Source of the DNA: Escherichia phage vB_Ec-G1
Length of the DNA: 64,000 bases
Direction: 5' to 3' (one strand)
Sequence record: PQ433349.1
The notes below the pieces were generated by a model. It did no database searches and had not been told where the DNA came from. It saw only the letters and a list, made by a program, of their open reading frames with translations. Every line of letters starts with the position of its first letter. The first letter of the stretch is position 1. Positions 1-64,000 of this stretch are shown piece after piece. The position numbers were made by a program, and so were the translations under genes.

Positions 1-323
1 TAAACATAAAGCAAATGGTTAGCCTTATCATCTTCCAAATATTTCCCGTCTGCATACGCATAGTCTGCATATGCTTTACCTGCATCTTCTACAAGAGAAC
101 GATCAAGCAGGGTAGGAAATGGTTTCTCTTTTTCTTTTAGTTTGCTCACCAACCAATGTGCAATATCATTCCATTCTGCATCCATACCACTAAAGCAACT
201 TGCTTCTTCTCCAAAAGAAGCTTCTCCTAAATCGCCACTAATACGAACAACATTAGATGAATTATAGCCACACGTTTCACAATCAGAGTAACTATTATGC
301 ACATTGATATTTACTTGAAACAT
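1..323 (-). CDS. hypothetical protein, partial (3' end runs off window start)
   Basis: Minus-strand open frame from ATG at 323-321 preceded by AGGAGGG; continues to position 1. Confidence 0.45.
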   Translation of the reverse strand, partial: MFQVNINVHNSYSDCETCGYNSSNVVRISGDLGEASFGEEASCFSGMDAEWNDIAHWLVSKLKEKEKPFPTLLDRSLVEDAGKAYADYAYADGKYLEDDKANHLLYV

Positions 324-339
324 ATTCCCTCCTATAAAA

Positions 340-368
340 GAAAAGCCCCCTGAAACAGGAGGCTTTGT
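340..368 (-). terminator. rho-independent terminator (minus strand)
   Basis: On minus strand AGCCTCCTG-ttt-CAGGGGGCT hairpin followed by TTTTCTTTTAT. Confidence 0.6.
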
Positions 369-381
369 TCAGATGTTGGCA

Positions 382-1035
382 CTATACCAGACTTTGTAGG
401 TATTTGTCAAGGGCTTCTTGATCACCTTGGCAAACATAGCAACGGAAGTCTTGAGCCGAAGGTTGTTTATTTTCATCCCAATCCCAATAAACGTTACCTT
501 TATAACGTGAACCAGGGAACTCAAAAGAGGCTGTATGTGTAATGTACCCTGGGCCACCAGTGAAATCACAGAATGAAAATTGAGGGTATGCCGCCTTTAC
601 TGCCTCAATAAACCAAGCTTTACGATCTAAGGCTTCATTGATGCTATATGCATGTCTCTCCATTTCTTCCCAAGTTTTCCAGACACTTCTCTCATCAGGG
701 GAAAAGACAAGCCATTCTGGAAGGTAGAGAGTGTCATAGTAATCATCATATTCGATCTCGGAGGCGCACGAAGCTGACTCTTCCAGTTTTGAGTAATCAA
801 AAGCAGAATATACCCACCAACCATCTTCCAGTAAAGCTTTGATAGGGACGAAGCCTTTATCAGCATATTGATCGAATTGTTTGACACGGTGGCTTGTGCA
901 GTCTTCAAACTCACATTCTAAACGATATGCACCTTTTCGACGAGCCTCAAGACCGTGTGTACTGAAAATAACAACACTTCCTTCACCATCATTACGATCT
1001 ACTTGATAAGCAACTACTGGTTTTGAATTTGACAT
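382..1035 (-). CDS. hypothetical protein (217 aa)
   Basis: Long minus ORF in operon context; no recognisable motifs. Confidence 0.55.
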   Translation of the reverse strand: MSNSKPVVAYQVDRNDGEGSVVIFSTHGLEARRKGAYRLECEFEDCTSHRVKQFDQYADKGFVPIKALLEDGWWVYSAFDYSKLEESASCASEIEYDDYYDTLYLPEWLVFSPDERSVWKTWEEMERHAYSINEALDRKAWFIEAVKAAYPQFSFCDFTGGPGYITHTASFEFPGSRYKGNVYWDWDENKQPSAQDFRCYVCQGDQEALDKYLQSLV

Positions 1036-1718
1036 TATTTCTCCTTATCTAGAAGATTGTTAGACAAAAACACTGCACGAGCAAAACCGCGTGCGGTTAG
1101 TGATCTAAGTTGTTTTGTTTTTGCACTAGCTCCGCCTAAGCTTTTCCAACCCCAGAAGCAGCCTATATGATCTACTGGTTTCTTCACTGGTTGAACAAAG
1201 CCATTCCCGTGCCAAATACAAGTTTTCTTTGTATACCCATCACGGGTAGGCATTTTAGGATGAAAGCTTCCTTCCTCTTCAAACAAATACCCACCATACT
1301 CATAAGGATCAAAGTAAAAATCGGGTTTACGCCATAAGGTTGAAAGTTTACCTACTGGGTTCTCAATCATCCAAGGAACATTGTATTTGTTACCCAAAGC
1401 TTCCACTACACGAATATTAGCTAAAGCTTCATCTAATTCCTCTGTGCTGCGTTCGTGTTTGCTACCACTACCTGCTAACATAGTGCAAGGTGGAAATCCA
1501 AAAATAATATCGGGTTTAGGTATTCCATGATCTTCAGGGTTGAATGTAGAATCTATCCAAGCATTCACATAGGTTATGTTTGGGTGCTCCATCCTAACCT
1601 CGTATTTACCGTGGTCCCCTTCATCAGCGTTTACACAAAAACACTTGTGACCTGCTTCGGCATAACGTAACACCATGATCCCAGATCCGTCAAACATAGA
1701 CAAAACTGTTTTACTCAT
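1035..1718 (-). CDS. C5-cytosine methyltransferase-like SAM-dependent enzyme (short, no obvious target-recognition domain)
   Basis: Motif I-like FDGSGI, motif IV-like GFPPCT (PCQ-like), motif VI-like ENPV; start refined to ATG 1718 with GGAGGGG SD. Confidence 0.5.
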   Translation of the reverse strand: MSKTVLSMFDGSGIMVLRYAEAGHKCFCVNADEGDHGKYEVRMEHPNITYVNAWIDSTFNPEDHGIPKPDIIFGFPPCTMLAGSGSKHERSTEELDEALANIRVVEALGNKYNVPWMIENPVGKLSTLWRKPDFYFDPYEYGGYLFEEEGSFHPKMPTRDGYTKKTCIWHGNGFVQPVKKPVDHIGCFWGWKSLGGASAKTKQLRSLTARGFARAVFLSNNLLDKEK

Positions 1719-2106
1719 TACCCCTCCATTCAAGACAAGCCATAACTTTACGCCAATCACTTTCTGTAAGAAAAATCTCGTTTGCTTTCTTCCACAAATC
1801 TAGATCGTGAAGGGTTGGAATACGATATGTTAGTTCACAGAATCTATGTTCTTCTTCTGTAATATAACCAAAATGCAGAGCCACATCGTGAAACCAACAC
1901 CAACCATGCATCTCTCGAACAACATGGTCATGTTGAGACATTATTTTATGCCGTAAACCTAACCAACAAGGAACAGATACTTCAGTAGTCTTTAATCTGT
2001 GATCAACAGTATTAGAGTATTCAATAATAGCTGTCAGTTTCAATCGTGCTTTTTCTAAATCCTCATGCGTCACTTTGAAATAACTTTCTGAAAGATATCC
2101 ACACAT
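1711..2106 (-). CDS. hypothetical protein, His-rich (possible HD-like)
   Basis: ORF with AGGAGG SD before ATG 2106; H/D-rich segment QHDHVV..HGWCWFHD. Confidence 0.45.
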   Translation of the reverse strand: MCGYLSESYFKVTHEDLEKARLKLTAIIEYSNTVDHRLKTTEVSVPCWLGLRHKIMSQHDHVVREMHGWCWFHDVALHFGYITEEEHRFCELTYRIPTLHDLDLWKKANEIFLTESDWRKVMACLEWRGNE

Positions 2107-2107
2107 A

Positions 2108-3049
2108 TTAATAACCTCCTTCAAAAGGCTTTACTACATGTTGATTAGCTTTAAAACGTTCAACATAGTCGTTTTCGCCCATGTTTTCATATAGCTTAAT
2201 AACAACATAAAAGTTTTCCCAAGCATATTCCCTAAACCAACCACTAGTGATGGATGTGCAGACTTTAGATAAAGCCATTATAAAACTTTGCTTAGGGGTT
2301 GGACCTCCGATCTCTCCACCGAAAGGAATTTGTGAACGTTCCAAAGCCAAAACACACGCTTCTTCATAAACACCTAACAGGCGCACATGTTTTGGTTGAG
2401 CAAAAAACTTTTCTTTGCTGGTCATAACTTCACTTCCATCTTTCATATAAGATTTATATGCCGGAGCATCCATTACCGCGATTGCTTCATGGATAGAATC
2501 ATGATCATAAACATACGGAACCTCATCACCTTTAAAAAAGTCTTTACTTTTTACGTTTAAGTTCGGATGAGAGTAAGTGTATGTTTCTTTCTCACGCAAC
2601 TCATAAATACTCTTAAGATTTTCTGGGATCTTTGCGCCCAGTGACCGCATGAAATGAATATCTTTCATAGTTTTAAAGAAGTGAGGACTATCCTTTTTAA
2701 AACGATGACTCATTTTAAGAAGGTAGAGCACATCTAAAGGAGCAACAACATGTCCAGCGTAAGTTCGACGAACATCATCAGAATCTTCACAATAACTAAT
2801 CAAAGCTTCTGTGCTATCTCCTTGAGAAGCAATATCGTATTCCAAATGTGCACCAGCTATCATTTTGACATGGCCTTTGTTTCCTTTACGTTCTACAAGT
2901 TCAACAAACTCCTCTTGAGAGAACATTTTTGATAATTCTTCCCACTCTTGTTCTGTACACAGGTAATCTAAATCTACACAAGGGCGATACAAGTCTTTTC
3001 CCATGTCCATAGCATGAATTTGCAATGCACGGCTACCAATTAACACCAT
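2108..3049 (-). CDS. hypothetical protein; possible Pol-beta-superfamily nucleotidyltransferase
   Basis: 313-aa ORF, GAGGAG SD; N-terminal GS...DLD pattern weakly resembling nucleotidyltransferase signature. Confidence 0.5.
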   Translation of the reverse strand: MVLIGSRALQIHAMDMGKDLYRPCVDLDYLCTEQEWEELSKMFSQEEFVELVERKGNKGHVKMIAGAHLEYDIASQGDSTEALISYCEDSDDVRRTYAGHVVAPLDVLYLLKMSHRFKKDSPHFFKTMKDIHFMRSLGAKIPENLKSIYELREKETYTYSHPNLNVKSKDFFKGDEVPYVYDHDSIHEAIAVMDAPAYKSYMKDGSEVMTSKEKFFAQPKHVRLLGVYEEACVLALERSQIPFGGEIGGPTPKQSFIMALSKVCTSITSGWFREYAWENFYVVIKLYENMGENDYVERFKANQHVVKPFEGGY

Positions 3050-3107
3050 AATATTTCTCCTCTATTGGTTGATAGGTTAAGTTTATCAAGCTTCCAGATT
3101 TCTGTCA

Positions 3108-3131
3108 ATAAAAAACCCGCCGAAGCGGGTT
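3108..3131 (-). terminator. rho-independent terminator (minus strand, UUCG tetraloop)
   Basis: On minus strand CCCGC-ttcg-GCGGG followed by TTTTTT; -35 TTGACA of next promoter directly after. Confidence 0.7.
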
Positions 3132-3139
3132 ATTATTTA

Positions 3140-3412
3140 CTAACACATTGAGGAAGAAGAGATCCAAACACCTCTTGTGGTTAAACCATTTTCATCCAAC
3201 TCTACACCATAATCTTCACAAATGAAATCAATATAGTGATCTGCGGCTGGCGTTCCTGTAGGGTAATAAGTTTCTCCGTTACCGTAGTCACCTATCCAAG
3301 CTTGTTCCTGAAACTGTTCACAAAGTTCTTCGATTTCCTTACGAAACTTTCTTTGTGCTTGTTCCATCTCTTTAACTTTCTTTTTTATCAGCAGTTCGCC
3401 TTCAGACTCCAC
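3140..3412 (-). CDS. small acidic protein, W-x-SSS-C tail family member
   Basis: 90-aa ORF ending ...GVWISSSSMC; followed by UUCG-hairpin terminator. Confidence 0.5.
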   Translation of the reverse strand: MESEGELLIKKKVKEMEQAQRKFRKEIEELCEQFQEQAWIGDYGNGETYYPTGTPAADHYIDFICEDYGVELDENGLTTRGVWISSSSMC

Positions 3413-3421
3413 AATCTCTCC

Positions 3422-3682
3422 TTAACAGCTACTACTGTGCCAAACGCCTTGAGAATTAACGACGAAACCATCATCACCTTCACCATAACAAGAAGAGGAT
3501 TGCCAATCTTCAAAACAGATTGCGTTATCTTCTAAACTAAGACCAAAACCAGCATCTTCAGCTTCTTTTGTAAGTTCGTCCACTAAAGCCATAATAGCTT
3601 GGGCTTTTTCAGTTAATTCTTCAACATTACGATCACTCATTAGTATTTCTCCTCCGGTTGGAAAACTGAACGACAAGCCCAC
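3422..3682 (-). CDS. small acidic protein, W-x-SSS-C tail family member (motif present twice)
   Basis: Ends ...WQSSSC...GVWHSSSC; alternative start at 3640 possible. Confidence 0.5.
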   Translation of the reverse strand: MGLSFSFPTGGEILMSDRNVEELTEKAQAIMALVDELTKEAEDAGFGLSLEDNAICFEDWQSSSCYGEGDDGFVVNSQGVWHSSSC

Positions 3683-3954
3683 ATACTAGCTTCTTTTAAA
3701 TGTTTAATAGCACAACGGATTTGATCAATACGCTCGTATGCAACATCTAATTCTTTTTCTGTGCCGTCAAAAGACCCATGATATGCTTCACAATACTCTT
3801 CCTCTAAAGCTTTGAAGATTAAACCTAAACGCTCTTCTGCATCTTTAATAGCGTTAACCTTGCCAATCTTATCGTCAGTATGCGCCTTATAACCTTTGAT
3901 ATCTTCGATTCCCACTTTACCTCCTATTAACAACTTAAAGAAGATGGATGCCAA
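3640..3954 (-). CDS. hypothetical protein (104 aa)
   Basis: Minus ORF in tandem small-gene array. Confidence 0.45.
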   Translation of the reverse strand: MASIFFKLLIGGKVGIEDIKGYKAHTDDKIGKVNAIKDAEERLGLIFKALEEEYCEAYHGSFDGTEKELDVAYERIDQIRCAIKHLKEASMWACRSVFQPEEKY

Positions 3955-4124
3955 TTTGTTCCAGTATTCTCATTTTCATCTTCTGGATCATAATAGCCAC
4001 CCATCCCATATTCAGGGGAGAAACGGAAACCTTTACCAGTCTCATCTGCTAACTGCTCTGCTTCCGCTAAAGCCTCATAAGCTGCTTTTACGGCTTCTTC
4101 TACTGTTTTAAACTTGGTCGTCAT
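3927..4124 (-). CDS. small acidic protein, W-x-SSS-C tail family member
   Basis: 65-aa ORF ending ...NWHPSSLSC. Confidence 0.45.
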   Translation of the reverse strand: MTTKFKTVEEAVKAAYEALAEAEQLADETGKGFRFSPEYGMGGYYDPEDENENTGTNWHPSSLSC

Positions 4125-4398
4125 AAAATTTCTCCTCTCCTAAAGACATGTTGACATGAAATGCACGATATGTAAATTCGTTGTCCGTTGTGTTTGAATA
4201 AAACTCAAATTGAACAACACCGTCTTGAGAAGACAGATACATGCCAATTTGAACTGTTCCTTCTGGTACCAGGTAAGCATACTCTGGACGTAGTGTTACA
4301 TTGTAAAAATAAAGTTCCCCAACACCCATTTCATCCCAAGCTTCCCAAGCGGTAACGAAGTTACTTTCAAAACTTGTTACTGATCTGAACTCTGCCAT
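4108..4398 (-). CDS. hypothetical protein (96 aa)
   Basis: Minus ORF, operon context. Confidence 0.45.
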   Translation of the reverse strand: MAEFRSVTSFESNFVTAWEAWDEMGVGELYFYNVTLRPEYAYLVPEGTVQIGMYLSSQDGVVQFEFYSNTTDNEFTYRAFHVNMSLGEEKFYDDQV

Positions 4399-4889
4399 AA
4401 AACCTCCTCAATCTTGTAGTTTGACTCCATCTCCAACACATTTCCACGAACGTCTCTCCGAAGAAAGGCATAAGCTTTATTAGGTATTGTAGACTCATAT
4501 TTAACCATATCTGGCACAGCAAAAGATACTACTACTCCTGCTGGGCTTCTGTCAAGAGCCTTATTAATATTTCTAAGGATATCGTTAGCCAAGATTTCTG
4601 CCAATTCTCCAAGAACGGTTTCGGTTATATCTTTATATCCCATTAAGTATTTGTTGATATCTTTCATCTCTGTATTGTTCAGAGTATAATCCAAAGGATA
4701 GAAATTCAAAGCGGAGTCACTTTTATGTGTCCACATGAAATGCACCCGATCCGAGCAGAATCGTAACCCTCTTTGAAGAATATCTTCTACAACAGGCAGA
4801 ATTTCTTTTGTCACATCATTAACCATGTTGTAATCTAAGATTTCTGCCAAGTTTGTTCTTTGTTCACCACGTTTACGTTTAGGAATCAC
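4377..4889 (-). CDS. hypothetical protein (170 aa)
   Basis: Minus ORF, operon context. Confidence 0.5.
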   Translation of the reverse strand: MIPKRKRGEQRTNLAEILDYNMVNDVTKEILPVVEDILQRGLRFCSDRVHFMWTHKSDSALNFYPLDYTLNNTEMKDINKYLMGYKDITETVLGELAEILANDILRNINKALDRSPAGVVVSFAVPDMVKYESTIPNKAYAFLRRDVRGNVLEMESNYKIEEVLWQSSDQ

Positions 4890-5460
4890 TTGTTATTGCC
4901 CTCATTACCAAAGGTCGTAGAAAATCGTAAATCTCTTGTTTTGTTTTCCCACGAATGTTTAAACAAGGAACATTATTGGCTTTAGCTATCTTCCAAGCCG
5001 TAGCTGTTCCACCTTTTGCATCTCCATGTTTATCAGTATTAGCACAAGCCAACAAGAAACATGATGGAGCAGGATTCTCCAAATCTCTACCTAACACTTG
5101 ATGCACATTACGTTGGTGCAATTTTCTAGCACCCTGCTTAAGCTTTTCATAGGCTGGGTGAACATCTTTGATCCATTGCACAGAGATAGCATAGTTCATT
5201 GTATCTGGTTTTGCAAGAACAATAACATCCCCTGGAATCTGATTACCTTTGAAATTTTCCCAAGGAACATAAATCTCCTTGTTAGTAGGATTTTCAGACT
5301 CTTGGACACCTGTTTCAAAAGCAGAATCACTACCCTCTGCCTTCCCAGACCTTAATTTAAACCCAAGGTTTGAAAGCCATTTCCCTATGCCTACCATCAA
5401 AGCCCACTCTTCTTCGGATATGTCTCTACTTCCAACTCCCGTATAGAACAGTTCTACCAT
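4879..5460 (-). CDS. DprA/Smf-like (SLOG) Rossmann-fold nucleotide-binding protein
   Basis: YTGVGSRDI...SGKAEGSDSAFE pattern typical of DprA/LOG-like Rossmann domain; start refined to ATG 5460 (GAGGTGA SD). Confidence 0.5.
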   Translation of the reverse strand: MVELFYTGVGSRDISEEEWALMVGIGKWLSNLGFKLRSGKAEGSDSAFETGVQESENPTNKEIYVPWENFKGNQIPGDVIVLAKPDTMNYAISVQWIKDVHPAYEKLKQGARKLHQRNVHQVLGRDLENPAPSCFLLACANTDKHGDAKGGTATAWKIAKANNVPCLNIRGKTKQEIYDFLRPLVMRAITSDS

Positions 5461-5467
5461 AATCACC

Positions 5468-5776
5468 TCAACAAGTAATTTCAAAAGGTGTATACGGTTC
5501 CGTATTTCTCATGATCCAAGGACTGCTAGGATTGCTCGGATCATAAGGACCAAAAGGTTTTATGGTCGGTTGTGTTTCTTTCTTCTGAATCTCTTCAAAA
5601 ATACGACGAAGTTCAGAATATTCTTGATCCACCATAAGATTCGGTGCATCTGATTCTACAGCTTGCAGGTTATCTTCCTTAAGAACAATCTCACGAACAA
5701 GATTAACATCTTCTGTTTCTAAGATAACTTCTTTACGGATATTACCTACACTTTGAATAATTGTAATCTTATACAT
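5468..5776 (-). CDS. hypothetical protein (102 aa)
   Basis: Minus ORF. Confidence 0.45.
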   Translation of the reverse strand: MYKITIIQSVGNIRKEVILETEDVNLVREIVLKEDNLQAVESDAPNLMVDQEYSELRRIFEEIQKKETQPTIKPFGPYDPSNPSSPWIMRNTEPYTPFEITC

Positions 5777-6519
5777 TAATCCTCCTCAAGAGTTGAATAA
5801 AATTGAAGACCACCGTCCATATCGAAATAAGCAAATGTTAAGTTATTATTGAACACAGATCCAGTATCCATATAAACACGATTCGCATTGATAATAGGTG
5901 TTTTTACATAAGAGTGTCCATGAAACACATAATCCACACCCATCACAACAGGAAGTTTCATTCCCTCTTTAGCACAGTCTACCATATCTCTGTCCCACAT
6001 AAGTGCTTCAGCAAAACGGTTTTCCTGTGTTTTTGTCATCTTCGAAATGTATTCTGGAATATCTGTTACAGGGAGATATTCCAAAGAAGATGGATACCCA
6101 CCATGAATAAACGCAAGTTTCATGCCTCTGTAGTTAACAATGAGAACAACAGGTAAATCTTCTGTCATCATTGCTAAGGCTGTAGCTCCTTCTTCACCAC
6201 ATTCTTCAAAGACCGTATATCCTCCATTTTGATACCAACACTCGTAGTAGCTACGATCTCCTTCCAGCATACCTTTAATCATCATGTCTTCATGATTGCC
6301 ACGAATAGCGTAGCGATTGTGTTTACGAGTAAATTCTAAAACACAACGAAAGTTTTGCTTTCCACGGTCAGTAAGATCTCCTAGAGATACAACCACATCT
6401 GTATCTCGGATACCTAACTTTGCCTTTCCTTTTTCATACAAATTATAACAACCGTGTAGATCTCCAATTATAAAAAGATCTTGATCGCTTTTAACAGTAA
6501 TTTCTCTGTGTATGATCAC
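5776..6519 (-). CDS. Ser/Thr protein phosphatase (calcineurin-like metallophosphoesterase, PP-lambda type)
   Basis: GDLHG, GDLTDRG, GNHE metallophosphatase motifs in order. Confidence 0.85.
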   Translation of the reverse strand: MIIHREITVKSDQDLFIIGDLHGCYNLYEKGKAKLGIRDTDVVVSLGDLTDRGKQNFRCVLEFTRKHNRYAIRGNHEDMMIKGMLEGDRSYYECWYQNGGYTVFEECGEEGATALAMMTEDLPVVLIVNYRGMKLAFIHGGYPSSLEYLPVTDIPEYISKMTKTQENRFAEALMWDRDMVDCAKEGMKLPVVMGVDYVFHGHSYVKTPIINANRVYMDTGSVFNNNLTFAYFDMDGGLQFYSTLEED

Positions 6520-6845
6520 TTATCCTCCTCAAAATCTAAGAAAATAAAAATATTCACCTTTCCTTCAATCTCTTGTTCTAAAACAAGATCGGCAAATTCT
6601 GCATAAGCTTTCTCTTCAACTTTTTCAATATGTTCTGCGGCATCTTTAAAAGGCGTATCCCCATCCACCTTTACTAATAAGAAAAGAGATCGCATTTCGA
6701 CGTTTTTACTGTTACGAGGAAGGAAATCTACAGCTTCAACAATTCTCCAACCCAAATAGCCAGGGGTTTTATGAATCTCCCCTAAATACTTTTCTAAGAT
6801 TTTACGACCCTCGTCGATAAGGGCTTGTTCTGTAGTAATTTCCAT
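6516..6845 (-). CDS. hypothetical protein (109 aa)
   Basis: Minus ORF, start overlaps upstream stop. Confidence 0.5.
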   Translation of the reverse strand: MEITTEQALIDEGRKILEKYLGEIHKTPGYLGWRIVEAVDFLPRNSKNVEMRSLFLLVKVDGDTPFKDAAEHIEKVEEKAYAEFADLVLEQEIEGKVNIFIFLDFEEDK

Positions 6846-6855
6846 TCCTTCCTCC

Positions 6856-7446
6856 TCAAATTATTAACGAAACCGCATGACTAAATCTTGGTTCAGATAT
6901 AACCTCTGCTACAGTCACATATGTATCGTGCAGCCAAAAAGATTCTACTCTACAAACACAAATACCGTTGATAATGAAATCTACACAGGCTTTATTATTT
7001 TCGCACACTTGTTGACTATAAACAACCCCTAAAGAGTCATAAAGTGATCTAACTGTTGCTACCATTTCATCTGTTTCATCTTCGTGCGAAACAAAGAAAA
7101 CGAATACAGACAAGTTGTTAGCGAAAGTACTGCTATTCTCTACTTCAACCGACTTACAAGGTAAAAAGGAGTAATATTTACCGTTAGGTATCAATTTCGC
7201 CTCAACCTGGTTAAGTATGCTTTGAGATGGTTTTGTTACATAAAAAAGATTTTCTGTTGGGTTTTCAACATTACTCCTTACTATGCAACGAGTGGGGTTC
7301 GAAGGATCAAAAACATGATCGAAATCGACACACACAGGTAAGTTAACAACTTTAAACTTTTTGCTAAGAATGCTTACTGCGGTAAAAATCAAACCAGCGT
7401 TTATTTTGCCAGTGAAAGTTGAACGCATAACTACTCCTCGGATCAT
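6856..7446 (-). CDS. hypothetical protein (196 aa)
   Basis: Minus ORF. Confidence 0.5.
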   Translation of the reverse strand: MIRGVVMRSTFTGKINAGLIFTAVSILSKKFKVVNLPVCVDFDHVFDPSNPTRCIVRSNVENPTENLFYVTKPSQSILNQVEAKLIPNGKYYSFLPCKSVEVENSSTFANNLSVFVFFVSHEDETDEMVATVRSLYDSLGVVYSQQVCENNKACVDFIINGICVCRVESFWLHDTYVTVAEVISEPRFSHAVSLII

Positions 7447-7637
7447 TCTACCAAAGAGAATTCCGCCTCTTCCAGGTAGATTACAGATCTTGTTGCATGG
7501 TATTTAACGCTCCAGAAATTACCTTCGCGCCGTAAAAGTATCTCATTCACATCAAGATTGCTTAGAAAAACCATATAACTTAAAGCTTGTTGACGCGTTG
7601 AGAATTGTTTCTCTAAAAGTTCTTCTCCGCTCTGCAT
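7443..7637 (-). CDS. hypothetical protein (64 aa)
   Basis: Small minus ORF, stop/start overlap with neighbour. Confidence 0.4.
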   Translation of the reverse strand: MQSGEELLEKQFSTRQQALSYMVFLSNLDVNEILLRREGNFWSVKYHATRSVIYLEEAEFSLVE

Positions 7638-7683
7638 AATCCCTCCTTAAAAATACTCCCTCCGAGAAGGGAGTATAAGTATA

Positions 7684-7887
7684 TCACGTAGTTGTTATGT
7701 TGCCTTCTTGGATACTAGAATCCACTTCTGCAAACATATCTTCTGCACTGTAATTATTTCCAGTCCAGCGTGATAAAAGGATAGCACCAATCTCTTTTGC
7801 ATGAGATTCAGACTCCGCATAAACGTTAGTCCCAGTGTCACCTTTCTTCTTTTCATGTGCATAAATGCAGTAATAATTGTAAGCCAT
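7684..7887 (-). CDS. hypothetical protein (67 aa)
   Basis: Small minus ORF. Confidence 0.4.
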   Translation of the reverse strand: MAYNYYCIYAHEKKKGDTGTNVYAESESHAKEIGAILLSRWTGNNYSAEDMFAEVDSSIQEGNITTT

Positions 7888-8123
7888 TAGTCTTCCCAGT
7901 CATTGTCCTCGGTAGAGTGAACCAAAGCTCGCACGATACCACCGTAATCTACTGCCTGATTTGCAGCATGTTCGGCATAAACTTCAATGGCTTTTTTGAA
8001 GAAAAGAGCAGTAGCTGCTTCAATATTATCCATTTCGCCATCTACGTCAGTAGAAAGTGAAAGGTTGAGGCTTTCATCTACTTCATCAAAATCAATAGCC
8101 ACTGTCATAATTAGTTTACCCAT
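7887..8123 (-). CDS. hypothetical acidic protein (78 aa)
   Basis: Small minus ORF, acidic. Confidence 0.4.
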   Translation of the reverse strand: MGKLIMTVAIDFDEVDESLNLSLSTDVDGEMDNIEAATALFFKKAIEVYAEHAANQAVDYGGIVRALVHSTEDNDWED

Positions 8124-8135
8124 AGTTCACACTCC

Positions 8136-8645
8136 TTAAACAAAATAAAATGGTTGAGAGAGGCCCAAACGATTTTTTGGGTCGTATACATACCAAGCGT
8201 ATGCTGTCTTATCTGTTCCACCTGCAACAAACGAAGGCCGTTCTGAAAGGACTATAAGGTTTGTTGGTGGATTCTTTTGATGGAACTCTCGTCGTTTCTT
8301 TGACTCCAAGAAGCCCAACCGAAGAAGATAAATACAAACATCCGCCTCTTTTAAGCTCTTTTCCAAGAACTCCATTGCTAACTTGAATGGAGGATTTGTG
8401 ATTATAATGTCGGGACGATTTTCCCATTCATGACTAAAATAATCTTTACCTTCTTCAAGTTCACAATATTCTGAACCTTCAGGAAAATGGCGATAAATCG
8501 CTTCAGCTTCACCTCTACAAGGTTCTGCAAAAATCCAACCTTCTTCCTTTAGATTTTTGAAATCTATAACACTAAACAAACTGTTGATTGCTTTTTGCGG
8601 TGTCGGATAATAATCGCTCGTTGGGCGATCATAATCTAATGCCAT
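8136..8645 (-). CDS. small DNA N6-adenine (or N4-cytosine) methyltransferase-like protein
   Basis: IITNPPF catalytic motif (NPPF/DPPY class) and upstream DYYPTP. Confidence 0.55.
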   Translation of the reverse strand: MALDYDRPTSDYYPTPQKAINSLFSVIDFKNLKEEGWIFAEPCRGEAEAIYRHFPEGSEYCELEEGKDYFSHEWENRPDIIITNPPFKLAMEFLEKSLKEADVCIYLLRLGFLESKKRREFHQKNPPTNLIVLSERPSFVAGGTDKTAYAWYVYDPKNRLGLSQPFYFV

Positions 8646-9063
8646 CTAAAATCTCCTCTTTTGTAATATTATCCAACTCTTTAAAGGATGAAATCTCGTT
8701 TAATAATCCTATTTGATCAGCCTCTAGAGGATAAGTGTTTTTATCTGTTTTTCTAGACAGAATATCTTCAACAAACTTATCAATAGCCAAAGAAGAATCA
8801 TAAAATTTTAAAAGTTGGTAATCCATAGGAGATATTTTGTCATCTCTTAGAAATATTTCTAACATGTTTTCAGGAGTATCGTGGTTTAGTTTATGTTCAC
8901 CAAAAATATTAACTTCGTAAACATCTTTGCCAAACCAACGTTTTTTCTTTTCAACAGTATAGGTTTTTGCCACCAGACCATCTAAACAGTTTCTTGCCCT
9001 CTTACATGTTTGACGGTAAGAGTGGATAGCGCCTTCAACAAACTTAGCAGGAACTTGTAACAT
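8629..9063 (-). CDS. hypothetical protein (144 aa)
   Basis: Minus ORF. Confidence 0.5.
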   Translation of the reverse strand: MLQVPAKFVEGAIHSYRQTCKRARNCLDGLVAKTYTVEKKKRWFGKDVYEVNIFGEHKLNHDTPENMLEIFLRDDKISPMDYQLLKFYDSSLAIDKFVEDILSRKTDKNTYPLEADQIGLLNEISSFKELDNITKEEILDGIRL

Positions 9064-9108
9064 TATTAATCTCCTATGTTTAAGAAATGCCCCCGAAGGG
9101 GCAGTTTG

Positions 9109-9801
9109 TTAAATAGCGGTTCCTTCGAAATCCGCCACATTTACGAGATTAATATTTTCAGATTTAGAAGTCAAGTTGTTTTCTGCAACAGATTTTTCTT
9201 CAGTATCCGCCTCGTTACCTGCCACGTTACGAGGTTCTTCTTCACCGTAGGGATTACCGAATTTCAAAAGATTGATCAATTCTTCTTTGGAGAAGTTTTC
9301 TAAATCATCGTCTGTTAATTCAATAATCTCATCTTGTTCTTCAACAAATGTTTCACCACCAGAAAAAGCATCTCGCTTTTTAGCTACTTCCATAGCCTGT
9401 TCTGGTGTTGCCCCTGCATCAAGAGCAGCTAAAGCAAAGTCTGACCCGCTTCCTACCGCATAATATTCTTCATCAATCGGATATGCACGTGTTGGGTTGT
9501 TACCTTCGTGCAGGAAAATACGTCCGTCAGGATGAACAACAAGTGCAATAAACTCTTCATCTTCTTTATCTGGATCAGAGTGAATCATCAAACCAGGGAC
9601 AGCATCACGTGCTGCTTCGCACTGTAGATTTTGTTCAAACCATTGAAAGAAAGAAAGCACGGAGGTCAGACGACCAGCACCACCTACAAGGTAATCTCCA
9701 ATTTTTCGGACCTTTTTGAAATTAATAGAATCTACACGTCCACCAAAAGTTACCTTACCGTCACTCAAAATCTTATTTTTGGTTGCAATAATTGTCGTCA
9801 C
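9109..9801 (-). CDS. HslV-like Ntn-hydrolase peptidase with acidic C-terminal extension
   Basis: N-terminus MTTIIA...DG...VTFGG, KKVRK...GGAG and AVGSGSDFALAA align with HslV core; no HslU-like ATPase adjacent. Confidence 0.8.
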   Translation of the reverse strand: MTTIIATKNKILSDGKVTFGGRVDSINFKKVRKIGDYLVGGAGRLTSVLSFFQWFEQNLQCEAARDAVPGLMIHSDPDKEDEEFIALVVHPDGRIFLHEGNNPTRAYPIDEEYYAVGSGSDFALAALDAGATPEQAMEVAKKRDAFSGGETFVEEQDEIIELTDDDLENFSKEELINLLKFGNPYGEEEPRNVAGNEADTEEKSVAENNLTSKSENINLVNVADFEGTAI

Positions 9802-10304
9802 TATTCTTCCTCCTCTGTTAATGTTTTAAGAACCGCTTTCCCGCCATTCACATATTTGCAGATGTATTCTATCGCACGTAGTGTCTCTTTGTCAACAAAA
9901 ATTTGATCAGACGTTGCGAGCGGGTTATTAAGAAGATCACTGCAATCACGAACAAGCAGTGCTTTCTTATTAAACAAATTACTTAAGAACAGTAACTTCG
10001 CCTCTTCTTCTGTTATGTGCAGAAGGCTAGGATCGGAGCCAGCTATTCCTATTATACAATCAAACAAGCTTTCTTTACTATCAGAAAGTTCTTGAAAATG
10101 GTTTAAAAGCCAATCTTCTCCTAGACACCAACATTTAAACATTTCCAGTTTATCTCGGAGGGTCATATTCTCTAAAGTAAGAGCAATCTCTTTTTCAATA
10201 TGGTTTACACAAATTTGACGAAATTCGTTAGGTTTTACGAGTCCCGTTTGATAGCACTCATCTATACCGCTTCTTCCGATAGCTATTGTTGCTACACCCA
10301 TCAA
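9801..10304 (-). CDS. hypothetical protein (167 aa)
   Basis: Minus ORF. Confidence 0.5.
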   Translation of the reverse strand: MMGVATIAIGRSGIDECYQTGLVKPNEFRQICVNHIEKEIALTLENMTLRDKLEMFKCWCLGEDWLLNHFQELSDSKESLFDCIIGIAGSDPSLLHITEEEAKLLFLSNLFNKKALLVRDCSDLLNNPLATSDQIFVDKETLRAIEYICKYVNGGKAVLKTLTEEEE

Positions 10305-10336
10305 TCCTCCTTATAAATGGCTTCCCTGCCATGTTA

Positions 10337-11095
10337 TTAAATAAACACTTCAGTAATCAGTTTAGACAAACGTCCACGTTTATTATCGTCCGTTGTCAGT
10401 TCAACGTATCCAATAAAATCTACAATTGGCTCACGAACACCCTCTTCATTTTCTGGATACAAAAGTTCCAAAATTTGATGCAGACCATTGCTACGTTTTT
10501 TAATTGCATATGTCTGGCGAACATCGCCTAATACAATAACATGCGTATTAATACCTGCACGTTCAATAAGAAGTTTAAGTGTTTCTGTTGACATAAGTTG
10601 TGCTTCGTCAATAATGACGATTGTATTATCCAGGGTAGCCCCCAACAAATAGTTAGGAATATTCAATTCGATCTTACCTGATCCAATATCGTTTTCCAAT
10701 TTGTTGGCTGTCATGAATTGCTGGAAAATACGTTTTGTAGATTCATAGTGTGCTGCTAGTTTATCTGTTTTATCCCCAGACAAGAAACCAATCTGGTCAT
10801 CTCCGACTTCAGTAGGGTTCTTAATAAAAAGTAGTTTACGGAAGTCTCCTGAACGAAGCATCTGCAAAGCTTTCCATAAAGCAACAGAGGTTTTACCAGT
10901 CCCTGCCGGAGCATTTACAACAGTCAGATCATTCCAAATCATGCTTTGAACAATCTTATTTTGGTCCCCTTCAGGCATAAATTCATCTAAACGGTAATCG
11001 TCATTACCTACCGCTTTTGCTGCATAACGGCTTTCAATCTTTGCTGAATTAGCCAGTTTCTGCCGTTGTGTTTTAGCTGCGGTTTTATTTCCCAT
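10337..11095 (-). CDS. phoH: PhoH-like ATPase
   Basis: Walker A GTGKT, IIDEAQ Walker B, PhoH-like overall pattern; start refined to ATG 11095 with AAGGAG SD. Confidence 0.9.
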   Translation of the reverse strand: MGNKTAAKTQRQKLANSAKIESRYAAKAVGNDDYRLDEFMPEGDQNKIVQSMIWNDLTVVNAPAGTGKTSVALWKALQMLRSGDFRKLLFIKNPTEVGDDQIGFLSGDKTDKLAAHYESTKRIFQQFMTANKLENDIGSGKIELNIPNYLLGATLDNTIVIIDEAQLMSTETLKLLIERAGINTHVIVLGDVRQTYAIKKRSNGLHQILELLYPENEEGVREPIVDFIGYVELTTDDNKRGRLSKLITEVFI

Positions 11096-11109
11096 AGTAG
11101 CACTCCTTT

Positions 11110-11128
11110 TAGAAGGGGCCGAAGCCCC
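11110..11128 (-). promoter_or_regulatory. intergenic UUCG-tetraloop hairpin between lysozyme and phoH
   Basis: On minus strand AGGGGC-ttcg-GCCCCT, no U-run; sits just upstream of phoH SD. Confidence 0.45.
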
Positions 11129-11132
11129 TTTA

Positions 11133-11633
11133 TTAGTTGTAAGCATCTAAAGTTCCAGAAGTCAGAACTTTAATTACTCGTTCAGCACGGTTTGGCGTCT
11201 GGCTATACCATCGGCTTTTACGCATGTTTTTACCTGCTTGAGTATAATATGCATTGCTGATTAAAGTCAAGCTATTTTGAAACCCTTCAGCACCTTTTAA
11301 CCCCAACTGGAAAACCATGTTGATTATTCCCAATTTACGAGTATCACTAACCTTATCATAGATTGGTGATAAGATAGTACTGTTTTTTATGTCTCTCTTC
11401 ACTTTTGCAACATCGTCAGCAAAGATTTGACGGGCTTCTTTTTCTGTGATAACTCCATTAGTCTTACGACCAAGAAGATTATCTAAGATTTGAATAGCCT
11501 TTGCTTTATCTTTTATTTTAGTCAGAAGGTGTCCTATGCCGACTGTCCAATAACCAAGATGGTCTTGATAAACAGTAAGCTTCAGTCCTTCATCGACTCG
11601 TAGCATATCAAACTCATCTACTACTTTAGCCAT
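11133..11633 (-). CDS. e: T4-type lysozyme (endolysin, muramidase)
   Basis: Strong similarity to T4 gene e lysozyme: MLRVDEGLKL..YTIGIGHLLTK..GVIT..INMVFQ..SRWYSQTPNRA. Confidence 0.9.
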   Translation of the reverse strand: MAKVVDEFDMLRVDEGLKLTVYQDHLGYWTVGIGHLLTKIKDKAKAIQILDNLLGRKTNGVITEKEARQIFADDVAKVKRDIKNSTILSPIYDKVSDTRKLGIINMVFQLGLKGAEGFQNSLTLISNAYYTQAGKNMRKSRWYSQTPNRAERVIKVLTSGTLDAYN

Positions 11634-11640
11634 TTACTTC

Positions 11641-11790
11641 CTATTCGTCGTCTCCTACTCCGTGATCCAACTCGTTAAACAACAGATGTTCTGGAGAAGT
11701 TTCACGTTTTGGTTTCGTTTTCTTTATGTTGGACTTCAGCTCATTTGCCAAAGCACGAGAAAAGATCTTACGTTTCTGTTTACTTTTCAT
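11641..11790 (-). CDS. small basic protein (49 aa)
   Basis: Unlisted short ORF MKSKQKRK... with GGAG SD; fills intergenic gap. Confidence 0.35.
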   Translation of the reverse strand: MKSKQKRKIFSRALANELKSNIKKTKPKRETSPEHLLFNELDHGVGDDE

Positions 11791-11795
11791 AATTG

Positions 11796-12056
11796 TTACT
11801 CCGCAATTTGAGCCATGAGATCACGCAGTTCGGTAAAACCGCCTACGTATGTTACCTCCCCGTTCACTTCAGACAGAATTTGTGGAAATGTGCGTGGAGG
11901 AACTCCGGTAAGATCAACAACTGTTTTAGTCATTGATTCTAAATCATAGTCTTGGTCAAGACTTAAATATTCAAACTGTTTATTGCGCATAGTCAATAGT
12001 TGTTTTGACATTTCACAAAATTGACAGTTAGGTTTACCAAAAATTACAAATTCCAT
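11796..12056 (-). CDS. glutaredoxin/NrdC-like redoxin
   Basis: CQFC active-site CxxC near N-terminus, GGF near C-terminus; adjacent to RNR genes. Confidence 0.75.
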   Translation of the reverse strand: MEFVIFGKPNCQFCEMSKQLLTMRNKQFEYLSLDQDYDLESMTKTVVDLTGVPPRTFPQILSEVNGEVTYVGGFTELRDLMAQIAE

Positions 12057-12898
12057 TACCTCTCCTTATTAAGTAATACTGCTAAAGACTGTTCAATACC
12101 TTTATTTAAATCTGATTTTGTAAGATAGTGACTGGTTACTAGTTGTGACTTCACCGGACGTGCTGCTGGAGCATTATAGGTTGAAGCTGATACCGCCGAT
12201 ATCTTAACAGGTTCTGGCATCTGTGTCAAGATCTTTTCCGCAAACTCCGCCCAAGAAATAAGATGGCTTCCTGCAAAATGGTAAGTCTTAACAGACCTTG
12301 ACCAACCTGTTTTTAATACTTCAAAAATAGCTTCTGCTAAATCTGGAGCATATGTTGGACAAGAGAACTGATCAGCAACAATAATAAAATCACGTTGTCC
12401 ATCATTATAGCGAGACAACATGGTTTTTAGAAAGTTATTTCCAAATTCGCTATATACCGAGGCTGTTCGAATAATATATGCATTTGGGTTAACTCCTCGC
12501 ACCATTTTTTCACCAAGTTCTTTCGTATACCCATAATTGTTTATTGGGTTAGGTGTAGTATCTTCAAAAATAGGATGAGAATAATTAAAAATATAGTCTG
12601 TGGAAATATGCACAAAATCAATTTTAAGTTTGCTGCACAGTGCCGCAATATTTGCAGGGCCATAAGCATTAACAGCCAAAGCAGTAGCAAAATCTTGTTC
12701 GGCTTTATCTACAGCCGTATAAGCGGCGCAATTAATAACACCATCTACATAATCTTCAATAATAGCGTTTCGCACAGCTTCAAAATTTGTAATATCTACA
12801 CGTTCTTTAGGATAAATTAAAGATACATTTGCAGGGGCAACTTTACGTAAAGCTTGTCCCAGTTGTCCATTACCACCCAATACCAAATATGTTAGCAT
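12056..12898 (-). CDS. rmlD: dTDP-4-dehydrorhamnose reductase
   Basis: STDYIF, YGYTKELGEK, RTASVYS, NF..TML, DQFSCPT motifs matching RfbD/RmlD. Confidence 0.85.
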   Translation of the reverse strand: MLTYLVLGGNGQLGQALRKVAPANVSLIYPKERVDITNFEAVRNAIIEDYVDGVINCAAYTAVDKAEQDFATALAVNAYGPANIAALCSKLKIDFVHISTDYIFNYSHPIFEDTTPNPINNYGYTKELGEKMVRGVNPNAYIIRTASVYSEFGNNFLKTMLSRYNDGQRDFIIVADQFSCPTYAPDLAEAIFEVLKTGWSRSVKTYHFAGSHLISWAEFAEKILTQMPEPVKISAVSASTYNAPAARPVKSQLVTSHYLTKSDLNKGIEQSLAVLLNKER

Positions 12899-13458
12899 AC
12901 ACCCTCGCTACGTAGCTGTTGAAAAGACTTAGCCATTGCATCTTTTGTTGATAAGATAGGTTTAAAATCTTCGTCAAAAATCATATCGAAGCCCCAATCA
13001 ATCCCTATATCAGGATCATCCCAACGTAAACTTTGTTCGCTGGAAGGGTCGTATGGAGTTGTGCATTTGTATTCGAAGATAGCATCCATACTCAACACTA
13101 TAAAACCATGTGCCAAACCAGGTGGAAGCCAGAACTGTGTATGGTGTCGTGCACGAAGAACAACACCGTCCCAAGCACCGTAAGTAGGACTATCTTTACG
13201 TAGGTCTACAGCGAAATCCAATACTTCCCCACTTACACAACGAACAAGCTTACCTTGCGGATTATTTGTTTGAAAGTGCATTCCTCGCAAAACACCGAAG
13301 TTTGATTTAGACATGTTATCTTGAACGAAAGTTTGTCTACCAATGATATCTTCGTATTTTTGTTCATTATATGTTTCTAAAAAGAAACCACGATCATCTT
13401 TATAAACGTCTGGTTTGATAATTACCGCACCTTCAATTTTTGTTTTTTCTACTTTCAT
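12892..13458 (-). CDS. rmlC: dTDP-4-dehydrorhamnose 3,5-epimerase
   Basis: [44 protein letters not shown] motifs; ATGA overlap with rmlA stop. Confidence 0.85.
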
Positions 13459-14333
13459 TTTCTCTCCGCTAATTTGAGCAGGTATTGCCCGTACTCTGTT
13501 TTCTTCAGTGAGTTTCCATGATAGACCAAAGTCTCTAAAGAAATCCACCCTTTTTTGAAAGCAATTTCTTCCAGGCACGCAATCTTCAATCCTTGACAGT
13601 TCTCAATAGTCTGCACGAATTGACCAGCTTCCATCAGACTGGCGTGTGTTCCTGTGTCAAGCCAAGTAAATCCTCGTCCGAGAACTTCTACTTGTAACTT
13701 CCTGTCTTCGAGGTAGCTGCGATTGATATCGGTGATCTCCAGTTCTCCACGCGCGGAAGGGGTTACTTCTAATGCACGTTGAATAACAGAGTTATCATAG
13801 AAATACAAACCTGTGACAGCATAATCTGATTTAGGATTTTCAGGTTTCTCTTCAATAGAAATAGCTTGATGATTACTCCCAAATTCAACCACACCGAATC
13901 GTTCAGGATCTTTCACCAAATACCCGAAGATACAAGCTCCGCCACAAACATCTACCATCTCACTGGCGTTAATCAGTAGTTTACCAAAGCTTTGTCCGAA
14001 GAATAGGTTGTCACCTAAAATAAGAGCAACAGAGTCTTCTCCGATAAAATCTTTACCGATGATGAAAGCGTCCGCAAGACCTCGTGGCTCGGATTGGATT
14101 GCATAAGTGAGTTTTATCCCAAACATAGACCCATCTCCGAGAAGATACTCAAAGTCTTCCTGATCGCCTGGTGTGGTGATGATTAAGATATCCTTAATGT
14201 CAGCCAACATCAATACCGATAAAGGGTAGTAGATCATGGGTTTGTCATACACAGGGAGCAATTGCTTGCTCACACTGCGTGTTACCGGATGAAGGCGGGT
14301 TCCACTTCCTCCCGCCAAAATAATACCTTTCAT
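13455..14333 (-). CDS. rmlA: glucose-1-phosphate thymidylyltransferase
   Basis: [40 protein letters not shown] pattern; start at ATG 14333 with AAGGAGG SD. Confidence 0.9.
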
Positions 14334-14341
14334 AGCCCTCC

Positions 14342-15334
14342 TTAAATCTTCCCACTCCACCATTGAGGGTTGTTTAAGTACCATTCAATCGTTGAGTAGA
14401 GATCTTGTTCAAATGTAGAGTTTGCACTCCAACCCAGTTCAGACTCTATCTTAGAAGGATTGATTTCATAACGCAAGTCATGTCCTTTACGATCTTCAAC
14501 AAAAGTTATCAAGTTGGAAGAAGGGTAGGTTCCTGCTTCTGGATGTACAGCATCCATGTAGTCACAAACCATATAGATGATCTCCATATTGGTTTTGGGA
14601 TTACGTGTTCCCACATTATACGTTTGACCTGGTTCTCCACCTGTTGCCACTTGAAGAATAGCTCGCGCATGATCCTCAACAAAAAGCCAGTCTCGCACCT
14701 GATCGCCTTTACCATACACCGGAATCTCTTTATTCGTCAAGATACTTGTGATGATTTTTGGGATCAGCTTTTCTGGATGTTGATAAGGTCCAAAGTTATT
14801 GGAGCAGTTGGTTATCACAACAGGTAAACCGTAGGTACGGTACCAAGCTTTCACAAGATGGTCAGATGCTGCCTTAGACGCACTGTACGGGCTTGAAGGG
14901 GCATAAGCTGTCTCTTCGGTAAAGGGAACGCCAGAGTCTGCCATATCGCCGTACACTTCGTCTGTGGAGACGTGTACGAACATCTTCAGTTTATTTTTTG
15001 GGAGGAGCCTTGCAGCTTCCAATAAATTGTATGTGCCAATAATATTGGAGTCGATGAAAACTCGTGGATTCTTGATAGAATTATCCACATGACTCTCTGC
15101 CGCTAAGTGAATGATGAAATCGGGATTGCACTCTACTACTAAACTTTTGACCTGGGTTTCGTTTGCCAAATCTGTTATGCTTAGTTTAACGTGAGTGATA
15201 TCGCCTACATTCTCAATATCTGCTGCATAGCCCATCTTATCAACGACAAAAACTTCGTTATTGGGATCTTGACAAAGAGAGCGCACCACGGCACTCCCAA
15301 TAAAACCAAGACCACCTGTTACCAGATAGCGCAT
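14342..15334 (-). CDS. rmlB: dTDP-glucose 4,6-dehydratase
   Basis: [10 protein letters not shown] Rossmann motif, YSASKAASD catalytic Yxxx[18 protein letters not shown]. Confidence 0.9.
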
Positions 15335-15343
15335 CAGTTCTCC

Positions 15344-15670
15344 TTACCAGACATGTTGAGAAATAATAGTTTCCGTTTTAATGTTATATTTTTCAAGTAG
15401 CTTTGCATAGGCTTCTTTTGCATTCTCATTCAATTGCTCAAGATCTACAGCTATGCTTCCTTCTCCGCCTTCTAAATCAAGGCCATATATGCAATAAGAC
15501 TCATCCGCATCGTAGAAAGGAGAGATGCGGCTTAAGTCAAGACCTTCTTGTAAGAACCAGTTAAAATCTCCGTCAAATTCTTCTTCAATTCTAGGATCTT
15601 CTCCTACAGCCTCTTCCCACTTATTAAAAGGTGCACCCTGTAACATACGCCATTCGATATCAATACCCAT
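15344..15670 (-). CDS. hypothetical acidic protein (108 aa)
   Basis: Minus ORF. Confidence 0.5.
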   Translation of the reverse strand: MGIDIEWRMLQGAPFNKWEEAVGEDPRIEEEFDGDFNWFLQEGLDLSRISPFYDADESYCIYGLDLEGGEGSIAVDLEQLNENAKEAYAKLLEKYNIKTETIISQHVW

Positions 15671-15824
15671 TTTTCATCTCCTCCTCTTCTTGAGCAGCTT
15701 TAATAATTGCTTCATAAATATCGTAAGCAATGCCTCCACAACATCTAGCTTCGAAAGCTATTGCTTCTGCAATGTGATCTGTTAATTCTCGTGGAATGCG
15801 AACATACTCTTTTTCACTCTCCAT
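15660..15824 (-). CDS. small hypothetical protein (54 aa)
   Basis: Unlisted short ORF MESEKEYVRIP...; start overlaps upstream stop. Confidence 0.3.
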   Translation of the reverse strand: MESEKEYVRIPRELTDHIAEAIAFEARCCGGIAYDIYEAIIKAAQEEEEMKNGY

Positions 15825-15966
15825 CTTCTACCTCCAACCCTTCTTTTTCAAAGACTACTACTCGTCCCTCACCATGACAATTCAGGCAAGGAAATGTTAC
15901 CATAATTTCCACTTCCATCTGTCCCGTCCCACCGCACACAGGACAAAAAATAAGTTTTTCAGCCAC
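15814..15966 (-). CDS. small zinc-ribbon protein (50 aa)
   Basis: Unlisted short ORF with GTG start after GGAGGA SD; CPVCGG...CLNCHG four-Cys pattern. Confidence 0.35.
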   Translation of the reverse strand: MAEKLIFCPVCGGTGQMEVEIMVTFPCLNCHGEGRVVVFEKEGLEVEDGE

Positions 15967-16175
15967 TATTCCTCCTTAATTATTTCAAATTTGGCAACAC
16001 CATTTACAATAATATGACCACAAGACATAACTCCTAGCCAAGGATCGCCGTTTTTCTTCAGGCGTTTACCGAATACATCACAAAAACCATTCTTCATTTC
16101 AGAGGCTTCATAAGAAGCCCCTTTATCAAAAACGTCTTTGAATGTGTCGATTATACCAACACATTTCAAAATCAT
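15966..16175 (-). CDS. hypothetical protein (69 aa)
   Basis: Small minus ORF. Confidence 0.45.
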   Translation of the reverse strand: MILKCVGIIDTFKDVFDKGASYEASEMKNGFCDVFGKRLKKNGDPWLGVMSCGHIIVNGVAKFEIIKEE

Positions 16176-17260
16176 TCGAAGTCAAGCTCCTCATCATCAG
16201 AGAGATCTTTGTTAGCTGAATTCAATTTGTAGTTAGTTAACTGAATCTCTTGGGCTGCTGACTGAATCAAATCAGGATTCAACCATTTTTCCATCCAAGC
16301 TAAAGGGCTATGTTTAGGTGCTTTAAACTTGGCTTTCATTTTCAATCGACGATAAATAGGAGCAGCATTGAAATAAACCCACTGTTTAGACAATTCGGCG
16401 TTAAGACCTACAATAAAACGACCTTCACTAAACAGGTAGTCACACCACTGTTCCTCTTGTTCAACAACAGTGTCGAGGATCAAAGTCAACTCTTCAGTAT
16501 TGTCTTCGTAAATTTTACGCCAAATTGGGTCATGCATCAATGCATCAATTACAGCATAATCCATCTTAACATGCAAGATTTCATCTAGCATAATTTTCTG
16601 GATCAGTTTACAAGCCCCAACAAACAGTTGTTGTTCTGCCATAGCAAAAGTAGCAGAGAAGGAAGATATAAACTGAATACCTTCTAATCCAATCAGGGCT
16701 ACCATCCCTTTAAGAATCAGCAGTCGAAGTTCATCGTTAGCTTCAATCAATCCTAGAGCATACTTATGACCAGCTTCTTCCAACTGACCCATGATATCAG
16801 CAATGATACCCATACGATTGAAAATTTTATCATTAATCATAATCTGATTGATGACTTCGATTGGATCTGGAGTACATTGACGGATTATTTCAGAATACGT
16901 TAACGCATGGAGAACTTCCATTTCACTCTGCTTCATCATCATAGCACAGGCTTCATTGTTACTCAAGAATGGAGAGAACAAAGTGATGATTGATTTTGCA
17001 AGAGAATCATTTTCCCATTGGAACGATAAGTTTTTAATCATAACATCATAGTTGTTTTTAGAACAAGCTACGAAATCTTTACGTGTCTGATCCAAGTTAA
17101 CTTCGTTTTCATCCCAATCTTGTGCTTTTTGAAGTTTGTAGAGTTTGTGCATTTCTGGATAAGTTACGTTAACAGAATCAAAGATCCCTAATTGCTCCCC
17201 CAAAAATACTGGATATTTTCCTGTTTTGTAAACTTCATTGTGTAAATTAATTGCTGCCAT
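16172..17260 (-). CDS. nrdB: ribonucleotide reductase class I small subunit
   Basis: Di-iron/tyrosyl radical motifs (E..H..Y region MEVLHALTYSEII; EGIQFISSF..ILDEILH). Confidence 0.9.
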   Translation of the reverse strand: MAAINLHNEVYKTGKYPVFLGEQLGIFDSVNVTYPEMHKLYKLQKAQDWDENEVNLDQTRKDFVACSKNNYDVMIKNLSFQWENDSLAKSIITLFSPFLSNNEACAMMMKQSEMEVLHALTYSEIIRQCTPDPIEVINQIMINDKIFNRMGIIADIMGQLEEAGHKYALGLIEANDELRLLILKGMVALIGLEGIQFISSFSATFAMAEQQLFVGACKLIQKIMLDEILHVKMDYAVIDALMHDPIWRKIYEDNTEELTLILDTVVEQEEQWCDYLFSEGRFIVGLNAELSKQWVYFNAAPIYRRLKMKAKFKAPKHSPLAWMEKWLNPDLIQSAAQEIQLTNYKLNSANKDLSDDEELDFE

Positions 17261-17585
17261 TTAAATCCTCCACTATTTCACAAAAACCTTTTAAGTTTAA
17301 AATATCTTGTTCCTCAACATCATTAGTCCGGTAGAAACCTTCTAAGGCTTGCCATACGCTTCTACCAAGTATAACAGTCACTGTTTCTTCACTTCTTGCT
17401 CTTGTTATTGCGTAAGCCGTAGCTTCTGGATAAAAAGATTCCCAAATCTGGATATTAGCTATTTCAAGTCCGCCAAGATAATGGTGACACCAAACAGGGG
17501 TAAAATCTTCAGGGGGAATCAACAAAGGCTTAAACCCAGGACGGTAGATTGGGGTTACTCCAGGTAAAACTATAAGTGTGCTCAT
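17247..17585 (-). CDS. hypothetical protein (112 aa)
   Basis: Minus ORF with GAGGAG SD between homing endonuclease and nrdB. Confidence 0.45.
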   Translation of the reverse strand: MSTLIVLPGVTPIYRPGFKPLLIPPEDFTPVWCHHYLGGLEIANIQIWESFYPEATAYAITRARSEETVTVILGRSVWQALEGFYRTNDVEEQDILNLKGFCEIVEDLNGSN

Positions 17586-17598
17586 AATCTCTCCTCAA

Positions 17599-17620
17599 TA
17601 AAAAAGGGGCCGAAGCCCCT
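17599..17620 (-). terminator. rho-independent terminator (minus strand, UUCG tetraloop)
   Basis: On minus strand GGGGC-ttcg-GCCCC followed by TTTTTT, after homing endonuclease gene. Confidence 0.7.
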
Positions 17621-17626
17621 GTATTG

Positions 17627-18283
17627 TTAGCCTCGGAATACTGTTTTTGTTTCTGCCAGATTGTAATAGAAATCCGACTTGTTTACAAGTGTTTTGTAAA
17701 CATCCTTACAAAAATGATCTTCCTGTTTGTAACGTTCCGCTGTTTCCCTGATTGACTTAGCTTTATCCTTTAGCCAAGCGAAGTGTGCCTCTTCCTCTGT
17801 AGCGAAGTAGCCTAAATGCTTACCTTTACTCCCAGAAGCTTTGGCATAAATCTTACCATCTTTCCTAACATGTGCTCCTAGTAAGTATTTTCTTTCATAC
17901 CTCTTAGCATAACTTAAGAGTGTATTTATGTAAGGAGGAACAAACCTACAATATTCAGGACAATAAACAGTATTTCCTTCAAGAACAAGATCTTTATCTA
18001 AAACAAAGCCTTCCACATTGTGTTCTTGATACCAGTTATCAAAGTTTGAAAAGGTGAACCAAGCATCACACACAGTAACATCTTTATAACCTGGTCTAAT
18101 GTTTTCCATACGATATGCACGATTAAACATGCCTTTCCAAGCTGCATAGGAAGGGTCTATGAATGTATTAACCCTTTTCCCATTGATAACACCACCTTCC
18201 CACAATCTACGTTCAACATCCACAATCAAGGGGATTTCTCCCCTCTCTGTGAGAACGGTAACTTTACGTTTACCCTTCTTCAT
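17627..18283 (-). CDS. HNH-family homing endonuclease with AP2-like DNA-binding domain
   Basis: AP2-like GYFATEEEAHFAW segment; basic N-terminus; free-standing between nrdA and nrdB. Confidence 0.7.
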   Translation of the reverse strand: MKKGKRKVTVLTERGEIPLIVDVERRLWEGGVINGKRVNTFIDPSYAAWKGMFNRAYRMENIRPGYKDVTVCDAWFTFSNFDNWYQEHNVEGFVLDKDLVLEGNTVYCPEYCRFVPPYINTLLSYAKRYERKYLLGAHVRKDGKIYAKASGSKGKHLGYFATEEEAHFAWLKDKAKSIRETAERYKQEDHFCKDVYKTLVNKSDFYYNLAETKTVFRG

Positions 18284-18294
18284 CTGTTCTCCTA

Positions 18295-20538
18295 CTACAT
18301 TTTACAGGCACTACACCCTTCGTCTTCAGAATCTTCTTGTGCTAAAGAATCTGCTGATTTCGTTCTACTGTTAAGATAATACAACGACTTGCCACCCAAT
18401 CTAGCAAAATTCAGAATAAACTGCATCTCGGCTTTCACTGATAAACGTCCACCTACCAATTTAGAATAATCTAGCCAAGAATCACAAGAAATTCCTTGGT
18501 CTGTAAACTTGGTAAAGATACCATACATTTCTGCAAGATCTTTAGCCGGAGTATCCCAGGCGGATTGGTAGAACATTTTCAGTTTTTCGTAGTCTGGAAC
18601 AATAAATAATACACTACCTTTCTGACTTTGTTTATACATAATAGTATCACGAACAGGGTACAGAGAGTTAGTAGTATTGCTTACCAAACTGCTGGACTCA
18701 TTAGGTGCAATAGCAGCCAAGACACTATTACGGATACCACCTTGTTCAATGATTTCAGCACGTAAACCTTCCCAGTCCATTTTAAGATCAAAGTTACCGA
18801 CACTATCTACTGCTTTAGCATAGGTGTCAATCGGTAGCCAACCTTGAGGCCATTTGGTCTTATCGATCCATTCCGCATTACCTTTTTCCTTAGCCAGACG
18901 CAGAGAGGCTTTTGCCAACCAAAAGTAATGACGTTCTGCAAGTTCATGCATTAATTTTTTAGCATAAGCATCTGAATAATTTACAAAATTACTTGCCAAG
19001 TAATGCGCTAAGTTTGTAATACCTACACCAATAGATCTACGTGCTTTAGCAGTTATTTCGTTATGTTTAAATGGATAATCCATTGTTTCAATAACGTTGT
19101 CAATTGTCAATACAGTGTAGTATGCAACATCCTCATATTCTTCAGGTAAGACACGACCAGCAACAATAGAAGATAAGAAGCATAAAGCCAATTCTTGATC
19201 TTCTGTATTCTCACCAGTAAAGAGATCCGGCATACTGTGGAAAGCTTTAGTTGGTAAGAAGATCTCTTGACACAGGTTTGATTGATACACCGTATCCAGG
19301 AAAGGTGTATGGTTGTTAACGTTGTCAGCAAAGAACATGTAAATACGTCCTGTTTCTGCACGTTGAACAATAATCTCTGTCAGAAGATCACGAGCCTTAA
19401 CAAATTTTTTCTTAATGCGACGACGGCTTACTTTGTCATAAACTGCATCAAACTCTTCTTCACTTTTATACAAAGCTTCATAAAGTTCAGGAGCATCATC
19501 ACAACTAACTAACATCCAATCTTCGTTTTTTGCTGCTCGACGCAAGAACGAACGGTTAACAACAATAGAATAATCTAGTTTATCCACTCGTTTATCTATA
19601 GGTGTTGTTGGATTCTTCAGTCGAATCAGATCGTCGAAGTCTGGTTCAAGTATGGTAAAGGTAACTGTAGCACTACCTCCACGGCTTGCTTGCTTTGAAG
19701 CTCCAACACTATCTTCCATCCATTTCAGATACGGAAGAAGACCACCGTGAATAATACGATTATTCTTAACACCTTGACCTGTGGCACGAGTTTGAAGATT
19801 AACACCAATACCTGCGTTATTCAACGTATACTCATGAGCTAAGTAATTAGCAATGGCTAAAGACTCTGCCGTATCGTCTGCACGGAATAAACAACAAGAC
19901 GCACTTCCTTTGATTGGAGTTCGTAGAGTTGTCAGATATGGCGATGGCAGATTAATCTTAAGATCGCTAACATAAGTATAAAGTTTTTTAATATCTTCTA
20001 TACGGCGTTCTTTTGGTTGGATCTCCATAACCTTCATTGCGATACCAATGAAAAGAAACTGTGGAGACTCATGCACCACATCGTTTACTGCATCTCGAAT
20101 AAGATATTTATCTACCATCTGACGTAAAACAGAATAACCATAAGTTAGATTTTTATTATGCTTTACAATCTTACCGATTTCTTTGATCTCTTCATCAGTA
20201 TAATCCATTTTAGCCCAATGTCCACGTTCTACCATATCATGATAAAAGGTATTCAGTGAAGGGATACTGTGGTATCCCCCATGAGCCTGTTTGTAAATCA
20301 TACCAAGAAGAAGTCTTCCTGCCATATCACTGTAAGCTTGTGTTTTCTTGTCAATACACGCTGCAATCATTGCTTTATGCAGATCACGTGTAGACACACC
20401 GTCATAACACCGCTTCACAGCTTCTAATTCAATTTCAGACCAGTTTAGTTTACCTGCTGCAAATTCAGACCACTTACGAAGTTTTTCTGGATTAAACTCC
20501 TCTGTCTTACCATTAGATTTAGTTACAAAACGAATCAA
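18295..20538 (-). CDS. nrdA: ribonucleotide reductase class I large subunit
   Basis: 747 aa; N-terminal ATP-cone-like region, catalytic NLCQEI and PNESSS regions, C-terminal Cys tail. Confidence 0.92.
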   Translation of the reverse strand: MIRFVTKSNGKTEEFNPEKLRKWSEFAAGKLNWSEIELEAVKRCYDGVSTRDLHKAMIAACIDKKTQAYSDMAGRLLLGMIYKQAHGGYHSIPSLNTFYHDMVERGHWAKMDYTDEEIKEIGKIVKHNKNLTYGYSVLRQMVDKYLIRDAVNDVVHESPQFLFIGIAMKVMEIQPKERRIEDIKKLYTYVSDLKINLPSPYLTTLRTPIKGSASCCLFRADDTAESLAIANYLAHEYTLNNAGIGVNLQTRATGQGVKNNRIIHGGLLPYLKWMEDSVGASKQASRGGSATVTFTILEPDFDDLIRLKNPTTPIDKRVDKLDYSIVVNRSFLRRAAKNEDWMLVSCDDAPELYEALYKSEEEFDAVYDKVSRRRIKKKFVKARDLLTEIIVQRAETGRIYMFFADNVNNHTPFLDTVYQSNLCQEIFLPTKAFHSMPDLFTGENTEDQELALCFLSSIVAGRVLPEEYEDVAYYTVLTIDNVIETMDYPFKHNEITAKARRSIGVGITNLAHYLASNFVNYSDAYAKKLMHELAERHYFWLAKASLRLAKEKGNAEWIDKTKWPQGWLPIDTYAKAVDSVGNFDLKMDWEGLRAEIIEQGGIRNSVLAAIAPNESSSLVSNTTNSLYPVRDTIMYKQSQKGSVLFIVPDYEKLKMFYQSAWDTPAKDLAEMYGIFTKFTDQGISCDSWLDYSKLVGGRLSVKAEMQFILNFARLGGKSLYYLNSRTKSADSLAQEDSEDEGCSACKM

Positions 20539-20554
20539 CTTCTCCTCCCTATTA

Positions 20555-20809
20555 TTAATGCATATTCAAAACATCTACATCATAACCGAACTTCATTTCA
20601 TTAAAAAGTCCATTAGCATATAGAAAACCTTCAAAATGAGTTATGTCATCAAACCCTTTTGCTTTTGCTCGACGGTCTGCTTCTTGTCTTTTAGGAGATA
20701 AACGTTTTGAAGTGTCTAGAATTACAGTTACATTACAACCAACAGTTTCATCAAAATAGACTTCGATTTCACAGCCTTCATATTTATTATCAGTCATTGT
20801 CCCTCTCAT
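20555..20809 (-). CDS. hypothetical protein (84 aa)
   Basis: Minus ORF. Confidence 0.45.
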   Translation of the reverse strand: MRGTMTDNKYEGCEIEVYFDETVGCNVTVILDTSKRLSPKRQEADRRAKAKGFDDITHFEGFLYANGLFNEMKFGYDVDVLNMH

Positions 20810-21249
20810 TGATTAGCATCATCTGCTTTCGCAGGATCATAAGAGTTACCGAAATCATCCATCTTAATATGTGACGCACCCCAACCTGTAAATTCTTCAT
20901 CACCAAAATGAAAAATATCATTTTCTTGATAGATTCGTTTAAAACCACAATTAGGTGAAACAGGGAAAGTGAAAAGCGTTGTATTTGCAAACACTACTCG
21001 CTTATCGTTATTGCTTCTGATATTCACATTACGCTCAACAGAATAGTGTGAATCTTCAGCCATACCCAGCATTACAAGCGACGCTCTAATAACAGCATTT
21101 TGTTTCTCGTGTGGGATATTGCCATTGTGTTTATTTGATTCTAGTTTCCAGATAGGGGTAGACATTACAGTAGACATGCTTACGGTAGCCCAAGTTGTAG
21201 TATTTACTAATGACATATTTTCTCCTTCATTTTGAATGGGAGGACTCAC
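20806..21249 (-). CDS. hypothetical protein (start possibly internal at 21216)
   Basis: Minus ORF; AT-rich promoter-like region upstream. Confidence 0.45.
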   Translation of the reverse strand: MSPPIQNEGENMSLVNTTTWATVSMSTVMSTPIWKLESNKHNGNIPHEKQNAVIRASLVMLGMAEDSHYSVERNVNIRSNNDKRVVFANTTLFTFPVSPNCGFKRIYQENDIFHFGDEEFTGWGASHIKMDDFGNSYDPAKADDANQ

Positions 21250-21314
21250 CTCCTCCCAGTATTGTGCTATATTATACTAAAACTAATACTAAAGTCAATA
21301 ACTATTTAAACAGA

Positions 21315-22313
21315 TCACCATTTAGTATGATTTGTTAAAAGTTGACGATGTTGAATCCAGCCTTTGAAATTGCCAGACCAAAACTTACCATTACGATCTA
21401 CATGGGTAATACCTGGTTCCCAAGAGTTAAAATCCCAAGGAGCATTGATAAACAAATCTTCAAAACAGTTCTCTCCATATTGTTCGCATGTTTCTTGCAT
21501 TGGAGTGGCTTGATGTTCAAACGGAGAAGCATGAACCTTGCGCCCAGTCAGCAAGCGACCATAGATATCTAAAGCTTTATCTTTAGTTGCATTTAAACGA
21601 CGATAGCTAACCTGTGCACAACACGACGCTGAAATAGCTTTGGCTTCTTCCAAAGTAAGCACAACGACTTCTCCAGATTCATCTTGAACGTAGTATCCAC
21701 CAAAAACAAAATGATCGTCACCTTCTGTGCCAATAGTATCATAGAAATGGTCTACATAAGGTGTGTGCCATTGCCCTGGTTTCAGCACTTCTGGTGTAGA
21801 TCCTTCATACTCTTTGTGCATCTCTTTAGCCAAAGCTTCGATAGTAGGATCGGCTTCTTTGTCATCACGTAGCCACCAGAAATTTTCATATTCTGTTGCT
21901 GTCAGAACTGTTTTAATTCGTTGGAAAGGTTCCAGAAGACGGTTTGCAACTTGTTTGTGGTACCCTGCCAAAGAGAATTCTTCTGCAAAACGGGCTGCAC
22001 TAAGCGCGGCAAGATCCCACCACTCTTGAGCAGTATAACCTGCATCAATAAAAGCATCATGGTCAACACCTTTATCCTGCATACCAGGTTGGTTAGCCCC
22101 AAAACGATAAGGACGAGCAGGTTGATTTCGCACCATTTCAATCAGTGTTTTAACAGGTATAGCACGGCTAGAAGCAGCATTACGACTGAACAGGCGGTGA
22201 GTCATCAATTCTGAATGAATAATACGTGGATATTCTAGTTCAAAAGTTACAATCTCTTTTCCGTCTTCAGTGATGGAATGCGCAATAATACTAGCCGAAA
22301 TCTGTTTTGTCAT
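21315..22313 (-). CDS. ThyX-like protein (flavin-dependent thymidylate synthase family), divergent
   Basis: N-terminal THRLFSRNAASSR matches ThyX RHR-x7-S-x-R motif with first Arg replaced; C-terminal HASPFEH and WIQHR resemble ThyX His/RHR motifs. Confidence 0.6.
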   Translation of the reverse strand: MTKQISASIIAHSITEDGKEIVTFELEYPRIIHSELMTHRLFSRNAASSRAIPVKTLIEMVRNQPARPYRFGANQPGMQDKGVDHDAFIDAGYTAQEWWDLAALSAARFAEEFSLAGYHKQVANRLLEPFQRIKTVLTATEYENFWWLRDDKEADPTIEALAKEMHKEYEGSTPEVLKPGQWHTPYVDHFYDTIGTEGDDHFVFGGYYVQDESGEVVVLTLEEAKAISASCCAQVSYRRLNATKDKALDIYGRLLTGRKVHASPFEHQATPMQETCEQYGENCFEDLFINAPWDFNSWEPGITHVDRNGKFWSGNFKGWIQHRQLLTNHTKW

Positions 22314-22322
22314 TTTTTCTCC

Positions 22323-22931
22323 TTAGTTTTTAAAATTGTTCAAAGTGTTAAAAACATCCAAACATGTTAGCCACTGATCTTCTAAACCTGTGATCACAAC
22401 ATTTGGTTTTTTCTTTAGTTCTTCTAGATGGTTATCTTTATAAGGCGTATTAAAATATATTTTAACCACTTCATCTGGAAAATATAGTAGGTTATCAGCC
22501 CTGTCATCTATTGCTATATCACAAGGCAATAAGTATTTTTCTTTCGTAGCAAAAAAGCCGTTACCAGATCCTTTGCTAAAATCAATCGTGTTCAATGTTC
22601 TTAAAACATGTTTATGTTTAGAACTCAAGTGACCACCTTTTGTCACACTTGCGATCAAAAGATTGCCACCTTTCCTTGAAACATACTTTAAGAAATCTGG
22701 CATACCTGGAACAAAACCCATTGTATCATAGAGATGAGGATTATCCAGAAATCCGTAAGGATCTATATTGAACTCCTCCCTGAAACCAGGAAAGTAGTTG
22801 GTAAGATCATAGTCTGCATTTTTTGTGAATGTGTCTATCTTAACACCAAGTCCACTAATCTTATTCAACCATTCTAACCAAGCAACATCTAATGGAGCCA
22901 CAACTAAATCCCAATCACATACTATCTGCAT
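22323..22931 (-). CDS. HAD-superfamily 5'(3')-deoxyribonucleotidase-like protein
   Basis: N-terminal CDWDLVVAP (DxDxV HAD motif I-like). Confidence 0.6.
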   Translation of the reverse strand: MQIVCDWDLVVAPLDVAWLEWLNKISGLGVKIDTFTKNADYDLTNYFPGFREEFNIDPYGFLDNPHLYDTMGFVPGMPDFLKYVSRKGGNLLIASVTKGGHLSSKHKHVLRTLNTIDFSKGSGNGFFATKEKYLLPCDIAIDDRADNLLYFPDEVVKIYFNTPYKDNHLEELKKKPNVVITGLEDQWLTCLDVFNTLNNFKN

Positions 22932-22967
22932 AAAACCTCCTCTCTCTTTTAGTATAGTTATCTTATA

Positions 22968-23543
22968 CTAACTTTCAATTTCCTGCAATAGGATTTTGAC
23001 TATTTGTTTACGGCGTTTTGCTACTGTGCTTTCAGGTTCTATTTTACGCTTCTTCAGCCACGCTTTATCTTTCTTAGCTTTACACAAAGCTATCGCTTCT
23101 TTTTCAGCTTTTGCTTCTTCAAAAGATATGCCTTGCTTGTCTGCATAAGCAAGAATAGAGTTGCACAATTTACAAACCATTCGCAAATCTTCTTCTTTCA
23201 CATAGATCAAACGGAAAACAAAAAGGGGAATATCCTCAAAACATTGAAGTTGTTTTGCTGCGTGAATATGATCCACTTGGAAGTCTTTCATTCCTCCTTT
23301 GTGTCCACATATTTCGCACTCACAATTCCAAACTTGTTTTGGTTTTCCAGTTTTCTTGTCTATCATTACATTGCCGTCTTTATCTACGCGATCAACTTTA
23401 AAACGCCTTGCATTGATAACCTTAATTTTATTAGGGTGTCTCATCCATGCTTTTCTAAAGCATCCCCTAAGATAAGTATAAAATTCAGCTTGTGTTTTCC
23501 AGGGTGTTCCTTCACCCCACATTATTTTTGGTTCACCTGCCAA
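22968..23543 (-). CDS. hypothetical zinc-binding protein, possible HNH-type nuclease
   Basis: CECEICGH...DHIH Cys/His cluster; basic C-terminus. Confidence 0.4.
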   Translation of the reverse strand: MAGEPKIMWGEGTPWKTQAEFYTYLRGCFRKAWMRHPNKIKVINARRFKVDRVDKDGNVMIDKKTGKPKQVWNCECEICGHKGGMKDFQVDHIHAAKQLQCFEDIPLFVFRLIYVKEEDLRMVCKLCNSILAYADKQGISFEEAKAEKEAIALCKAKKDKAWLKKRKIEPESTVAKRRKQIVKILLQEIES

Positions 23544-23587
23544 TATTGCTCACCTTTTTAGCTGTATATTCCCCTGGTGGGATATTA

Positions 23588-23612
23588 TGTTTAAAAAACA
23601 AAAGGCGGTCTA
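23588..23612 (-). terminator. rho-independent terminator (minus strand)
   Basis: On minus strand AAGGCGG-ggttaga-CCGCCTT followed by TTGTTTTTT. Confidence 0.6.
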
Positions 23613-23710
23613 ACCCCGCCTTGCACATTGTTTCTGGAATAGTCAAAGTTAGTAAAAGTTTATCACCTTTTCGGTTGAATATTTTATAAACTTCTCCTGC
23701 TCCATATTGT

Positions 23711-24112
23711 TTAGTATTGCTCGCCACTAATACGTTCCTTAAGTTGTTTAATAGCTTCGATTGCATCTACATAAGAAGAGTTATACATGTGTTTCAGTGC
23801 TACTCGTACTAAAGGATCTTTTGTGAAGAAATCAATAAGAAGCATAGCTTGATCATGTTTAGCTGCATTTGTCATAGATGGATAATTTTCACGAACCATA
23901 TACGTGTTATTTTGCATAAGGGTTCTTTCTAGTTCAATACAATGAATAGCTTTATCTAGATTAATCTGACGTTCACCTTTAATACGTGTTGCGTATTTTG
24001 CCAATTTGCAAAAACAAGGTGTGCCACCAACCAAATAAGCTAGTTCAATAGGTTGCATTGCCATTTTTGTGTAGTGATCACCGTCAACCTGATTATCAAA
24101 AGCATTAGACAT
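23711..24112 (-). CDS. DUF3310-like phage protein
   Basis: GDHY..QPIE and KYATRIKGE..DLDKAIHCIE pattern recalled for the DUF3310 family. Confidence 0.5.
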   Translation of the reverse strand: MSNAFDNQVDGDHYTKMAMQPIELAYLVGGTPCFCKLAKYATRIKGERQINLDKAIHCIELERTLMQNNTYMVRENYPSMTNAAKHDQAMLLIDFFTKDPLVRVALKHMYNSSYVDAIEAIKQLKERISGEQY

Positions 24113-24332
24113 AATTTTCCTCCTGAATTCCTATTGCGCCTTCTTCTGGGCAGTCTGTATAATAAGCTACCCTACCTTGATAGATAACATCACCATCATT
24201 ATTGTAGATTGCTGTATCTTCTTGAATTGTTATTTCAACATCAAGTAAATCTGGGTCTTTCTCGATGGTATAGTTCAAACCTAACATTTCAAACAGTTCG
24301 AAAATTTCGTTACCTGTTAATGTAATGCTCAT
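24105..24332 (-). CDS. hypothetical protein
   Basis: Start refined to ATG 24332 with AAGGAGG SD; promoter TTGACA-17-TATACT immediately upstream. Confidence 0.4.
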   Translation of the reverse strand: MSITLTGNEIFELFEMLGLNYTIEKDPDLLDVEITIQEDTAIYNNDGDVIYQGRVAYYTDCPEEGAIGIQEENYV

Positions 24333-24359
24333 ATTTCCTCCTTTTATTGTGGTTAGCAG

Positions 24360-24388
24360 AGTATACACTAATATCAAATTTTTGTCAA
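24360..24388 (-). promoter_or_regulatory. sigma70-type promoter (minus strand) immediately downstream of terminator
   Basis: On minus strand TTGACA, 17-nt spacer, TATACT; SD and ATG 24332 follow. Confidence 0.6.
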
Positions 24389-24412
24389 TAAAAAAGGGAG
24401 CAATAAGCTCCC
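24389..24412 (-). terminator. rho-independent terminator (minus strand)
   Basis: On minus strand GGGAGC-ttatt-GCTCCC followed by TTTTTT. Confidence 0.7.
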
Positions 24413-24418
24413 TGATTA

Positions 24419-25378
24419 TTAGATTCCAATAATAGTTGCTGCTCGTTTATCTTTGGATCTGGTGTTTGCTCTACTACGTGACAAACCTCCACAAGATTCA
24501 CAACGAATGATATCGAAAGAACTTACCGCAGTGTGGTATTGCTTACCAGTAACAACGTGAACATGATCACTGCCGCAACGAGAACAACGGACTTTCTCAT
24601 CTGGGTAATAAGCGGATAAGTTAGGATGCTGTGGAATCCACGGAAGGATTTTCATATACAAATCACGGAGTGAAACAACATCACCATCATTGTAAATCTG
24701 CATACGTTCAAAAGCATCACGATCACCTTCACAACATGCTTTCCATAAAGGGAACCCCTCGTTATCCAGTTTTTCACTTTCTGTTTCGAAATATGCTCCC
24801 ATTTCTTTAAGGGAGTTGGAAGGAAGTGCAAATTGTTTCTTAGCTGCCTTCAATGTATCAACAACTACATAATTAGAAGGAGGAGCCATATCGTGATATG
24901 CAAATCGTTGGTTAATGTATGCACGGTCAAACTTATACCCGTTGTGTGCCACAACTACATCTGCCTCGTTCAGAAGGTTCCAAAGATCTTGGCAAAGCTC
25001 CCAATCATCTGTATGATCAATATCAAAAAGAGGATAAGAAGACAAGTTCTTACCTTCCACTTCACCAGTATACAGGTCAGCAGAAGAGTAGGATAACAAA
25101 TAACCTCTGCGAATTACCTGGTCTGGAGAAATGAAGGCTTTGAATCGACGGAAAGTATATGCAATCTCTGGTGCAGTTTCAACATCAATAATTTTAATAA
25201 CTGGTTGTTTCTTTTTAACGGGTTCTTGTTTACTTCCACTGAAACGTGCAAGGAAATCATTTACTGTGCTTTTTCTTGTTGGGCTACCTAAAACAATTGC
25301 TGCAATATTTCGAGAAGACATACCCTCTGCACTCATACTAAGGATATCTGCTTTCTGCTCTTCTGTTAATCTGCTCAC
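24419..25378 (-). CDS. DEDD-family 3'-5' exonuclease (DnaQ-like) with N-terminal HTH and C-terminal zinc ribbon
   Basis: Exo I IIDVET, Exo II HNGYKFD, Exo III YNDGD; CSRCGS...CESCGG; N-terminal helix-turn-helix-like segment. Confidence 0.7.
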   Translation of the reverse strand: MSRLTEEQKADILSMSAEGMSSRNIAAIVLGSPTRKSTVNDFLARFSGSKQEPVKKKQPVIKIIDVETAPEIAYTFRRFKAFISPDQVIRRGYLLSYSSADLYTGEVEGKNLSSYPLFDIDHTDDWELCQDLWNLLNEADVVVAHNGYKFDRAYINQRFAYHDMAPPSNYVVVDTLKAAKKQFALPSNSLKEMGAYFETESEKLDNEGFPLWKACCEGDRDAFERMQIYNDGDVVSLRDLYMKILPWIPQHPNLSAYYPDEKVRCSRCGSDHVHVVTGKQYHTAVSSFDIIRCESCGGLSRSRANTRSKDKRAATIIGI

Positions 25379-26493
25379 TCTGCCTCCTGTTGCGAGATGT
25401 ATGACTGAAGCATACTCTCAAATGTTGTATCGTCATTATCCCAGCGTTTCATGTATACCAACTGGAAAATTGTTTCTATCCATTCATCTGTTGTCATATG
25501 GACTTCTTCTCCATCCCAAGAAGTAAAATTAACACCATCTGGGAACCATGAGTAGTAAGTATCTTTAACTGTTTGGAAAAGTTCTGCTTGAGTTTTACAA
25601 GCTGAAAGAAGATTAAAACAAGTAATATCTCCGAACTTAATATCAAAATCTTGATAAGGTCGGATACTATCTGTTTTATCTCCCATTAGCATCTGATATG
25701 CTAACCAGTAACTGCCCCAACCTTTAACTTCTTTCTTTTTACCTTTATCTACGATCCATATATCGCCAATAGACTCGTCAATAAGAATTATATCTGGATT
25801 TTTAAATACTCCATCCTCTTTGTAGAAATTAAAAAGGATACTAGGAGTATGTAAACTATCTTTATCTATAGACACTACGATATAAGAAAATTTACCCGTC
25901 CTTTTATAATCTTTATAACCTTGGAAACCATACTTCTCTAACTCATCATCAGCTTCTATTACAGTAACAACATCACCATTGTGGAACTCCACAAGATAAT
26001 CTTTGGTTTCTGAAAGCTGAAGTGGTTTGATATCTAATCGTTCAGATTTATATTCTACAGGCATTTTGAAGGCGTGTCTGAAAGTTTTTCCTACGCCAAT
26101 AACTCCGCAATATTTTTCTAAACGTAGATGTTTTAGAATACCTAAGACTTTTGTTTTAGCTGCTTGGAAGGTGTGTCCGATATCTTCTGGCGGGTATTGC
26201 TTATCAATGATTTCGAACTCTTCCTTTGTGAAGGGACGTTTGTTTTTGGAGGCTCTTTCTGCATTTGTATCTCCTAGCCAACCTCCAATTTTAGTCTTGC
26301 TTTTACCCCAAAACTCTGTCTTATTTTTAAATTCCTTTTGAGCACCTGAAGGGATGTGCTTCGCAATGATTGTTCTTTTCTCTAATGCAGACGCTGCTTG
26401 GAAAGCGATCTGATCATAATCAATTGCAGCTATTGTTTCTTCGTTGACATATAAATGAAGATCTTCAGGTTTAATTAAAATATAACCGCTAAT
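25375..26493 (-). CDS. flap endonuclease / RNase H (5'-3' exonuclease); start codon uncertain
   Basis: IDYDQIA (T4 RNase H IDFSQIA-like), GKS...YK.R, IDESIGD, MGDKTD motifs; frame open to stop at 26506-26508 with no in-frame ATG/GTG upstream of 26064. Confidence 0.65.
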   Translation of the reverse strand: MSGYILIKPEDLHLYVNEETIAAIDYDQIAFQAASALEKRTIIAKHIPSGAQKEFKNKTEFWGKSKTKIGGWLGDTNAERASKNKRPFTKEEFEIIDKQYPPEDIGHTFQAAKTKVLGILKHLRLEKYCGVIGVGKTFRHAFKMPVEYKSERLDIKPLQLSETKDYLVEFHNGDVVTVIEADDELEKYGFQGYKDYKRTGKFSYIVVSIDKDSLHTPSILFNFYKEDGVFKNPDIILIDESIGDIWIVDKGKKKEVKGWGSYWLAYQMLMGDKTDSIRPYQDFDIKFGDITCFNLLSACKTQAELFQTVKDTYYSWFPDGVNFTSWDGEEVHMTTDEWIETIFQLVYMKRWDNDDTTFESMLQSYISQQEAE

Positions 26494-26505
26494 ATTTCCC
26501 CCTAA

Positions 26506-26715
26506 TTATTCATCGTCATCCTCTGTTGAGAATGTTTTAGTATACGGACATTGACGACTTTTCGGGATTGCTATAACTTCATCTTGGTTAGCGTTAGAAT
26601 AGTAGCAATATTTTGTGTTGCCATTAACTTCAGAATCAGACAAGATTAAAGTAATTTGACCTGCTGCTACTGTGAAACTAAAAGCTAAAAGAACGACTGT
26701 CAGAATCTTTTTCAT
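26506..26715 (-). CDS. small secreted/periplasmic protein with signal peptide
   Basis: MKKILTVVLLAFSFTVAAGQ signal-peptide-like N-terminus; two Cys. Confidence 0.5.
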   Translation of the reverse strand: MKKILTVVLLAFSFTVAAGQITLILSDSEVNGNTKYCYYSNANQDEVIAIPKSRQCPYTKTFSTEDDDE

Positions 26716-26787
26716 AACGCCTCCTAAAAAGCCTACCTCATTAAGTAGGTAGGCATAATATCATAACTAATCCCGCAAGTCAAGAAC

Positions 26788-27666
26788 TTATTTAAGGATT
26801 GTTGCTTTGGTTAAATCTTCCATCAGACCTCGAATCTCATTGAAGCACAGAAGGACTGAAGCTTCAATACTACCTTCTTCGTCTGCAAAATATTTCGGAA
26901 AACGTAGTTTAGAAAGTTTAAACTCTTTATCCACTACAAAATCTACAACACCGTCATATTCAAGACCGATTGCAACAACATCTTTACCATCTTCTTTTAG
27001 TTCGACAGCTTTAGACTCGTATAGGGATTCTTTACTCCAAACAACAACGCCCTCGCTATCCTCCATTTTGATATAATTTCCGAGAGTAATACGATCTGCT
27101 TCGTGATTCTCCAGCAATTCACCAAAACCTTTTACAATAGCTTCTTCGTGCACACTAAAACCTACCGAAGGGAAAGTCCCCAGAACGGAACGGAGGAAAG
27201 AAGTAATCTCTTCTGCAACCTTTTTACTTCCATTAAGAACATAAAGAAGATTCGTAGTTTTATCCAAGACAACATAGTTAAAGAAATCTTCAGGTTCTGT
27301 TTCAGGCAATAGTGCAAATTCAATATCTTCCTTCATTGCTTTGACTACTTCTTTATCGACATAAAACTCTTTACCTTCGCTCTCCATGTCCTGACGCATT
27401 TCTTCTAGACGTTCATTAAGAATACGTTTAACTTTCTTTTTATCTACCTTCTTCACAGATTGACCTACATTAAGCAGTTCAAGATCTGAGAACTCTTTTA
27501 CAAATTTAGAGTCATCTTCGAAACGAACAAGACCGATAGTGTGTGACTGGGAGCCTTCTGCTGTTACAAATTCCAGAGGAATATCTGTAATGCTGTTAAG
27601 GGATGCTACAGAAGCATTGTCACCAACAACCATAGGCAGAGCGGATTTAAAAGATTTTACAAACAT
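26788..27666 (-). CDS. RdgC-like recombination-associated protein
   Basis: LLPETEPEDFFNYVVLDKTTNLLYVLNGSKKVAEE and C-terminal LRFPKYFADE resemble RdgC. Confidence 0.6.
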   Translation of the reverse strand: MFVKSFKSALPMVVGDNASVASLNSITDIPLEFVTAEGSQSHTIGLVRFEDDSKFVKEFSDLELLNVGQSVKKVDKKKVKRILNERLEEMRQDMESEGKEFYVDKEVVKAMKEDIEFALLPETEPEDFFNYVVLDKTTNLLYVLNGSKKVAEEITSFLRSVLGTFPSVGFSVHEEAIVKGFGELLENHEADRITLGNYIKMEDSEGVVVWSKESLYESKAVELKEDGKDVVAIGLEYDGVVDFVVDKEFKLSKLRFPKYFADEEGSIEASVLLCFNEIRGLMEDLTKATILK

Positions 27667-27722
27667 GTTTCCTCCTATTTAATACATCTCACATTACCGC
27701 CCGTAAAGGGCGGCTTACAACA

Positions 27723-28448
27723 TTACTTGTTAATAATATCTGCAATATTAGGTTTGACAAAGGTCGATGGTTTCATGATCTTACCTTTATCATCAAAGAA
27801 CACATACACTTTCTGTTTTTCATTATAAACAGCATGAACACCAGTGTATGCCCCTTCTGGACGATTGGCATTTCGTTCTTCAATTGCAGCGCATTCTTGT
27901 GCAATGGCTGAATCGATATCCGAAGTTTTCCAAGTTTTCAGCAACTGTTGTTTAGTTGGATACTTGGAATCATTACTTTTCAATACCTCTTTAATAACTT
28001 TCTTTTCTGGATATTTTGAACGGATTAGAGTGTCACGAGACATACGCATAATACCAGCAGCCATTAGTGCCATTTGAACTGGCTCTGTAAATGTTTGTTC
28101 CAAAGCATCGAAATCGGTATACACAGTTGGAGTAAAAACATCGCCTACAGCATAGTCCAAGAAATTCATCGTATGTTCTTCACCAAAAAACATGTAAGTC
28201 AGATAACTGGATACTACAAAAATATCCGCTGCTGCATCCAAGAGTTCTACATGATCGTTTACTTTCGCGGCTGTTTCATACTCTTTAAGCTCTTCACGAA
28301 CGAACCCGATTTGGGACATAAATAGCTCTTGAGTGAATTCAGGTTGTTCACCACCTCGTGCTTTGGCATTCCAATCAATTACGTGCTTTGCTGCATTTTT
28401 GAAAAATTCAGTATCGAATTTAATATCTTTAAAAAAATTCTCGATCAT
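27723..28448 (-). CDS. MazG-like all-alpha NTP pyrophosphohydrolase
   Basis: EELKEYE...ELLDAAAD acidic helix motif characteristic of MazG/dCTPase-like enzymes. Confidence 0.5.
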   Translation of the reverse strand: MIENFFKDIKFDTEFFKNAAKHVIDWNAKARGGEQPEFTQELFMSQIGFVREELKEYETAAKVNDHVELLDAAADIFVVSSYLTYMFFGEEHTMNFLDYAVGDVFTPTVYTDFDALEQTFTEPVQMALMAAGIMRMSRDTLIRSKYPEKKVIKEVLKSNDSKYPTKQQLLKTWKTSDIDSAIAQECAAIEERNANRPEGAYTGVHAVYNEKQKVYVFFDDKGKIMKPSTFVKPNIADIINK

Positions 28449-28457
28449 TATAACTCC

Positions 28458-28640
28458 TTATTTAAAATAGCTTTCTAGAAATTTGCTAATATTTACTACA
28501 GACTCACCCATGTAAATCCCTGCGAAACCGAAAACAAGCATACGTGGAATATTGAAATACCATTTATCCGCCGGAAAAGATGCCAGAATTACAATAGCAA
28601 TTGCTATCAACATCATAAGAATTGTTGCTAAAATTATCAT
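28458..28640 (-). CDS. small membrane protein
   Basis: Hydrophobic helices; start refined to ATG 28640 (GGAGG SD) to remove overlap. Confidence 0.4.
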   Translation of the reverse strand: MIILATILMMLIAIAIVILASFPADKWYFNIPRMLVFGFAGIYMGESVVNISKFLESYFK

Positions 28641-28831
28641 AAAAATGCCTCCAGGTATTTTGCACAATGATAAGCTAAGAAACAAGAAACTACCGCATAC
28701 CCAACTCCAGACATACATGAATCAATCGCAACACATATGGTTCTTTTCTTTGAATTCTTAGGAAAGTTTTCAGAAGCATTCATACAATAAAAAGAAAGCA
28801 CACTGAAAACGATTAAAATGGCTAAGAACAT
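28637..28831 (-). CDS. small membrane protein
   Basis: AGGAGG SD before ATG 28831; hydrophobic N-terminus. Confidence 0.45.
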   Translation of the reverse strand: MFLAILIVFSVLSFYCMNASENFPKNSKKRTICVAIDSCMSGVGYAVVSCFLAYHCAKYLEAFL

Positions 28832-28840
28832 TTTTCCTCC

Positions 28841-29956
28841 TTATTCTGCTGGTTCCCAAGTGCCTGGGATCATTTCTCGAATACGAACACCAACAGGTTT
28901 TGTTGGAATACCTTCATCTGAAAATTCTTCATACTCTATTTCAACGAACTGATTAATCAAGGTAGAAGCATTCTCTGCTTTACGATAATTGATAGTCTCA
29001 TGAGCATCTTTACGCATTAAGAATTCGACTACTTTACCATTTTCCATCTCACCTGTCAACACTCCATCACCATTTTTATCACTTTTTGAATTTGTTACTT
29101 TAACTTCAAGGGTGTGGCGAGGCTTACGTTTAATAACGTCATAAGAACGTTTATCAAATTCGTAAACTCCGTGAGCATTACGATATACTACACCTTCAGC
29201 TTTCTCAAGTAAAGCTTTTTCATAGAAAGCATCAAACTGTTCTTGGTTTTCAATATACTCTGTATGAACTACGCAAATAAGCTCGTCAAGACCATAATCT
29301 TCAACTACTGCCTTAAGAGCAGCAAGAACATCAACACGTTTTTCAAACGGTAGATCTGGAACTGGAATATCATATACGTAATAATTCAGCAAAGGTGTAT
29401 TTGCATTATGCTTCTTCCAGGCACTGTTAATTTGTTGCAGACTAAGAACACCTAACCCAGCAAACACTTCACCATCAAGAGGATGACCAACAACTTCACT
29501 AATAAAGTTTGGAATACCTTTCCAATGAGGTGGCAGGTTATACACTTCTCCAGCTTTTGATAAACACTCCCCTTTCATGTTAATCATAGAACGTAACCCG
29601 TTCAGTTTGTATTGTGCATAACCAGGGAACACAACCCTTTCAGGATAATCTTTATAATCCTGGCATTTCATTGGTGTGGAAGGAACATGGTTTTCAGCTT
29701 CTTCTTTTGTTTTATAATAGCCATTCTTTAACTGTTTTGTCCATTTGGCAAAAGCTTCAAGTTCAGCTTGTTCTTCTGGTGTTGTTTCATTGGAACGACC
29801 GATGTTTTTTGCTTCTGCTGTATAAGATTTTTCTGTGATTTTTCCACCTACCCTTCCATGAGCTACAGTAACAACTGCACCATCTGTATACACTGTCCAC
29901 TGTTTAAGTTTTCCTTTTGAATCTTTACCATACAGCGTTTGATTTGTTTGTTGCAT
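28841..29956 (-). CDS. ATP-dependent DNA ligase
   Basis: Motif I KLNGLR (KxDG-like), DGEVF, motif IV EGVVYR, motif V IKRKP; start refined to ATG 29956. Confidence 0.8.
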   Translation of the reverse strand: MQQTNQTLYGKDSKGKLKQWTVYTDGAVVTVAHGRVGGKITEKSYTAEAKNIGRSNETTPEEQAELEAFAKWTKQLKNGYYKTKEEAENHVPSTPMKCQDYKDYPERVVFPGYAQYKLNGLRSMINMKGECLSKAGEVYNLPPHWKGIPNFISEVVGHPLDGEVFAGLGVLSLQQINSAWKKHNANTPLLNYYVYDIPVPDLPFEKRVDVLAALKAVVEDYGLDELICVVHTEYIENQEQFDAFYEKALLEKAEGVVYRNAHGVYEFDKRSYDVIKRKPRHTLEVKVTNSKSDKNGDGVLTGEMENGKVVEFLMRKDAHETINYRKAENASTLINQFVEIEYEEFSDEGIPTKPVGVRIREMIPGTWEPAE

Positions 29957-30177
29957 TAGTCCTCCCATTTAAAAACTGAAATTTTCAATCTGTTACACAC
30001 TTCATCCAAATCTGCGTCGAGTAACGTTGTAGATGTTGCCAACATATAATCAATGCTTGTGAAACCTTGCCCTTTGGCATAGTCAAGCATATCTTCATAC
30101 ATATCTTCAAGATCACCGTCATCAAAAGTAGCTAGAAAATCCTCGTCCCCACTACGAACATAAAATGCAGTACTCAT
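29956..30177 (-). CDS. hypothetical acidic protein (73 aa)
   Basis: Minus ORF. Confidence 0.45.
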   Translation of the reverse strand: MSTAFYVRSGDEDFLATFDDGDLEDMYEDMLDYAKGQGFTSIDYMLATSTTLLDADLDEVCNRLKISVFKWED

Positions 30178-30362
30178 TCATCTTCATCCCAAGATTCAAA
30201 AGCACAGCAGTCATCGGTTTCTATAGTACCAGTACGTCCACAAGAAAGGCAAGTGATTTTATCACCGTAGAATACATAATTCTCGTCTCCGTTGGTATTC
30301 ACGGAAATCTGATCACTGCCACAGGGACATTCCAACCAAGGCACAATGATATCTTTCTTCAT
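30174..30362 (-). CDS. small zinc-ribbon protein
   Basis: CPCGS...CLSCGRTG four-Cys pattern. Confidence 0.45.
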   Translation of the reverse strand: MKKDIIVPWLECPCGSDQISVNTNGDENYVFYGDKITCLSCGRTGTIETDDCCAFESWDEDE

Positions 30363-30371
30363 GTTTTCTCC

Positions 30372-30524
30372 TTAACCTTTAGGTGTGCAGAATCCACGAT
30401 CAAATACATTCTTACGGATGCCTTCTGCTAAAGCCATCTCACAAGCCCCTTGCGATCCGAATTCTTGTGTATAATCATTACTACCATGACTCCAAAGAGC
30501 AAACAAAATATAGATTGTTGCCAT
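30372..30524 (-). CDS. small hypothetical protein (50 aa)
   Basis: Unlisted short ORF MATIYILFALW... with AAGGAGG SD. Confidence 0.3.
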   Translation of the reverse strand: MATIYILFALWSHGSNDYTQEFGSQGACEMALAEGIRKNVFDRGFCTPKG

Positions 30525-30533
30525 TTTTCCTCC

Positions 30534-30860
30534 TTAAGCATTCAGTTCGTTGTTGAGTTCGTAAATCTCCTCCTGGAGAGCATCAATCTCTTCTTCCAAA
30601 CGGGAGATCTCTTCTTTTAGATATACCATTTCGGATTCTTTCTCTTCTAATTCATTTTCAAATTTTACTTTATTAGCCTCATTTTCATAATGCAGTTCAG
30701 CGTAATCATCACGCATTTGTTCAATAAGATGAATCAGAGACAAGATATAATTGTCTCCCGTTTCATCACGCCACTCTTCACCGTGACGGAGAACGGTAAT
30801 TCGTCCAGTATCTTCATCTAAAATTGTCTCATATTTACGATCATCTGTATAAATCTGCAT
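30534..30860 (-). CDS. hypothetical coiled-coil protein
   Basis: Heptad-like EE/LE-rich C-terminal half. Confidence 0.5.
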   Translation of the reverse strand: MQIYTDDRKYETILDEDTGRITVLRHGEEWRDETGDNYILSLIHLIEQMRDDYAELHYENEANKVKFENELEEKESEMVYLKEEISRLEEEIDALQEEIYELNNELNA

Positions 30861-30869
30861 TATTTCTCC

Positions 30870-31274
30870 TTATTGAAGTTTAAGTGAACCACGAAGACGT
30901 TTCTCTTGCTGATCACGGATATATTGTGGAACATCGTGAATTGAATCATTACCGTGCCTATTTTCAACAACTAAAGAGATAACTTGATAACCAAACTCTT
31001 CAGCAAGAGCTAGATAAGGTTTAAGTTCTTTCTCTGTGGTTGAAGTATTAGAAACAATAATCTTGTTAAGATTAGATGCCATAGCATCACGAACAATACC
31101 CTGACACCATGCGTGTGCTTTACCTACATTTTCTGGCTTCCAGTCGTAAACACCACTTGCTGTGTAATGATATTGATCTGCCTCACAGATAGGCCAATAA
31201 CCTTCAGAAATAATTTCTGCTACCGTAGATTTACCAGCACCTGAAACGCCACGTAAAATGATAAGTTGTTTCAT
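30870..31274 (-). CDS. P-loop polynucleotide 5'-kinase-like protein
   Basis: MKQLIILRGVSGAGKST Walker A at N-terminus as in T4 Pnk kinase domain. Confidence 0.65.
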   Translation of the reverse strand: MKQLIILRGVSGAGKSTVAEIISEGYWPICEADQYHYTASGVYDWKPENVGKAHAWCQGIVRDAMASNLNKIIVSNTSTTEKELKPYLALAEEFGYQVISLVVENRHGNDSIHDVPQYIRDQQEKRLRGSLKLQ

Positions 31275-32207
31275 TTATCCTCCAAAGAAGTTTTCGATTT
31301 TTTCACGTCGCTCTTGCTGATTTAAAGCAGCCCATTGAGTCTTCGTAAAATTATTTCGAATCCATTCTAACAAAGCGTAATATTCTTCGTCAACAATTTG
31401 TTTGGCATTTTTCGGATTATCCCAAATCAGATCCCACTTTTTATCTCCACCGCGCATAAGAAACTTCTTAGTAAGATAGTGTGGTGATTTAATTTTTAAA
31501 AGTAAGTTGAACGGATAGTTTGTTTCACGAACTACAAACCCTTCGTGTTTACAATGTTTAGACATTTCAACAACATCTGAAAACTTAACCATTGGATGAA
31601 CTTCAGGACGCTTAAATTTGGTGACAGAAGCAATTCCATCAAGAGCACCTTCAGGTAACATAAAACTTGTCCCATCAGGATTTTGAATTCTGGCACCAAT
31701 TAAGTATGCACCTGGTTCTTCTTCGACAATATGCGGATCAGAAGGATCACAGATTTCAAAAAGGAAAGTTGCTTTTGCACTCTCTGTCCATTTGATGAAA
31801 TGTTCTATGTCATCACACTCTGAAACAATATGCTTCTTTGCAATACTTGCAAAATCTGATTCAAGGCTTCCTGTTGTCGATACAATAAGTTGACCTTTAT
31901 ATACACCTACAGAGGCCATAAAACCATTTACTTTACGAACCACATCTACAAGTTCATCCGCTGGTAGATCTGTGCCATTCTCAAAACGATTAAAAATCTT
32001 AGTGAAAGGCCAAATAACAACATTGTCATCAGCGTCAACAACGATTCCGCGACATTCTAGAAGACGAGAATCAATGCTCCATAAGTTATCCCAGAAAACT
32101 TTGTTCTTATACTTAAGAACAGATAGACCAGAATACTCTCCTTCTTTATATGTTTTCTTATGAACTAAACCTTTTTCAACCAAATCGTCGCAATTAAATT
32201 TAGCCAC
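31275..32207 (-). CDS. RNA ligase-like nucleotidyltransferase (Rnl2-type)
   Basis: Motif I-like KVNG, motif IV EGFVVRE, motif V LKIK; flanked by kinase and phosphoesterase. Confidence 0.55.
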   Translation of the reverse strand: MAKFNCDDLVEKGLVHKKTYKEGEYSGLSVLKYKNKVFWDNLWSIDSRLLECRGIVVDADDNVVIWPFTKIFNRFENGTDLPADELVDVVRKVNGFMASVGVYKGQLIVSTTGSLESDFASIAKKHIVSECDDIEHFIKWTESAKATFLFEICDPSDPHIVEEEPGAYLIGARIQNPDGTSFMLPEGALDGIASVTKFKRPEVHPMVKFSDVVEMSKHCKHEGFVVRETNYPFNLLLKIKSPHYLTKKFLMRGGDKKWDLIWDNPKNAKQIVDEEYYALLEWIRNNFTKTQWAALNQQERREKIENFFGG

Positions 32208-32208
32208 A

Positions 32209-32760
32209 TTACTCTCCTTTGATTATTTTGTGATGGTCTACAGTCACGATATCTCGTTTACTCATCATAGAAATTATCTCATCAAAATGCAAGATTTTTC
32301 CGTGTGCATCCCAACCCACATCTAACATTTTACCATAAGCTTCATCAGGGAAAGATCCGTGGGAATGCCCGTGTAGCATGATTGATCCACGACCTTGTTT
32401 ATTCCAGGAGGCCATAGGGTAATGGCTTAAGACGAAGAACAGCTTCTGATATTTCACTTCGTCATAATACACCACTTCTCCATACTCTGCAAGCACTTCT
32501 CGGTGTTTGCTGTAGTCATGGTTCCCAACACAGTAGGTGATATCTCCTTGGAGACGGGAAGCAATTTTACGGGTATCTTCTTCAGTTCCGAAACAGAAGT
32601 CGCCCAAATGCCACATCTTAACACCAGGAGTAGTAGCACATTTGTTCCATGCTTCGATCAAGGCTTCTGTCATGTGGTCCATATCTTCCCAGGGACGATA
32701 TTCAGGAGCAAACTCTCGAATACGTTTATGCATAAAATGCAAATCGCTTGTAATAAACAT
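32209..32760 (-). CDS. calcineurin-like metallophosphoesterase
   Basis: DLHFMH, GDFCFG, GNHD, HGHSH motifs. Confidence 0.75.
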   Translation of the reverse strand: MFITSDLHFMHKRIREFAPEYRPWEDMDHMTEALIEAWNKCATTPGVKMWHLGDFCFGTEEDTRKIASRLQGDITYCVGNHDYSKHREVLAEYGEVVYYDEVKYQKLFFVLSHYPMASWNKQGRGSIMLHGHSHGSFPDEAYGKMLDVGWDAHGKILHFDEIISMMSKRDIVTVDHHKIIKGE

Positions 32761-33116
32761 TAGTATAATCCCTCGCTAAATAATTCATGGTCGTGACCAT
32801 TACGCTCATGGTCGATCTGGTCAGCATTTTCCGCGATGATGTAAGCATCCGCACGACTCCACCAATTGTAATACTGATCGATAAAGCCTTGATTATCTGG
32901 TCTGCACAAAGTTTTGTTGATTACACCTGCTTCTTTCAACACGTTTAACTGTGCATATAGTACAGGATTTGCATGTCGAACACAAGGAATAATTAACTCT
33001 TCACCATTATTCAAAATATACTTATTTGCAGCACAGACGATAACACGTTGCGCATAATGACCCTCACCCATCCAAGTGAGAGGTTGGTAACAAATGTTCT
33101 GATCAATACTGCTCAT
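32760..33116 (-). CDS. hypothetical protein (118 aa)
   Basis: Minus ORF. Confidence 0.5.
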   Translation of the reverse strand: MSSIDQNICYQPLTWMGEGHYAQRVIVCAANKYILNNGEELIIPCVRHANPVLYAQLNVLKEAGVINKTLCRPDNQGFIDQYYNWWSRADAYIIAENADQIDHERNGHDHELFSEGLY

Positions 33117-33127
33117 TAAGTTTCTCC

Positions 33128-33484
33128 TTAATAGTGAACACGCTTCATTTGAATACCATAACGCAGCATGGATTCTTTTGCAAGCATGAATTTATCCCCA
33201 GCGGAGGGATTAGAAGTATGCACGAAAATAGTAGGTGAACCAAAACAAGGTTTACCAAACATCAGGAGTTCTTCCAAACGTAAGAAAACATCATACCCAT
33301 CTTGATCAGAGTCTTCACCCAAATCGTTGTCAAAATGCCACTCGTCTACAAAACGATAACCCTTCTGCACCTCGTTCATGTAACGAGAGGCAAGAAGTTC
33401 CTGTGATGTTTTAAACCAGATTGCATCTGGATAACCATAATCTTTTGGATCACGTAAATCATCAAGCCAAATAATAGTATCCAT
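33128..33484 (-). CDS. hypothetical protein (118 aa)
   Basis: Minus ORF. Confidence 0.5.
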   Translation of the reverse strand: MDTIIWLDDLRDPKDYGYPDAIWFKTSQELLASRYMNEVQKGYRFVDEWHFDNDLGEDSDQDGYDVFLRLEELLMFGKPCFGSPTIFVHTSNPSAGDKFMLAKESMLRYGIQMKRVHY

Positions 33485-33494
33485 ATAACCTCCT

Positions 33495-33965
33495 CTAAGC
33501 AGGCATGATTAAAAAAGAACTCTCTACTTCAAAATGCCAATCCTCCACAAGCCCTGATTCCCAATCCTTCTCTTCATGGAAAGAGCAAATCCAACGGTAC
33601 ATACCTGGCGGTGTATTCTCAACATCTTCTGGCAACCCATAATCCAAAGCTGTCTTACCGTTCTCTGTAAAACTAGGATGGAGATTAGGAGCTTTCAATA
33701 CAGAAACCCTGCCTCCAACATCTACAGCCACAATCCACTCTGTCATGTATGGGCTGTCATATTGAGGCTCATCAGAACCTAACTCAACAGCCTCTGTGCG
33801 TAAGATGATAATAGCCTGCTCTGTGATTGGAGCTTTGACAATATAACCGTGGTCCTCAAAAAGATCGATAACCTCGAACTCATCGCCGTTTTCGACACCA
33901 TAACTCTTATTCAAAGAGATAAACTTCGGGTTATCATCGTAAGCTTTAGTTACTTTAATTCTCAT
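33495..33965 (-). CDS. hypothetical protein (156 aa)
   Basis: Minus ORF. Confidence 0.5.
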   Translation of the reverse strand: MRIKVTKAYDDNPKFISLNKSYGVENGDEFEVIDLFEDHGYIVKAPITEQAIIILRTEAVELGSDEPQYDSPYMTEWIVAVDVGGRVSVLKAPNLHPSFTENGKTALDYGLPEDVENTPPGMYRWICSFHEEKDWESGLVEDWHFEVESSFLIMPA

Positions 33966-34186
33966 TTTTCCTCCTTCACTTTAACCTCAAATTCTACAGG
34001 CTTACCCTCAATGTAAAAACACTGATACTCTGCCTTATCATCCTCGTCACGAGGCCAAGTTACCAAGGAGTTATAGCAATCTTCTGGTGCTTTGAAGATG
34101 TTTTTAGTCTCCACAGTAACATTCCCATTAAGTGTTGCCAATACCACCCAACCAGCTACAGGGATCATAGTGTCTCCACTTTCCAC
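33962..34186 (-). CDS. hypothetical protein (74 aa)
   Basis: Small minus ORF with stop/start overlap. Confidence 0.4.
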   Translation of the reverse strand: MESGDTMIPVAGWVVLATLNGNVTVETKNIFKAPEDCYNSLVTWPRDEDDKAEYQCFYIEGKPVEFEVKVKEEK

Positions 34187-34347
34187 GTTTTACCATTATC
34201 AACCAAGGTCTTTGCTACAGCATACTCCTTCCCATTAATAATGAAATAATAAACTATAAAAGATTTTCCGATTGTTACTGTCTTAGTAACCTCTACGCGT
34301 TTAACACCTTGCATGTATTTCGCCTTACCGGAATAGAGTAAAATCAT
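34165..34347 (-). CDS. hypothetical protein (60 aa)
   Basis: Small minus ORF. Confidence 0.4.
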   Translation of the reverse strand: MILLYSGKAKYMQGVKRVEVTKTVTIGKSFIVYYFIINGKEYAVAKTLVDNGKTWKVETL

Positions 34348-34625
34348 TTTGCATTCCTCTTGTTGTTGATAACATCCATAGCAGTATATGGTTTATTAGT
34401 GCCATGATACTCTAGAATCATTGGAGAGCCTTCTTGCACTACTTCAAAGATACCATAAACAGAACTTTCAGCAAATACCATTTGCTTCGTGCCTTCATCG
34501 TTTACAACGAGAGAAAACTTCTTGCCTGTCCCGTTGAGGATCTCGTATTTCTTGCCAGCAGTGAATAATCCAGAGTACCACTCATTATCTGTTGCTTTTA
34601 CACACTTCAGGAAAGTCTTGATCAT
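34344..34625 (-). CDS. hypothetical protein (93 aa)
   Basis: Small minus ORF. Confidence 0.45.
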   Translation of the reverse strand: MIKTFLKCVKATDNEWYSGLFTAGKKYEILNGTGKKFSLVVNDEGTKQMVFAESSVYGIFEVVQEGSPMILEYHGTNKPYTAMDVINNKRNAK

Positions 34626-34975
34626 TTCTTTTTGCTCCTCTTTTTAGATTTCTCATACAAACCTAACACAGCCGCTTCTTTTGCACAAGTAGGAACTGAA
34701 GTCATTCCTCTTCTTTTTGCTTCTGGTAGTTGCAAAGTCCATATTCCCCACCAATAAATTTGGTCTGCCGTGAGTGGTTCAGCCATTGGATCTGCCTCCT
34801 GCTCCTCAAGACGTTGCAACGCTTCTTCAATCTTCGCGATTGGTGTGTCAAAGACGAATGCCTCCGTATCAAATTTATCTTTCTTAGGAACTGATTTGGC
34901 TACTTTGAGAACCTCGTTTTTCGGTTTCTTAGTAACGTTCTTTGGCTTTGATAACTTCTTCGGTGTTTTCGCCAC
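34622..34975 (-). CDS. hypothetical protein with lysine-rich N-terminus
   Basis: KKxxKPK-rich N-terminal 35 residues. Confidence 0.45.
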   Translation of the reverse strand: MAKTPKKLSKPKNVTKKPKNEVLKVAKSVPKKDKFDTEAFVFDTPIAKIEEALQRLEEQEADPMAEPLTADQIYWWGIWTLQLPEAKRRGMTSVPTCAKEAAVLGLYEKSKKRSKKK

Positions 34976-35168
34976 TTACTACCTCCATACGATCTAAAAA
35001 GTCATTCACAAATCTCCAATAACGTTGACCTGTTCTAAGATCTTCATAGATAACAACAGGATCAAACACTTTAGATATTCCGGCAGGTTTTGGAAATTCC
35101 ACGACCGTATATAAGCCACCTTTTGATACACAAGAATAGGTTACACCTGTAATTGGATATTTGCTCAT
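34929..35168 (-). CDS. hypothetical protein (79 aa)
   Basis: Small minus ORF. Confidence 0.4.
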   Translation of the reverse strand: MSKYPITGVTYSCVSKGGLYTVVEFPKPAGISKVFDPVVIYEDLRTGQRYWRFVNDFLDRMEVVSGENTEEVIKAKERY

Positions 35169-35359
35169 TTCTTTACGTACTCCATGATTGGGGTATGGTC
35201 GCCAGTGAGCGTCACACGGTTGTAGGAAACGTTTTGTGTCTTCAACGTCTCAATCCATTCCAGGAAATGTTCTTTCGCTTCTGTGTAGTTCTGGGTGCCT
35301 TTAACAACATGAATATCATCCAGGGTGACACGGAATACCATTTGAATAACGTCTTTCAT
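35165..35359 (-). CDS. hypothetical protein (64 aa)
   Basis: Small minus ORF. Confidence 0.4.
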   Translation of the reverse strand: MKDVIQMVFRVTLDDIHVVKGTQNYTEAKEHFLEWIETLKTQNVSYNRVTLTGDHTPIMEYVKK

Positions 35360-35472
35360 TTCTTACCTCCTTTGCTGTCAAAATAGCTTACCAGAACATC
35401 GTGAACCACACAAATGGCGAAAATCAGAACAATTGTTGCCAGGACTGGGTGCTCACTAATTAGTGCTATCAT
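35356..35472 (-). CDS. small hydrophobic peptide (38 aa)
   Basis: Unlisted ORF MIALISEHPVLATIVLIFAICVV... with GGAGG SD; ATGA overlap with next gene. Confidence 0.3.
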   Translation of the reverse strand: MIALISEHPVLATIVLIFAICVVHDVLVSYFDSKGGKK

Positions 35473-35779
35473 CTTTAACTACCTCCAGTTGCCTTTCGAG
35501 TTTAACTTTGTTTGAGAACTGATAATGACACAGCTTACAATCAATGTCAACAATCTGATCGTGATTTAACCCTACAATTTTAACTTCCTTTGCACCATCC
35601 CACTCTAAGTATTCGAAGTCTGATAAACAACTACTCTTACTTAAAATAAAATCCACCTGTTGCCACTCCACCTGCATATCATCGATATGATAAGCTGCAC
35701 AGAATACATCATGGTAGTAAAATGCTATCATAACCATCTTTTCATCAATAGCAACTACTTCCCGCCTTGTAAATCTCAT
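35456..35779 (-). CDS. hypothetical protein (107 aa), first gene of minus-strand block
   Basis: TAGGAGG SD before ATG 35779; adjacent to divergent control region. Confidence 0.5.
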   Translation of the reverse strand: MRFTRREVVAIDEKMVMIAFYYHDVFCAAYHIDDMQVEWQQVDFILSKSSCLSDFEYLEWDGAKEVKIVGLNHDQIVDIDCKLCHYQFSNKVKLERQLEVVKDDSTN

Positions 35780-36039
35780 TCTAGCCTCCTAAACGCGTCT
35801 CTGACGCACTTTTTATATATAAGATGATAAATCACCTTACCTCGTAAGTAAACTTGCTCTACGAGCCTCTTATGAAGCTTGTGTTATAGGCTATACTATT
35901 GCTACCTGCTTAAGCAAGGTTTTTGCACACAGAAAATAATTTTAATAAAACTCTTGACTTTTGTGTTCGAAGTATGCTACCCTAGAAATCTATTAACGAG
36001 CGCAGCGAGTTAAGGTTTTAGGTTGTTGATGTAGTACTC

Positions 36040-36245
36040 TGTACTCAAGTACTGTACTCCGTACTAGATTAATAATTATTAAATATTAATAATAAATAAT
36101 TATTAGATCTAACAAACAGGTACAGTGTATCAGAACTGGTACGTACAGATCAACTTCTATCAATTAAAAAATAAAATAATAAATTATTATAAATAATAGT
36201 TGATCTATAGATCAGTATGAAGTACAGTACGGAACATCTTAACAA
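36040..36245. repeat. AT-rich dyad-symmetric region with GTAC-containing repeats (candidate origin/divergent control region)
   Basis: CTGTAC copies on left, GTACAG copies on right, palindromic AATAATTATT core, GATCAACT/AGTTGATC inverted pair. Confidence 0.5.
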
Positions 36246-36260
36246 GAATGGAGGTGTGCA

Positions 36261-36446
36261 ATGATTAGTGAGAATCCGTGCAAATGGCATCATGTGCCTA
36301 TTAAAGATTGTATGTCTTGTAATCCACGTTCTATTTATAACATTGCATCTTATGACGATGACAATGTGTTAGACGATGATGAAGGCTGGGAGGATTTAGA
36401 TTGGACTGGTTATGAAACCAAAAAGGATAAAATTATTCCTAGTTGA
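36261..36446 (+). CDS. hypothetical acidic protein (61 aa)
   Basis: GGAGGTG SD; first plus-strand gene after control region. Confidence 0.5.
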   Translation: MISENPCKWHHVPIKDCMSCNPRSIYNIASYDDDNVLDDDEGWEDLDWTGYETKKDKIIPS

Positions 36447-36483
36447 CTTAAGATATCCTTCGTGCTAAACTAGAAGTGAGGAG

Positions 36484-36735
36484 ATGCCGATCACTCCCCA
36501 TTTGGGGTTCGAAGGATATATGCAAAATAGTTTTTATTTTAGGTGCCGTGCTTGTAATAGGCATTTGACAAACCACTCCAGACGTGATAAAAATGGAGTC
36601 ATCAAGGAATCAGACCTCTGTTCTATTTGCACAGGTTTGGCTTTTGATGATAGTCCCGAAAGGGTTTATCAGCATCAATGTATAACAGACGTTCTCGTGT
36701 CAAACTTGGTAGAGGACGAACAACTAACAGATTAG
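36484..36735 (+). CDS. hypothetical Cys-rich protein (83 aa)
   Basis: GAGGAG SD; CRACN...CSIC Cys pairs. Confidence 0.5.
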   Translation: MPITPHLGFEGYMQNSFYFRCRACNRHLTNHSRRDKNGVIKESDLCSICTGLAFDDSPERVYQHQCITDVLVSNLVEDEQLTD

Positions 36736-36743
36736 GAGGAACA

Positions 36744-36992
36744 ATGTCTCTATTAGAAAAACACGTGTTTGAAGATGGTAACGGCAATGCAGTTTTTCTT
36801 TTCCATCCAGAAAAATACACATCTGAAAACAATGGTACAACTTCTATTGTAATCACTAAAGATGTTAAAGTTATTGATTTCTTGGCTCTGATGCGAGAGA
36901 TGGATCTTGAAATTAATACTTTTAACGCAGAAGCTTTGGTTGTTGCTCTTCTGGAAAAGAAAGATAGTGAAGAAGTAGCAGAATATGCTTAA
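36744..36992 (+). CDS. hypothetical protein (82 aa)
   Basis: AGGAGG SD before ATG 36744 (shorter than the track ORF 36678..36992). Confidence 0.5.
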   Translation: MSLLEKHVFEDGNGNAVFLFHPEKYTSENNGTTSIVITKDVKVIDFLALMREMDLEINTFNAEALVVALLEKKDSEEVAEYA

Positions 36993-37238
36993 ATAACTAT
37001 TGACAAACGTATCCTTCATATGTTAGGATACGTTCATCAAGTGTGGTAACAGGGTCGTTGACTTTTGTTAAGAGGGGCTTGCACTGCGGTAGTGTTAGAG
37101 ACTACTTCTTCAGAGGTTAGCTACCAAAGAGGAAAAGGAATAGTCTCGGCTCAAGAACTTTTACGCTGAAAGTTGGGCTTGGTCTTAGAGAATGTAGCGG
37201 TTCTCTGCAATTGTCAGCGTCTCTGTTACCACATTTAT

Positions 37239-37313
37239 GGCCCTGTAGCTCAATGGGAGAGCTGTCGGCTCATAACCGATAGGTAGCTGGATCGAAACCA
37301 GCCAGGGCCACCA
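37239..37313 (+). tRNA. tRNA-Met (anticodon CAT; elongator or Ile2-type)
   Basis: Acceptor GGCCCTG/CAGGGCC, anticodon loop CTCATAA, T-arm, encoded CCA. Confidence 0.75.
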
Positions 37314-37315
37314 AC

Positions 37316-37390
37316 GTCTTTATGGTGTAATGGATAGCACAGGAGTCTTCTAAACTCTTAGTCAAGGTTCGATTCCTTGTAAAGACACCA
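37316..37390 (+). tRNA. tRNA-Arg (anticodon TCT)
   Basis: Acceptor GTCTTTA/TAAAGAC, anticodon loop CTTCTAA, T-loop TTCGATT, CCA. Confidence 0.8.
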
Positions 37391-37586
37391 GAACATTTTA
37401 ACATGAATTAGCTCAAGTGATTTGAACCCACTACTGATCATGGTGGCAGAGAATGAGGCAAGTATGTCAGACATTATAAACAAAGGCCACGGTTATATTA
37501 GAAGACATAAATGCTCGAAGAGCACCGTTCGTGGAGAACGGGGGTTGGTGGAGTCACCATTCATGGTAAAATGTTTTAAAAAACTA

Positions 37587-37615
37587 TTGACAACAAACAT
37601 TATTTTATGTTAGAT
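37587..37615 (+). promoter_or_regulatory. candidate sigma70-type promoter upstream of tRNA-Ser
   Basis: TTGACA, 17-nt spacer, TTAGAT. Confidence 0.4.
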
Positions 37616-37624
37616 TATAAATAT

Positions 37625-37715
37625 GGAAGGGCAAATCGACGTGGCGACGAAAACGGTCTTGAAAACCGCCGAGCTTGAAAGAGCCTTGGGAGTTCGACTC
37701 TCCCTCCTTCCGCCA
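37625..37715 (+). tRNA. tRNA-Ser (anticodon TGA), type II
   Basis: Acceptor GGAAGGG/TCCTTCC, anticodon loop CTTGAAA, long variable arm, CCA. Confidence 0.7.
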
Positions 37716-37740
37716 GATTGGTAGATTGGTAGATTGGTGA
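37716..37740 (+). repeat. tandem direct repeat (gattggta x3) overlapping tRNA 5' end
   Basis: gattggtagattggtagattggtg read directly. Confidence 0.6.
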
Positions 37741-37813
37741 AATGGTAGCCACAACAGTTTGCTAAACTGTAGTCGGAAACGGCGTGTAGGTTCGAGTCCT
37801 ACATCTACCGCCA
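37728..37813 (+). tRNA. tRNA-Ser (anticodon GCT), type II
   Basis: Acceptor GGTAGAT/ATCTACC, anticodon loop TTGCTAA, long variable arm, CCA. Confidence 0.7.
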
Positions 37814-37943
37814 AGTTCTTTTTAATATAGCTTACTTTAATAGAGTAAATTTTCGGCAGATGGCCCCCATCATCTTACCGATACCTCATAGTTAGTGGTG
37901 CGAACACTGGCTATTTTAAAAAGAATTTAAATATTAGTATTTA

Positions 37944-38031
37944 GGTGAGTTAATTCCGTAGGGGTAGCGGGGCAGACTGTAAATCTGTTATCATTGCGAT
38001 TCGGGTGGTTCGACTCCATCACTCACCACCA
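37944..38031 (+). tRNA. tRNA-Tyr (anticodon GTA), type II
   Basis: Acceptor GGTGAGT/ACTCACC, anticodon arm GCAGA-CTGTAAA-TCTGT as in bacterial tRNA-Tyr, discriminator A, CCA. Confidence 0.7.
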
Positions 38032-38037
38032 AATTAA

Positions 38038-38123
38038 GATGAGTTGGCTGAATGGTTTAAGCAGCGGACTGTTAATCCGTGTTCGAAAGAACAATATAGG
38101 TTCGAATCCTATACTCATCGCCA
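38038..38123 (+). tRNA. atypical tRNA with anticodon GTT (Asn) on a Tyr-like type II scaffold
   Basis: Acceptor GATGAGT/ACTCATC, anticodon loop CTGTTAA, extra GTTCGAAAGAAC hairpin before T-arm, discriminator G, CCA. Confidence 0.5.
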
Positions 38124-38130
38124 GAATTAT

Positions 38131-38207
38131 GGACTTGTAGAGTTAAGGTAAACCCCCAGTCGCCAATAGGCTTCTGGAATTGCAGGTATCGAATCCTGCC
38201 GAGTCCC
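38131..38207 (+). ncRNA. tRNA-like element without canonical anticodon arm (possible pseudo-tRNA)
   Basis: Acceptor-like GGACTTG/CGAGTCC and T-arm-like GCAGG-TATCGAAT-CCTGC, but no 5-7-5 anticodon arm with U33 could be folded. Confidence 0.3.
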
Positions 38208-38213
38208 AGCATT

Positions 38214-38288
38214 GCTCCTATAGTATAATGGCTATTACAACGGTTTTGTAATCCGTGGATCTCTGTTCGATTCAGTGTGGGAGCACCA
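38214..38288 (+). tRNA. tRNA-Thr (anticodon TGT)
   Basis: Acceptor GCTCCTA/TGGGAGC, anticodon loop TTTGTAA, T-loop TTCGATT, CCA. Confidence 0.7.
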
Positions 38289-38561
38289 ACACAACATTAA
38301 GAGCACTGTGATTGATCGTCGTATCCTGTGCACAAGGTCTGCTCGAAAGACAGTGTTCTTAGTATTGTGTTGATCACAAAAAGAGTCACCCGAAACTTGA
38401 CCGGAGTAGGGTTGGATGGGGCAAAATGAGAAGCGGCTCTCCCATCGACAGCAACGAAGAATAATATTTGACTTTGGTTTTGTATTATTTTAAGTTAGCT
38501 TACCGAACGTAGGGCTAGTCACCCAACGGGATACTCGTCACTGTCCCAATCAATAAAAGTC

Positions 38562-38591
38562 TTGACAACAAATAGTAAAATGTAGTATAGT
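38562..38591 (+). promoter_or_regulatory. sigma70-type promoter upstream of tRNA-Gly
   Basis: TTGACA, 18-nt spacer, TATAGT; tRNA starts about 12 nt downstream. Confidence 0.6.
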
Positions 38592-38602
38592 AAATATATA
38601 GG

Positions 38603-38676
38603 GCGTTCTTGGTGTAGCGGTAGCATTCCGTCCTTCCAAGTCGGCGGCACGAGTTCGATCCTCGTAGAACGCTCCA
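38603..38676 (+). tRNA. tRNA-Gly (anticodon TCC)
   Basis: Acceptor GCGTTCT/AGAACGC, anticodon loop CTTCCAA, T-arm ACGAG-TTCGATC-CTCGT, CCA. Confidence 0.7.
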
Positions 38677-38774
38677 AATTATTTAATAAAGGGTTGCCAG
38701 AAAACTTTCTCTTTTACTCATGGTTTTCTCCTTCTCTCACACTTCTTCTGGTTGCCCTTCATTAAATGATTTAT

Positions 38775-38850
38775 TGGTTTGTAGTGTAGTCCGGTAGCAC
38801 ACGACACTTTGACTGTCGTAGGTTTGGTTCAAATCCAGACAGACCAGCCA
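38775..38850 (+). tRNA. tRNA-Gln (anticodon TTG)
   Basis: U1:A72 acceptor TGGTTTG/CAGACCA, anticodon arm CGACA-CTTTGAC-TGTCG, CCA. Confidence 0.75.
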
Positions 38851-38855
38851 TATAA

Positions 38856-38932
38856 CGGAGTTTAGCTCAGTTTGGTAGAGCATACGCTTTGGGAGCGTAG
38901 GGTCGCAGGTTCGAATCCTGCAATTCCGACCA
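38856..38932 (+). tRNA. tRNA-Pro (anticodon TGG)
   Basis: C1:G72 acceptor CGGAGTT/AATTCCG, anticodon arm TACGC-TTTGGGA-GCGTA, T-arm GCAGG-TTCGAAT-CCTGC, CCA. Confidence 0.8.
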
Positions 38933-38938
38933 ATTAAA

Positions 38939-39012
38939 TGTTTCGTAGTTCAATGGTAGAACCCACGACTGATAATCGTGAGACACAAGTTCGATTCTTG
39001 TCGAAACAACCA
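38939..39012 (+). tRNA. tRNA-Ile (anticodon GAT)
   Basis: Acceptor TGTTTCG/CGAAACA, anticodon arm CACGA-CTGATAA-TCGTG, T-loop TTCGATT, CCA. Confidence 0.75.
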
Positions 39013-39014
39013 GT

Positions 39015-39085
39015 TTCCCGTTAGACTTACAGGATAAGAGTTCCACAGCTTATTGTGATGCTGGTTCGAATCCAGCACGGGATAC
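39015..39085 (+). ncRNA. degenerate tRNA-like element (intact T-arm, no canonical anticodon arm)
   Basis: T-arm GCTGG-TTCGAAT-CCAGC and acceptor pairing TTCCCGT/ACGGGAT present; no loop with U33 and purine-37 found. Confidence 0.3.
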
Positions 39086-39090
39086 ATAAT

Positions 39091-39169
39091 AGCGGGATAG
39101 AGGAGTCTGGTCGTCCTCGCCAGTTTCATATGCTGGAGATCATCGGTTCAAATCCGATTCCCGCCTCCA
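39091..39169 (+). tRNA. tRNA-Met (anticodon CAT), second copy, A1xC72 mismatch
   Basis: Anticodon arm CCAGT-TTCATAT-GCTGG, T-arm ATCGG-TTCAAAT-CCGAT, CCA; first acceptor pair unpaired. Confidence 0.6.
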
Positions 39170-39284
39170 AATATCGCTTGCCAGCGGTATCTTTGAAGAC
39201 CTTGCCTGGTTCCTTCTAAGATGGAGGGGTGCGACTCCTTAACGCACAATTATAATAAAGCATTTCAACTTAACAGTATTTACT

Positions 39285-39310
39285 AGCCTCCTTATTGGAG
39301 GCTTTTTGCT
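39285..39310 (+). terminator. rho-independent terminator after tRNA island
   Basis: AGCCTCC-ttatt-GGAGGCT followed by TTTTT. Confidence 0.7.
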
Positions 39311-39326
39311 ATCTATTGAATAAAAC

Positions 39327-39355
39327 TTGACTTATTATTTTTTATATGCTAAGAT
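39327..39355 (+). promoter_or_regulatory. sigma70-type promoter
   Basis: TTGACT, 17-nt spacer, TAAGAT; AGGAGG SD and ATG 39377 downstream. Confidence 0.55.
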
Positions 39356-39376
39356 AAAGTTTAGGAGGATTTTATT

Positions 39377-39673
39377 ATGCCTAAACTAAAACGTGGTCGT
39401 GGAAGACCAACAGCCGAAATGCAACAGATCTATGCAATGGATGCGGCGCAAGCAAGTGTAAAAGAATTATTTGCAGAGCATTATTTAGAAGCTATGCGAT
39501 ATATTGTTGAACTTGTTAATGATAAGGATGCAGCAAAACCTCTCCGCTTCCAAGCAGCCAAAGCTATTAAAGAGCAAGTAGAAGAATGGTTAGAAGAACA
39601 TTATGAAGCTATGGAAGAAGAAACTCCTGCCGTGCAGAATACAGATGACGTTCCTAAAAAGATCGTAATCTAA
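39377..39673 (+). CDS. hypothetical DNA-binding protein with AT-hook-like KRGRGRP (possible small terminase subunit)
   Basis: AGGAGG SD; N-terminal KRGRGRPT; acidic C-terminus; first gene of late block. Confidence 0.5.
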   Translation: MPKLKRGRGRPTAEMQQIYAMDAAQASVKELFAEHYLEAMRYIVELVNDKDAAKPLRFQAAKAIKEQVEEWLEEHYEAMEEETPAVQNTDDVPKKIVI

Positions 39674-39721
39674 TCCCTCTCCTCTCTTGGGGCTTTGCCC
39701 CTCCTCCTTGTTATTTTTAAC

Positions 39722-39757
39722 ACCCCTCTCCGAAAGGTTAGGGGCTTTTTTATTTTT
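39722..39757 (+). terminator. rho-independent terminator
   Basis: CCCCT...AGGGG hairpin followed by TTTTTTATTTTT. Confidence 0.65.
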
Positions 39758-39762
39758 AATAC

Positions 39763-39792
39763 TTGCAATTGTATATACTTTTGTGATAAGAT
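39763..39792 (+). promoter_or_regulatory. sigma70-type promoter
   Basis: TTGCAA, 18-nt spacer, TAAGAT. Confidence 0.5.
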
Positions 39793-39813
39793 CAGATATG
39801 AGGAGGATAAAAT

Positions 39814-39984
39814 ATGCGCAATTTTGTAGTTAAAAATGATTTTAACCGTTCTTCTTATCATAAAGATAAAAAGAATGATTACACACGGGCTTGGAACTTG
39901 GAGGAAGAACTTTATGATGACAGAGAAGACGTGGGAAGAGATCCTAGCGGAGGCTCAACCAATGGAAGTGAAGAAGATAGTTAA
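39814..39984 (+). CDS. small hypothetical protein (56 aa)
   Basis: Unlisted ORF MRNFVVKNDF... with GAGGAGGA SD. Confidence 0.35.
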   Translation: MRNFVVKNDFNRSSYHKDKKNDYTRAWNLEEELYDDREDVGRDPSGGSTNGSEEDS

Positions 39985-40051
39985 TAATGCCCCTTCTCTT
40001 CCTAAAATAAAATTTTACGAGGAAGTAGAAGATAATGAATCTAAAGACTAA
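39914..40051 (+). CDS. small hypothetical protein (45 aa; internal start of track ORF 39836..40051)
   Basis: GGAGGAAG SD before ATG 39914. Confidence 0.3.
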   Translation: MMTEKTWEEILAEAQPMEVKKIVNNAPSLPKIKFYEEVEDNESKD

Positions 40052-40427
40052 AACTGTATTAGGTTTTGTTTTAATTGTTGTTCTTATTCTTGCCGGAATG
40101 TTTGCTTATAACAAGATACGTGAGTCTGGCTACAAAGATGGTGTTGCCTATCAAACGCAATTATATCAAGCAGCCCAAGCAAAAGCAAAACAGGATTTTG
40201 ATGTTCTTCAAAAAAGAGCCGATGAAGAAAGAGCATTATTAAATACCCAAATAAACAACTTGTCTAAAAACAATGCACAATTAAAAGCAGATTTAGAGAA
40301 GAAGAAACAAACGATCAATGAGGATACAACGAATTATGCAAAAACTAATTCTGGCAGTATGTCTTGCTTTGCCCCTAATGATGACGGGTTGTTCATCATC
40401 AACAAAAGTTTCCCCAGTTCTTATTGA
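40035..40427 (+). CDS. i-spanin (Rz-like inner-membrane spanin subunit)
   Basis: N-terminal transmembrane helix then coiled-coil periplasmic domain; overlaps o-spanin gene. Confidence 0.6.
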   Translation: MNLKTKTVLGFVLIVVLILAGMFAYNKIRESGYKDGVAYQTQLYQAAQAKAKQDFDVLQKRADEERALLNTQINNLSKNNAQLKADLEKKKQTINEDTTNYAKTNSGSMSCFAPNDDGLFIINKSFPSSY

Positions 40428-40662
40428 TGAGTGTAAGGCTGTAGCCATAGAAAAGGTTAAAGGTCCAGATTCAGACTTGATGGATAAAGTATCGACACCT
40501 GTGCCATACACTAAAAATAAAATTGCAAAAGGGGTCAGTAGATCTGAAGTTGTTAACAACCAAACTCAAAACAACGCTCTTTGGGAGCAAGATAGACGAA
40601 AGGTTTTAGGTTTACAAACATATATTAAAACACTGCAAGAAAAAGGTATTATTGCTGAATAA
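40318..40662 (+). CDS. o-spanin (Rz1-like outer-membrane lipoprotein)
   Basis: Lipoprotein signal MQKLILAVCLALPLMMTGC (lipobox MTGC); starts inside i-spanin ORF in +1 frame. Confidence 0.65.
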   Translation: MRIQRIMQKLILAVCLALPLMMTGCSSSTKVSPVLIDECKAVAIEKVKGPDSDLMDKVSTPVPYTKNKIAKGVSRSEVVNNQTQNNALWEQDRRKVLGLQTYIKTLQEKGIIAE

Positions 40663-40671
40663 GGAGGAAAT

Positions 40672-42747
40672 GTGGCAAAGAAAAAGGCAGCAGGTAGTTT
40701 AGCTGGAGTAGATATTGAAGTAAAGGCTCAACCAGGTAAACAGACTCTTGCAATGGATTTAATGCCAGAAGTTATGATTTATGGTGGTGCCGCTGGATGT
40801 GTTTCTGCTGAAACGGAATATCTTACAAAAGATGGTTGGAGACAGATTAGTGAATATTCAGGAGAGGATATTTACCAATACAACCCTAAGAATAAGCGTT
40901 TAGAATTGGTAACACCTTATTTTGTAGAATACGATTTAAATGGAGATAACCTATACAGAATAACAAATGGTGTAGGGTTGTTCCAAGAACTTAGTATGGA
41001 ACACCGTTTTGTATTCTATAAGAAAAAGAAATCAAAGAAACATTTCGAGATTCTTGTAGGAGATCTTATTGCATTACAGCAAATAGGAAAACCCCTTCAA
41101 GGTTATGTAGAAAATCCATTCGGTAAACGTGTTCCTTTTAACATACCTGGTAAAAAGAGCACTTACTTAAAAATACACGAGGTTATTTCAACAGATGATA
41201 AGAAATATTGTTTTGAGACTCCAAGCAGTTATATTGTCTTTAGACGTGGCGATCACTGCTTCGTTACTGGGAATAGCGGCAAGTCTCGTCTGCTATTGCT
41301 GAAAGCTTTAAAATACGCCTACAAAGATCCTTTGTTTGGTGGAATACTTTTTCGTAAGAACACCACTGCTCACCGTAAACCAGGTGGTCTGTTTACAGAA
41401 GCAAAACGTTTGTATCTTCCTTTACAACCGCACGTAAAAGAAAGTACAATGGATATCATTTTTGAAGCCACTGGTGGCGGAACCCTCAAATTCGACCATT
41501 TGGAAAATGATAACGTAACAGCAGAAACAAACCATCAGGGTACACAGTATTCAATGGTAGGTTTTGACGAGTTAACCCACTTCACGCAATATGAAATGCT
41601 CTATCTTCTGGGACGTATGCGTTCAGAATCAGAAACAAGCTTCATGTTGTGCACATGTAACCCCGATGCAGATAGTTGGGTTTTGAATTGGGTGTTACCT
41701 TATCTTGATGAGGGTGGTTATCCTAGAGAAGATATGTGTGGTAAACAAAAATATTTCATCATTGTTAACGATGAACCTGTTTTTGCTGACACACCTGAAG
41801 AACTGAAAGAAAAATATCCAGAAAACTGTTTCATGGAAAACCCTAATACAGGGGAGACAGTTGTTATTGAACCACAAACTTTCGTATTTATTGGTGGGAC
41901 AATATTTGATAACCCAGAACTGATTAGGCTTAACCCTAATTACTTAGCACAGCTTAAATCACAAACAGCAATTAAAAGAGCACAGCTTCTGGATGGTTGT
42001 TGGTTTGCACGTATTCAGAAAGAATCTTTCTTTCAACGTGAATGGTTACATAAAATATCTTATAAAGATGTTCCTAACAATCTTAAACTAATGCGAGCCT
42101 GGGATAAAGCTGTTTCAGTTCCTACAGAAACTTATCGTTATCCAGACTATACAACGTCTGTCAAAATGGGTAAAGATCAAGATGGTAATATCTACATCTT
42201 TGGTGACTATGACTATGACGCTGTGGATGAGAAAAGTAAAATTTTCGGAAGGTTTAGAAGACTACCTGGGGAAAGGGATAATCTGATTCTTAATCAATGT
42301 AAGATTGATGGACCAGAAGTTACAGTAGTGCTTCCTAAAGACCCATCTGGTGCTGGGACAATAGAATATACAGAGTCTGCAAAGAAACTTATTCTAGAAG
42401 GTTTTGTTGTTAAACCAGATGCTATGCCAGGTAACAAGAAAAAGCTTCAGCGTTTTATGCCTTTTAGTAGCGCGTGTCAAAATGGTTTTGTTTATATTGT
42501 TGAAGATTCTTTCCCTAATGTGGAAACTCTAACCCACTTTTATAAAGAATTGGAATCTTTCAATGGTGAAAGATCTACAGCCACTATTAAAGATGACATT
42601 CCCGATGCTGCTGCTTCTTGTTTCAATACTCTGTCAAAAGAGAATACTTTCAAGGCAGTAGCTATCCCTGCAACAACAAATGCTCCTACAGGATACAGTA
42701 GAATGAACAGCGGATTTCACCAACCGTATAGTGTCCGTAAAAGATAA
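40672..42747 (+). CDS. terminase large subunit, intein-containing precursor
   Basis: GTG start after AGGAGG SD; split Walker A YGGAAG / SGKSRLLLL, Walker B-like VGFDELTHF; directly upstream of portal. Confidence 0.85.
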   Translation: MAKKKAAGSLAGVDIEVKAQPGKQTLAMDLMPEVMIYGGAAGCVSAETEYLTKDGWRQISEYSGEDIYQYNPKNKRLELVTPYFVEYDLNGDNLYRITNGVGLFQELSMEHRFVFYKKKKSKKHFEILVGDLIALQQIGKPLQGYVENPFGKRVPFNIPGKKSTYLKIHEVISTDDKKYCFETPSSYIVFRRGDHCFVTGNSGKSRLLLLKALKYAYKDPLFGGILFRKNTTAHRKPGGLFTEAKRLYLPLQPHVKESTMDIIFEATGGGTLKFDHLENDNVTAETNHQGTQYSMVGFDELTHFTQYEMLYLLGRMRSESETSFMLCTCNPDADSWVLNWVLPYLDEGGYPREDMCGKQKYFIIVNDEPVFADTPEELKEKYPENCFMENPNTGETVVIEPQTFVFIGGTIFDNPELIRLNPNYLAQLKSQTAIKRAQLLDGCWFARIQKESFFQREWLHKISYKDVPNNLKLMRAWDKAVSVPTETYRYPDYTTSVKMGKDQDGNIYIFGDYDYDAVDEKSKIFGRFRRLPGERDNLILNQCKIDGPEVTVVLPKDPSGAGTIEYTESAKKLILEGFVVKPDAMPGNKKKLQRFMPFSSACQNGFVYIVEDSFPNVETLTHFYKELESFNGERSTATIKDDIPDAAASCFNTLSKENTFKAVAIPATTNAPTGYSRMNSGFHQPYSVRKR
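40798..41274 (+). other. mini-intein (159 aa) inserted in terminase Walker A P-loop
   Basis: Begins with Cys (CVSAETEY), ends ...FVTGN followed by Ser; removal restores GGAAGSGKS. Confidence 0.7.
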
Positions 42748-42750
42748 TTG

Positions 42751-42779
42751 TTGACAAAAGTCACTTTAAAGTGTATTAT
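42751..42779 (+). promoter_or_regulatory. sigma70-type promoter upstream of portal gene
   Basis: TTGACA, 17-nt spacer, TATTAT. Confidence 0.6.
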
Positions 42780-42848
42780 AACTAGATAGGTGAGGTTGTA
42801 TATAATACAGCCTTGCCTTAACGATTTTATACCTGACTGGAGGAACAA

Positions 42849-44414
42849 GTGTCAACAGGAAAAAGAACGTACACTAAAAAGTCAGAATACTGGGACAAAG
42901 GTGCTGCAAATAAAGCTGCTCTCTCTCCAACAAAAGAAGCAGAGAAAGAGAAAACGTTACTCCTGTCACCTGAAATAGGAACGATCGGATTAAACTCAAT
43001 CAAAGCATTTACGAATTTCATGCAACCTTATGAGACTCGTTTCCCAGAATGTATTCGAACTTTTAAAGAGATGGGTGAAGACCCTGATGTAGCTACTGCT
43101 CTTGATGCTACGTATATCTTTGTAGATAGAGCATTCTTTGATTTTAAGATAAAATACAATGTAAGCTCGGCAAAGTCAAGAAAAGCTGCTAAGTTTATTG
43201 ATTATATGTTACGTAATATGCAAGCCCCTCTACGTCAATATGTTAGATCACTTTTGACATATAAGCAATATGGGTTTGCATTCGCAGAAAAAGTTTATGA
43301 GTTGGATGAAGATCCTAAGAGTCCTTACTTTGGGTATTGGCGATTAACTAAGCTGGCTTTTAGACCACAAGATACTCTTCACATGGCTCAACCTTTTACA
43401 TATTCGGCAGACGGACGTTCTATCTTGTCTGTTAACCAGAATATCACCAATACAATGTTAGCCCCAGGGAATACAACTTTAGAAACTGGTATTAAAGAAA
43501 TTCCTTTCAGTAAAGTTTTATTTGTTGGTAGCAACATTACAGAGAATAACCCACTAGGAGTTAGTCCGCTTTTAGCTGTATATCGTAGCTGGCGTGAAAA
43601 ATCTCTTATTCAGGAATTTGAGGTTATTGGGGTATCTAAAGATTTAGGCGGTATGCCAGTTCTTAAGGTTCCAAGTGACATTCTAAACAGGGCATCTTTA
43701 GATCCTGCTGGGGATGAAGCACAATCTCTTCGAGTTCTCCAAGCCAACATCGCTAACCTGCACTCTGGTGAGCAAGCCTACATGGTATTGCCTTCAGACG
43801 TTTATGAAGGTACAGTGATGCGTCAATACGATCTTGTATTCCAAGGTGTTGATGGCACGGGTAAACAGTTTGACACTCAAGCACTAATCAAACAACGCAA
43901 ACTGGATATTTATAACCGCTTTGGTGCGGGTGTGTTGATTATGGGTGATGGTGATGCAGGAAGTTTTGCGCTTTCTGACAACAAACAAACACTATTGTCT
44001 CATTTTATTGAGCGAGATGTAGATATTGTTGTAGAAGCTATAAACTCTCAACTGATCCCTCAAACACTACGACTAAACAATATCTTCCTTTCTGATGAAG
44101 ATATGCCTAAGTTTGTTAGTGGTGAAATGGGTGATCCTGATATTGAAGTAAATGCTAAAGCTATTCAACAGTTGGTAGCCTCTGGTGCAATACCTTTAAC
44201 CCCAGAAGTTATTAACGAGTTCCTTGAAAAAATTGGTTTTGAATATCGCATCCCTGACGATATTGTTGCCAATAAAGAGAAATTCTTTGAATTCATGGAT
44301 AACTATATGCCTGACAAAACTTCACGATCAGGAGATGGTTTAGCTACAGCGGGAACTGGAACGTCTGATACTGTTTCTGCTTTAGATCCTTCAGCACAAA
44401 ACCTGTCGAATTAA
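42849..44414 (+). CDS. portal protein
   Basis: 521-aa ORF immediately after large terminase; GTG start with GGAGGAA SD; size and position. Confidence 0.7.
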   Translation: MSTGKRTYTKKSEYWDKGAANKAALSPTKEAEKEKTLLLSPEIGTIGLNSIKAFTNFMQPYETRFPECIRTFKEMGEDPDVATALDATYIFVDRAFFDFKIKYNVSSAKSRKAAKFIDYMLRNMQAPLRQYVRSLLTYKQYGFAFAEKVYELDEDPKSPYFGYWRLTKLAFRPQDTLHMAQPFTYSADGRSILSVNQNITNTMLAPGNTTLETGIKEIPFSKVLFVGSNITENNPLGVSPLLAVYRSWREKSLIQEFEVIGVSKDLGGMPVLKVPSDILNRASLDPAGDEAQSLRVLQANIANLHSGEQAYMVLPSDVYEGTVMRQYDLVFQGVDGTGKQFDTQALIKQRKLDIYNRFGAGVLIMGDGDAGSFALSDNKQTLLSHFIERDVDIVVEAINSQLIPQTLRLNNIFLSDEDMPKFVSGEMGDPDIEVNAKAIQQLVASGAIPLTPEVINEFLEKIGFEYRIPDDIVANKEKFFEFMDNYMPDKTSRSGDGLATAGTGTSDTVSALDPSAQNLSN

Positions 44415-44442
44415 AAATATTTAATATTTTTTAATTTTTCTA

Positions 44443-44471
44443 TTGACAAAACAACAAATATCCTGTAGACT
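44443..44471 (+). promoter_or_regulatory. sigma70-type promoter
   Basis: TTGACA, 17-nt spacer, TAGACT. Confidence 0.5.
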
Positions 44472-44507
44472 AAGATTTATGGGATATCTGTTTTTAAGAG
44501 GTTTCAA

Positions 44508-44987
44508 ATGGAACTCAATAAAGATACACTGTGGGAACTCTTCAAAACCTTCGCTGGTTTTAAAGAGAATTCTGAATCCCAACAAGATTCTATACCATCT
44601 CAAAAACCTGAAACTCTAGTCAAACAAAATAAATTTGATGAAGAAAAGATGCAGGTTATTGAGGTCTTGTATTGTCCACCTGAAGAAGACGATCTCCACG
44701 GAGAGCGCATGTCTGATTTGGAAATCAGGAAGATGGTTGACAACTTCAATGAGAATATTACCAATATTAGTGGTAATCTTGGTCACATGAAGAACACCGA
44801 TAAGTTTTCTCCAATTAAAGCTTGGGTAAATGAAGTCGATTGTTACATTGGTGACGAACTCGTTGTGGAAGGAACTCCCCTCGTTAAAATCCAATTCAAC
44901 GACCCTGAATTATATCAAGCTCGTAAAGACGGCGTTCTTAAAGGTTTGAGTATAGGCGCAATGGGCGTTAAAGTCAAGAAGGACTAA
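44508..44987 (+). CDS. hypothetical head morphogenesis protein (159 aa)
   Basis: Position between portal and scaffold-like gene. Confidence 0.5.
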   Translation: MELNKDTLWELFKTFAGFKENSESQQDSIPSQKPETLVKQNKFDEEKMQVIEVLYCPPEEDDLHGERMSDLEIRKMVDNFNENITNISGNLGHMKNTDKFSPIKAWVNEVDCYIGDELVVEGTPLVKIQFNDPELYQARKDGVLKGLSIGAMGVKVKKD

Positions 44988-44989
44988 TC

Positions 44990-46105
44990 GTGGCAAATAC
45001 ATATTTAACTAACGTAGACTTTTCTGGAAAAGCTACGGAAGAGTCACTAGGTGCTCATATTGCTTACACTTTTGATTTTCAAGGTGGAGCGGCATCTGGT
45101 TATAATACCCCCCTTTTATTTAAGTCAGACGGATCTCCAGACATAACTTTTGAAAAGTTAGAAGCTCTCACTAAAATGGGAGAAGATGTTACAGAGTTAC
45201 GTAAAAGCTATATTCAACAAGTAATGGATCGCATTTCTGAAAAAGTGCGTGAAAAATTTGAAGCTGGTTGGGATTGGGTTTACGTTATTGATGCTGACTT
45301 CGATGCGAACGTTGCAATTTTCTGTTCAGATAACGGTATGTTCTCTGTTGGCTTTAAAGTTGACGGACTGAATGTTGAAGTTGAAGAGGTTGCTAAACCT
45401 GTTGTTCGTGTTACTGATTATCAAGTTGTTGATGGTGATGTAATGATCTCCATTGATTTCTTTGAGGACGTTTTAGACGATGCTTTGAGTAATCTCGTTA
45501 AGAGTTCCTTGAAACAAAGTCAAGTTAAAGATTATTTAGTGAAAGCTCACGCTAAAGCTAATACAAACTCTGTGGATGCAGAGGCTAACCCCGCAGGTGA
45601 TAAATCTGCAAACACAACTGGAATCAATAAAGGAGAAACCCCTTTGGAAAATATCAACAAAGAAGAATTCCTGAAATCTGCTGAATTCCAAGAACTGATG
45701 AAAGCACAGATCGCTGAAGCTGTAGAAAAAGCAGCCGCAGATGCACGTGCAGCCGCAGAACTTGAAGCACAGGAAAAAATCGCTAAGGCAGAACAGGAAG
45801 CAGAAGAACTTCGTAAAGCTGAACAAGCTCGTATCGAAGAAGAATATACAACTGTTGTTAAATCCTATTCTTTCGTAGAAGAAGACAAAGTTGAAGCTCT
45901 CGTTAAATATCTGGTAGACAATAAAGATATCGCTGAAACTATCGTCAAAGCATTCGAAAAAGCACGTGCAGAAGTGGACGCAGTTAAGAAAGAATTTGGA
46001 ACAGAACGTGGTGTTGATGTGATCAATACTCAACCTGTAGCTAAATCTTCTTCTGAACTGATTAGTCAGAAAGCTGCTGAACTTAAAAAAGCCCAGAAAC
46101 AATAA
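44990..46105 (+). CDS. scaffolding-like protein
   Basis: C-terminal half highly alpha-helical, A/E/K-rich coiled-coil; position before decoration/capsid genes. Confidence 0.5.
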   Translation: MANTYLTNVDFSGKATEESLGAHIAYTFDFQGGAASGYNTPLLFKSDGSPDITFEKLEALTKMGEDVTELRKSYIQQVMDRISEKVREKFEAGWDWVYVIDADFDANVAIFCSDNGMFSVGFKVDGLNVEVEEVAKPVVRVTDYQVVDGDVMISIDFFEDVLDDALSNLVKSSLKQSQVKDYLVKAHAKANTNSVDAEANPAGDKSANTTGINKGETPLENINKEEFLKSAEFQELMKAQIAEAVEKAAADARAAAELEAQEKIAKAEQEAEELRKAEQARIEEEYTTVVKSYSFVEEDKVEALVKYLVDNKDIAETIVKAFEKARAEVDAVKKEFGTERGVDVINTQPVAKSSSELISQKAAELKKAQKQ

Positions 46106-46124
46106 TCTTAGGAGATTAAATTAA

Positions 46125-46523
46125 ATGGCTAAAGGAATTACTTTATCTAACTCTCGCCAGGAATTCGGACACCTGGTTCTGGGTGGAGTGTTTAGCTCTG
46201 ACCTTGGACACTGTGTACGTGAAGTTAACCTGGTTAAAACAGCAACCATGAAAATTGGTTCTATCCTGAAAGCTGACAACACTGAAGCTGCTAAAGCTGA
46301 AGCTGCCGATGCTGCTAAAGTTCTGATTTGGACTGATGCTCTGTTCGGTATTGACGATGTAGCAGTAGGTGACACTTTCACCGCAGTTGTTGGCGTACGT
46401 GATCTTACTCTGAACCGCTTTGCAGTATACTACAAAGATGGCTCCCTGGTAGATGACGCTGGCGTAGCAGCACTGGAAACACATGATCTGAAACTGACCG
46501 AAAAAGTCGTTTTCACTTCTTAA
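46125..46523 (+). CDS. head decoration-like protein
   Basis: 132-aa ORF immediately before major capsid gene (lambda D-E arrangement); host-optimal codon usage. Confidence 0.45.
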   Translation: MAKGITLSNSRQEFGHLVLGGVFSSDLGHCVREVNLVKTATMKIGSILKADNTEAAKAEAADAAKVLIWTDALFGIDDVAVGDTFTAVVGVRDLTLNRFAVYYKDGSLVDDAGVAALETHDLKLTEKVVFTS

Positions 46524-46544
46524 TTTTAATAGGAGATTAATATA

Positions 46545-47546
46545 ATGCCAGCAGTAATTTTAGATCAGGTTGTAGATTTCAGCCCTATGATCGAACTTCA
46601 GGATTCCCCTGATACACTGATTGCCAGCCTGAATCTGTTCAGCGTTGACTATCATTCAACTACCGCTATTGAAATCGGTAAAGAAAAAGCTGAAGATGCG
46701 CTGATCTCCGCTCGTGAGCGTGGTGGTGAGCGTAACTTCCTGACCATGAAAAATCCAGAACTGAAAGCATTCCGTATTCCGTTCTTCCCTCTGGATAAAA
46801 ACATCAAAGCTCAAGATATTCAATCTTTCCGTAGCTTTGCGATGGCAGGAATCAATGACTCTCTGCGCACAGACGCTGAAGTTGTTAACCGCTATATGTC
46901 CCAGATTCTGCGTGACGTAGCAAAAACCAAAGAGAAAATCTTTGCAGAAGCAGTTATGGGTCGTGCCTATAACGGCGTAGGTGGTGCAGCTAACTCTGCA
47001 TACAACTGGTATACCGAGTGGAATGCTACCCAGAAATCTGTTGCTGTAGACTTTGCTTCTACCACTGTTTCTCCAGCAGCCACTATCGAGCAAGAAGCTC
47101 GTGCTTACATCATCGATACTAAACAAGATGGCTCTACCGCTACTCGTATCGTAGCTCTGTGTTCTCGTGAATTTTTCGCATCTCTGGTTAACTCTCCATT
47201 TGTTCGCCAGGCGTATCAGTATTTCCAGGGAACTCCTAACCTTCTGCGTGACCGCCTTAGCGGTAACATGGATGTTCAGGTGTTCGAATGGAACGGTGTA
47301 ACTTACATTGAAGATATCCACGGTAACATCCCTGCTGGTGAAGCATATGTTCTGCCTATGGGTATCGAAGGTATGTTCCAGGCGCACTACGCTCCTGCGG
47401 ATACTCCAGAACTGGCTAACACCCAGGCTCGTGAACTGTATACCTTCATGATCAGCCAGCACCGCACCATTCAGCTTCAGTCTGAATTCTCGCTGCTCGC
47501 AGTTAACACCCGTCCAGAACTGGTAGTTAAACTGACTACGGCTTAA
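46545..47546 (+). CDS. major capsid protein (lambda gpE-like family)
   Basis: 333 aa, strong SD, host-optimal codon usage, NTQAR segment shared with lambda gpE C-terminal region (from memory), strong terminator downstream. Confidence 0.7.
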   Translation: MPAVILDQVVDFSPMIELQDSPDTLIASLNLFSVDYHSTTAIEIGKEKAEDALISARERGGERNFLTMKNPELKAFRIPFFPLDKNIKAQDIQSFRSFAMAGINDSLRTDAEVVNRYMSQILRDVAKTKEKIFAEAVMGRAYNGVGGAANSAYNWYTEWNATQKSVAVDFASTTVSPAATIEQEARAYIIDTKQDGSTATRIVALCSREFFASLVNSPFVRQAYQYFQGTPNLLRDRLSGNMDVQVFEWNGVTYIEDIHGNIPAGEAYVLPMGIEGMFQAHYAPADTPELANTQARELYTFMISQHRTIQLQSEFSLLAVNTRPELVVKLTTA

Positions 47547-47567
47547 CAGAACTCTGTTAATATTAGA

Positions 47568-47600
47568 GGCTCGTCCGTGATGGGCGAGCCTTTTCTGTTT
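47568..47600 (+). terminator. rho-independent terminator after capsid gene
   Basis: GGCTCG...CGAGCC hairpin followed by TTTTCTGTTT. Confidence 0.7.
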
Positions 47601-47630
47601 ACAACAAGAGTTTACAATGAGGAGATTGAT

Positions 47631-47975
47631 ATGTCAAACCCAGAATTGAAACGTTACTTTAGTTATCACGAAATGATTCGTGATTTCGAATCGCTTTCAC
47701 CACTGATTGATGCTGATAAAACATTAGTATCTGCGCCACCAATGTCTTTCTATCTGAAAGATGGTCGTATTGCATTAGGTGGAAACTTCATTCACTTCCT
47801 CACACGTTTGAGAGAAGAAACAGGTATTCTTGTGCATCCTTTTGCAAGTGAAGAACACATGGGTTACTATCTTGTAAGTTACGAAGATTATGCACCTGTA
47901 AAAATCAAAGAAGAAGTTTTAAAAGTAGAAGCGGTAGACACTCCAGCTAAAAAACGTTCCCTTCGTAAAAAATAA
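47631..47975 (+). CDS. hypothetical virion protein
   Basis: GAGGAG SD before ATG 47631 (track ORF start 47577 lies inside terminator). Confidence 0.5.
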   Translation: MSNPELKRYFSYHEMIRDFESLSPLIDADKTLVSAPPMSFYLKDGRIALGGNFIHFLTRLREETGILVHPFASEEHMGYYLVSYEDYAPVKIKEEVLKVEAVDTPAKKRSLRKK

Positions 47976-47984
47976 GGTGGGCTT

Positions 47985-48533
47985 ATGCTGAATGCGGTAG
48001 AGTTGGCACCACTGATCCGAATTCTTGTTTATAACCCTTCTCAAGAAGTATTGCCAGATGCAATGCTGATTCAGATCATCCAGACTTGGATTGATATTAT
48101 AGGGAATGAAGATAAGGATAAGTGTGCAGTATTGTGGAACAGCTTGATTTCTGTTTTAGAGTATTTATGGAACAACGATGTTCTTAATAACAATACTCAA
48201 ACAGGAGGAGCTATGTCCCGCAGAGAAAAGATGGGTGAAGTCGAAGTTGAAGTTAAATTTAACAACGGTCAAGTAACTTATAAGTCTCCGTGGGAAGATA
48301 TTTATCATAACTATTTAAATGGTCTTATGGTTATTCCTGGGTGCACGGCAGGACGAGGAGCAACCAGTAAAGTTCTTATTGGTGGTGTTGATGCTCGTGA
48401 GATTGATCGAGTAAACAGTGATCCTAACTCTGTAAATGGTCTTGGTAATGTTGCAAGTGTTGATCGTAATACACGCAACGTTAATTATTTGCGAAATTAT
48501 GGACCTGTTTCTTTTTATCGTAGGGACAAATAA
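47985..48533 (+). CDS. hypothetical head-tail joining protein
   Basis: Position between capsid and tail genes. Confidence 0.5.
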   Translation: MLNAVELAPLIRILVYNPSQEVLPDAMLIQIIQTWIDIIGNEDKDKCAVLWNSLISVLEYLWNNDVLNNNTQTGGAMSRREKMGEVEVEVKFNNGQVTYKSPWEDIYHNYLNGLMVIPGCTAGRGATSKVLIGGVDAREIDRVNSDPNSVNGLGNVASVDRNTRNVNYLRNYGPVSFYRRDK

Positions 48534-49021
48534 TGGAAAGTGAGATCTTACCAGGTGATGATACGGATTGGGAAACCATTATCAAAAAGATGATGGACCT
48601 TGAACAAGTTCAAATCGAAGCTGGTTTTTTAACAAACAAAAGGCATCCTGAATCAGATCTCACTATTCCTGCAATAGCAGCTATTCAACAATATGGTAAT
48701 GAAACAAATAACATACCTGCTCGCCCTTTTATAACAGATGGCGCTGTTATCTCACAGAACAATATCGCTAAAAAGATGAAGCAGGTGTTTGCAAATTACT
48801 TAATGAATAATGTCGGGTTAGCTGTTTTTGAGCCTATAGCGAGAGCCTCTAGAGAAGGAATAGCTCAAGCGATTGCAATGCAACGTTATCGTCCTTTATC
48901 TCCTGTGACAATTAAGATACGACAAGATAAAGGCAACTATTCTAATCATATCTTAATAGATACGGCACACATGATAAATGCAATCGAAACAAAAATCACA
49001 AAAAGCAAGTCTAAAAAATAA
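48533..49021 (+). CDS. hypothetical head-tail joining protein
   Basis: ATGA-coupled to upstream gene. Confidence 0.5.
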   Translation: MESEILPGDDTDWETIIKKMMDLEQVQIEAGFLTNKRHPESDLTIPAIAAIQQYGNETNNIPARPFITDGAVISQNNIAKKMKQVFANYLMNNVGLAVFEPIARASREGIAQAIAMQRYRPLSPVTIKIRQDKGNYSNHILIDTAHMINAIETKITKSKSKK

Positions 49022-49033
49022 CTTGCATAAACT

Positions 49034-49483
49034 TTGTTTTTGATGTATACTAAAAAGGAGATACAAGTGTTACTAGATCAATTTACTCTCCTTGATCTAA
49101 CTGAATACCAAGGTCGTAGACGAATCTACAAAGAGGCAGTTGATTCAGTTATTGCTAACTTAGACAGTAGTGTAGAATATGAACCATTTACTATTGAAGC
49201 GGCAAGCTTACAACCGATATCTGGTAAAACACTGAATGCACTACCTGAAGGTTACAGATCTAAGGCTCAATATAGTTTCTGGACTAAAACAGAAATGAAG
49301 GGGTTACAACAAGGAACAGAACAGTTATCAGATCAGATATTGATAGATGGTAAATGGTATTCTGTTTATTCCCTTAAAGATTGGACCAGAACATCTTTCT
49401 TAGTCCATCATCACTGTGTTGCAATATTAGACGATCAAAACAACTCCTGGTCTTATGGAACAGAAGGAGGAAACTTTGGCTAA
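49034..49483 (+). CDS. hypothetical virion protein
   Basis: Plus ORF in late operon. Confidence 0.5.
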   Translation: MFLMYTKKEIQVLLDQFTLLDLTEYQGRRRIYKEAVDSVIANLDSSVEYEPFTIEAASLQPISGKTLNALPEGYRSKAQYSFWTKTEMKGLQQGTEQLSDQILIDGKWYSVYSLKDWTRTSFLVHHHCVAILDDQNNSWSYGTEGGNFG

Positions 49484-50114
49484 TATTTACCAACAAATAG
49501 AAGCATACGAAAATGCCATCTACTTAAATATAGGTGGCTTCCTTCAAGAATTAGTGGGGTTGCCAGTCTATGTTATGGATAAGCCATTCATTAAACCGGA
49601 TACTCCTTACCTAGCACTACGTATTATCACTTCCAGCGATTCTGGAGGTTGGTCTTACCGAAGCTCTATTCAAAATGATATGTATTCCTACGAGATGGAT
49701 AATACCTACGAGATTGAACTTGTAGCCTATCGTGGAAGACCTACCACTTTGATGAGCTATGTTCTGGCTGCTCTCCGTGGTGCAGAGGAATTAAAATACA
49801 AACATCTCTATTCTAAAGGTCTTGGTTTTTTAGGAGCCTCTAATATAGCTCAAGCCAATACGATTGTAGACGGAGATAAGACTGAATTAAGAGCGCGTAT
49901 GGTTATGACGTTCAACACTCGTATGAGTATTGAAGATATTGCTACTACACCAATAGAAGCAATCAACATGCACATCCGTTCATTCAGAGATAGTTACAAT
50001 GATCCTATCCCTTTAGATTTAATTCTAAACAGGGTTTATGCAATTACTTTGGTTCCAGGCGAATACTCGTCAGTTAATCAAAATGGATCATTATTTAACA
50101 ACCCTACCGAATAA
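49455..50114 (+). CDS. hypothetical virion protein (possible tail completion/terminator)
   Basis: Plus ORF immediately upstream of sheath gene. Confidence 0.5.
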   Translation: MEQKEETLANIYQQIEAYENAIYLNIGGFLQELVGLPVYVMDKPFIKPDTPYLALRIITSSDSGGWSYRSSIQNDMYSYEMDNTYEIELVAYRGRPTTLMSYVLAALRGAEELKYKHLYSKGLGFLGASNIAQANTIVDGDKTELRARMVMTFNTRMSIEDIATTPIEAINMHIRSFRDSYNDPIPLDLILNRVYAITLVPGEYSSVNQNGSLFNNPTE

Positions 50115-50148
50115 ACTCATTGGAATTAAGTTTCTAACAGGAGCATAA

Positions 50149-51522
50149 ATGGCAACTTTTCGTGAAAAGGTAGCAACCGTAACTTTACTGTATGGTGCTA
50201 CATCAATTCGTGAAACCCAGTTCGATATTCCTCTGATCCTTACAGGTCAGAACGTAACTGGCGAAGCGATTCAATATTACTCTTCTTCCGATGCACTTTT
50301 GGAAGCAGGTTATGGATTAAATGATCCAGCGTATATTATGGCAGTCAAACTGTTTAACGGTTTGTTCCCACCAGATCAAGTCATGGTTGGTAAGCGTGAA
50401 GTTACAAACTTTACTCTAACTCCAATCGTAGAAGATAGTGCAACTTACACAATTACCATCAAAAATGGTACCAAGAAAAAAGAATTTAAATTCATTGCTG
50501 ATGACACTGCAACTGCACAAGAGATTGTAGTTGGTCTGACTGAAATGATCAATGCAGATCTTGTTTATGGCCCACTGTTTACAGTAGCTAACAACGGCGC
50601 TGCAATGACTTTCACTCCAGTAGAAGGTAAGTTTGGTTCTATTGACAGCACAGGTTTCACTCAAGAAACTGTCTATGCTAATGCTATTACGGAAGATATC
50701 GCTGCTCTGCATGATATTGATAGTAGCTGGTTCTGGACCCTTTCAGATTCCCATGAAACAGAAGATGTTCTAGCTTTGGCTGCATGGGTAGAAGAGAATG
50801 ATAAAGTTTACTTCTTCTCTAGCTCTGAACCTGGAATTAAAACGAAAGCAGAAGATAACGTTCTGGAACGACTGAATGACCTCGGTTATAATAACACTTG
50901 CTTTGCTTTGTGGATGACTGATGCAGATTCTGTATTCCCAGAAGCAGCAGTTGTTGGTGCAATCTGTTCTCGTCAACCTGGTTTAACTACCCTTCACGGT
51001 AAAACACTGGTAGGAGTAGAGATCGAGAAACTGGATCAGACTTCGGAAAACAATATTGTTCAACAGAACGGTAACATCTATCGTAAAGAGCATGGAACTC
51101 TGTTCTATCGTGATGGATTGATGGTTAGCGGTTTCTTTGTTGACTATGTTGTTCATGCTTTGTGGTTTAAAGCTCGCACAGAAGAATCACTGTTTACACT
51201 GTTTAAACAACAGTCTATGCTGGGTGGTGGTGTTCGTGCTACTTCAAACGGTCTGGCTTTGATTCGACAAGCTGTTCTGGCTAACCCGATCCAAGTAGGT
51301 ATCCTCAACGGTTCCATCGCTAATGAAGTTGTTACTTCTGAAGAGACTGGTTTGCGTGTCGATCTGAAACCTATTGTTTATATTCCTTCTCGTGCCGATA
51401 TGACCGATGCGCAAATCAATGCTCGTCTGGTTGATGGGATGAAGATTGAATATGTTTACGCTGGCTTCTTCCATTACGTTAAAGTTCAGGTCAACGTCCT
51501 GACTAACCGTACTGCAAACTAA
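50149..51522 (+). CDS. tail sheath protein
   Basis: 457-aa ORF followed by tube, chaperone with frameshift, and tape measure genes; order and size typical of contractile tails. Confidence 0.65.
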   Translation: MATFREKVATVTLLYGATSIRETQFDIPLILTGQNVTGEAIQYYSSSDALLEAGYGLNDPAYIMAVKLFNGLFPPDQVMVGKREVTNFTLTPIVEDSATYTITIKNGTKKKEFKFIADDTATAQEIVVGLTEMINADLVYGPLFTVANNGAAMTFTPVEGKFGSIDSTGFTQETVYANAITEDIAALHDIDSSWFWTLSDSHETEDVLALAAWVEENDKVYFFSSSEPGIKTKAEDNVLERLNDLGYNNTCFALWMTDADSVFPEAAVVGAICSRQPGLTTLHGKTLVGVEIEKLDQTSENNIVQQNGNIYRKEHGTLFYRDGLMVSGFFVDYVVHALWFKARTEESLFTLFKQQSMLGGGVRATSNGLALIRQAVLANPIQVGILNGSIANEVVTSEETGLRVDLKPIVYIPSRADMTDAQINARLVDGMKIEYVYAGFFHYVKVQVNVLTNRTAN

Positions 51523-51568
51523 TACGGCGGGGGTTAAGCCCCCGTTATCAAAATAAAGAGGATCTATA

Positions 51569-52048
51569 ATGGATAAAATGCTTACTGGCGTAATGGCCTA
51601 CGACCCATCTCAAGTTATCCTTTCATTAGGTGGTTGGGAACCGTGGGGTTTTGCGGCTGATACTAAAATCGTTATTGCTAAATCTAACGATATTATCAAC
51701 CCTTATTCAGGGACTGATGGTGACGTTTCACTAGCTTTGAGTCGTAACCGTTTGGGAACACTCACAATGTCTTTGCAACGCACATCTCCAGCTAACGAAG
51801 TACTTGCAACATATGCACAAACAATGTATTCTACTCGTCAAGTAGCATTCAGCGTTTACTTGGAAGACCCACGTGGCTATTACATTAGCACGATTGGATG
51901 GATTCAAAGTCAGCCTGAAGATACTATTGGCGAAATGATTACAGAGAACCAATGGGTTATTGGTCTTAAAGATGCAAGCCTTCTGCGTAATGAAGTTGGT
52001 GTAGGTTTGAGCACCCTTAACTCAATCTCTGCTCTGACAATTCAATAA
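51569..52048 (+). CDS. tail tube protein
   Basis: 159-aa ORF between sheath and chaperone genes; terminator hairpin after it. Confidence 0.55.
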   Translation: MDKMLTGVMAYDPSQVILSLGGWEPWGFAADTKIVIAKSNDIINPYSGTDGDVSLALSRNRLGTLTMSLQRTSPANEVLATYAQTMYSTRQVAFSVYLEDPRGYYISTIGWIQSQPEDTIGEMITENQWVIGLKDASLLRNEVGVGLSTLNSISALTIQ

Positions 52049-52054
52049 TAAATA

Positions 52055-52077
52055 AAGGGCAGAAATGCCCTTTTTAT
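52055..52077 (+). terminator. rho-independent terminator after tube gene
   Basis: GGGCA-gaaa-TGCCC hairpin followed by TTTTTA. Confidence 0.65.
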
Positions 52078-52093
52078 CATTAGAGAGGAAAAT

Positions 52094-52576
52094 ATGTCAC
52101 AAGAACAAGATAACACAATTCAAAAATATGCTCGACCAGAAGAAGTAGTTGAGATTCCGTTAGATGGAAACAGATCTGTTACTTTCCGTATTATGAAGTG
52201 GAGTCCATCTAAAGTGTTTGACAGGATTCCAGAATTGGGTAGTGTTCTGGTTGTTCCTATGACTATGTATAGCACAGCAACAATGTCAGCAGACGAAGAC
52301 CTTGAGTCACGTATTGCTATGGCACTGATCCAACTTTTTGCGGGTTTGGAAGAAAAGAATTTAACTGTCTTTTTGCGTAAAATTTTAGATGAGGTTTATA
52401 CTCAAGACGGTTATAACGTTGCAGAAAATTTTGATGAATTATTTATGGCTCACCCAGAACTAGTGTTAGATCTTACTGCTAAAGTTCTGGAGGTAAACTA
52501 CGGCCCTTTTTTCAAACGAGGTTTCGGAAAACTGTTCACACAGCTTCAGGCGATGACGAGTTTAGCAGCAAATTAA
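52094..52576 (+). CDS. tail assembly chaperone (G-like, zero-frame product)
   Basis: Located just upstream of tape measure gene; contains slippery heptamer T_TTT_TTC near 3' end. Confidence 0.65.
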   Translation: MSQEQDNTIQKYARPEEVVEIPLDGNRSVTFRIMKWSPSKVFDRIPELGSVLVVPMTMYSTATMSADEDLESRIAMALIQLFAGLEEKNLTVFLRKILDEVYTQDGYNVAENFDELFMAHPELVLDLTAKVLEVNYGPFFKRGFGKLFTQLQAMTSLAAN

Positions 52577-52842
52577 CACCTGCGATTGAACATGCTATCG
52601 ACACAGCAACGAAAACCCTTACTTTGAAGTGGTATGAGGTTATTCTTTGCAAAGTCGTTAAAGATACCTCGGAAACACTGAAAACATTGGATAACTACGG
52701 TGTAGATTATCTTTTAAAACTATATGAGTATTTAACATACGAAGAGTATGTTGAAGCCATGTATGTTAAAGACACTTCAATAAAGAGAAAACATCAAAAC
52801 CAGACAAATAAAATGTCAGATTTGTTTAAGAAACTTGTTTAA
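52094..52842 (+). CDS. tail assembly chaperone frameshift product (GT-like, -1 frameshift at 52506..52512)
   Basis: -1 frame is open from before the slippery site through 52842; track ORF 52624..52842 is its 3' part. Confidence 0.5.
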
Positions 52843-52862
52843 TCCAACACGAGGAACATACT

Positions 52863-54851
52863 TTGTTAGAAATTAACGCCTCCAAAATTAGTAACGTGGT
52901 TACGTTTAAGGTGGACAAGAACAGTCTCAAGGAAGCAAAAGATGCCGTGTTGAGTGTTCAGAAGTTTGCAAATAAAATGCAACCCACTATGAACATGACC
53001 AAGTTTAGACAACAAATGAAAGAGATTGAGCGTGAACTTAAGAAAGCTCAAACTCAAAGTCAAAAACCTATGCGAGCACCTACTCCCGCTGGAGCGGGTG
53101 CTCCTGTAGGCGGATCTGGCAGACCTAGAACTCCTAAAACCCCGCAAGGAAGAGAAGAAGAAAAAGCTCGTAAAGCTGCTGAACGCGAAGCTAAAGCAGC
53201 AGCACGTAGGGAAGACTTAGGTAATCTTCGTTTGCAGAACTTTAACTATCGAGCAAGAGCATTTAGTAAAGCCAGTCCTGGCGCTATGCAAGAAGCTAGA
53301 GACGTTATGGGTAAAGCTGTAGAGCAATACAAAAAGGGTGAAATAACTCTTCAACGTATGAACCAAGCTCTTGCTCACCAGTTGGATGCTTTACGCAGAT
53401 CTCATCGTGAAAAGAATGCTGAAATAGAAGACGAGGTTCGCGGTCGTCGCCGTATTCGTAGAGAGTTAGAAGCAGAAGCTAAAATGCGTATACGTATGCG
53501 AAATCGTGAACTTAGGGATATAGAACGCAATCGTAAACGTGAATTAGCTCAACAAAGACGTGACCGTGATCGTCGATATGGACAATTAAAAGAAGGTGCA
53601 GCAGGTCTTAATCCACGCATGATTGCATCCTCTTTGATTGGTGCTGGGCTGTTTGCGGGTGGTTCTGTAGTTGGTAATACGTTGATGAATACTAATGAAA
53701 GAATTAAACTTGTAAGCCGTGGTGCTGAAAACGTTCAGACAAACGCCAACGCTATTTTGGCAATGACAGCTTGGGGTGAACAGAACGGTGTAGACTCTGC
53801 AAATATTATTAAGTCAATAGATAATATTAAAGACGTTCGTGAACGTCTTGGTAATACAGTTTTAGCCTCAAAATGGAATGAGAAAGAAGGGAAGTGGAAA
53901 GGCGGCGATAATGGCATAAATGACATTATGAACTTGTTTGGATGGAATCCAGAACAGCTTAAACCTTTACAGAACGATCCTTTAGCTTTTATTCAGGCTA
54001 CTGTTAATGAAGGTGAGCGTCGAGGTATGAACTCTGCTCAAATCGGGCGACTTCTTGAAAACCTTGGTGATGACCTTATGCACTACCAACGTATGTTTAG
54101 TAAAAACGGCGAAGGGTATAATGAAGTATTGAAAATGCTTCAAAGAACAGGTGCAACATTAACTCAAGAACAAATAGATGCTTCTAAAGAGTTTACTCGT
54201 TTTGCTGCAACAGTTCAGCTTGTAGGTCAAGGTATGCAGAACCATTTCTTAGAGGGTTTTGTGAAAGCCTTACCTAAAGATGATTCTTGGTTGGATAACG
54301 TTAAAGTGCTAGATCAGTTTGCCAAAGATTTAGGTGAAGAACTTGGTAAGACAACAGTGCAATTAGGAGGTTTTGCTAAAGAATTGGGAGATGGTTTCGG
54401 ATCTTTTACCAATTGGCTTAAAGAAACATTCCCAGATACATTCGGAGACAACACAGATCCTAATAAATCTATGGCACAAAAAGCATACGAGGCAACGCAA
54501 AGTGGAGACAGCAATCCTGTAGCAGATTGGTTGTACAATTTAACAGGTATTGATACACAAGATATTGGTCGTATGTGGAGAGGAGAACAAACAAGGACAC
54601 GTGCTTTTGGATTTGGTAATCCTCTTGAAGATTTACGTGAATCAGCCTATACACCTAACGTAAGTTTGGCTCGTAATCAACCTGTTGTTGAGAATACGGT
54701 AGCAATACCAAGTGATCTTATCAAAGTTACGATCAGCCCTTCTTCAGAGTTTGGAAATATTCTTGATGCAAGAATTCAAAATAGCGGAAATAGCATTTTC
54801 CAACGTTTGTCTCTTTCAACTCTAAGTGGACAATCTAACACTGGTGGTTAA
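52863..54851 (+). CDS. tail tape measure protein
   Basis: 662 aa, alpha-helical with R/E/K-rich stretch; follows chaperone pair. Confidence 0.7.
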   Translation: MLEINASKISNVVTFKVDKNSLKEAKDAVLSVQKFANKMQPTMNMTKFRQQMKEIERELKKAQTQSQKPMRAPTPAGAGAPVGGSGRPRTPKTPQGREEEKARKAAEREAKAAARREDLGNLRLQNFNYRARAFSKASPGAMQEARDVMGKAVEQYKKGEITLQRMNQALAHQLDALRRSHREKNAEIEDEVRGRRRIRRELEAEAKMRIRMRNRELRDIERNRKRELAQQRRDRDRRYGQLKEGAAGLNPRMIASSLIGAGLFAGGSVVGNTLMNTNERIKLVSRGAENVQTNANAILAMTAWGEQNGVDSANIIKSIDNIKDVRERLGNTVLASKWNEKEGKWKGGDNGINDIMNLFGWNPEQLKPLQNDPLAFIQATVNEGERRGMNSAQIGRLLENLGDDLMHYQRMFSKNGEGYNEVLKMLQRTGATLTQEQIDASKEFTRFAATVQLVGQGMQNHFLEGFVKALPKDDSWLDNVKVLDQFAKDLGEELGKTTVQLGGFAKELGDGFGSFTNWLKETFPDTFGDNTDPNKSMAQKAYEATQSGDSNPVADWLYNLTGIDTQDIGRMWRGEQTRTRAFGFGNPLEDLRESAYTPNVSLARNQPVVENTVAIPSDLIKVTISPSSEFGNILDARIQNSGNSIFQRLSLSTLSGQSNTGG

Positions 54852-54858
54852 TAAAATA

Positions 54859-54882
54859 CCTCGCTTCGGCGGGGTTTTTTCG
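54859..54882 (+). terminator. rho-independent terminator after tape measure gene
   Basis: CCTCGC-ttcg-GCGGGG hairpin (UUCG loop) followed by TTTTTT. Confidence 0.7.
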
Positions 54883-54888
54883 TTTCCC

Positions 54889-54918
54889 TTGACACGAAGT
54901 TTCTATATGTGTTACAAT
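54889..54918 (+). promoter_or_regulatory. sigma70-type promoter upstream of baseplate genes
   Basis: TTGACA, 18-nt spacer, TACAAT. Confidence 0.6.
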
Positions 54919-54977
54919 AATCAATATGGGAAGATCTTGCATCTTCCTTTTGGCATTATCATTACTACGAGGTTATC

Positions 54978-55679
54978 ATGGCAGCAATGACTCCACAACA
55001 GTCGGTGAGAGCCGTCTATAAGGCAGAACAGGAAATCAACTCTACCGAGAATAAAAATACCTCGGCATCTACCGTAAAGGGTGATAATGGTTTCTGTATT
55101 TTAGCAAGTGTTTATAATAGTTCAAGCGATCAATACATTCAAAACTTTAAAGCAATTACTTTCGATTCAGTCCCTGAAATAGGTGTAACTCGTGAAGCAG
55201 ACGTTACAAGTTTTCCTGTGGAATCAGGATCGGATGTAAGCGATCATGTTCAGATAAAAAATAACAGATTTAAACTTTCAGGTATAATTACCGAAACACC
55301 AATTCGGCTTATGCGAGATCAATTATACAGTGCAGGTGTAAATGGAGCAAGGATTTCTCAAGCAATAGAATATCTAGACCAAATATTTGAGGCAAGACAA
55401 CCAATAGTTCTTTTGACAGAACACAGAACTTTTGAAAATGTTATCCTCAAAGGTTATTCGTATGATTATAAATCTGAATTTGCTATGCAATTTGATTTAG
55501 AGTTTGAACAAATCCGTCTCGTTTCTAAGGCCACTACTAACGCTATTGCTGTAAAAACAGCACCAAATAAGTCAACTGGTGGTGATGTGAAAGGTCAAGT
55601 TGCTTCGAATGGTCCTAAGTCAGATATTACAGTAAGAACTGCTGAAGCTACTAATACCCCAACAAACAACGGAGGTTAA
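54978..55679 (+). CDS. hypothetical tail/baseplate protein
   Basis: Plus ORF after tape measure. Confidence 0.5.
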   Translation: MAAMTPQQSVRAVYKAEQEINSTENKNTSASTVKGDNGFCILASVYNSSSDQYIQNFKAITFDSVPEIGVTREADVTSFPVESGSDVSDHVQIKNNRFKLSGIITETPIRLMRDQLYSAGVNGARISQAIEYLDQIFEARQPIVLLTEHRTFENVILKGYSYDYKSEFAMQFDLEFEQIRLVSKATTNAIAVKTAPNKSTGGDVKGQVASNGPKSDITVRTAEATNTPTNNGG

Positions 55680-55681
55680 TA

Positions 55682-56095
55682 GTGACAACTTATTCTAAAA
55701 CAACAAGGTCTACAAGTAATACAGGCTACAGTGCAGTTTATCTGGAGGACCATTCTACTTATTTTGCATGGTATCTGAAAACTGAAGAGTACCCTGATCA
55801 AACATATACAGTTACATTGGATGGAGTTGATTATGACATTCGTTTAAGGTGGAACACTAGGGACGAGTCTTGGCAATGTCAGATAGGATTATCTGGAGAT
55901 GATCCAAGTATAAGTTTCAAAGTTACAAATGGTTTAGATCTTCTTAAACCTTATAAATATCTTGAAAGTGTGCCAGATGGTCAATTGTATATAGTAGATA
56001 CAGTTAAGATTAATGGTCGTCCTGGGTATACAACTACAGGTCGAGATAAACGTTTTGTATTGGTTTATATTGATAACAAACCTAATCAGGCGTAA
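55682..56095 (+). CDS. hypothetical tail/baseplate protein
   Basis: Plus ORF. Confidence 0.5.
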   Translation: MTTYSKTTRSTSNTGYSAVYLEDHSTYFAWYLKTEEYPDQTYTVTLDGVDYDIRLRWNTRDESWQCQIGLSGDDPSISFKVTNGLDLLKPYKYLESVPDGQLYIVDTVKINGRPGYTTTGRDKRFVLVYIDNKPNQA

Positions 56096-56104
56096 GGAGA
56101 TAAT

Positions 56105-57115
56105 ATGGCAGAAAGAGAGTATACAAAAGCTCCTGCCCCTAATTTAAACAGGGCATACAAATTATTAATTGGTTCTGCCACAAACACAATACAGAAGAGA
56201 ACTAAGAACTCGGCATTTAAATCTACAGTAGATTTGGATACCAAGTTAGGGACAACAGAAAAATCCTCTTCTAATTTGTATTTGTTGCAAGACCATCAAA
56301 TAACCTTCAGTATTAAGAAAGATAATAACAAAGATCCTAACCAAGCAGAGATTGTAGTTTATAACCTTTCGGATGATACTGTTAACTATATAAACCGTGG
56401 TATCCGAAATAACTTGGCTGTTGCTTTAGCGGTAGGATACGAAGGTGAAGAGTTGGTTATGGTCTTCAAAGGAACTATCCAGTGGGTTAGTGATACTTTT
56501 GACTCGGTAGACAGGAAAACCACTTTACACTGTTTGGATGGCGGTATTAACATTGCAGAAGCAAGAACAAGCCGCAGTTATCCAAAAGGAACTAAAATCA
56601 AACGTGTTGTGACAGATTTGGTAAAGGATTTAGGAACTACAGAAGGTAATATACACGTAGATAATGATCAAACCTTATCCTCAGCAACAGCTATGTGTGG
56701 AAACACTTCACATTACCTAGAACATATTTGTAAAAGTATTGATCACAATGTGTCAATACAAGATGGATCTGTTTATGTCACTCCTCGTTCACAAATGTCT
56801 AGTGCACGTAGCGCCTACATTAGCCCTGAAACTGGTCTGATAGGAAGTCCAGAACCATTCCACAACGATATAAAACCTACTAAAAAAGTTACCAAGTCAT
56901 CTAAGAAGGCAAAGAAACCTACAGATGGTGTTAAATTCAAATGCCAAATGAATGGTGCAATATTACCAGAAAAAACAATCTGGTTAAAAAGCCGAGATTA
57001 TGATGGTCCATTTAAAGTTGTTTCTGTTTCTCACAATGGTGATAAAGAGGGTAAAGAGTGGGTTACTGAAGTGGAGTGTGTATCCGTGTCTGAAATAATG
57101 ACTAAGGAGAAATAA
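56105..57115 (+). CDS. hypothetical baseplate hub-like protein
   Basis: 336-aa ORF preceding spike-like gene. Confidence 0.5.
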   Translation: MAEREYTKAPAPNLNRAYKLLIGSATNTIQKRTKNSAFKSTVDLDTKLGTTEKSSSNLYLLQDHQITFSIKKDNNKDPNQAEIVVYNLSDDTVNYINRGIRNNLAVALAVGYEGEELVMVFKGTIQWVSDTFDSVDRKTTLHCLDGGINIAEARTSRSYPKGTKIKRVVTDLVKDLGTTEGNIHVDNDQTLSSATAMCGNTSHYLEHICKSIDHNVSIQDGSVYVTPRSQMSSARSAYISPETGLIGSPEPFHNDIKPTKKVTKSSKKAKKPTDGVKFKCQMNGAILPEKTIWLKSRDYDGPFKVVSVSHNGDKEGKEWVTEVECVSVSEIMTKEK

Positions 57116-57849
57116 TGGATGCATTAAATTTTGTCACAGCAATGCGTGGCTTAATGACAGAACAATTAGCAGAAGTCCATACAGCCCTGCCAGTCCGTGT
57201 GACTGGCGTTAATTATGGTGCTAAAACTGTCACTTTAGAATCTATTGTTAAAAACACACGATCTAGTGAAGATGAAATAGATTACCCTACTTTTGAAGAT
57301 GTTCCTTTTATGGTTAATGGGGGTGGGACAGGAAGAATCTCATTCCCTATTAAAGCTGGCGATTTAGGAACTGTTATATTTTCTGAAAGAGATCCTTCTA
57401 ATGCACTGCAAACTAGTGGGGAAACCTCTTCATCATCCACTTTTATGCAGCCTTGTGGATTATACCCTATTTGTTTTATTCCTAAAATAGCTACAGGAAC
57501 AGATTCAACAGAAGCTGTAGATTCTGAAAAGGTGGTTATTTCTAATAACAAAAACACATACGCTTCTTTCGACCCCACAGGAAATATCTCAATATGGAAT
57601 AGTCAAGGGATGAAAATAGATATTACTACCTCTGGCATCACTATTACAGATGGCACAGGGACTTTGGATCTAAAAGGTGGTAATTTAACTTTCAAAGGCG
57701 GCGTAGCAGATATCAATGGTCTTAAAATAGATCAGAATGGTTTGATGACAGATGGCAATGGCATCGGATTCCATACTCACACGCACACGGTTCGTAACAT
57801 TCAGAGCGGTAACTCAAGTGCCGAGTCCTTAAAACCAACAGGAGCCTAA
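57115..57849 (+). CDS. baseplate central spike (gpV-like)
   Basis: G/T-rich beta-strand repeats and C-terminal HTHTH motif typical of spike apex. Confidence 0.6.
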   Translation: MDALNFVTAMRGLMTEQLAEVHTALPVRVTGVNYGAKTVTLESIVKNTRSSEDEIDYPTFEDVPFMVNGGGTGRISFPIKAGDLGTVIFSERDPSNALQTSGETSSSSTFMQPCGLYPICFIPKIATGTDSTEAVDSEKVVISNNKNTYASFDPTGNISIWNSQGMKIDITTSGITITDGTGTLDLKGGNLTFKGGVADINGLKIDQNGLMTDGNGIGFHTHTHTVRNIQSGNSSAESLKPTGA

Positions 57850-57850
57850 C

Positions 57851-58477
57851 ATGGGAATCCCTTTTGACTTAAAACTTGGGCCAAACAACGACCTCATCAT
57901 GGATGATGGGGATTTGGTCCTCACTACAACCAGAACAGAAATTGCAGCACAAACTCTTGGGATAACTCTGAACACGTATCGTGGGGAGTGGTTTTTAAAT
58001 ACTAACTTCGGTGTTCCTTACTTACAAGAGATTATTGGTGTTGCTAGAAAGAAAGATATTGTAGACAGAATATTTTTAGCAGAGATTGCCAAAAACGTTT
58101 ACATAGATACAATAAACAGTTATAAATCTGCTTATGACATGGACCAACGTTATTATTCAATGACAGTTATGGTCACAGTTGGAGCAGATACAGTAACATC
58201 TATATTCAATACTCAACCTTCTGAAGAGTTTATTTACCCTGAAGCTGGTGAAGACAATGCAGCGATCATTTGTGAAGCTTACAGTATTGTTGAGAATTCG
58301 AATAGACTTTATCGCTTTATCAACTTTGTTGGTTTGCCACGTGATACCTACTCTACTTGGTGGAATGAATGGTCTACAGAGTCAGCAGTGGAAAGAATCA
58401 TGGTTAACGAAAAAGGTGATGCATTAGCTACAAACAATAACTTCGGTATAACAGCTATGACAGGAGTAGAAGAGTAA
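57851..58477 (+). CDS. baseplate wedge protein (gp25/GpW-like)
   Basis: N-terminal GEWFLNTNFGVPY segment resembles the gp25/GpW family; position after spike. Confidence 0.55.
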   Translation: MGIPFDLKLGPNNDLIMDDGDLVLTTTRTEIAAQTLGITLNTYRGEWFLNTNFGVPYLQEIIGVARKKDIVDRIFLAEIAKNVYIDTINSYKSAYDMDQRYYSMTVMVTVGADTVTSIFNTQPSEEFIYPEAGEDNAAIICEAYSIVENSNRLYRFINFVGLPRDTYSTWWNEWSTESAVERIMVNEKGDALATNNNFGITAMTGVEE

Positions 58478-58950
58478 TGGCAGATTTAACTACGATCAAA
58501 ATTTCTGATCTTACACAAACAACCTCTGTGTCTGATACAGATTTCTTTGTAACAGATCAGGCTGGAATAACAAAGAAAACTTCTTTGAAAGTGCTGTTGA
58601 GTGGTGCAGGGGTAACTAGAAACCGTCTGAATGCACGGGGAACAGTAACTAGCACCCTGGCATTAGATATTAGTTCGGCAGAATATTTTTCAGCAACTTT
58701 ATCTTCTGCAACGTGCACAATTAGTTTTACTAATATTCCAGTAGCAACAAATGCAGTTTTAAACTTTACTTTAGCTTTGCGTCAAGGAAGTGGTGCAAAT
58801 AAAGTCGTATGGCCTTCTTCTGTAAAATGGAGTTTTGGTCGTTCCCCAGTTTTGAGTTATCGTCAAGGTGCAACAGACACTTTTGAGTTTATCAGTTATG
58901 ATAATGGAGCAACTTGGACAGGTAGCTTAGTTTTAGCAGGAGTTATTTAA
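58477..58950 (+). CDS. hypothetical baseplate protein
   Basis: ATGA-coupled ORF. Confidence 0.5.
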   Translation: MADLTTIKISDLTQTTSVSDTDFFVTDQAGITKKTSLKVLLSGAGVTRNRLNARGTVTSTLALDISSAEYFSATLSSATCTISFTNIPVATNAVLNFTLALRQGSGANKVVWPSSVKWSFGRSPVLSYRQGATDTFEFISYDNGATWTGSLVLAGVI

Positions 58951-61826
58951 TGTCAAGAGTTAAGCACAATATTGACAACACGTTTCAGTTGATTGAAGGG
59001 TTGGTTCAGTTTTTGGAAAGAAATACTGGGCTTACCATAGATCCTACGGTTCAGCATTACATTATCAACCCACAAAACGTATTGGCGAACAACAGACACT
59101 TTATTAACTGGACAGCGCAGGAAGGGCAACCAAACGGTGACGCTACTACCGAAGGTCAATCTGTGCTTATCACTGGTTTTGCTTATGCATATTTGGCTAC
59201 AGGGGATAAAAAATATCTTGAATCTGCCGAGAAGTATTGGCAAGCCTATATAGATCACTTCTTCGGGGGCCAACCTATTCCTGATCCTCCGGCTAAATAT
59301 CGTCCCAACTGGATCATCAATGGTAAAGAACCACGTTTAGCACACTACCCTCTCACAGATGATGGATATCCTACGCACGGCGGGTTCAAAGGTAGCATGA
59401 TGACTTGGATTAACGGAAGGACTGTTATTCCTAAAGGTGCGCCACACTGGGGAGAATACTTAGATAAAGCTTGGTTTGCTTTCAATGGTAATCTTGGTTG
59501 GAACTCTGTTAACGCAACAGTGTATGCAATTAACCCAGATGGTTCAACCAACTGGAAAGAATATGGAGATCAGTGGGACGTTGAATGGATTATAGATCGT
59601 CTAGGACGTAAAGTTGACTGGGATGGTAACATTTTATCTACTGGTCATAGCTTTGCAGAATATGGAACAGTGCAACTTAAAAACGCTTCTGTGAACGGTG
59701 ACTATAAATTCAACTACGCTACATGCAACCCTGTAGAACACGGTGGGTATCTACTTAAGCGTAATGAGATGTGGCATAACCGTCCTGTAAACGTTCCGGT
59801 AGAGTTAGGTTATCAAGATAATGCTTCCGATGCTGAAACGTGGTGGTGTGATGCAAACTACTTGATGTATCAGATCACAGGAGAGAGAAAATACTGGCTT
59901 TGCTGGCAATCTTCTTTATTGTTGTGTCAAGACTACTCAAACATCGATATGTTTGATAAATTCTTCCGTAGATCTACGTCAGCAATAATTCCTTTTACAG
60001 ATGGTATCTCTTATGATTACTCATACCCATCTACAGCAATACCTAAATATTCTCGTGACGAATTAGGATACACAGTAATTCGCCAAGATGTTTCAGCACA
60101 AACAACTCTAGAACAACAGGCAGTTTGGTTCAGAGTGGATCAGAATTCAAAACTGCGTATTGAGTTTCAAGGTGTAGATGATGCAGGGGAAGGCGTTCTT
60201 TTCCGTCCAGAGTTAGAATTAAGCAAGACTAAGAGTGAAACAGACACAGTGACATATCGTTGTGGCTTACCTCTTGGTGCAGCTAATATGACTAAGATGG
60301 ATATACCTCTATCTAGTTTTATGCGCACCGAACCTCCTGGAGGTGGTGTATATATTATTGCTGAACCTAGAATCATTGTTGACTGGGGAAGCAATACTGT
60401 GATACAATATAAATATGCAACTGGTATTGCTGGGACAAATAGTGATCAGATAGTTTCTGCTAATATGGATTCAGATGGTGGTTTTACTATTGGGTTTTGG
60501 TTAACACCAACTAAAACAACCAATTTAAAATCTATTACGTATCGTTCATACGCAGATGATTTTAACATCACTATTACGGATTCCGCAGGTTGGAGATGGT
60601 GGGCCATGTTAGAAAAAACAAATTCTACATGGGTTACTAAAGCTTTAAGTCCTGCTGATTTCAAATTAAGCACTTGGCAACCCAATCATAACGACACAGA
60701 GACAAAACCTTCGTCAATAAACCTGACTGCTGTTGATCAGATCAACATTGCATTGGATTCTGAACCTGCAAATGGCTTGACAGGGGCAATCGACTTTTAT
60801 TGCGTTAACGATATCCCATCTTTGTATTCTTCAGCCGCTGGTGATGATTACACAATGTATTTCAGGGTTACAGTTTCATCTGAAAATCCTTATACAGCAA
60901 AACTTGGAGATTGTACAATACTGGACTACAAACTTGACAGTTTGAATTATACTCCAGGAATCATTCCATTTTCCAATATTAGTGATCCTAACACAGCATT
61001 ATATGACGGTTGGCGTGGTATTCCTTACCCAGGTTATCAATACCCATCCTTATATTGTTTTAAAGGGAGAGATATTGACTGGGTTCGTATGAACAACAGT
61101 ATAGACTTTTTATATGATTCACAAATGTGGTTTTATAATAAGTTTGCTCCTGTAATGCCTGGGCCAATGGCACAAGCTTATGTTTGGGATCGTTGGGATG
61201 CTCATAAATATGGAAACAAAAATGAGTTCACAATGTATCATTGGAACGATAAAGCTTGGGATGGTTATGAAGCACGAGCATTCTTCTGTGCGTGTCATAC
61301 GGTATACGAACTGAAACAACGAGGAGCCGAAGTTCCTGAAAAACTTTTAACAGTTTGTAAAAACTGGATCAACTATCTGAAATGGTTCCAAGATAACAAC
61401 GAAGGAAGAACACCAACAATATTTTATCCCAATGGAGAAGTGGCTGCGCCTGTAGATGACTTTACAAGTCACATGTCTGCGCTCTTTATGGCGGGATGTG
61501 CTATAATGGGGATGGCTGGATATGATTCAGAAATTCCTAACATTAGAATAGTAGCAGACCGCTGTTTTGAACTTATTCAGGAAAACTATATTGTTCTTGG
61601 TCCTAATCACGTCATGAATGGTTGTTGGAGTGCCGCTCCTAGACCAGACAGTGATAACGGAGTCTTCTTTGGCTTCCACGCTGGAGAGTTGTTACGTGGT
61701 TTTGGGTTGTATGCTTTATACAAAAAACTTAATCCCCAAAATGCATTACCTGTTTTGGATTCGAGCAATATTCCTGCACTTACTGTTTTGACAATGGCAA
61801 ACATTAGTGTGGACGTTACCGAGTAA
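58950..61826 (+). CDS. large baseplate/tail fiber-associated protein (958 aa), possible glycosidase-like domains
   Basis: Long ORF after wedge genes; helical segments (ITGFAYAYLATGDKKYLESAEKYWQAY; MAGCAIMGMAGYD) reminiscent of alpha/alpha-toroid glycosidases. Confidence 0.5.
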   Translation: MSRVKHNIDNTFQLIEGLVQFLERNTGLTIDPTVQHYIINPQNVLANNRHFINWTAQEGQPNGDATTEGQSVLITGFAYAYLATGDKKYLESAEKYWQAYIDHFFGGQPIPDPPAKYRPNWIINGKEPRLAHYPLTDDGYPTHGGFKGSMMTWINGRTVIPKGAPHWGEYLDKAWFAFNGNLGWNSVNATVYAINPDGSTNWKEYGDQWDVEWIIDRLGRKVDWDGNILSTGHSFAEYGTVQLKNASVNGDYKFNYATCNPVEHGGYLLKRNEMWHNRPVNVPVELGYQDNASDAETWWCDANYLMYQITGERKYWLCWQSSLLLCQDYSNIDMFDKFFRRSTSAIIPFTDGISYDYSYPSTAIPKYSRDELGYTVIRQDVSAQTTLEQQAVWFRVDQNSKLRIEFQGVDDAGEGVLFRPELELSKTKSETDTVTYRCGLPLGAANMTKMDIPLSSFMRTEPPGGGVYIIAEPRIIVDWGSNTVIQYKYATGIAGTNSDQIVSANMDSDGGFTIGFWLTPTKTTNLKSITYRSYADDFNITITDSAGWRWWAMLEKTNSTWVTKALSPADFKLSTWQPNHNDTETKPSSINLTAVDQINIALDSEPANGLTGAIDFYCVNDIPSLYSSAAGDDYTMYFRVTVSSENPYTAKLGDCTILDYKLDSLNYTPGIIPFSNISDPNTALYDGWRGIPYPGYQYPSLYCFKGRDIDWVRMNNSIDFLYDSQMWFYNKFAPVMPGPMAQAYVWDRWDAHKYGNKNEFTMYHWNDKAWDGYEARAFFCACHTVYELKQRGAEVPEKLLTVCKNWINYLKWFQDNNEGRTPTIFYPNGEVAAPVDDFTSHMSALFMAGCAIMGMAGYDSEIPNIRIVADRCFELIQENYIVLGPNHVMNGCWSAAPRPDSDNGVFFGFHAGELLRGFGLYALYKKLNPQNALPVLDSSNIPALTVLTMANISVDVTE

Positions 61827-61834
61827 GGGGTAAA

Positions 61835-63988
61835 ATGAAACAAGCTATATTTACTGTCACGCGAGACAAGAGAGTAAATGCGAGTTCATTTAACTACACG
61901 ACTGTTGACGGAACAGCAGTCGCTGGTAGAGATTATATAGCAAAATCGGGAACACTTGTGTTCCCTGATGATGCTGATTCTGCTACCATTGTGGTTGAAG
62001 TATTTGAACGACCAAAGAACTCAATAGATCTTAACTTCTCCCTCCAAGTTTCAGGGATTAGTCAAAATAACATGATGGTTGAAACGACCATCAATTGTAT
62101 TATAACTACTATCCAAGAAAATACTACTCCAATAACTTGGACTACAAAAGACGTTAAAATGTTCTCTCCTATGTATTGGACAATAGATTCTCAAGCAACG
62201 GAAAGTTGTTCTATTGTATCTCATGGAGACTCTTTTACTGCAAGATTTGTAAACAGAACAACAGCAGGTTTGGCAGGGGTTATCTGGAGCACAGTTGACA
62301 AATATGACCATAAAGGTGTTGGGTATTTACCCCACACAGATTTAAGTTCAGAGAAACTTTGGTTTAAAATGGAAATTAGTCAAAACATGCCAGGTTTTAA
62401 AGAAGAACCTTTGGTGCCAACTTTGACTGTAACTCTCTTGGATAAAAGTGTCCACTATGTTAGTTTAGGATTTTATGCTTCAGATATTTCAGAAGATGGT
62501 AAAACAGCTACAATCAAATTAGATTTTGGTAATATCTTCTCTGGTCCTAATAATGATATTCCTTTGGACATGAGTGCTGTAGATAATATTTTCTTCTCTT
62601 TGATTACAGCAAGGTATGAAGAAATAGAAGAGGTTGTACCTATTGACAGTCAAGAGGCTTGGTTTACTTTCACTCTTCTTGAACCTACCTCTGGTTACAG
62701 TATGATGAAAGTCAGCAACCTTGTCCAGCCTGAACATGATATTCGCATGTGCACATCTTATGATGATATGTATAACCTGACTCCAGAGAGAGTTATTTAT
62801 AATACGTATGCACTAGGTTATCGTGGAATGATTAACCATTACAACGGAATGTCTCACTATTATGAGTTCTCATGGAACGGAACATCTTGGGCTTTAAATA
62901 GATCTGTTTTCCTGAATCCGGCTACAGAAGCTTGGCTTAACAGTTTCCATTCTATAGCTAATGAAAATGGCTACACAATAATGAACTCTTTGAGTTTTGA
63001 GTTGATGAGCACAGTTTGTCCTGTAGAATGGGTTCAACATGATTGGAACGATGCTCTTGCAGCAACAGGTTATGAGCCGCCTAGTTATGTGTTATCTCCA
63101 ACAATTGATGAAGGTATGGAATATTTGCAAAATGTTATTAACAAAATAGCATCTATTTCTCAAGCTAACAATATTCCAGTCGTCATTCAAATTGGTGAAC
63201 CTTGGTGGTGGTATAATACAGCAAGTAAAATGCCTTGTATATATGATTACACTACCAAACTGGCATTCAATACAGAAACAGGCTTATTTGCACAAGATGC
63301 AGGAACAATAGATAATTATAAAACAGGAACGCCATTTGACGAATACTATGCATTTTTGTCTCGTAAACTAGGGTTAAGAGTTACAAAGTTTGCAACAGAT
63401 ACTAGAGCAACTTATCCAGGAGCTAAAGTAACATTGCTTCCATTCTTACCATCAATTATTGGCAACGGGTTGATGGAGAAAGTTAACTTTCCGTCTGATT
63501 ACTACATTCCTGAAGCTTTTGATTTTTACTGTTCGGAGTGTTACGACTGGCTTCTGGAAGGTAAAATGATGAAAGCATTTGATGCAATTACCATACCACA
63601 TGAAAAATTAGGTTTTGAATATTCTGATATTCACTACCTTTCAGGTTTTGTTCCAGATGCTACTCTTGCACCTTTGTATGGCTTTGATCCTAAATCAAAC
63701 TACCGCACATATCTTTGGAAGATGATTATAGGTAACATAGTGTTGAACGCCAATAAGTTTGACGGACTTACACAATATATATGGGCCTATCCTCAAATAA
63801 TGCATGATTCTATCACGGTAGTTAATTCTCAATCCCAAGTTTTCTATATGGGTAACGTGCCTTTGAACGTTTATTTACAGGATATCACTCTTAAACAGGT
63901 AAATGTTGAGATTGCCACCATAAGTGGAATTACATTAGCCACTAAATCTGGAGAAGATTTAGTAACAACACAAAAATTTTATATATAG
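61835..63988 (+). CDS. distal tail protein with N-terminal Calx-beta-like domain (717 aa)
   Basis: TTVDGTAVAGRDYIAKSGTLVFPDDADSATIVVEV matches Calx-beta consensus; large C-terminal domain. Confidence 0.5.
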   Translation: MKQAIFTVTRDKRVNASSFNYTTVDGTAVAGRDYIAKSGTLVFPDDADSATIVVEVFERPKNSIDLNFSLQVSGISQNNMMVETTINCIITTIQENTTPITWTTKDVKMFSPMYWTIDSQATESCSIVSHGDSFTARFVNRTTAGLAGVIWSTVDKYDHKGVGYLPHTDLSSEKLWFKMEISQNMPGFKEEPLVPTLTVTLLDKSVHYVSLGFYASDISEDGKTATIKLDFGNIFSGPNNDIPLDMSAVDNIFFSLITARYEEIEEVVPIDSQEAWFTFTLLEPTSGYSMMKVSNLVQPEHDIRMCTSYDDMYNLTPERVIYNTYALGYRGMINHYNGMSHYYEFSWNGTSWALNRSVFLNPATEAWLNSFHSIANENGYTIMNSLSFELMSTVCPVEWVQHDWNDALAATGYEPPSYVLSPTIDEGMEYLQNVINKIASISQANNIPVVIQIGEPWWWYNTASKMPCIYDYTTKLAFNTETGLFAQDAGTIDNYKTGTPFDEYYAFLSRKLGLRVTKFATDTRATYPGAKVTLLPFLPSIIGNGLMEKVNFPSDYYIPEAFDFYCSECYDWLLEGKMMKAFDAITIPHEKLGFEYSDIHYLSGFVPDATLAPLYGFDPKSNYRTYLWKMIIGNIVLNANKFDGLTQYIWAYPQIMHDSITVVNSQSQVFYMGNVPLNVYLQDITLKQVNVEIATISGITLATKSGEDLVTTQKFYI

Positions 63989-64000
63989 GAGTAAAAATGT

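Follow-up and report, generated by a model that had tools for sequence, protein, structure and literature searches.

The non-coding DNA between positions 36040 and 36245 of the window, by which we mean the whole 64,000-nucleotide stretch of Escherichia phage vB_Ec-G1 that was analysed (PQ433349.1), is best regarded, from its sequence and that of its relatives, as a promoter-and-leader control region, consisting of a transcribed leader and a second promoter for the arm of the genome that carries the tRNA and virion genes. Copies of the tetranucleotide GTAC are clustered in this region far beyond chance, and the best-supported reading of these repeats is that they form a clade-specific, constrained cis-element. 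It is possible, although we would place it somewhat short of an even chance, that the operator-like binding of a protein to this element gates the second promoter, P_R, as well as read-through from an upstream promoter, P1.

The window is derived from a Phapecoctavirus, a phAPEC8-like E. coli myovirus of the subfamily Stephanstirmvirinae with genomes of about 150 kb, and about 70 Phapecoctavirus records match positions 35400-37000 at 95% identity. For whole-genome statistics, the complete genome of a close relative, ASO2A (151.6 kb), was rebuilt. From position 1 to 35779 every long ORF is on the minus strand (nucleotide metabolism, ligases, exonucleases and dTDP-rhamnose genes). The plus-strand ORFs, from 36261 on, comprise small ORFs, a cluster of ten tRNA genes (37239-39169), terminase, which lies about 4.4 kb downstream of the repeat region, and virion genes, with many intrinsic terminators further downstream in this arm. 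The repeat region sits in the 481-bp gap that separates these two arms. The phage also encodes a family-A DNA polymerase and a gp4-like primase-helicase, which are T7-like replisome genes. The first plus-strand gene, identified by ORF reading, has an RBS, GGAGG, and an ATG (36249..36263, plus strand) and encodes a 61-aa protein that matches no Pfam family, belongs to a PHROG family without known function and is nearly restricted to the genus; an IMG/VR query with this protein returned a single locus. For the ten small proteins that flank the region, Pfam likewise gave no match and the PHROG assignments are all to families of unknown function, and no DNA-binding protein, ribbon-helix-helix or other, is recognisable among them. 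No sequence record gives the 481-bp gap a function, although three Danish records annotate a 'repeat_region' of 55 bp, placed either on one arm of the dyad or on the other, and the literature that we searched contained no description of this region and no transcript data for the Stephanstirmvirinae.

The initial annotation had taken this stretch to be the strand-switch point. The gene starts on which it relied, 35779 on the minus strand and 36261 on the plus strand, are right, but the flagged stretch does not appear to be the place where transcription diverges. This can be seen from a comparison of five lineages: the main clade, the divergent Phapecoctavirus phiWec188, the Justusliebigvirus PaulScherrer, Klebsiella phage KP2025 and Citrobacter phage Tr1. 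All share a skeleton that starts with a leftward gene with its RBS and a UTR hairpin, followed by a P_L1-like site, about 100 bp, P1 and a second hairpin, and that ends, after a variable 100-190 bp, with an AT-only block and P_R (TTGAYY-17-TAsAsT), the first plus-strand gene following about 32-34 nt further on. This skeleton implies that transcription diverges at about 35853-35953, between the predicted promoters P_L1 and P1, and that the flagged DNA would represent the rightward leader together with P_R.

P_L1 (35824..35852, minus strand) is a leftward promoter-like sequence, TTTACT-17-TATCAT, with 9/12 consensus matches in the promoter scan. It is predicted to serve the first minus-strand gene, with a 5' UTR containing the hairpin GCGTC-TCT-GACGC (35795-35807) and the RBS AGGAGG, and phiWec188 and PaulScherrer both retain its ACCTTACCTC/TATCAT block. 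P1 (35930..35983, plus strand) is a predicted rightward sigma-70 promoter in which an A/T UP-like tract (35932-35950) precedes a -35 hexamer, TTGACT (35954-59), an 18-nt spacer and an extended -10, TGcTACCCT (35975-83); its predicted start is near 35990. The sequence TTGAC(A/T)...TGnTACCCTA of P1 is invariant across the five Stephanstirmvirinae lineages. Because this strong and conserved promoter lies upstream, the flagged DNA would be as much a leader as an operator region.

The second rightward promoter, P_R (36200..36228, plus strand), was missed by the promoter scan and is predicted from a reading of the sequence as TTGATC (36200-05)-17-TACAGT (36223-28), with 8/12 consensus matches. Its spacer contains a perfect 14-bp palindrome, TGATCTATAGATCA (36201-14), and its -11 A is the adenine of the GTAC at 36222-25. 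Relatives possess TTGACT or TTGACC, a 17-nt spacer and TAGAGT or TACACT at the position of P_R, again about 32-34 nt ahead of the start codon, and a paralogue, TTGATCT-17-TATCAT, with a similar 5' UTR, is present at the second divergent region of ASO2A. A tentative leftward promoter-like sequence, P_L2 (36124..36153, minus strand), reads TTGATC (36153..36148)-18-TACACT (36129..36124); by eye it has 8/12 consensus matches and it falls under the scan threshold. Its counterpart in phiWec188, TTGATC-18-TACTAT, occupies the same position, and none is recoverable in Tr1 or PaulScherrer. Between 35400 and 36700 there are 11 promoter-like sites, compared with 5.3 +/- 2.4 in shuffles. The region shows the pattern of divergent sigma-70 promoters with UP elements, namely hexamers spaced by 16-18 nt on both strands, with A/T tracts at -40 to -60.

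A hairpin follows P1 by about 12 nt (35993..36013, plus strand), with the stem TTAAC (35993-97)/GTTAA (36009-13) and the loop GAGCGCAGCGA (35998-36008). In 12 sequences the loop, GAGCG-N1-2-AGCGA (11-12 nt), is invariant and the stem varies with compensation, the variants including TTAAC/GTTAA, TACC/GGTA, CCTATC/GATAGG and others. In the alignment of the hairpin 72% of the cells are paired, compared with 60% in shuffles (3/500), and the covariation score is 0.49 versus 0.28 (1/500 shuffles), with slid controls giving 0.11-0.23. The module of P1 plus hairpin occurs three times in ASO2A, at 59.87 kb (plus strand), 136.87 kb (minus) and 20.1 kb (minus), the last copy likewise in low-stability DNA, and it is also found in IMG/VR contigs. 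Rfam 15 gave no match between 35700 and 37250 with E-values up to 1. A hairpin present thrice per genome is a candidate antitermination or loading signal.

Two further elements of the initial annotation, a palindromic AT core and an inverted pair, are both present. The core consists of AATAATTATT, which occurs twice (36071-80 and 36095-104) within an imperfect, AT-only palindrome of 45 bp with AGAT...AGATCT borders and 18-nt arms that are 89% complementary (AT block 1, 36066..36110, strandless). AT block 2 (36156..36199, strandless) is a UP-like A/T tract directly upstream of the P_R -35, and a block in this position is present in 5/5 lineages. The two AT blocks are 72% direct repeats of each other at a distance of 104 bp, which indicates that the extra AT block of the main clade came from a 104-bp duplication. 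Among all 40-bp windows of the 151.6-kb ASO2A genome, AT block 1 is the least stable and AT block 2 the second least stable, and at window sizes of 150 and 200 bp this region is again the least stable duplex. The inverted pair is made up of GATCAACT at 36148-55 and AGTTGATC at 36198-205, the latter corresponding to the -35 hexamer of P_R. As a perfect 8-bp pair it is peculiar to the window; 11/12 aligned relatives have ACTTGATC, so that a 6-bp core, TTGATC/GATCAA, remains. The pair is best read as two -35 hexamers, TTGATC, that face outward, back to back, with an AT-rich UP-like block between them. For the rightward hexamer this reading is supported by its position, by its conservation in other lineages and by the paralogue elsewhere in the genome, and for the leftward hexamer it is tentative.

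Of all 4-base palindromes, GTAC is the one most depleted in the window, where it occurs 49 times with 181 expected (ratio 0.27). Ten of these 49 fall within 36034-36230, and for the 226 bp over which they were counted 0.14 would be expected (Poisson P = 6e-16). For AGTAC/GTACT, there are 9 in the array region, compared with an expectation of 0.07. Similarly, the complete ASO2A genome has 162 GTAC sites with 463 expected, and the array is the sole site with more than four GTACs per 250 bp in its 151.6 kb. The CTGTAC-type repeats on the left and GTACAG-type repeats on the right that were noted initially are found by direct reading exactly where they had been placed. The left array (group L, 36033..36065, plus strand) contains five GTACT units, GTACTCT GTACTCAA GTACT GTACTCC GTACTAG; its GTACs start at 36034, 36041, 36049, 36054 and 36061, all as GTACT and two as CTGTAC, with spacings of 7, 8, 5 and 7 bp and no helical phasing. 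The central group (group C, 36119..36147, strandless) is composed of GGTACAG at 36119-25 (GTAC at 36120) and GGTACGTACAG at 36138-48 (GTAC at 36139 and 36143), and the right pair (group R) is AGTACAGTAC, with GTACs starting at 36222 and 36227. The order of elements is thus group L, AT block 1, group C, GATCAA, AT block 2, TTGATC with the 14-bp palindrome, and group R. The left array is present in one copy per genome, is found only in Phapecoctavirus and is 100% identical over 43 bp in 53/68 records.

A 17-nt inverted repeat joins the two ends of this arrangement. Its left arm, GTACTGTACTCCGTACT (36049..36065, plus strand), is partnered by AGTATGAAGTACAGTAC (36215..36231, plus strand), which spans the GTACs at 36222 and 36227 and overlaps the spacer and -10 of P_R; the arms form 15 Watson-Crick pairs and one G-T pair, thus pairing at 16/17 positions, and this pairing is used in the minimum-energy folds of both DNA and RNA. 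As single-stranded DNA, 36020-36245 folds with -31 kcal/mol, compared with -14.4 +/- 2.9 in shuffles (z = -5.8), and as RNA, 36011-36262 folds with z = -3.6 (0/200 shuffles fold as well). GTAC is self-complementary, so that the same repeats also give strong RNA or single-strand DNA structure, which could be their real function. Several other identities were considered for the repeats. The frequency of AGATCTAAC as a recurring motif is at the level of chance, and a resemblance to the LexA box fails by eye on spacing and orientation. The TrpR operator consists of inverted GNACT half-sites, GTACT-N8-AGTAC; the left array is made of direct repeats, and its only GTACT...AGTAC pairs have 2- or 9-bp spacers.

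Comparison with relatives, proposed in the initial annotation as a check, shows that the intergenic region is about 98-99% identical in some 60 genomes, whereas identity is about 95% for 1.6 kb that includes the flanking genes. The expected conservation is thus present, yet it does not separate an origin from the other readings. To the shared skeleton the main clade has added the inserted GTACT array and an additional, duplicated AT block, both of which are absent from the more distant lineages. Within the clade there are deletions in the dw-ec (13 bp), nieznany and EP57 records, that of nieznany removing about 36125-36193 (~69 bp) and with it the central GTAC group and most of AT block 2; some of these may be assembly errors. 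Point losses of GTAC are seen in phAPEC8 and anhysbys, and the copy number of TTAAGGTTT ranges from 1 to 3 among records. In phiWec188, AGATCT palindromes are found where the main clade has GTAC, including inside the P_R spacer, and this swap looks like an exchange of operator specificity.

GTAC sites do not last long in this clade. When the window is compared with ASO2A or dw-ec, 21-27% of them differ, a result that is the same in both directions, and the median for other 4-mers is 7-8%; GTACs outside the array turn over about three times faster than is typical. Between the window and ASO2A, 0/10 array GTACs and 13/39 of the others differ, a contrast that is marginal (Fisher P = 0.045). In the BI-EHEC record 62-68% of GTAC sites differ, and nearly all of these changes replace the G of GTAC by A, on one strand or the other, with some insertions of 1-2 nt even in coding DNA. 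This genome was assembled from Nanopore reads only (PMC8686590), so the changes are most simply explained as base-calling errors at a modified motif; the KKP 3954 record has the same type of damage within the array. The dw-ec genome, which was processed through a pipeline identical to that of BI-EHEC (PMC8752677), shows no excess of GTAC errors (21-24%, the baseline) despite carrying the same methyltransferase gene. This control suggests that the modification of GTAC is most likely added by particular hosts, and we infer that GTAC-specific restriction-modification within the host range most likely drives the depletion of this word.

The methyltransferase is a phage gamma-class N6-adenine enzyme with motifs I and IV (EPSAGEGAF, NPPF), which has no Pfam, NCBIfam or PDB match. 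Together with an adjacent 143-aa ORF, its gene lies between those for the DNA polymerase and the primase-helicase. Both are present in 64/64 array-bearing records and absent at that locus from phiWec188 and Justusliebigvirus, a co-occurrence that amounts to a single clade-level event. As the modifier of GTAC or reader of the array, the phage's own enzyme is weakened by the dw-ec control, in which the same gene and the same pipeline give baseline errors. Vequintavirus has a homologue that is 54% identical, and in that genus the depletion of GTAC is mild (0.59). The cluster in which GTAC is densest there (5 per 250 bp) falls within 620 bp of non-coding DNA, 2 kb upstream of tRNA genes, where it adjoins three 21-bp dyad repeats and an AT block. 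As an independent test of the array, this cluster is suggestive but marginal.

The initial annotation had suggested an operator array for a regulator of divergent transcription. Sigma-70-type promoter-like elements are indeed present and two of them are overlapped by GTAC, although the details and the position differ from what was proposed. Group R lies on the -10 of P_R, so that repeats overlap promoter core elements, the GTACs at 36120 and 36139-46 overlap the tentative P_L2, and the five left units are at +45 to +75 of P1. In the mechanism that we propose, the GTAC units would be recognition sites for a DNA-binding protein, probably encoded by the phage. Bound to the three GTAC groups, this protein would act as a gate on P_R and would either block read-through from P1 or modulate it, and the array might thereby time the expression of the tRNA and virion arm, with the AT blocks perhaps serving as UP elements. 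The array persists while GTAC is purged genome-wide, which argues that the repeats are needed, and the variation of repeat copy number in viable phages is as expected of redundant binding sites. The unphased spacing of 5-8 bp counts against an operator.

The initial annotation offered a replication origin as its other reading, and we consider a transcription-primed origin of the T7 or T4 oriF/oriG type to be unlikely but a live rival, given a T7-like replisome and a weakest duplex into which P1 fires. On this hypothesis the P1 transcript would enter the AT blocks, acting as a DNA unwinding element, an R-loop would prime the T7-like polymerase, and the GTAC groups beside the AT blocks would be the binding sites of an initiator or helicase loader. 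The two least stable 40-bp windows and the least stable 150- and 200-bp windows of the genome are all here, the well-predicted P1 is aimed at AT block 1, about 80 nt downstream, GTAC groups alternate with AT blocks, and the phage encodes the family-A polymerase and gp4-like primase-helicase that such an origin would use. The three P1-hairpin modules per genome, with the 20.1-kb copy in low-stability DNA, recall the multiple origins of T4. The two gene arms diverge here and, as the initial annotation would have predicted, there is a local minimum of cumulative GC skew, but this inflection does not discriminate. In ASO2A the cumulative skew falls to minima at 61 kb (the repeat region) and at 139 kb, the second being the lowest point of the genome, and peaks at 24 kb and at 101-103 kb. 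It turns at 4/4 transcription switches and therefore cannot locate an origin; the same coincidence of skew turns with changes in transcription direction has been reported for rV5 (PMC3606486).

Other observations also weigh against an origin. DnaA boxes (TTATNCACA, at most one mismatch) number 102 in the window with 88.6 +/- 9.2 expected, which is the level of chance; a single one of them, at 35921, falls in the intergenic region, and 36020-36260 contains none. Origins of the iteron type have three or more iterons of 17-22 bp in helical phase; here, the 5-bp cores are 5-8 bp apart, short and unphased, and no DnaA cluster accompanies them, which speaks against an origin of the iteron or DnaA type. 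Neither the GTAC array nor AT block 1 is present in related lineages, a deletion of about 69 bp in the nieznany record takes out most of AT block 2, and UP elements explain AT blocks upstream of a -35 equally well. A more specific version, namely an origin of new design confined to this clade, in which a hairpin-bearing promoter of host type primes in the weakest duplex and GTAC heptads land the initiator, we regard as distinctly improbable. Such an element could also read the methylation history of the infecting DNA, since hosts with GTAC restriction-modification would methylate these very sites, including the -11 A of P_R.

The dyad might instead act in RNA. In this case the P1 leader would pair with the sequence overlapping P_R to form a long-range helix enclosing the AT-rich part, which could be processed by RNase III or could stabilise or attenuate the leader of the tRNA/virion operon, and GTAC would merely be this clade's version of the helix sequence. 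We think this rather unlikely. Consistent with it are the 16/17 pairing of the arms, the covarying P1 hairpin, which shows that RNA structure matters in the leader, and inverted repeats of 12-18 nt, unrelated in sequence, that connect the leader with the core of P_R in phiWec188, KP2025 and Tr1. The folding of KP2025 (z = -2.5), like that of the window, lends it further support, but the values for phiWec188 (-1.6) and Tr1 (-1.2) are not significant and PaulScherrer is without such a repeat (z = 0.0). Within the clade, the variants T36024C, T36026G and, in phAPEC8, T36050C in the helix arms are uncompensated, Rfam has no matching family, and one helix needs fewer than five direct GTACT units plus a central group.

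It is doubtful that the repeats have no function and are simply a tandem repeat made by slippage, together with the 104-bp duplication, in a tolerant spacer. Ten extra GTACs would add little restriction risk to a genome that retains about 150, the inserted array is limited to one clade, unit-sized deletions and copy changes occur (13 bp in dw-ec; 1-3 copies of the unit named above), individual GTACs have been lost in several records, and the direct repeat between the AT blocks points to duplication. However, this cluster is the only one in a genome from which GTAC is actively being purged, its 43 bp are identical in 53/68 records, the intergenic region is better conserved than the genes beside it, and the GTACs coincide with promoter cores, with the left and right copies in inverted register.

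In BME3, a phage of the sister genus, direct terminal repeats of 342 bp (PMC12210895) lie where its record starts. Non-coding DNA of 1.5 kb at that record start matches 5.1-5.8 kb of ASO2A, in the non-coding part of the early arm and about 54 kb away from the repeat region, and not 59.9-60.2 kb; by analogy with BME3, a genome terminus or pac site here was rejected as improbable. A methylation-sensing or phage P1 pac-like packaging site, read by its N6-adenine methylation state and possibly set by the phage's own methyltransferase, is very improbable, since the layout of motif clusters flanking a central stretch, the modification of GTAC in at least one virion DNA preparation (BI-EHEC), the gene in all array-bearing records and the GTAC adenine at the -11 of P_R are offset by a modification that looks host-derived, by BME3 ends that map far away and by a co-occurrence that reflects one event.

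As a whole, these results favour a control region of promoters and leader in a group of phages, Phapecoctavirus and the rV5 and phi92 relatives, that rank with the E. coli phages most frequently isolated and used in therapy and for which the literature that we searched contains no mapped transcription programme or replication origin. The coordinates gained are those of four predicted promoters, a conserved hairpin, the weakest duplex of the genome and a unique repeat array that resists the purge of its core word. A strongly avoided word that is concentrated in one non-coding spot may help to find constrained cis-elements in phage genomes.

Four known systems may be compared with this region. 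At the pac site of phage P1 the point of cleavage is flanked by clusters of the hexamer TGATCA/G with Dam sites; here too, two clusters of a methylatable palindrome surround a centre of about 150 bp, with terminase about 4.4 kb downstream. Unlike phage P1, the sister genus has defined terminal repeats elsewhere, and GTAC methylation is apparently host-dependent. The primary origin of T7 consists of the promoters phi1.1A/B and an AT-rich region, and oriF and oriG of T4 of a middle promoter and a downstream unwinding element. The region resembles these in having a promoter that leads into the genome's most easily melted DNA, in a phage with T7-like replisome genes, but P1 is of the host sigma-70 type, the AT blocks are exactly where UP elements would be, and they are flanked by short palindromic repeats that the T7 and T4 origins lack. 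The omega protein of pSM19035, a ribbon-helix-helix protein, binds operators of 7-10 contiguous 7-bp units in direct or inverted orientation. The array is like these heptads in its contiguous units of about 7 bp, in both orientations, at or near promoters, and differs in its irregular spacing of 5-8 bp and in a motif that is a palindromic tetramer plus T. Finally, the region may be set beside the E. coli rrn and tRNA-operon promoters and the nut sites of lambda. The GTAC array is without a counterpart in rrn or lambda nut regions, and there is no clear boxA and no N-like or Nus-recruiting protein identified; the loop of the hairpin, GAGCG-N1-2-AGCGA, is 11-12 nt long, unlike the boxB pentaloop. 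The likeness lies in the tandem rightward sigma-70 promoters predicted ahead of a tRNA cluster, in A/T tracts at -40 to -60 of both P1 and P_R, as in rrn promoters, in the numerous intrinsic terminators further along the arm, and in a promoter-proximal hairpin with a conserved loop and a covarying stem, as in the boxB/boxA of rrn leaders and the boxB of lambda nutL and nutR.

Sister lineages of these phages avoid different tetranucleotides. In the main clade GTAC stands at 0.28-0.35 and CTAG at 0.54-0.65; in the lineage of the divergent Phapecoctavirus phiWec188 the depletion of GTAC is mild (0.67) and CTAG is missing altogether, with none observed in 50 kb of that phage (LC739537.1, 1-50000; L025) where 74 are expected. 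Stretches L003 and L006 were also included in this comparison. A second GTAC cluster in the window, weaker than the array that precedes the tRNA genes, consists of five sites in 140 bp (14835-14974) and lies within the gene for dTDP-glucose 4,6-dehydratase. Around it (13000-16000) the G+C content is 0.42 versus 0.38, and this stretch, which carries dTDP-rhamnose genes, looks like imported DNA in which the purging of GTAC would still be incomplete.

A two-gene insert, located outside the window on the minus strand between the genes for DNA polymerase and primase-helicase (108233-109468 of the close relative ASO2A, MZ726793.1; L019, 20234-21469), was found in 64 of 64 array-bearing Phapecoctavirus records and is absent from this locus in phiWec188 and in Justusliebigvirus. 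One of its genes encodes a gamma-class N6-adenine methyltransferase with the motifs EPSAGEGAF...NPPF, for which a Pfam search returned no hit, and the other is a 143-aa ORF with no assigned function. Vequintavirus carries a homologue at 54% identity.

The Nanopore-only assembly of the related phage BI-EHEC (OL505078.1; L008, L015) was compared at the GTAC sites of the window, as was KKP 3954 (OR067838.1; L017). BI-EHEC has ATAC or GTAT at 62-68% of these sites, with small insertions at some, against a median of about 7% for other 4-mers. In dw-ec, processed with an identical pipeline, differences at GTAC occur at the baseline rate. These rates point to a modification of GTAC that certain hosts confer, and to deposited genomes that carry errors specific to this motif.

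The predicted rightward promoter at 35954-35983 forms part of a promoter-hairpin module (35954-36013), in which TTGACT-17/18-TGnTACCCTA is followed about 12 nt downstream by a hairpin with a covarying stem and an invariant loop, GAGCG-N1-2-AGCGA. There are three copies per genome, the others in ASO2A lying at about 136.87 kb and 20.1 kb, both on the minus strand. The module is spread across the Stephanstirmvirinae and is also present in IMG/VR loci (L030-L032, L036, L039, L040). It had no match in Rfam and no description in the literature searched; it might serve as a signal for antitermination (nut-like) or for loading. Directly after the hairpin, a short unit, TTAAGGTTT (36010-36020), is present in one to three tandem copies among relatives (UP17, Ro121lw, anhysbys).

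Early genes in the early arm of ASO2A (1-5 kb and 146-151 kb, outside the window) are organised in cassettes, in the order consensus TTGACA-17-TAnnnT promoter, conserved G+C hairpin (cacGTAGGGCGGG...CCCGCC) and RBS.

The product of the first minus-strand gene (35456-35779, minus strand; 107 aa) shares only about 80% identity with that of most Phapecoctaviruses, whereas identity reaches 98-99% in the intergenic DNA next to the gene, which suggests that alleles were exchanged up to a boundary at the gene start. The tRNA cluster (37239-39169) comprises ten genes, compared with 10-12 in relatives; tRNA-Ser(TGA) and tRNA-Tyr, present in ASO2A, are missing from the window, and in Nepoznato an HNH endonuclease gene replaces tRNA-Gln.

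In a Vequintavirus (MG065690.1; L028, 33270-33890), the tRNA cluster is preceded, at a distance of 2 kb, by a 620-bp non-coding region. Its G+C-rich stretch of about 270 nt looks structured; an Rfam search of the region gave only a sub-threshold hit. The region contains three 21-bp dyad repeats (CTGTCCGTnAynCGGACAC) and an AT block, and the densest GTAC cluster of MG065690.1 falls within it.

Follow-up and report, generated by a model that had tools for sequence, protein, structure and literature searches.

The gene at positions 38038-38123 of the window, by which we mean the whole stretch of 64,000 nucleotides analysed here, raises the question of how a tRNA bearing the anticodon of asparagine comes to carry a long variable arm, which amino acid it receives, and what the arm might do. 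Textbooks and recent identity reviews confine long arms to the tRNAs for Ser, Leu, Tyr (in bacteria) and Sec. The gene itself is already known: well over a hundred GenBank records list it as a tRNA-Asn, and these include >100 records of related phages. A full-text literature search found no description of a long-arm tRNA-Asn architecture, which is likewise absent from the identity review, the reviews of non-canonical tRNAs, the allo-tRNA paper, the tRNA-array survey, the phage-tRNA evasion papers and the PARIS paper; the T5 sequencing papers of the 1980s may mention it.

The gene, its fold and its extra arm

ARAGORN calls a tRNA-Asn (gtt) of 86 nt over exactly 38038-38123, and the Rfam tRNA model (RF00005, gathering threshold 29 bits) matches the gene from end to end with 62.3 bits and an E value of 2e-12, placing a 12-nt insertion in the variable region. 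The minimum-free-energy structure computed with ViennaRNA is a five-arm cloverleaf. The three results bear out the sequence-only reading of the gene as a type II tRNA that combines the Asn anticodon GTT with a discriminator G. The parts of the gene are as follows.

38038-38123, + strand: tRNA-Asn(GUU) gene with five arms and an encoded CCA, 86 nt (ARAGORN, Rfam, minimum-free-energy fold)
38038-38044, + strand: 5' strand of the acceptor stem, GATGAGT, pairing with ACTCATC at 38113-38119 and including G1-C72 and A2-U71
38047-38062, + strand: D-arm GCTG-AATGGTTT-AAGC with a 3-bp stem (sequence, Rfam alignment, helix pair counts)
38064-38080, + strand: anticodon stem-loop GCGGA-CTGTTAA-TCCGT, with the anticodon GTT at 38071-38073
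38081-38092, + strand: extra (variable) arm GTTC-GAAA-GAAC, a 4-bp stem with a GAAA tetraloop (fold, covariation, shuffle excess)
38093-38095, + strand: unpaired AAT between extra arm and T-stem, a Tyr-type spacing
38096-38112, + strand: T-arm ATAGG-TTCGAAT-CCTAT (Rfam alignment, helix pair counts)
38120, + strand: discriminator G73 (sequence; G in 114 of 114 relatives)
38121-38123, + strand: encoded CCA end (sequence; CCA encoded in 70 of 114 relatives)

The linker after the acceptor stem is U8 G9, position 26 is A (38063), and a G13-A22 mismatch beside the 3-bp stem gives the D-arm a class II-like character. With a variable region of 15 nt that folds into a stem-loop (class II tRNAs have at least 10 nt there) and a 3-bp D-stem, the gene has the structure of a class II tRNA, but its anticodon GTT specifies Asn and thus falls outside the class II isotypes, which are Ser, Leu and Tyr in bacteria, and Sec. 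Conversely, it has both G34-U35-U36 and G73 of bacterial tRNA-Asn but lacks the usual class I body with a variable loop of 4-5 nt. Comparison with asnT of E. coli K-12 (76 nt, class I) makes the same point: the two share G73 and the anticodon stem-loop at 17 of 17 nucleotides, whereas the variable loop of asnT has 5 nt, its D-stem 4 bp and its first acceptor pair is U1-A72, against the 15-nt variable arm, 3-bp D-stem and G1-C72 of the window gene. Readings of 38038-38123 as a pseudogene, a chance hairpin or an intron-containing gene were considered and rejected.

Base-pair changes in the extra arm were counted after nine phage orthologs had been aligned with MAFFT without gaps, and a shuffle control was used. 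An N-padded alignment was excluded as circular, the hairpins having been picked sequence by sequence; a 26-member MAFFT alignment was excluded because the extra arm is misregistered wherever the 5'-side base is unpaired; and the alignment from a covariance-model search at E <= 1e-6 was excluded because the search drew in all tRNAs of the loci. In the gapless alignment all 4 of the 4 pairs of the extra arm change on both sides while 100% of the cells remain paired, and changes on both sides are found in 7 of 7 acceptor-stem pairs. The overall covariation is 0.73, compared with 0.17 after shuffling and at most 0.14 with slid partners. Among the first 54 distinct sequences, 24 variable regions contain a hairpin of at least 4 bp, compared with 9.8 +/- 2.4 (maximum 19) in 1000 mononucleotide shuffles of the same 54 regions. 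The double-sided changes indicate that the extra arm is under selection.

The stems that occupy this place in the orthologs are GTTC/GAAC, GAAC/GTTC, GTCA/TGAC, ATCC/GGAT, GAGC/GCTC, GTCG/CGAC and GAGG/CCTC, and also GTC/GAC. The earlier suggestion that the hairpin is a near-duplicate of the T-loop motif does not hold against this diversity; because the stem sequence varies freely among orthologs, the TTCGAA common to the extra arm and the T-loop is incidental. Duplication of the T-arm as the source of the extra arm was rejected, the arm stem being covarying and its sequence not being kept.

The copies in phages phAPEC8 and Mt1B1_P17 differ from that of the window at 3 positions only, all 3 unpaired. 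Position 26 (38063) and the first unpaired base after the arm (38093) are both A in the window, and phAPEC8 and Mt1B1_P17 have G at both. The joint change of 38063 and 38093, seen as two haplotypes within Phapecoctavirus, may reflect a tertiary contact.

Distribution and kinship of long-arm tRNA-Asn

The window comes from a phAPEC8-like coliphage of the genus Phapecoctavirus, and its 2-kb tRNA region shares 98% identity with Escherichia phages KKP 3954, AV126, anhysbys and others. A sensitive BLAST search of GenBank phages with the 86 nt matched 673 records, and many of the alignments cross the extra arm. The same layout is shared by tRNA-Asn genes, annotated with lengths of 83-86 nt, of T4-like phages (Serratia X20, Klebsiella Metamorpho), of T5-like phages (Providencia PSTCR5, Escherichia SuperGirl, BUCT632) and of Justusliebigvirus JLBYU50, and an 83-nt long-arm version is present in phage T5 (T5_ev212), in SP15 and in about 280 T5-like records. 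The T5 gene is a cross-family ortholog, 73% identical to the window gene: a tRNA-Asn(GUU) of 83 nt with a GTC-GAAA-GAC arm followed by AAC, with G73 and with CCA. Unlike the window gene, which has A2-U71 and a host-identical anticodon stem-loop, it has G1-C72, G2-C71 and G3-C70, and U28-A42 next to the site at which the nuclease AriB cuts.

IMG/VR was scanned with a sequence pattern and the matches were passed through ARAGORN and a parser of our own, which yielded 114 distinct long-arm tRNA-Asn(GUU) sequences from viral contigs and bacterial tRNA arrays. Because the pattern demanded GGACTGTTAATCCG in the anticodon arm, the counts are minimum values, and the family-wide conservation of the anticodon arm is not independent evidence. 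The 7/5 acceptor/T helix, the T-loop, an anticodon loop with U33 and A37, and G73 are kept in all 114. The first acceptor pair is U1-A72 in 81 and G1-C72 in 32 of the 114, and C2-G71 is found in 54; U1-A72 and C2-G71 are typical acceptor features of tRNA-Asn that these members have kept. The extra stem is 3-4 bp long in 89/114, is capped by a tetraloop in 90/114 (GNRA in 69, including GAAA in 51) and is followed by 3-4 unpaired bases in 84/114.

The strict pattern matched 117 stretches in IMG/VR and 30 in 185,579 bacterial and archaeal species represented by one genome each, and most of the real matches among the 30 cellular stretches lie in dense tRNA arrays. A stretch of 8 kb holds 23-36 tRNAs in Micromonospora and Verrucosispora, and the corresponding counts are 26 for a Methyloprofundus MAG and 21 for a Flavobacteriales MAG. 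A scan without a constraint on arm length suggests that long-armed genes make up about 12% of viral tRNA-Asn with this anticodon arm. Ordinary tRNA-Asn of 74-76 nt is also present in some of the bacterial arrays, and the long-arm gene is the sole tRNA-Asn in the window, in the sequenced 8-kb tRNA region of T5 and in near-complete Micromonospora arrays. We take long-arm tRNA-Asn to be a lineage of some age, conserved and peculiar to phages and mobile tRNA arrays. Its presence, with conserved and covarying arm, in model phages (T5, relatives of T4), in genera of therapeutic phages (Phapecoctavirus) and in bacterial mobile arrays shows that mobile genomes cross the boundary between classes I and II repeatedly.

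An 87-nt tRNA-Asn of Azoarcus sp. L1K30 (114-200) owes its extra length to a tandem duplication of CCGTAGGTC and not to a hairpin; it probably reflects damage to the gene or faulty assembly and was left out of the family.

The sequence-only reading had also drawn attention to the neighbouring tRNA-Tyr:

37944-38031, + strand: tRNA-Tyr(GUA) adjacent to the tRNA-Asn gene (Rfam 39 bits; missed by ARAGORN)

The likeness noted there is literally true, the acceptor strands GGTGAGT and GATGAGT agreeing at 6 of 7 positions and the anticodon loops being CTGTAAA and CTGTTAA. Arm geometry was compared with that of the class II tRNAs from the same loci.

tRNA-Ser (n = 70): extra stem 4-7 bp; mostly 1 unpaired base 3' of it; discriminator G in 56/70
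tRNA-Leu (n = 53): extra stem 3-5 bp; mostly 1 unpaired base 3' of it; discriminator A
tRNA-Tyr (n = 39): extra stem 3 bp (29/39); 3-4 unpaired bases 3' of it (31/39); discriminator A (38/39)
Long-arm tRNA-Asn (n = 51): extra stem 3-4 bp; 3-4 unpaired bases 3' of it (35/51); discriminator G in 51/51

The window arm, with 4 bp and 3 unpaired nt, has the geometry of tRNA-Tyr (a stem of about 3 bp and 3-4 unpaired bases), whereas neither it nor the long-arm Asn arms as a group have the size and orientation of a tRNA-Ser arm. In bacterial tRNA-Tyr, as in the window gene, a stem of 3-4 bp bears a loop of 3-4 nt and is followed by 3-4 unpaired bases; G34 and U35 are common to both, and a tRNA-Tyr is often the adjacent gene. 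The tRNA-Tyr differs in having A73 and A36, hence the anticodon GUA, where the window gene has G73 and GUU, and the sequence likeness is that of the general tRNA background except, in this genus, for the acceptor stem. When the anticodon arm is left aside, the window gene is 0.74 identical to the phage's own tRNA-Ser(GCU) and 0.63 to the adjacent tRNA-Tyr, and in the sister genus the adjacent tRNA-Tyr is only 0.55 identical to the tRNA-Asn gene. Across loci, the best class II partner outside the anticodon arm is Tyr in 8, Ser in 8 and Leu in 5, with values of 0.55-0.74 that correspond to tRNA background.

Long-arm tRNA-Asn genes from other phage families are the nearest kin of the window gene (0.72-0.73), and its origin by recent duplication of the adjacent tRNA-Tyr was rejected. 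The proposal that a tRNA-Tyr duplicate was converted to read Asn codons survives in part. Tyr(GUA) and Asn(GUU) are one anticodon base apart, and it is chiefly positions 36 and 73 that distinguish the two identities. An ancient Tyr-to-Asn switch (A36U and A73G) is therefore a plausible origin that agrees with the Tyr-type geometry of the arm, but the gene is not a recent copy of its neighbour.

Such an origin would also allow the arm to be a neutral relic of a class II ancestor, most simply a tRNA-Tyr changed by A36U and A73G, that is kept because a class II core needs an arm for folding; the arm would then have no dedicated function, and decoding of Asn codons would be normal. We regard this explanation as rather unlikely, though it accounts for the Tyr-type geometry, the class II-like D-arms, the acceptor stem shared with the adjacent tRNA-Tyr and the neighbourhood, Tyr(gta) being the commonest neighbour of long-arm tRNA-Asn and adjoining it in the window, in phAPEC8, in JLBYU50 and in two bacterial arrays. 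Against it, the sequence outside the anticodon arm picks out no donor, and the great family-wide diversity of acceptor stems and D-arms suggests several origins or long selection. The strong enrichment of GNRA loops (69 of 114) also speaks against it. Moreover, other isotypes in the same arrays have gained similar arms while the tRNA-Leu of T5 has lost its own, and arms are for this reason better described as readily gained and lost than as frozen.

Amino acid identity and possible roles of the arm

Bacterial Asn identity resides in the anticodon and G73, can be transplanted into tRNA-Lys, and is protected by G73 from LeuRS and TyrRS; U1-A72 is a determinant for the amidotransferase GatCAB (PMC9976931). 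On this basis the window gene is probably a functional phage tRNA-Asn. It would read AAC and AAU on a class II-like scaffold, and the host AsnRS would charge it with Asn through its GUU anticodon and G73. Charging with Asn is favoured because the gene has the full Asn set, the 17-nt match to asnT, A2-U71 and an arm that is not of the Ser type, because its relatives carry C2-G71 and U1-A72, because it is the sole tRNA-Asn of its array, because Asn codons are frequent, and because its T5 ortholog takes part in a rescue described below. Asn (AAY) codons make up 5.4% of the codons in the 48 long ORFs of the window, a frequency at which systematic insertion of Ser would be ruinous.

Class II synthetases approach their tRNAs from the variable-arm side, and given this approach the extra arm could hinder AsnRS. 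Allo-tRNAs (PMC5389517) and nematode nev-tRNAs, which SerRS charges, and tRNA-Ser also combine a long arm with G73, and the allo- and nev-tRNAs have anticodons other than those of Ser, Leu and Tyr. The window gene differs from all of these in its standard 7/5 helices, its shorter arm and its Tyr-type spacing, and from the allo- and nev-tRNAs in that its anticodon and discriminator agree on Asn, so that no mismatch between identity and anticodon need be assumed. The arm offers a natural test case for discrimination among long-arm tRNAs by AsnRS, SerRS and TyrRS, and possibly a new scaffold for orthogonal tRNAs.

What the arm adds to a tRNA-Asn may be sought in the defence systems that phages encounter. 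In E. coli the PARIS nuclease AriB depletes host tRNA-Lys, tRNA-Thr and tRNA-Asn, and co-expression of the T5 tRNAs for Lys, Thr and Asn rescues growth almost fully and relieves the PARIS defence; the rescue used the three T5 tRNAs jointly, and the authors raised the possibility of decoy action or competition with host tRNAs (PMC12409363). Host tRNA-Asn is cleaved by AriB at 40|41, and a model places the second monomer of the enzyme on U16-U17 of the D-loop; the resistance of the T5 tRNAs was ascribed to substitutions near the cut site, and the variable arm is never mentioned (PMC12409363). The host tRNA-Asn being a proven PARIS target and the T5 tRNA-Asn a member of the rescue set, the arm bears on how phage tRNAs escape immunity.

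The extra arm leaves the tRNA at position 44, beside positions 40/41 of the anticodon stem and beside the D-arm. In the anticodon stem, T5 tRNA-Asn differs from the host tRNA only at the 28-42 pair, and the window tRNA-Asn does not differ at all. Since its positions 27-43 are those of the host, the basis of any resistance must be distal, in the extra arm or the D-arm. The phage tRNAs known to evade anticodon nucleases (PMC10264068; T5 tRNA-Lys) are likewise isoacceptors of nuclease-targeted host tRNAs, host tRNA-Asn(GUU) being an AriB target, but they evade by point mutations in the anticodon loop or stem, whereas the anticodon arm of the window gene has no substitutions and none are found at or near the cleavage site.

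We tentatively suggest, as a doubtful though possible role, that the arm shields phage tRNA-Asn from tRNA-cutting defence nucleases. On this proposal the extra arm would make the tRNA a poor substrate for host enzymes such as AriB. Two observations speak against such shielding: the tRNA-Asn of SP15 gave no rescue from PrrC170, and phage Bas34, which encodes a tRNA-Asn, still needed T5 tRNA-Asn supplied from a plasmid (PMC12409363). The wider proposal that extra arms on class I tRNAs are a general structural counter-defence of phages and mobile arrays, with Asn as the main case, is credible but seems to us unlikely. A GNRA-capped arm, projecting next to the D-arm and along the anticodon stem on its 3' strand, would then block tRNases sterically while leaving the anticodon arm untouched. 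If this were true, the arm would represent a second tRNA-based route of immune evasion beside point mutations in the anticodon loop, and tRNA-Asn would be a fourth class II isotype in the bacterial world.

The RNA could instead serve mainly outside translation, either by diverting or competitively inhibiting a defence nuclease or in the manner of a stable or regulatory RNA. The competition with host tRNAs raised in the PARIS study (PMC12409363) and the structured elements other than tRNAs in the same cluster are compatible with such a role, but the retention of the translation features (7/5 helix, T-loop, U33, A37 and G73) throughout the 114 relatives, together with CCA in 70 of them, makes it very improbable.

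The sequence-only reading had allowed for altered decoding, to which nothing in the data points, the T5 ortholog acting as a useful tRNA-Asn in vivo (PMC12409363). On one such reading, SerRS (or TyrRS) would recognize the long arm and G73 and thereby direct Ser (or Tyr) to Asn codons, as deliberate mistranslation or recoding. SerRS ignores the anticodon, and Ser identity depends on the size and orientation of the arm, on G73 and on a conserved G1-C72 and G2-C71, C2-G71 being an anti-SerRS element (PMC9976931). The window gene thus has SerRS features as well, namely its long arm, G73 and G1-C72, and these count against the assignment to Asn; G1-C72, G2-C71 and G73 occur together in the T5-like and T4-like copies, the arm of the phage's own tRNA-Ser(GCU) is only 4 bp long, and the allo-tRNAs (PMC5389517) are a precedent for long arms with non-Ser anticodons. 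However, the window copy has A2-U71 in place of G2-C71, about half of the relatives (54/114) carry the anti-SerRS pair, the arm geometry is of the Tyr and not the Ser type, and TyrRS is blocked by G73. The frequency of AAY codons, the position of the gene as the sole Asn tRNA in arrays that span all amino acids, and the finding that the T5 ortholog improved growth and did not harm it (PMC12409363) argue in the same direction, and mischarging is accordingly the least credible of the roles considered, with hardly any likelihood.

Class switches in other isotypes and the surrounding tRNA cluster

Short arms, often GNRA-capped, were also seen on class I isotypes in 9 loci of phages and mobile arrays, namely Cys(gca), Trp(cca), Thr(tgt), His(gtg), Gly(tcc), Pro(tgg), Glu(ttc) and Lys(ttt). 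Long-armed Lys(UUU) and Thr(UGU), the other AriB targets, occur in the same arrays as long-arm tRNA-Asn. In 14 loci, tRNA-Ile(UAU) is 91-99 nt long and has a putative extra arm with a recurring CCAGATTAGG-like motif; conservation of sequence in this arm suggests a specific recognition partner. The reverse switch, from class II to class I, is seen in both tRNA-Leu genes of T5_ev212 (2120-2196 and 6289-6365), which are 77 nt long and have a short variable loop, and 16 of the 35 tRNA-Leu called by ARAGORN in viral loci are 74-78 nt long.

The window gene belongs to a sub-cluster in the order Ser(UGA)-like, Ser(GCU), Tyr, Asn, tRNA-like element and Thr(UGU), upstream of which lies a promoter-like site.

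37587-37616, + strand: sigma-70-like promoter, TTGACA, 18 nt, TAGATT, with an upstream TG (consensus scan, 10 of 12 matches)

This site probably drives the Ser-Ser-Tyr-Asn-Thr tRNA sub-cluster. A second promoter-like site lies at 38562-38591 and a terminator-like hairpin at 39285-39303.

Several members of the cluster are unusual. The first, at 37625-37715 (+), is a tRNA-Ser(UGA)-like gene of 91 nt that ARAGORN missed and whose best Rfam match, tRNA-Sec at 37.4 bits, is below the threshold of 47; its odd 5' half, GGAAGGGCAAATCGACGTGGCGACGAAAA, closely resembles GGAAGAGCAAATCGAATTGGTGACGAAAA of T5 tRNA-Ser, which suggests a conserved non-standard D-arm in phage tRNA-Ser. The tRNA-Tyr at 37944-38031 has an irregular D-arm, with three and not two bases between acceptor and D-stem and a stem rich in U-G pairs, and its equivalent in Mt1B1_P17 is annotated 'tRNA-Pseudo-GTA'. 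It may still function, because it has A73, CCA and a normal anticodon arm.

The gap between the Asn and Thr genes holds a tRNA-like element at 38131-38206 (+). Its acceptor-like stem has 7 bp and its T-arm a loop of 8 nt (UAUCGAAU); the 'anticodon' arm is branched, and a proper D-arm is missing. The fold has a z-score of -3.1, and no tRNA finder calls the element. Two spacers of the cluster are strongly structured, that at 38289-38370 (+) forming an imperfect hairpin of about 20 bp (z -3.6) and that at 37815-37926 (+) a branched structure (z -3.4), and both are reminiscent of species 1 and 2, the small stable RNAs of the T4 tRNA region. Farther downstream, at 39091-39169 (+), a tRNA-Met(cat) of 79 nt has a mismatched first acceptor pair, and its Mt1B1_P17 equivalent is annotated 'tRNA-Pseudo-CAT'.

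Follow-up and report, generated by a model that had tools for sequence, protein, structure and literature searches.

Two conserved tRNA-like RNAs with a hairpin in place of the anticodon arm in the tRNA island of Escherichia phage vB_Ec-G1

What are the two segments that fit between the tRNAs of the island of Escherichia phage vB_Ec-G1 (PQ433349.1) and look like tRNAs without an anticodon arm? In the prevailing view, phage tRNA islands counter tRNA-cleaving defences and supply codons. In the 64,000-nucleotide stretch analysed here (the window), the first segment, E1, occupies 38131-38207 between tRNA-Asn and tRNA-Thr, and the second, E2, occupies 39015-39085 between tRNA-Ile and tRNA-Met, with gaps of 2-7 nt; all features given below lie on the plus strand. 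A preliminary description had noticed that both sit between neighbouring tRNAs and keep acceptor pairing and a T arm, which was confirmed, and each segment takes a cloverleaf-like fold over its whole length. In the present study, we consider that E1 and E2 are probably two distinct, conserved and non-decoding tRNA-mimic RNAs, which keep a tRNA body, carry a hairpin for the anticodon arm and come from a tRNA precursor.

Neither element behaved as a canonical tRNA in the searches. ARAGORN called 10 tRNAs in the window, with E1 and E2 not among them, and gave no call on the isolated segments. When 2.7 kb were scanned at E<=10, the Rfam tRNA model (RF00005) had no match at E1 or E2; on the isolated segments with lax filters it reached 20.3 bits for E1 and 24.6 bits for E2, under the gathering threshold of 29 bits and the 50-72 bits of the true tRNAs of the island. 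These lax-filter alignments span both elements from end to end, the anticodon arm being skipped as a local gap. On the sub-threshold scores and the missing ARAGORN calls, a canonical tRNA was rejected for both; a confident canonical assignment, named beforehand as the outcome that would speak against the preliminary description, did not occur with either program. The cloverleaf order of 7-bp acceptor stem, D arm and T arm is kept in E1 and E2. As had been described, a canonical anticodon arm with U33 could not be found: the central loops are AAUA in E1 and CUUA in E2, both of 4 nt, and no 5-bp/7-nt anticodon arm, U33 or ortholog-conserved anticodon was seen in either element, the loops of the homologs being unrelated in sequence. 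Furthermore, a 3' CCA is encoded in 12 of the 12 true tRNAs of the island vs neither E1 nor E2.

In E1, the acceptor stem is made by GGACUUG (38131-38137) and CGAGUCC (38200-38206), written GGACTTG and CGAGTCC in DNA, which give 7 bp, one being G.U; by the pair counts over 14 sequences, compensatory changes were found in 6 of the 7 pairs. The discriminator is C38207, directly followed by AGC, and no CCA is encoded. The D region UAGA-GUU-AAGGUA-AAC-CC (38138-38155) consists of the linker TAGA and then the D hairpin GTT-AAGGTA-AAC (38142-38153), whose loop retains the equivalents of A14, G18, G19 and A21; in the Rfam tRNA alignment this region falls on the D arm, a single A being bulged out. Its columns are near-invariant in the E1-family alignment (consensus GUAGAGUUAA-N-UAAACC), an invariance that is inflated because the seeds were partly gathered with the motif pattern. 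The central hairpin (38156-38177) stands in place of the anticodon arm and reads CCAG-TC-GCC-AATA-GGC-TT-CTGG, that is CCAG/CUGG, a 2x2 internal loop, GCC/GGC and the tetraloop AAUA; it was given by the MFE fold, and its basal pairs covary. After it come the junction AAUU, of which the AUU part is invariant, and the T-like arm (together 38178-38199). The arm itself (38182-38199) is GCAGG-TATCGAAT-CCTGC in DNA letters and GCAGG-UAUCGAAU-CCUGC as RNA, with an 8-nt loop and compensatory changes in 5 of 5 stem pairs. The MFE z-scores were -3.7 for E1 and -2.9 for E2.

In E2, UUCCCGU (39015-39021) and ACGGGAU (39077-39083) form an acceptor of 6 bp plus a U.U mismatch at 1-72, with compensatory changes in 4 of 7 pairs by the pair counts over 9 sequences. 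The discriminator is A39084, and the 3' end reads ACAU, with no CCA encoded. The conserved D region UAGA-CUUA-CAGGA-UAAG (39022-39038), recognised from invariant columns of the E2-family alignment, includes the D hairpin CTTA-CAGGA-TAAG (39026-39038), in which the GG of the loop is conserved. By comparison of homologs, the central hairpin CACAG-CUUA-UUGUG (39044-39057), with a 4-nt loop, takes the place of the anticodon arm; its closing pair is G.U here and A-U in L016 and L002, and the loop is CUA in the metagenome contig L157. The perfect T arm reported earlier for this segment, GCTGG-TTCGAAT-CCAGC, is present exactly (39060-39076); this canonical arm (GCUGG-UUCGAAU-CCAGC as RNA) has compensatory changes in 2 of 5 pairs, the others being invariant. 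Since an ordinary hairpin stands in for the anticodon stem-loop, E1 and E2 would be unable to read codons.

The E1 family was found in Stephanstirmvirinae, T5-like phages, Chaseviridae and two uncultured phage contigs. Among its 14 sequences 95.7% of stem cells pair, vs 26-46% with the partners slid, compensatory changes occur in 15 of 20 pairs, and 0 of 500 shuffles matched the observed values; these controls, as those for E2, favour a structure derived from the same sequences. The covariance model R1 gave 79.2 bits for E1 (38131-38210) and 83 bits for T5 rna3, scores that are partly by construction because both are seeds, and at most 29 bits for true tRNAs. An independent member from phiEcoM-GJ1, neither seed nor pattern match, reached 53 bits. 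Between the window and phage alia, both CCA-less Stephanstirmvirinae, two acceptor pairs and one T pair differ in both partners, and a different perfect hairpin has taken the place of the central one. In the T5-like phages, the stem substitutions of the homologs are mainly compensatory or wobble-preserving. The central hairpin has 6 bp and CAACCA in T5, 6 bp and AUUU in alia, and the loop UUCG in Y2. ACCA is encoded by the homologs of T5-like phages and Chaseviridae and is absent from the window, KKE7M and alia. The Chaseviridae homologs have the loops GUGGA and GGUC in place of the T-loop-like sequence, so a tRNA-like elbow is not universal in the family. When the E1 motif was searched in representative genomes of 185,579 prokaryotic species, four chance matches were obtained, none with stems; the family therefore appears phage-specific, and an origin of E1 in a host genome was rejected.

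The E2 family was found in Phapecoctavirus, Vequintavirinae, phiEB49, a jumbo Enterobacter phage and N4-like Klebsiella phages, and its homologs are wrongly labelled tRNA-Val or tRNA-Leu in existing records. No homolog was found in T5, T4 or Justusliebigvirus; the metagenome scan for further lineages returned KP8-like and Phapecoctavirus-like copies alone, and pattern scans of IMG/VR gave chance matches for the most part. In 9 sequences 96.3% of cells pair, vs 31-43% when slid, with 9 of 21 pairs compensatory. The model R2 gave 86.5 bits for E2; scores of at least 80 bits were reached by family members alone, and tRNAs had at most 42 bits. The hallmarks of this family are a D region UAGRCUUA-loop with GG-UAAG, GAU ahead of a canonical T arm, a small-loop central hairpin and covarying stems, and the central hairpins of homologs have 6 bp and AUAUC, 7 bp and GGCA, or about 7 bp and AAC. 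In both families, the central hairpin differs in length between members, its loop having 3-9 nt, mostly 3-6, and UUCG, AAUA, AUUU or GGCA tetraloops occur in several lineages. R1 on E2 and R2 on E1 gave 17-23 bits, similar to an ordinary tRNA; because each model scores the other element in this manner, E1 and E2 represent two families, and a single family was rejected. Rfam has no entry for RNAs of this kind, the E1 and E2 loci are unannotated in 4 of 4 inspected Stephanstirmvirinae records, and elsewhere such RNAs carry wrong labels, tRNA-OTHER included. Both elements are more than a product of chance, because unrelated families of phages have them and compensatory changes go with this recurrence.

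The opposite strand was also considered, as the reverse complements fold about equally well, but the counts of G.U and A.C cells in the stems (18:4 and 4:1 in the two families) speak for the plus strand, because G.U outnumber A.C. A sigma-70-type promoter-like site TTGACA-18-TAGATT (37587-37616) lies upstream of the operon that contains E1, another, TTGACA-18-TATAGT with 11 of 12 matches (38562-38591), lies upstream of that containing E2, and an intrinsic-terminator-like hairpin followed by a T run (39285-39303) closes the island. Both folds, conserved by compensatory change, thus have plus polarity and are placed inside promoter-to-terminator tRNA operons.

On the basis of established tRNA biology, E1 and E2 would be co-transcribed with the adjoining tRNAs, RNase P would generate their 5' ends, and 3' trimming would proceed in the tRNA fashion. 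For the many homologs encoding ACCA, a mature form with a terminal CCA would result; for E1 and E2 themselves, either the host CCA-adding enzyme would be needed or the RNA would stay without CCA. The missing CCA of both elements and the U.U at 1-72 of E2 could reflect a relaxed constraint in this lineage. The stable tRNA-shaped product may occupy a tRNA-binding protein through the 'upper body' of acceptor, T and D parts. In the most probable version of such mimic action, the RNA would serve as decoy or competitor, directed at a tRNA-targeting defence of the host or at a tRNA-handling enzyme. We favour this version because the decoding part varies freely while the D region is invariant, because T5 can do without its copy under laboratory conditions, as judged from the st0 deletion mutant, which is without the rna3 region, and because this phage has an RNA-repair module, with a T4 Rnl1-type RNA ligase and a phosphoesterase 5-6 kb from the elements. 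The preliminary suggestion of tRNA-derived regulatory RNAs or decoys may be kept as the live option. Full-text literature searches on T5 stable RNAs, phage tRNA-like RNAs and anti-defence tRNA mimics gave nothing specific on function, and the synteny search for a protein partner gave no ORF constantly adjacent across families.

A wider claim is that E1 and E2 typify a broad, unrecognised phage class of 'anticodon-less tRNA mimics', whose members would work in trans, either as decoys or as inhibitors, against the tRNA-directed immunity of the host or against a tRNA-handling enzyme; we regard it as conceivable and rather doubtful. The targets would then be tRNA nucleases, acceptor-end-modifying toxins or a tRNA-handling enzyme. 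At least three anticodon-less families were seen, distributed over Demerecviridae, Stephanstirmvirinae, Vequintavirinae, Chaseviridae, Schitoviridae and jumbo phages. If true, this would be an RNA-based counter-defence, distinct from the supply of replacement tRNAs. Chaseviridae have arrays of such RNAs, with no canonical tRNA in the regions examined, and would be the clearest case for such a class.

Among the other explanations, the one that survives best, being nevertheless unlikely, is that E1 and E2 are cis-acting processing or stabilising elements, whose shape recruits RNase P and 3' trimming in order to punctuate the polycistronic transcript or to shield the ends of the adjoining tRNA or mRNA, the excised RNA being functionless. 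Such elements are always within tRNA operons at 2-8 nt from a tRNA, and several are the last before an ORF (T5 RNA3/T5.068, A73 E2/A73_155, likewise in SonariX and KP8), but real tRNAs flank E1 and E2 here and already supply RNase P sites, and RNase P is independent of the D-region sequence and the central hairpin, yet both are conserved. We give a smaller chance to aminoacylated carriers, charged independently of the anticodon for a non-ribosomal enzyme or for sequestration of EF-Tu or a synthetase. Most homologs (T5, Chaseviridae, phiEB49, SonariX, KP8) do have an intact acceptor, a T arm and an encoded A/G73-CCA, but aminoacylation identity at 1-3:70-72 and 73 is not conserved in the alignment of either family: positions 1-72, 2-71, 3-70 and N73 vary between lineages, and G3.U70 occurs in none. 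In addition, E1 and E2 in the window do not encode the CCA.

Decaying pseudogenes, that is former tRNA genes drifting after loss of their anticodon loops, had been offered in the preliminary description, and this idea was contradicted and is now very improbable, being largely refuted by the covariation. The tRNA-model scores under threshold, the loss of the encoded CCA in this lineage only, the U.U or U.C mismatch at 1-72 in E2 and the dispensable T5 copy would agree with decay, but compensatory changes keep all four helices in Stephanstirmvirinae, Demerecviridae, Chaseviridae, Vequintavirinae, Schitoviridae and others, the D region is near-invariant, the central hairpins were exchanged for other perfect hairpins and not eroded, and the distant member found independently of the motif scores 53 bits. 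Recent horizontal copies without independent substitutions are likewise contradicted by the substitutions within families. The weakest proposal, functional decoding tRNAs with unusual anticodon loops, e.g. frameshift or nonsense suppressors, can practically be dismissed: the phiEB49 homolog may be drawn with a 7-nt loop and is tRNA-Val(AAC) according to ARAGORN and GenBank, and the KP8 homolog is annotated as tRNA-Leu, but the 3-9-nt loop is unconserved in sequence and without U33, several loops are tetraloops including UUCG, the KP8 and SonariX copies receive no ARAGORN call, and phiEB49 positions 32-38 and 33-37 are Watson-Crick compatible and therefore leave a triloop. Of the earlier proposal of tRNAs with noncanonical anticodon arms, the anatomy holds and the decoding does not.

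With E1 and E2 taken as non-decoding tRNA mimics, two anticodon-less RNA families are shown to be under structural selection across several phage families; RNAs of this kind were noted in T5 as long as two decades ago. The two covariance models (R1 and R2) are ready for use in annotation, phage tRNA counts can be corrected, and testable candidates are provided for RNA-level tRNA mimicry in the phage-host conflict.

Compared with canonical tRNA, E1 and E2 have in common the 7-bp acceptor, U8-A9, a D arm with GG, the T arm, the four-way junction, the operon context and the strand, whereas E1 differs by its 8-nt T loop and short variable region (AUU). Other tRNA mimics, namely the tRNA-like domain (TLD) of tmRNA, the bacterial Y-RNA-like YrlA and mascRNA, have likewise retained the acceptor/T 'upper body'; tRNA enzymes act on them, and they read no codons. 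They differ from E1 and E2 in that tmRNA includes a tag ORF and pseudoknots, YrlA a Ro-binding helix, and mascRNA is eukaryotic (mammalian). To our knowledge, none of them is homologous to E1 or E2. No tmRNA was detected in the window by ARAGORN or by an Rfam tmRNA match, and the sole YrlA (RF02553) match, 22.8 bits vs a threshold of 69, lay over tRNA-Pro/tRNA-Ile at 38877-38996, away from both elements. T5 RNA1 and RNA2, annotated as 'tRNA-like stable RNA with unknown functions', and T4 species 1 RNA (rnaC) resemble E1 and E2 in lying inside phage tRNA clusters and in having a T arm (GGUUCGAAUCC) and a closing helix. However, these RNAs contain large inserts and are far longer, at 125-144 nt, and neither in sequence nor with the models did they show homology to E1 or E2; identity with T4 species 1 or 2 RNA was rejected on comparison. 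The nearest known system is T5 RNA3 (gene rna3, T5s07, NC_005859 33877-33949, 73 nt), recorded as a 'putative tRNA-like RNA', of which E1 is, judged by sequence and structure, a homolog. By BLAST, the module of tRNA-Asn and E1 aligns to T5-like phages. The D region is GUAGAGUUAAGGUAAACC in E1 and GUAGAGUUAAGUAAACC in T5 RNA3, the latter being one G shorter. In T5 RNA3, ACCA is encoded, positions 1-72 are U.U, and the central stem of 6 bp carries a loop of 6 nt. In E1, positions 1-72 are G1-C72, the discriminator is C73 without an encoded CCA, and the central hairpin is longer, interrupted and capped by the AAUA loop. Both have the AUUG junction, the 8-nt YAUCGAAU loop and the four-helix layout, and both lie directly 3' of tRNA-Asn.

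It follows directly from our results that E1 (38131-38207, + strand) and E2 (39015-39085, + strand), two elements of the tRNA island, are conserved, structured, tRNA-shaped RNAs in which the decoding part is replaced by a freely varying hairpin. On re-reading the sequence, the preliminary description of both segments proved exact to the base, including the perfect GCTGG-TTCGAAT-CCAGC T arm of the second. E1 has a 7-bp acceptor stem followed by the linker UAGA, a short D hairpin (loop AAGGUA, with the equivalents of A14, G18, G19 and A21 retained), an interrupted 22-nt central hairpin with an AAUA cap at the anticodon-arm position, and, after AAUU, a T-like stem of 5 bp with the 8-nt loop UAUCGAAU. 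E2 comprises an acceptor stem of 6 bp plus U.U at 1-72, the D hairpin CUUA-CAGGA-UAAG, a central hairpin of 5 bp with a CUUA tetraloop, and the T arm GCUGG-UUCGAAU-CCAGC. Both folds are more stable than their shuffles (z = -3.7 for E1, -2.9 for E2), and G.U exceeds A.C in the stem cells (18:4 in E1, 4:1 in E2), in keeping with RNAs encoded on the tRNA strand. Neither was called by ARAGORN, and an Rfam scan of 2.7 kb around them gave no match at either element. In isolation, each aligned end to end with the Rfam tRNA model, the anticodon arm being skipped, at 20.3 bits (E1) and 24.6 bits (E2) against a threshold of 29 and 50-72 for true tRNAs; the canonical fold missed on first reading was thus confidently assigned to neither by the covariance model.

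The phage vB_Ec-G1 is a Phapecoctavirus-like E. coli myophage (Stephanstirmvirinae), and its tRNA island (~37239-39169, +) is 98% identical to that of AV126, anhysbys and other phages. ARAGORN called 10 tRNAs here, and a permissive Rfam scan added two probable true tRNAs on the + strand: a class II tRNA of Ser(UGA) type (37625-37711; best Rfam match tRNA-Sec, 37 bits, below threshold) and tRNA-Tyr(GUA) (37944-38028; 39 bits with Rfam tRNA), which is labelled a pseudogene in the Mt1B1_P17 record. CCA is encoded by 12/12 true tRNAs of the island and is absent from E1 and E2. Neither element is annotated in the four GenBank records of Stephanstirmvirinae that were inspected. Both elements lie inside tRNA operons, given the promoter-like sites at 37000, 37587 and 38562 (+) and the intrinsic terminator that closes the island (39285-39303, +), and they are probably co-transcribed with the tRNAs of these operons. 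Two true tRNAs are themselves unusual. The tRNA-Asn(GUU) at 38038-38123 is 86 nt long, with a class-II-type long variable arm (GUUC/GAAC stem, GAAA loop), and can be aligned from end to end with the tRNA-Ser(GCU) architecture of the phage, whose T arm and G73 it shares; SerRS does not read the anticodon, and the amino acid carried may differ from the one that GUU implies. This long-arm type also occurs in the T5-like phage EASG3, and the tRNA-Asn of T5 is an ordinary 78 nt. In the first tRNA-Met(CAU) (37239-37313), the T loop is AUCGAAA and position 54 is A rather than U; this tRNA also has the top score among true tRNAs (28.6 bits) with R1, the covariance model built for the E1 family.

When the Asn-E1-Thr stretch was used in BLAST, the alignment extended past the tRNA-Asn gene in T5-like phages. 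In EASG3 and T5, the 73 nt 3' of tRNA-Asn read UUCUGUG-UAGAGUUAAGUAAACC-GGUAGC-CAACCA-GCUAUC-AUU-GCUGA-YAUCGAAU-UCAGC-CACAGAU-ACCA, which in the T5 RefSeq is the misc_RNA rna3 (T5s07), 'RNA3, putative tRNA-like RNA'. Judged by sequence, E1 is a homolog and member of this RNA3 family. For what is known of RNA3, GenBank annotations were the source; its annotated neighbours are RNA1 and RNA2 ('tRNA-like stable RNA with unknown functions'), RNAI, RNAIII, RNAIV, RNA2H and RNAX. In another T5 record, AY587007, tRNA feature coordinates lie ~68 nt off the actual genes, so its 'tRNA-Asn' mostly covers RNA3. Further members came from an IMG/VR motif scan and, by BLAST, from Justusliebigvirus (KKE7M, alia, UAB_1); they also occur in Chaseviridae (Erwinia Y2, Pantoea SSEM1, Faunus, phiEcoM-GJ1), on an uncultured 262-kb contig (L072) and on contig L093. 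Most members outside Stephanstirmvirinae encode A/G73-CCA. In one representative genome each of 185,579 prokaryotic species, the motif gave chance matches only.

In a MAFFT alignment of 14 distinct E1 sequences, 95.7% of cells in the four-helix structure were paired, against 26-46% with partners slid, and 15/20 pairs had changed on both sides; these values were reached by 0/500 shuffles, a control which overstates significance because the sequences are related by descent. In alia, CCA-less like the window and also of the Stephanstirmvirinae, the window's A3-U70 is replaced by G-C, its G2-C71 by U-A, one C-G of the T stem by U-A, and the entire central hairpin by UCUAGA-AUUU-UCUAGA. Among T5-like phages, most changes in the RNA3 stems either are compensatory or keep a wobble pair. 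Lengths of the central hairpin run from 16 to ~45 nt, with loops AAUA, AUUU, UUCG or CAACCA. Both the D region GUAGAGUUAA-N-UAAACC and the junction AUUG are invariant, partly as imposed by the search pattern; alia, UAB_1 and phiEcoM-GJ1, found by BLAST, differ there by 1-2 bases only. With R1, family members scored 53-84 bits and all true tRNAs at most 29, the seeds fitting R1, and likewise the E2 model R2, by construction and those of E1 being biased through the motif scan. These patterns argue that the E1 structure is under selection.

On its alignment, E2 forms a second family, apart from E1, for which a name was nowhere found. Its homologs occur in the Vequintavirinae A73 and A7_1 (3' of tRNA-Tyr), in phiEB49 (annotated tRNA-Val; tRNA-Val(AAC) by ARAGORN), in the jumbo Enterobacter phage SonariX and in the N4-like Klebsiella phages KP8 (annotated tRNA-Leu) and BaqKoxi; the family is misannotated as tRNA in 3 records. 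No homolog was found in Justusliebigvirus, T5 or T4. Across 9 sequences, 96.3% of cells are paired (31-43% with partners slid), and 9/21 pairs are compensatory. The central hairpin has 5 bp with CUUA in the window, 5 bp with CUA in a metagenome variant (L157), 6 bp with AUAUC in A73, 7 bp with GGCA in KP8, 5 bp with a 9-nt loop in SonariX and ~7 bp with AAC in phiEB49, where the supposed 7-nt loop is a triloop since positions 32-38 and 33-37 are Watson-Crick-compatible. Conserved parts are the D region UAGRCUUA..GG..UAAG, the T loop and the GAU 5' of the T arm. N73-CCA is encoded outside Phapecoctavirus (in A73, CCA straight after the stem), and Phapecoctavirus copies read ACAU, ACCU or ACCC there. 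With R2, members scored at least 80 bits and tRNAs at most 42.

Other uncalled structured or tRNA-like stretches were noticed. Between tRNA-Ser(GCU) and tRNA-Tyr lies a conserved multi-hairpin RNA of ~115 nt (37814-37927; long closing helix and three hairpins; z = -3.4), kept in A73 and Justusliebigvirus alia with 4 compensatory pairs among 4 sequences and without an Rfam match. In the tRNA-Gly/tRNA-Gln spacer (38677-38774), a long-range helix of ~24 bp closes a pyrimidine-rich loop (MFE z = -5.2, window sequence). Chaseviridae carry ~1 kb of non-coding sequence 3' of the lysis genes (phiEcoM-GJ1 locus L143, 230-1290; Erwinia Y2 locus L026, ~810-1300), full of CCA-ended tRNA-like units, the E1/RNA3 homolog among them; ARAGORN found no canonical tRNA on the Y2-type loci L026, L054, L064 and L076. 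A third type of tRNA-like RNA without an anticodon lies in the KP8 locus (L122, 51-125). It is annotated 'tRNA-OTHER' ('tRNA-??? anticodon (ca)' in ARAGORN) and is a cloverleaf with a CACGAC/GUCGUG stem, an ACAG tetraloop cap and the 3' end ACCA. The Justusliebigvirus island of alia (L109) has two more uncalled structured or tRNA-like stretches (~3160-3258 and 2862-2939), one with a GGGGGUUCGAUUCCUC T arm and the 3' end GCCA.

RNase P and the enzymes that process tRNA 3' ends would mature the transcripts into stable RNAs of ~70-77 nt, which would accumulate. The most probable mechanism is a putative trans-acting mimicry of tRNA towards a tRNA-binding factor. In its most probable version, which, taken alone, is rather unlikely, the RNAs would counter tRNA-directed host defence as decoys or competitors. 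This version is favoured by the conservation of the upper body and D region with an unconstrained anticodon end, and by the dispensability in the laboratory of the T5 copy, whose region is missing from the viable deletion mutant st0. It is also favoured by a T4 Rnl1-type RNA ligase (PF09511) and an adjoining calcineurin-like phosphoesterase encoded nearby (31275-32760, -), a pair that looks like an RNA/tRNA repair module. T4 repairs cleaved tRNA with such enzymes, and their presence suggests, by analogy, pressure from tRNA-cleaving systems. A protein with an ATP-dependent DNA-ligase domain is encoded at 28841-29968.

The rival that survives best is that E1 and E2, lying among tRNAs in operons, serve as cis-acting processing punctuation. 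Next come non-ribosomal aminoacyl carriers; the aminoacylation identity positions are not conserved, which favours the decoy version. Odd decoders, in line with the noncanonical anticodon arms considered in the preliminary description, face the direct consequence of our results that both elements are unable to act as decoders. Decaying pseudogenes, offered there as well, are also very unlikely, as the elements are not eroding and their helices are kept by compensatory changes.

As a kind, stable RNAs of tRNA-like form encoded among the tRNAs of phages have been known since the T4 and T5 era. Neither family is present in Rfam 15, and E1 and E2 are new members of this long-known kind. E1 lacks the encoded ACCA of the T5 RNA3 family, but it agrees with that family in both homology and covariation.
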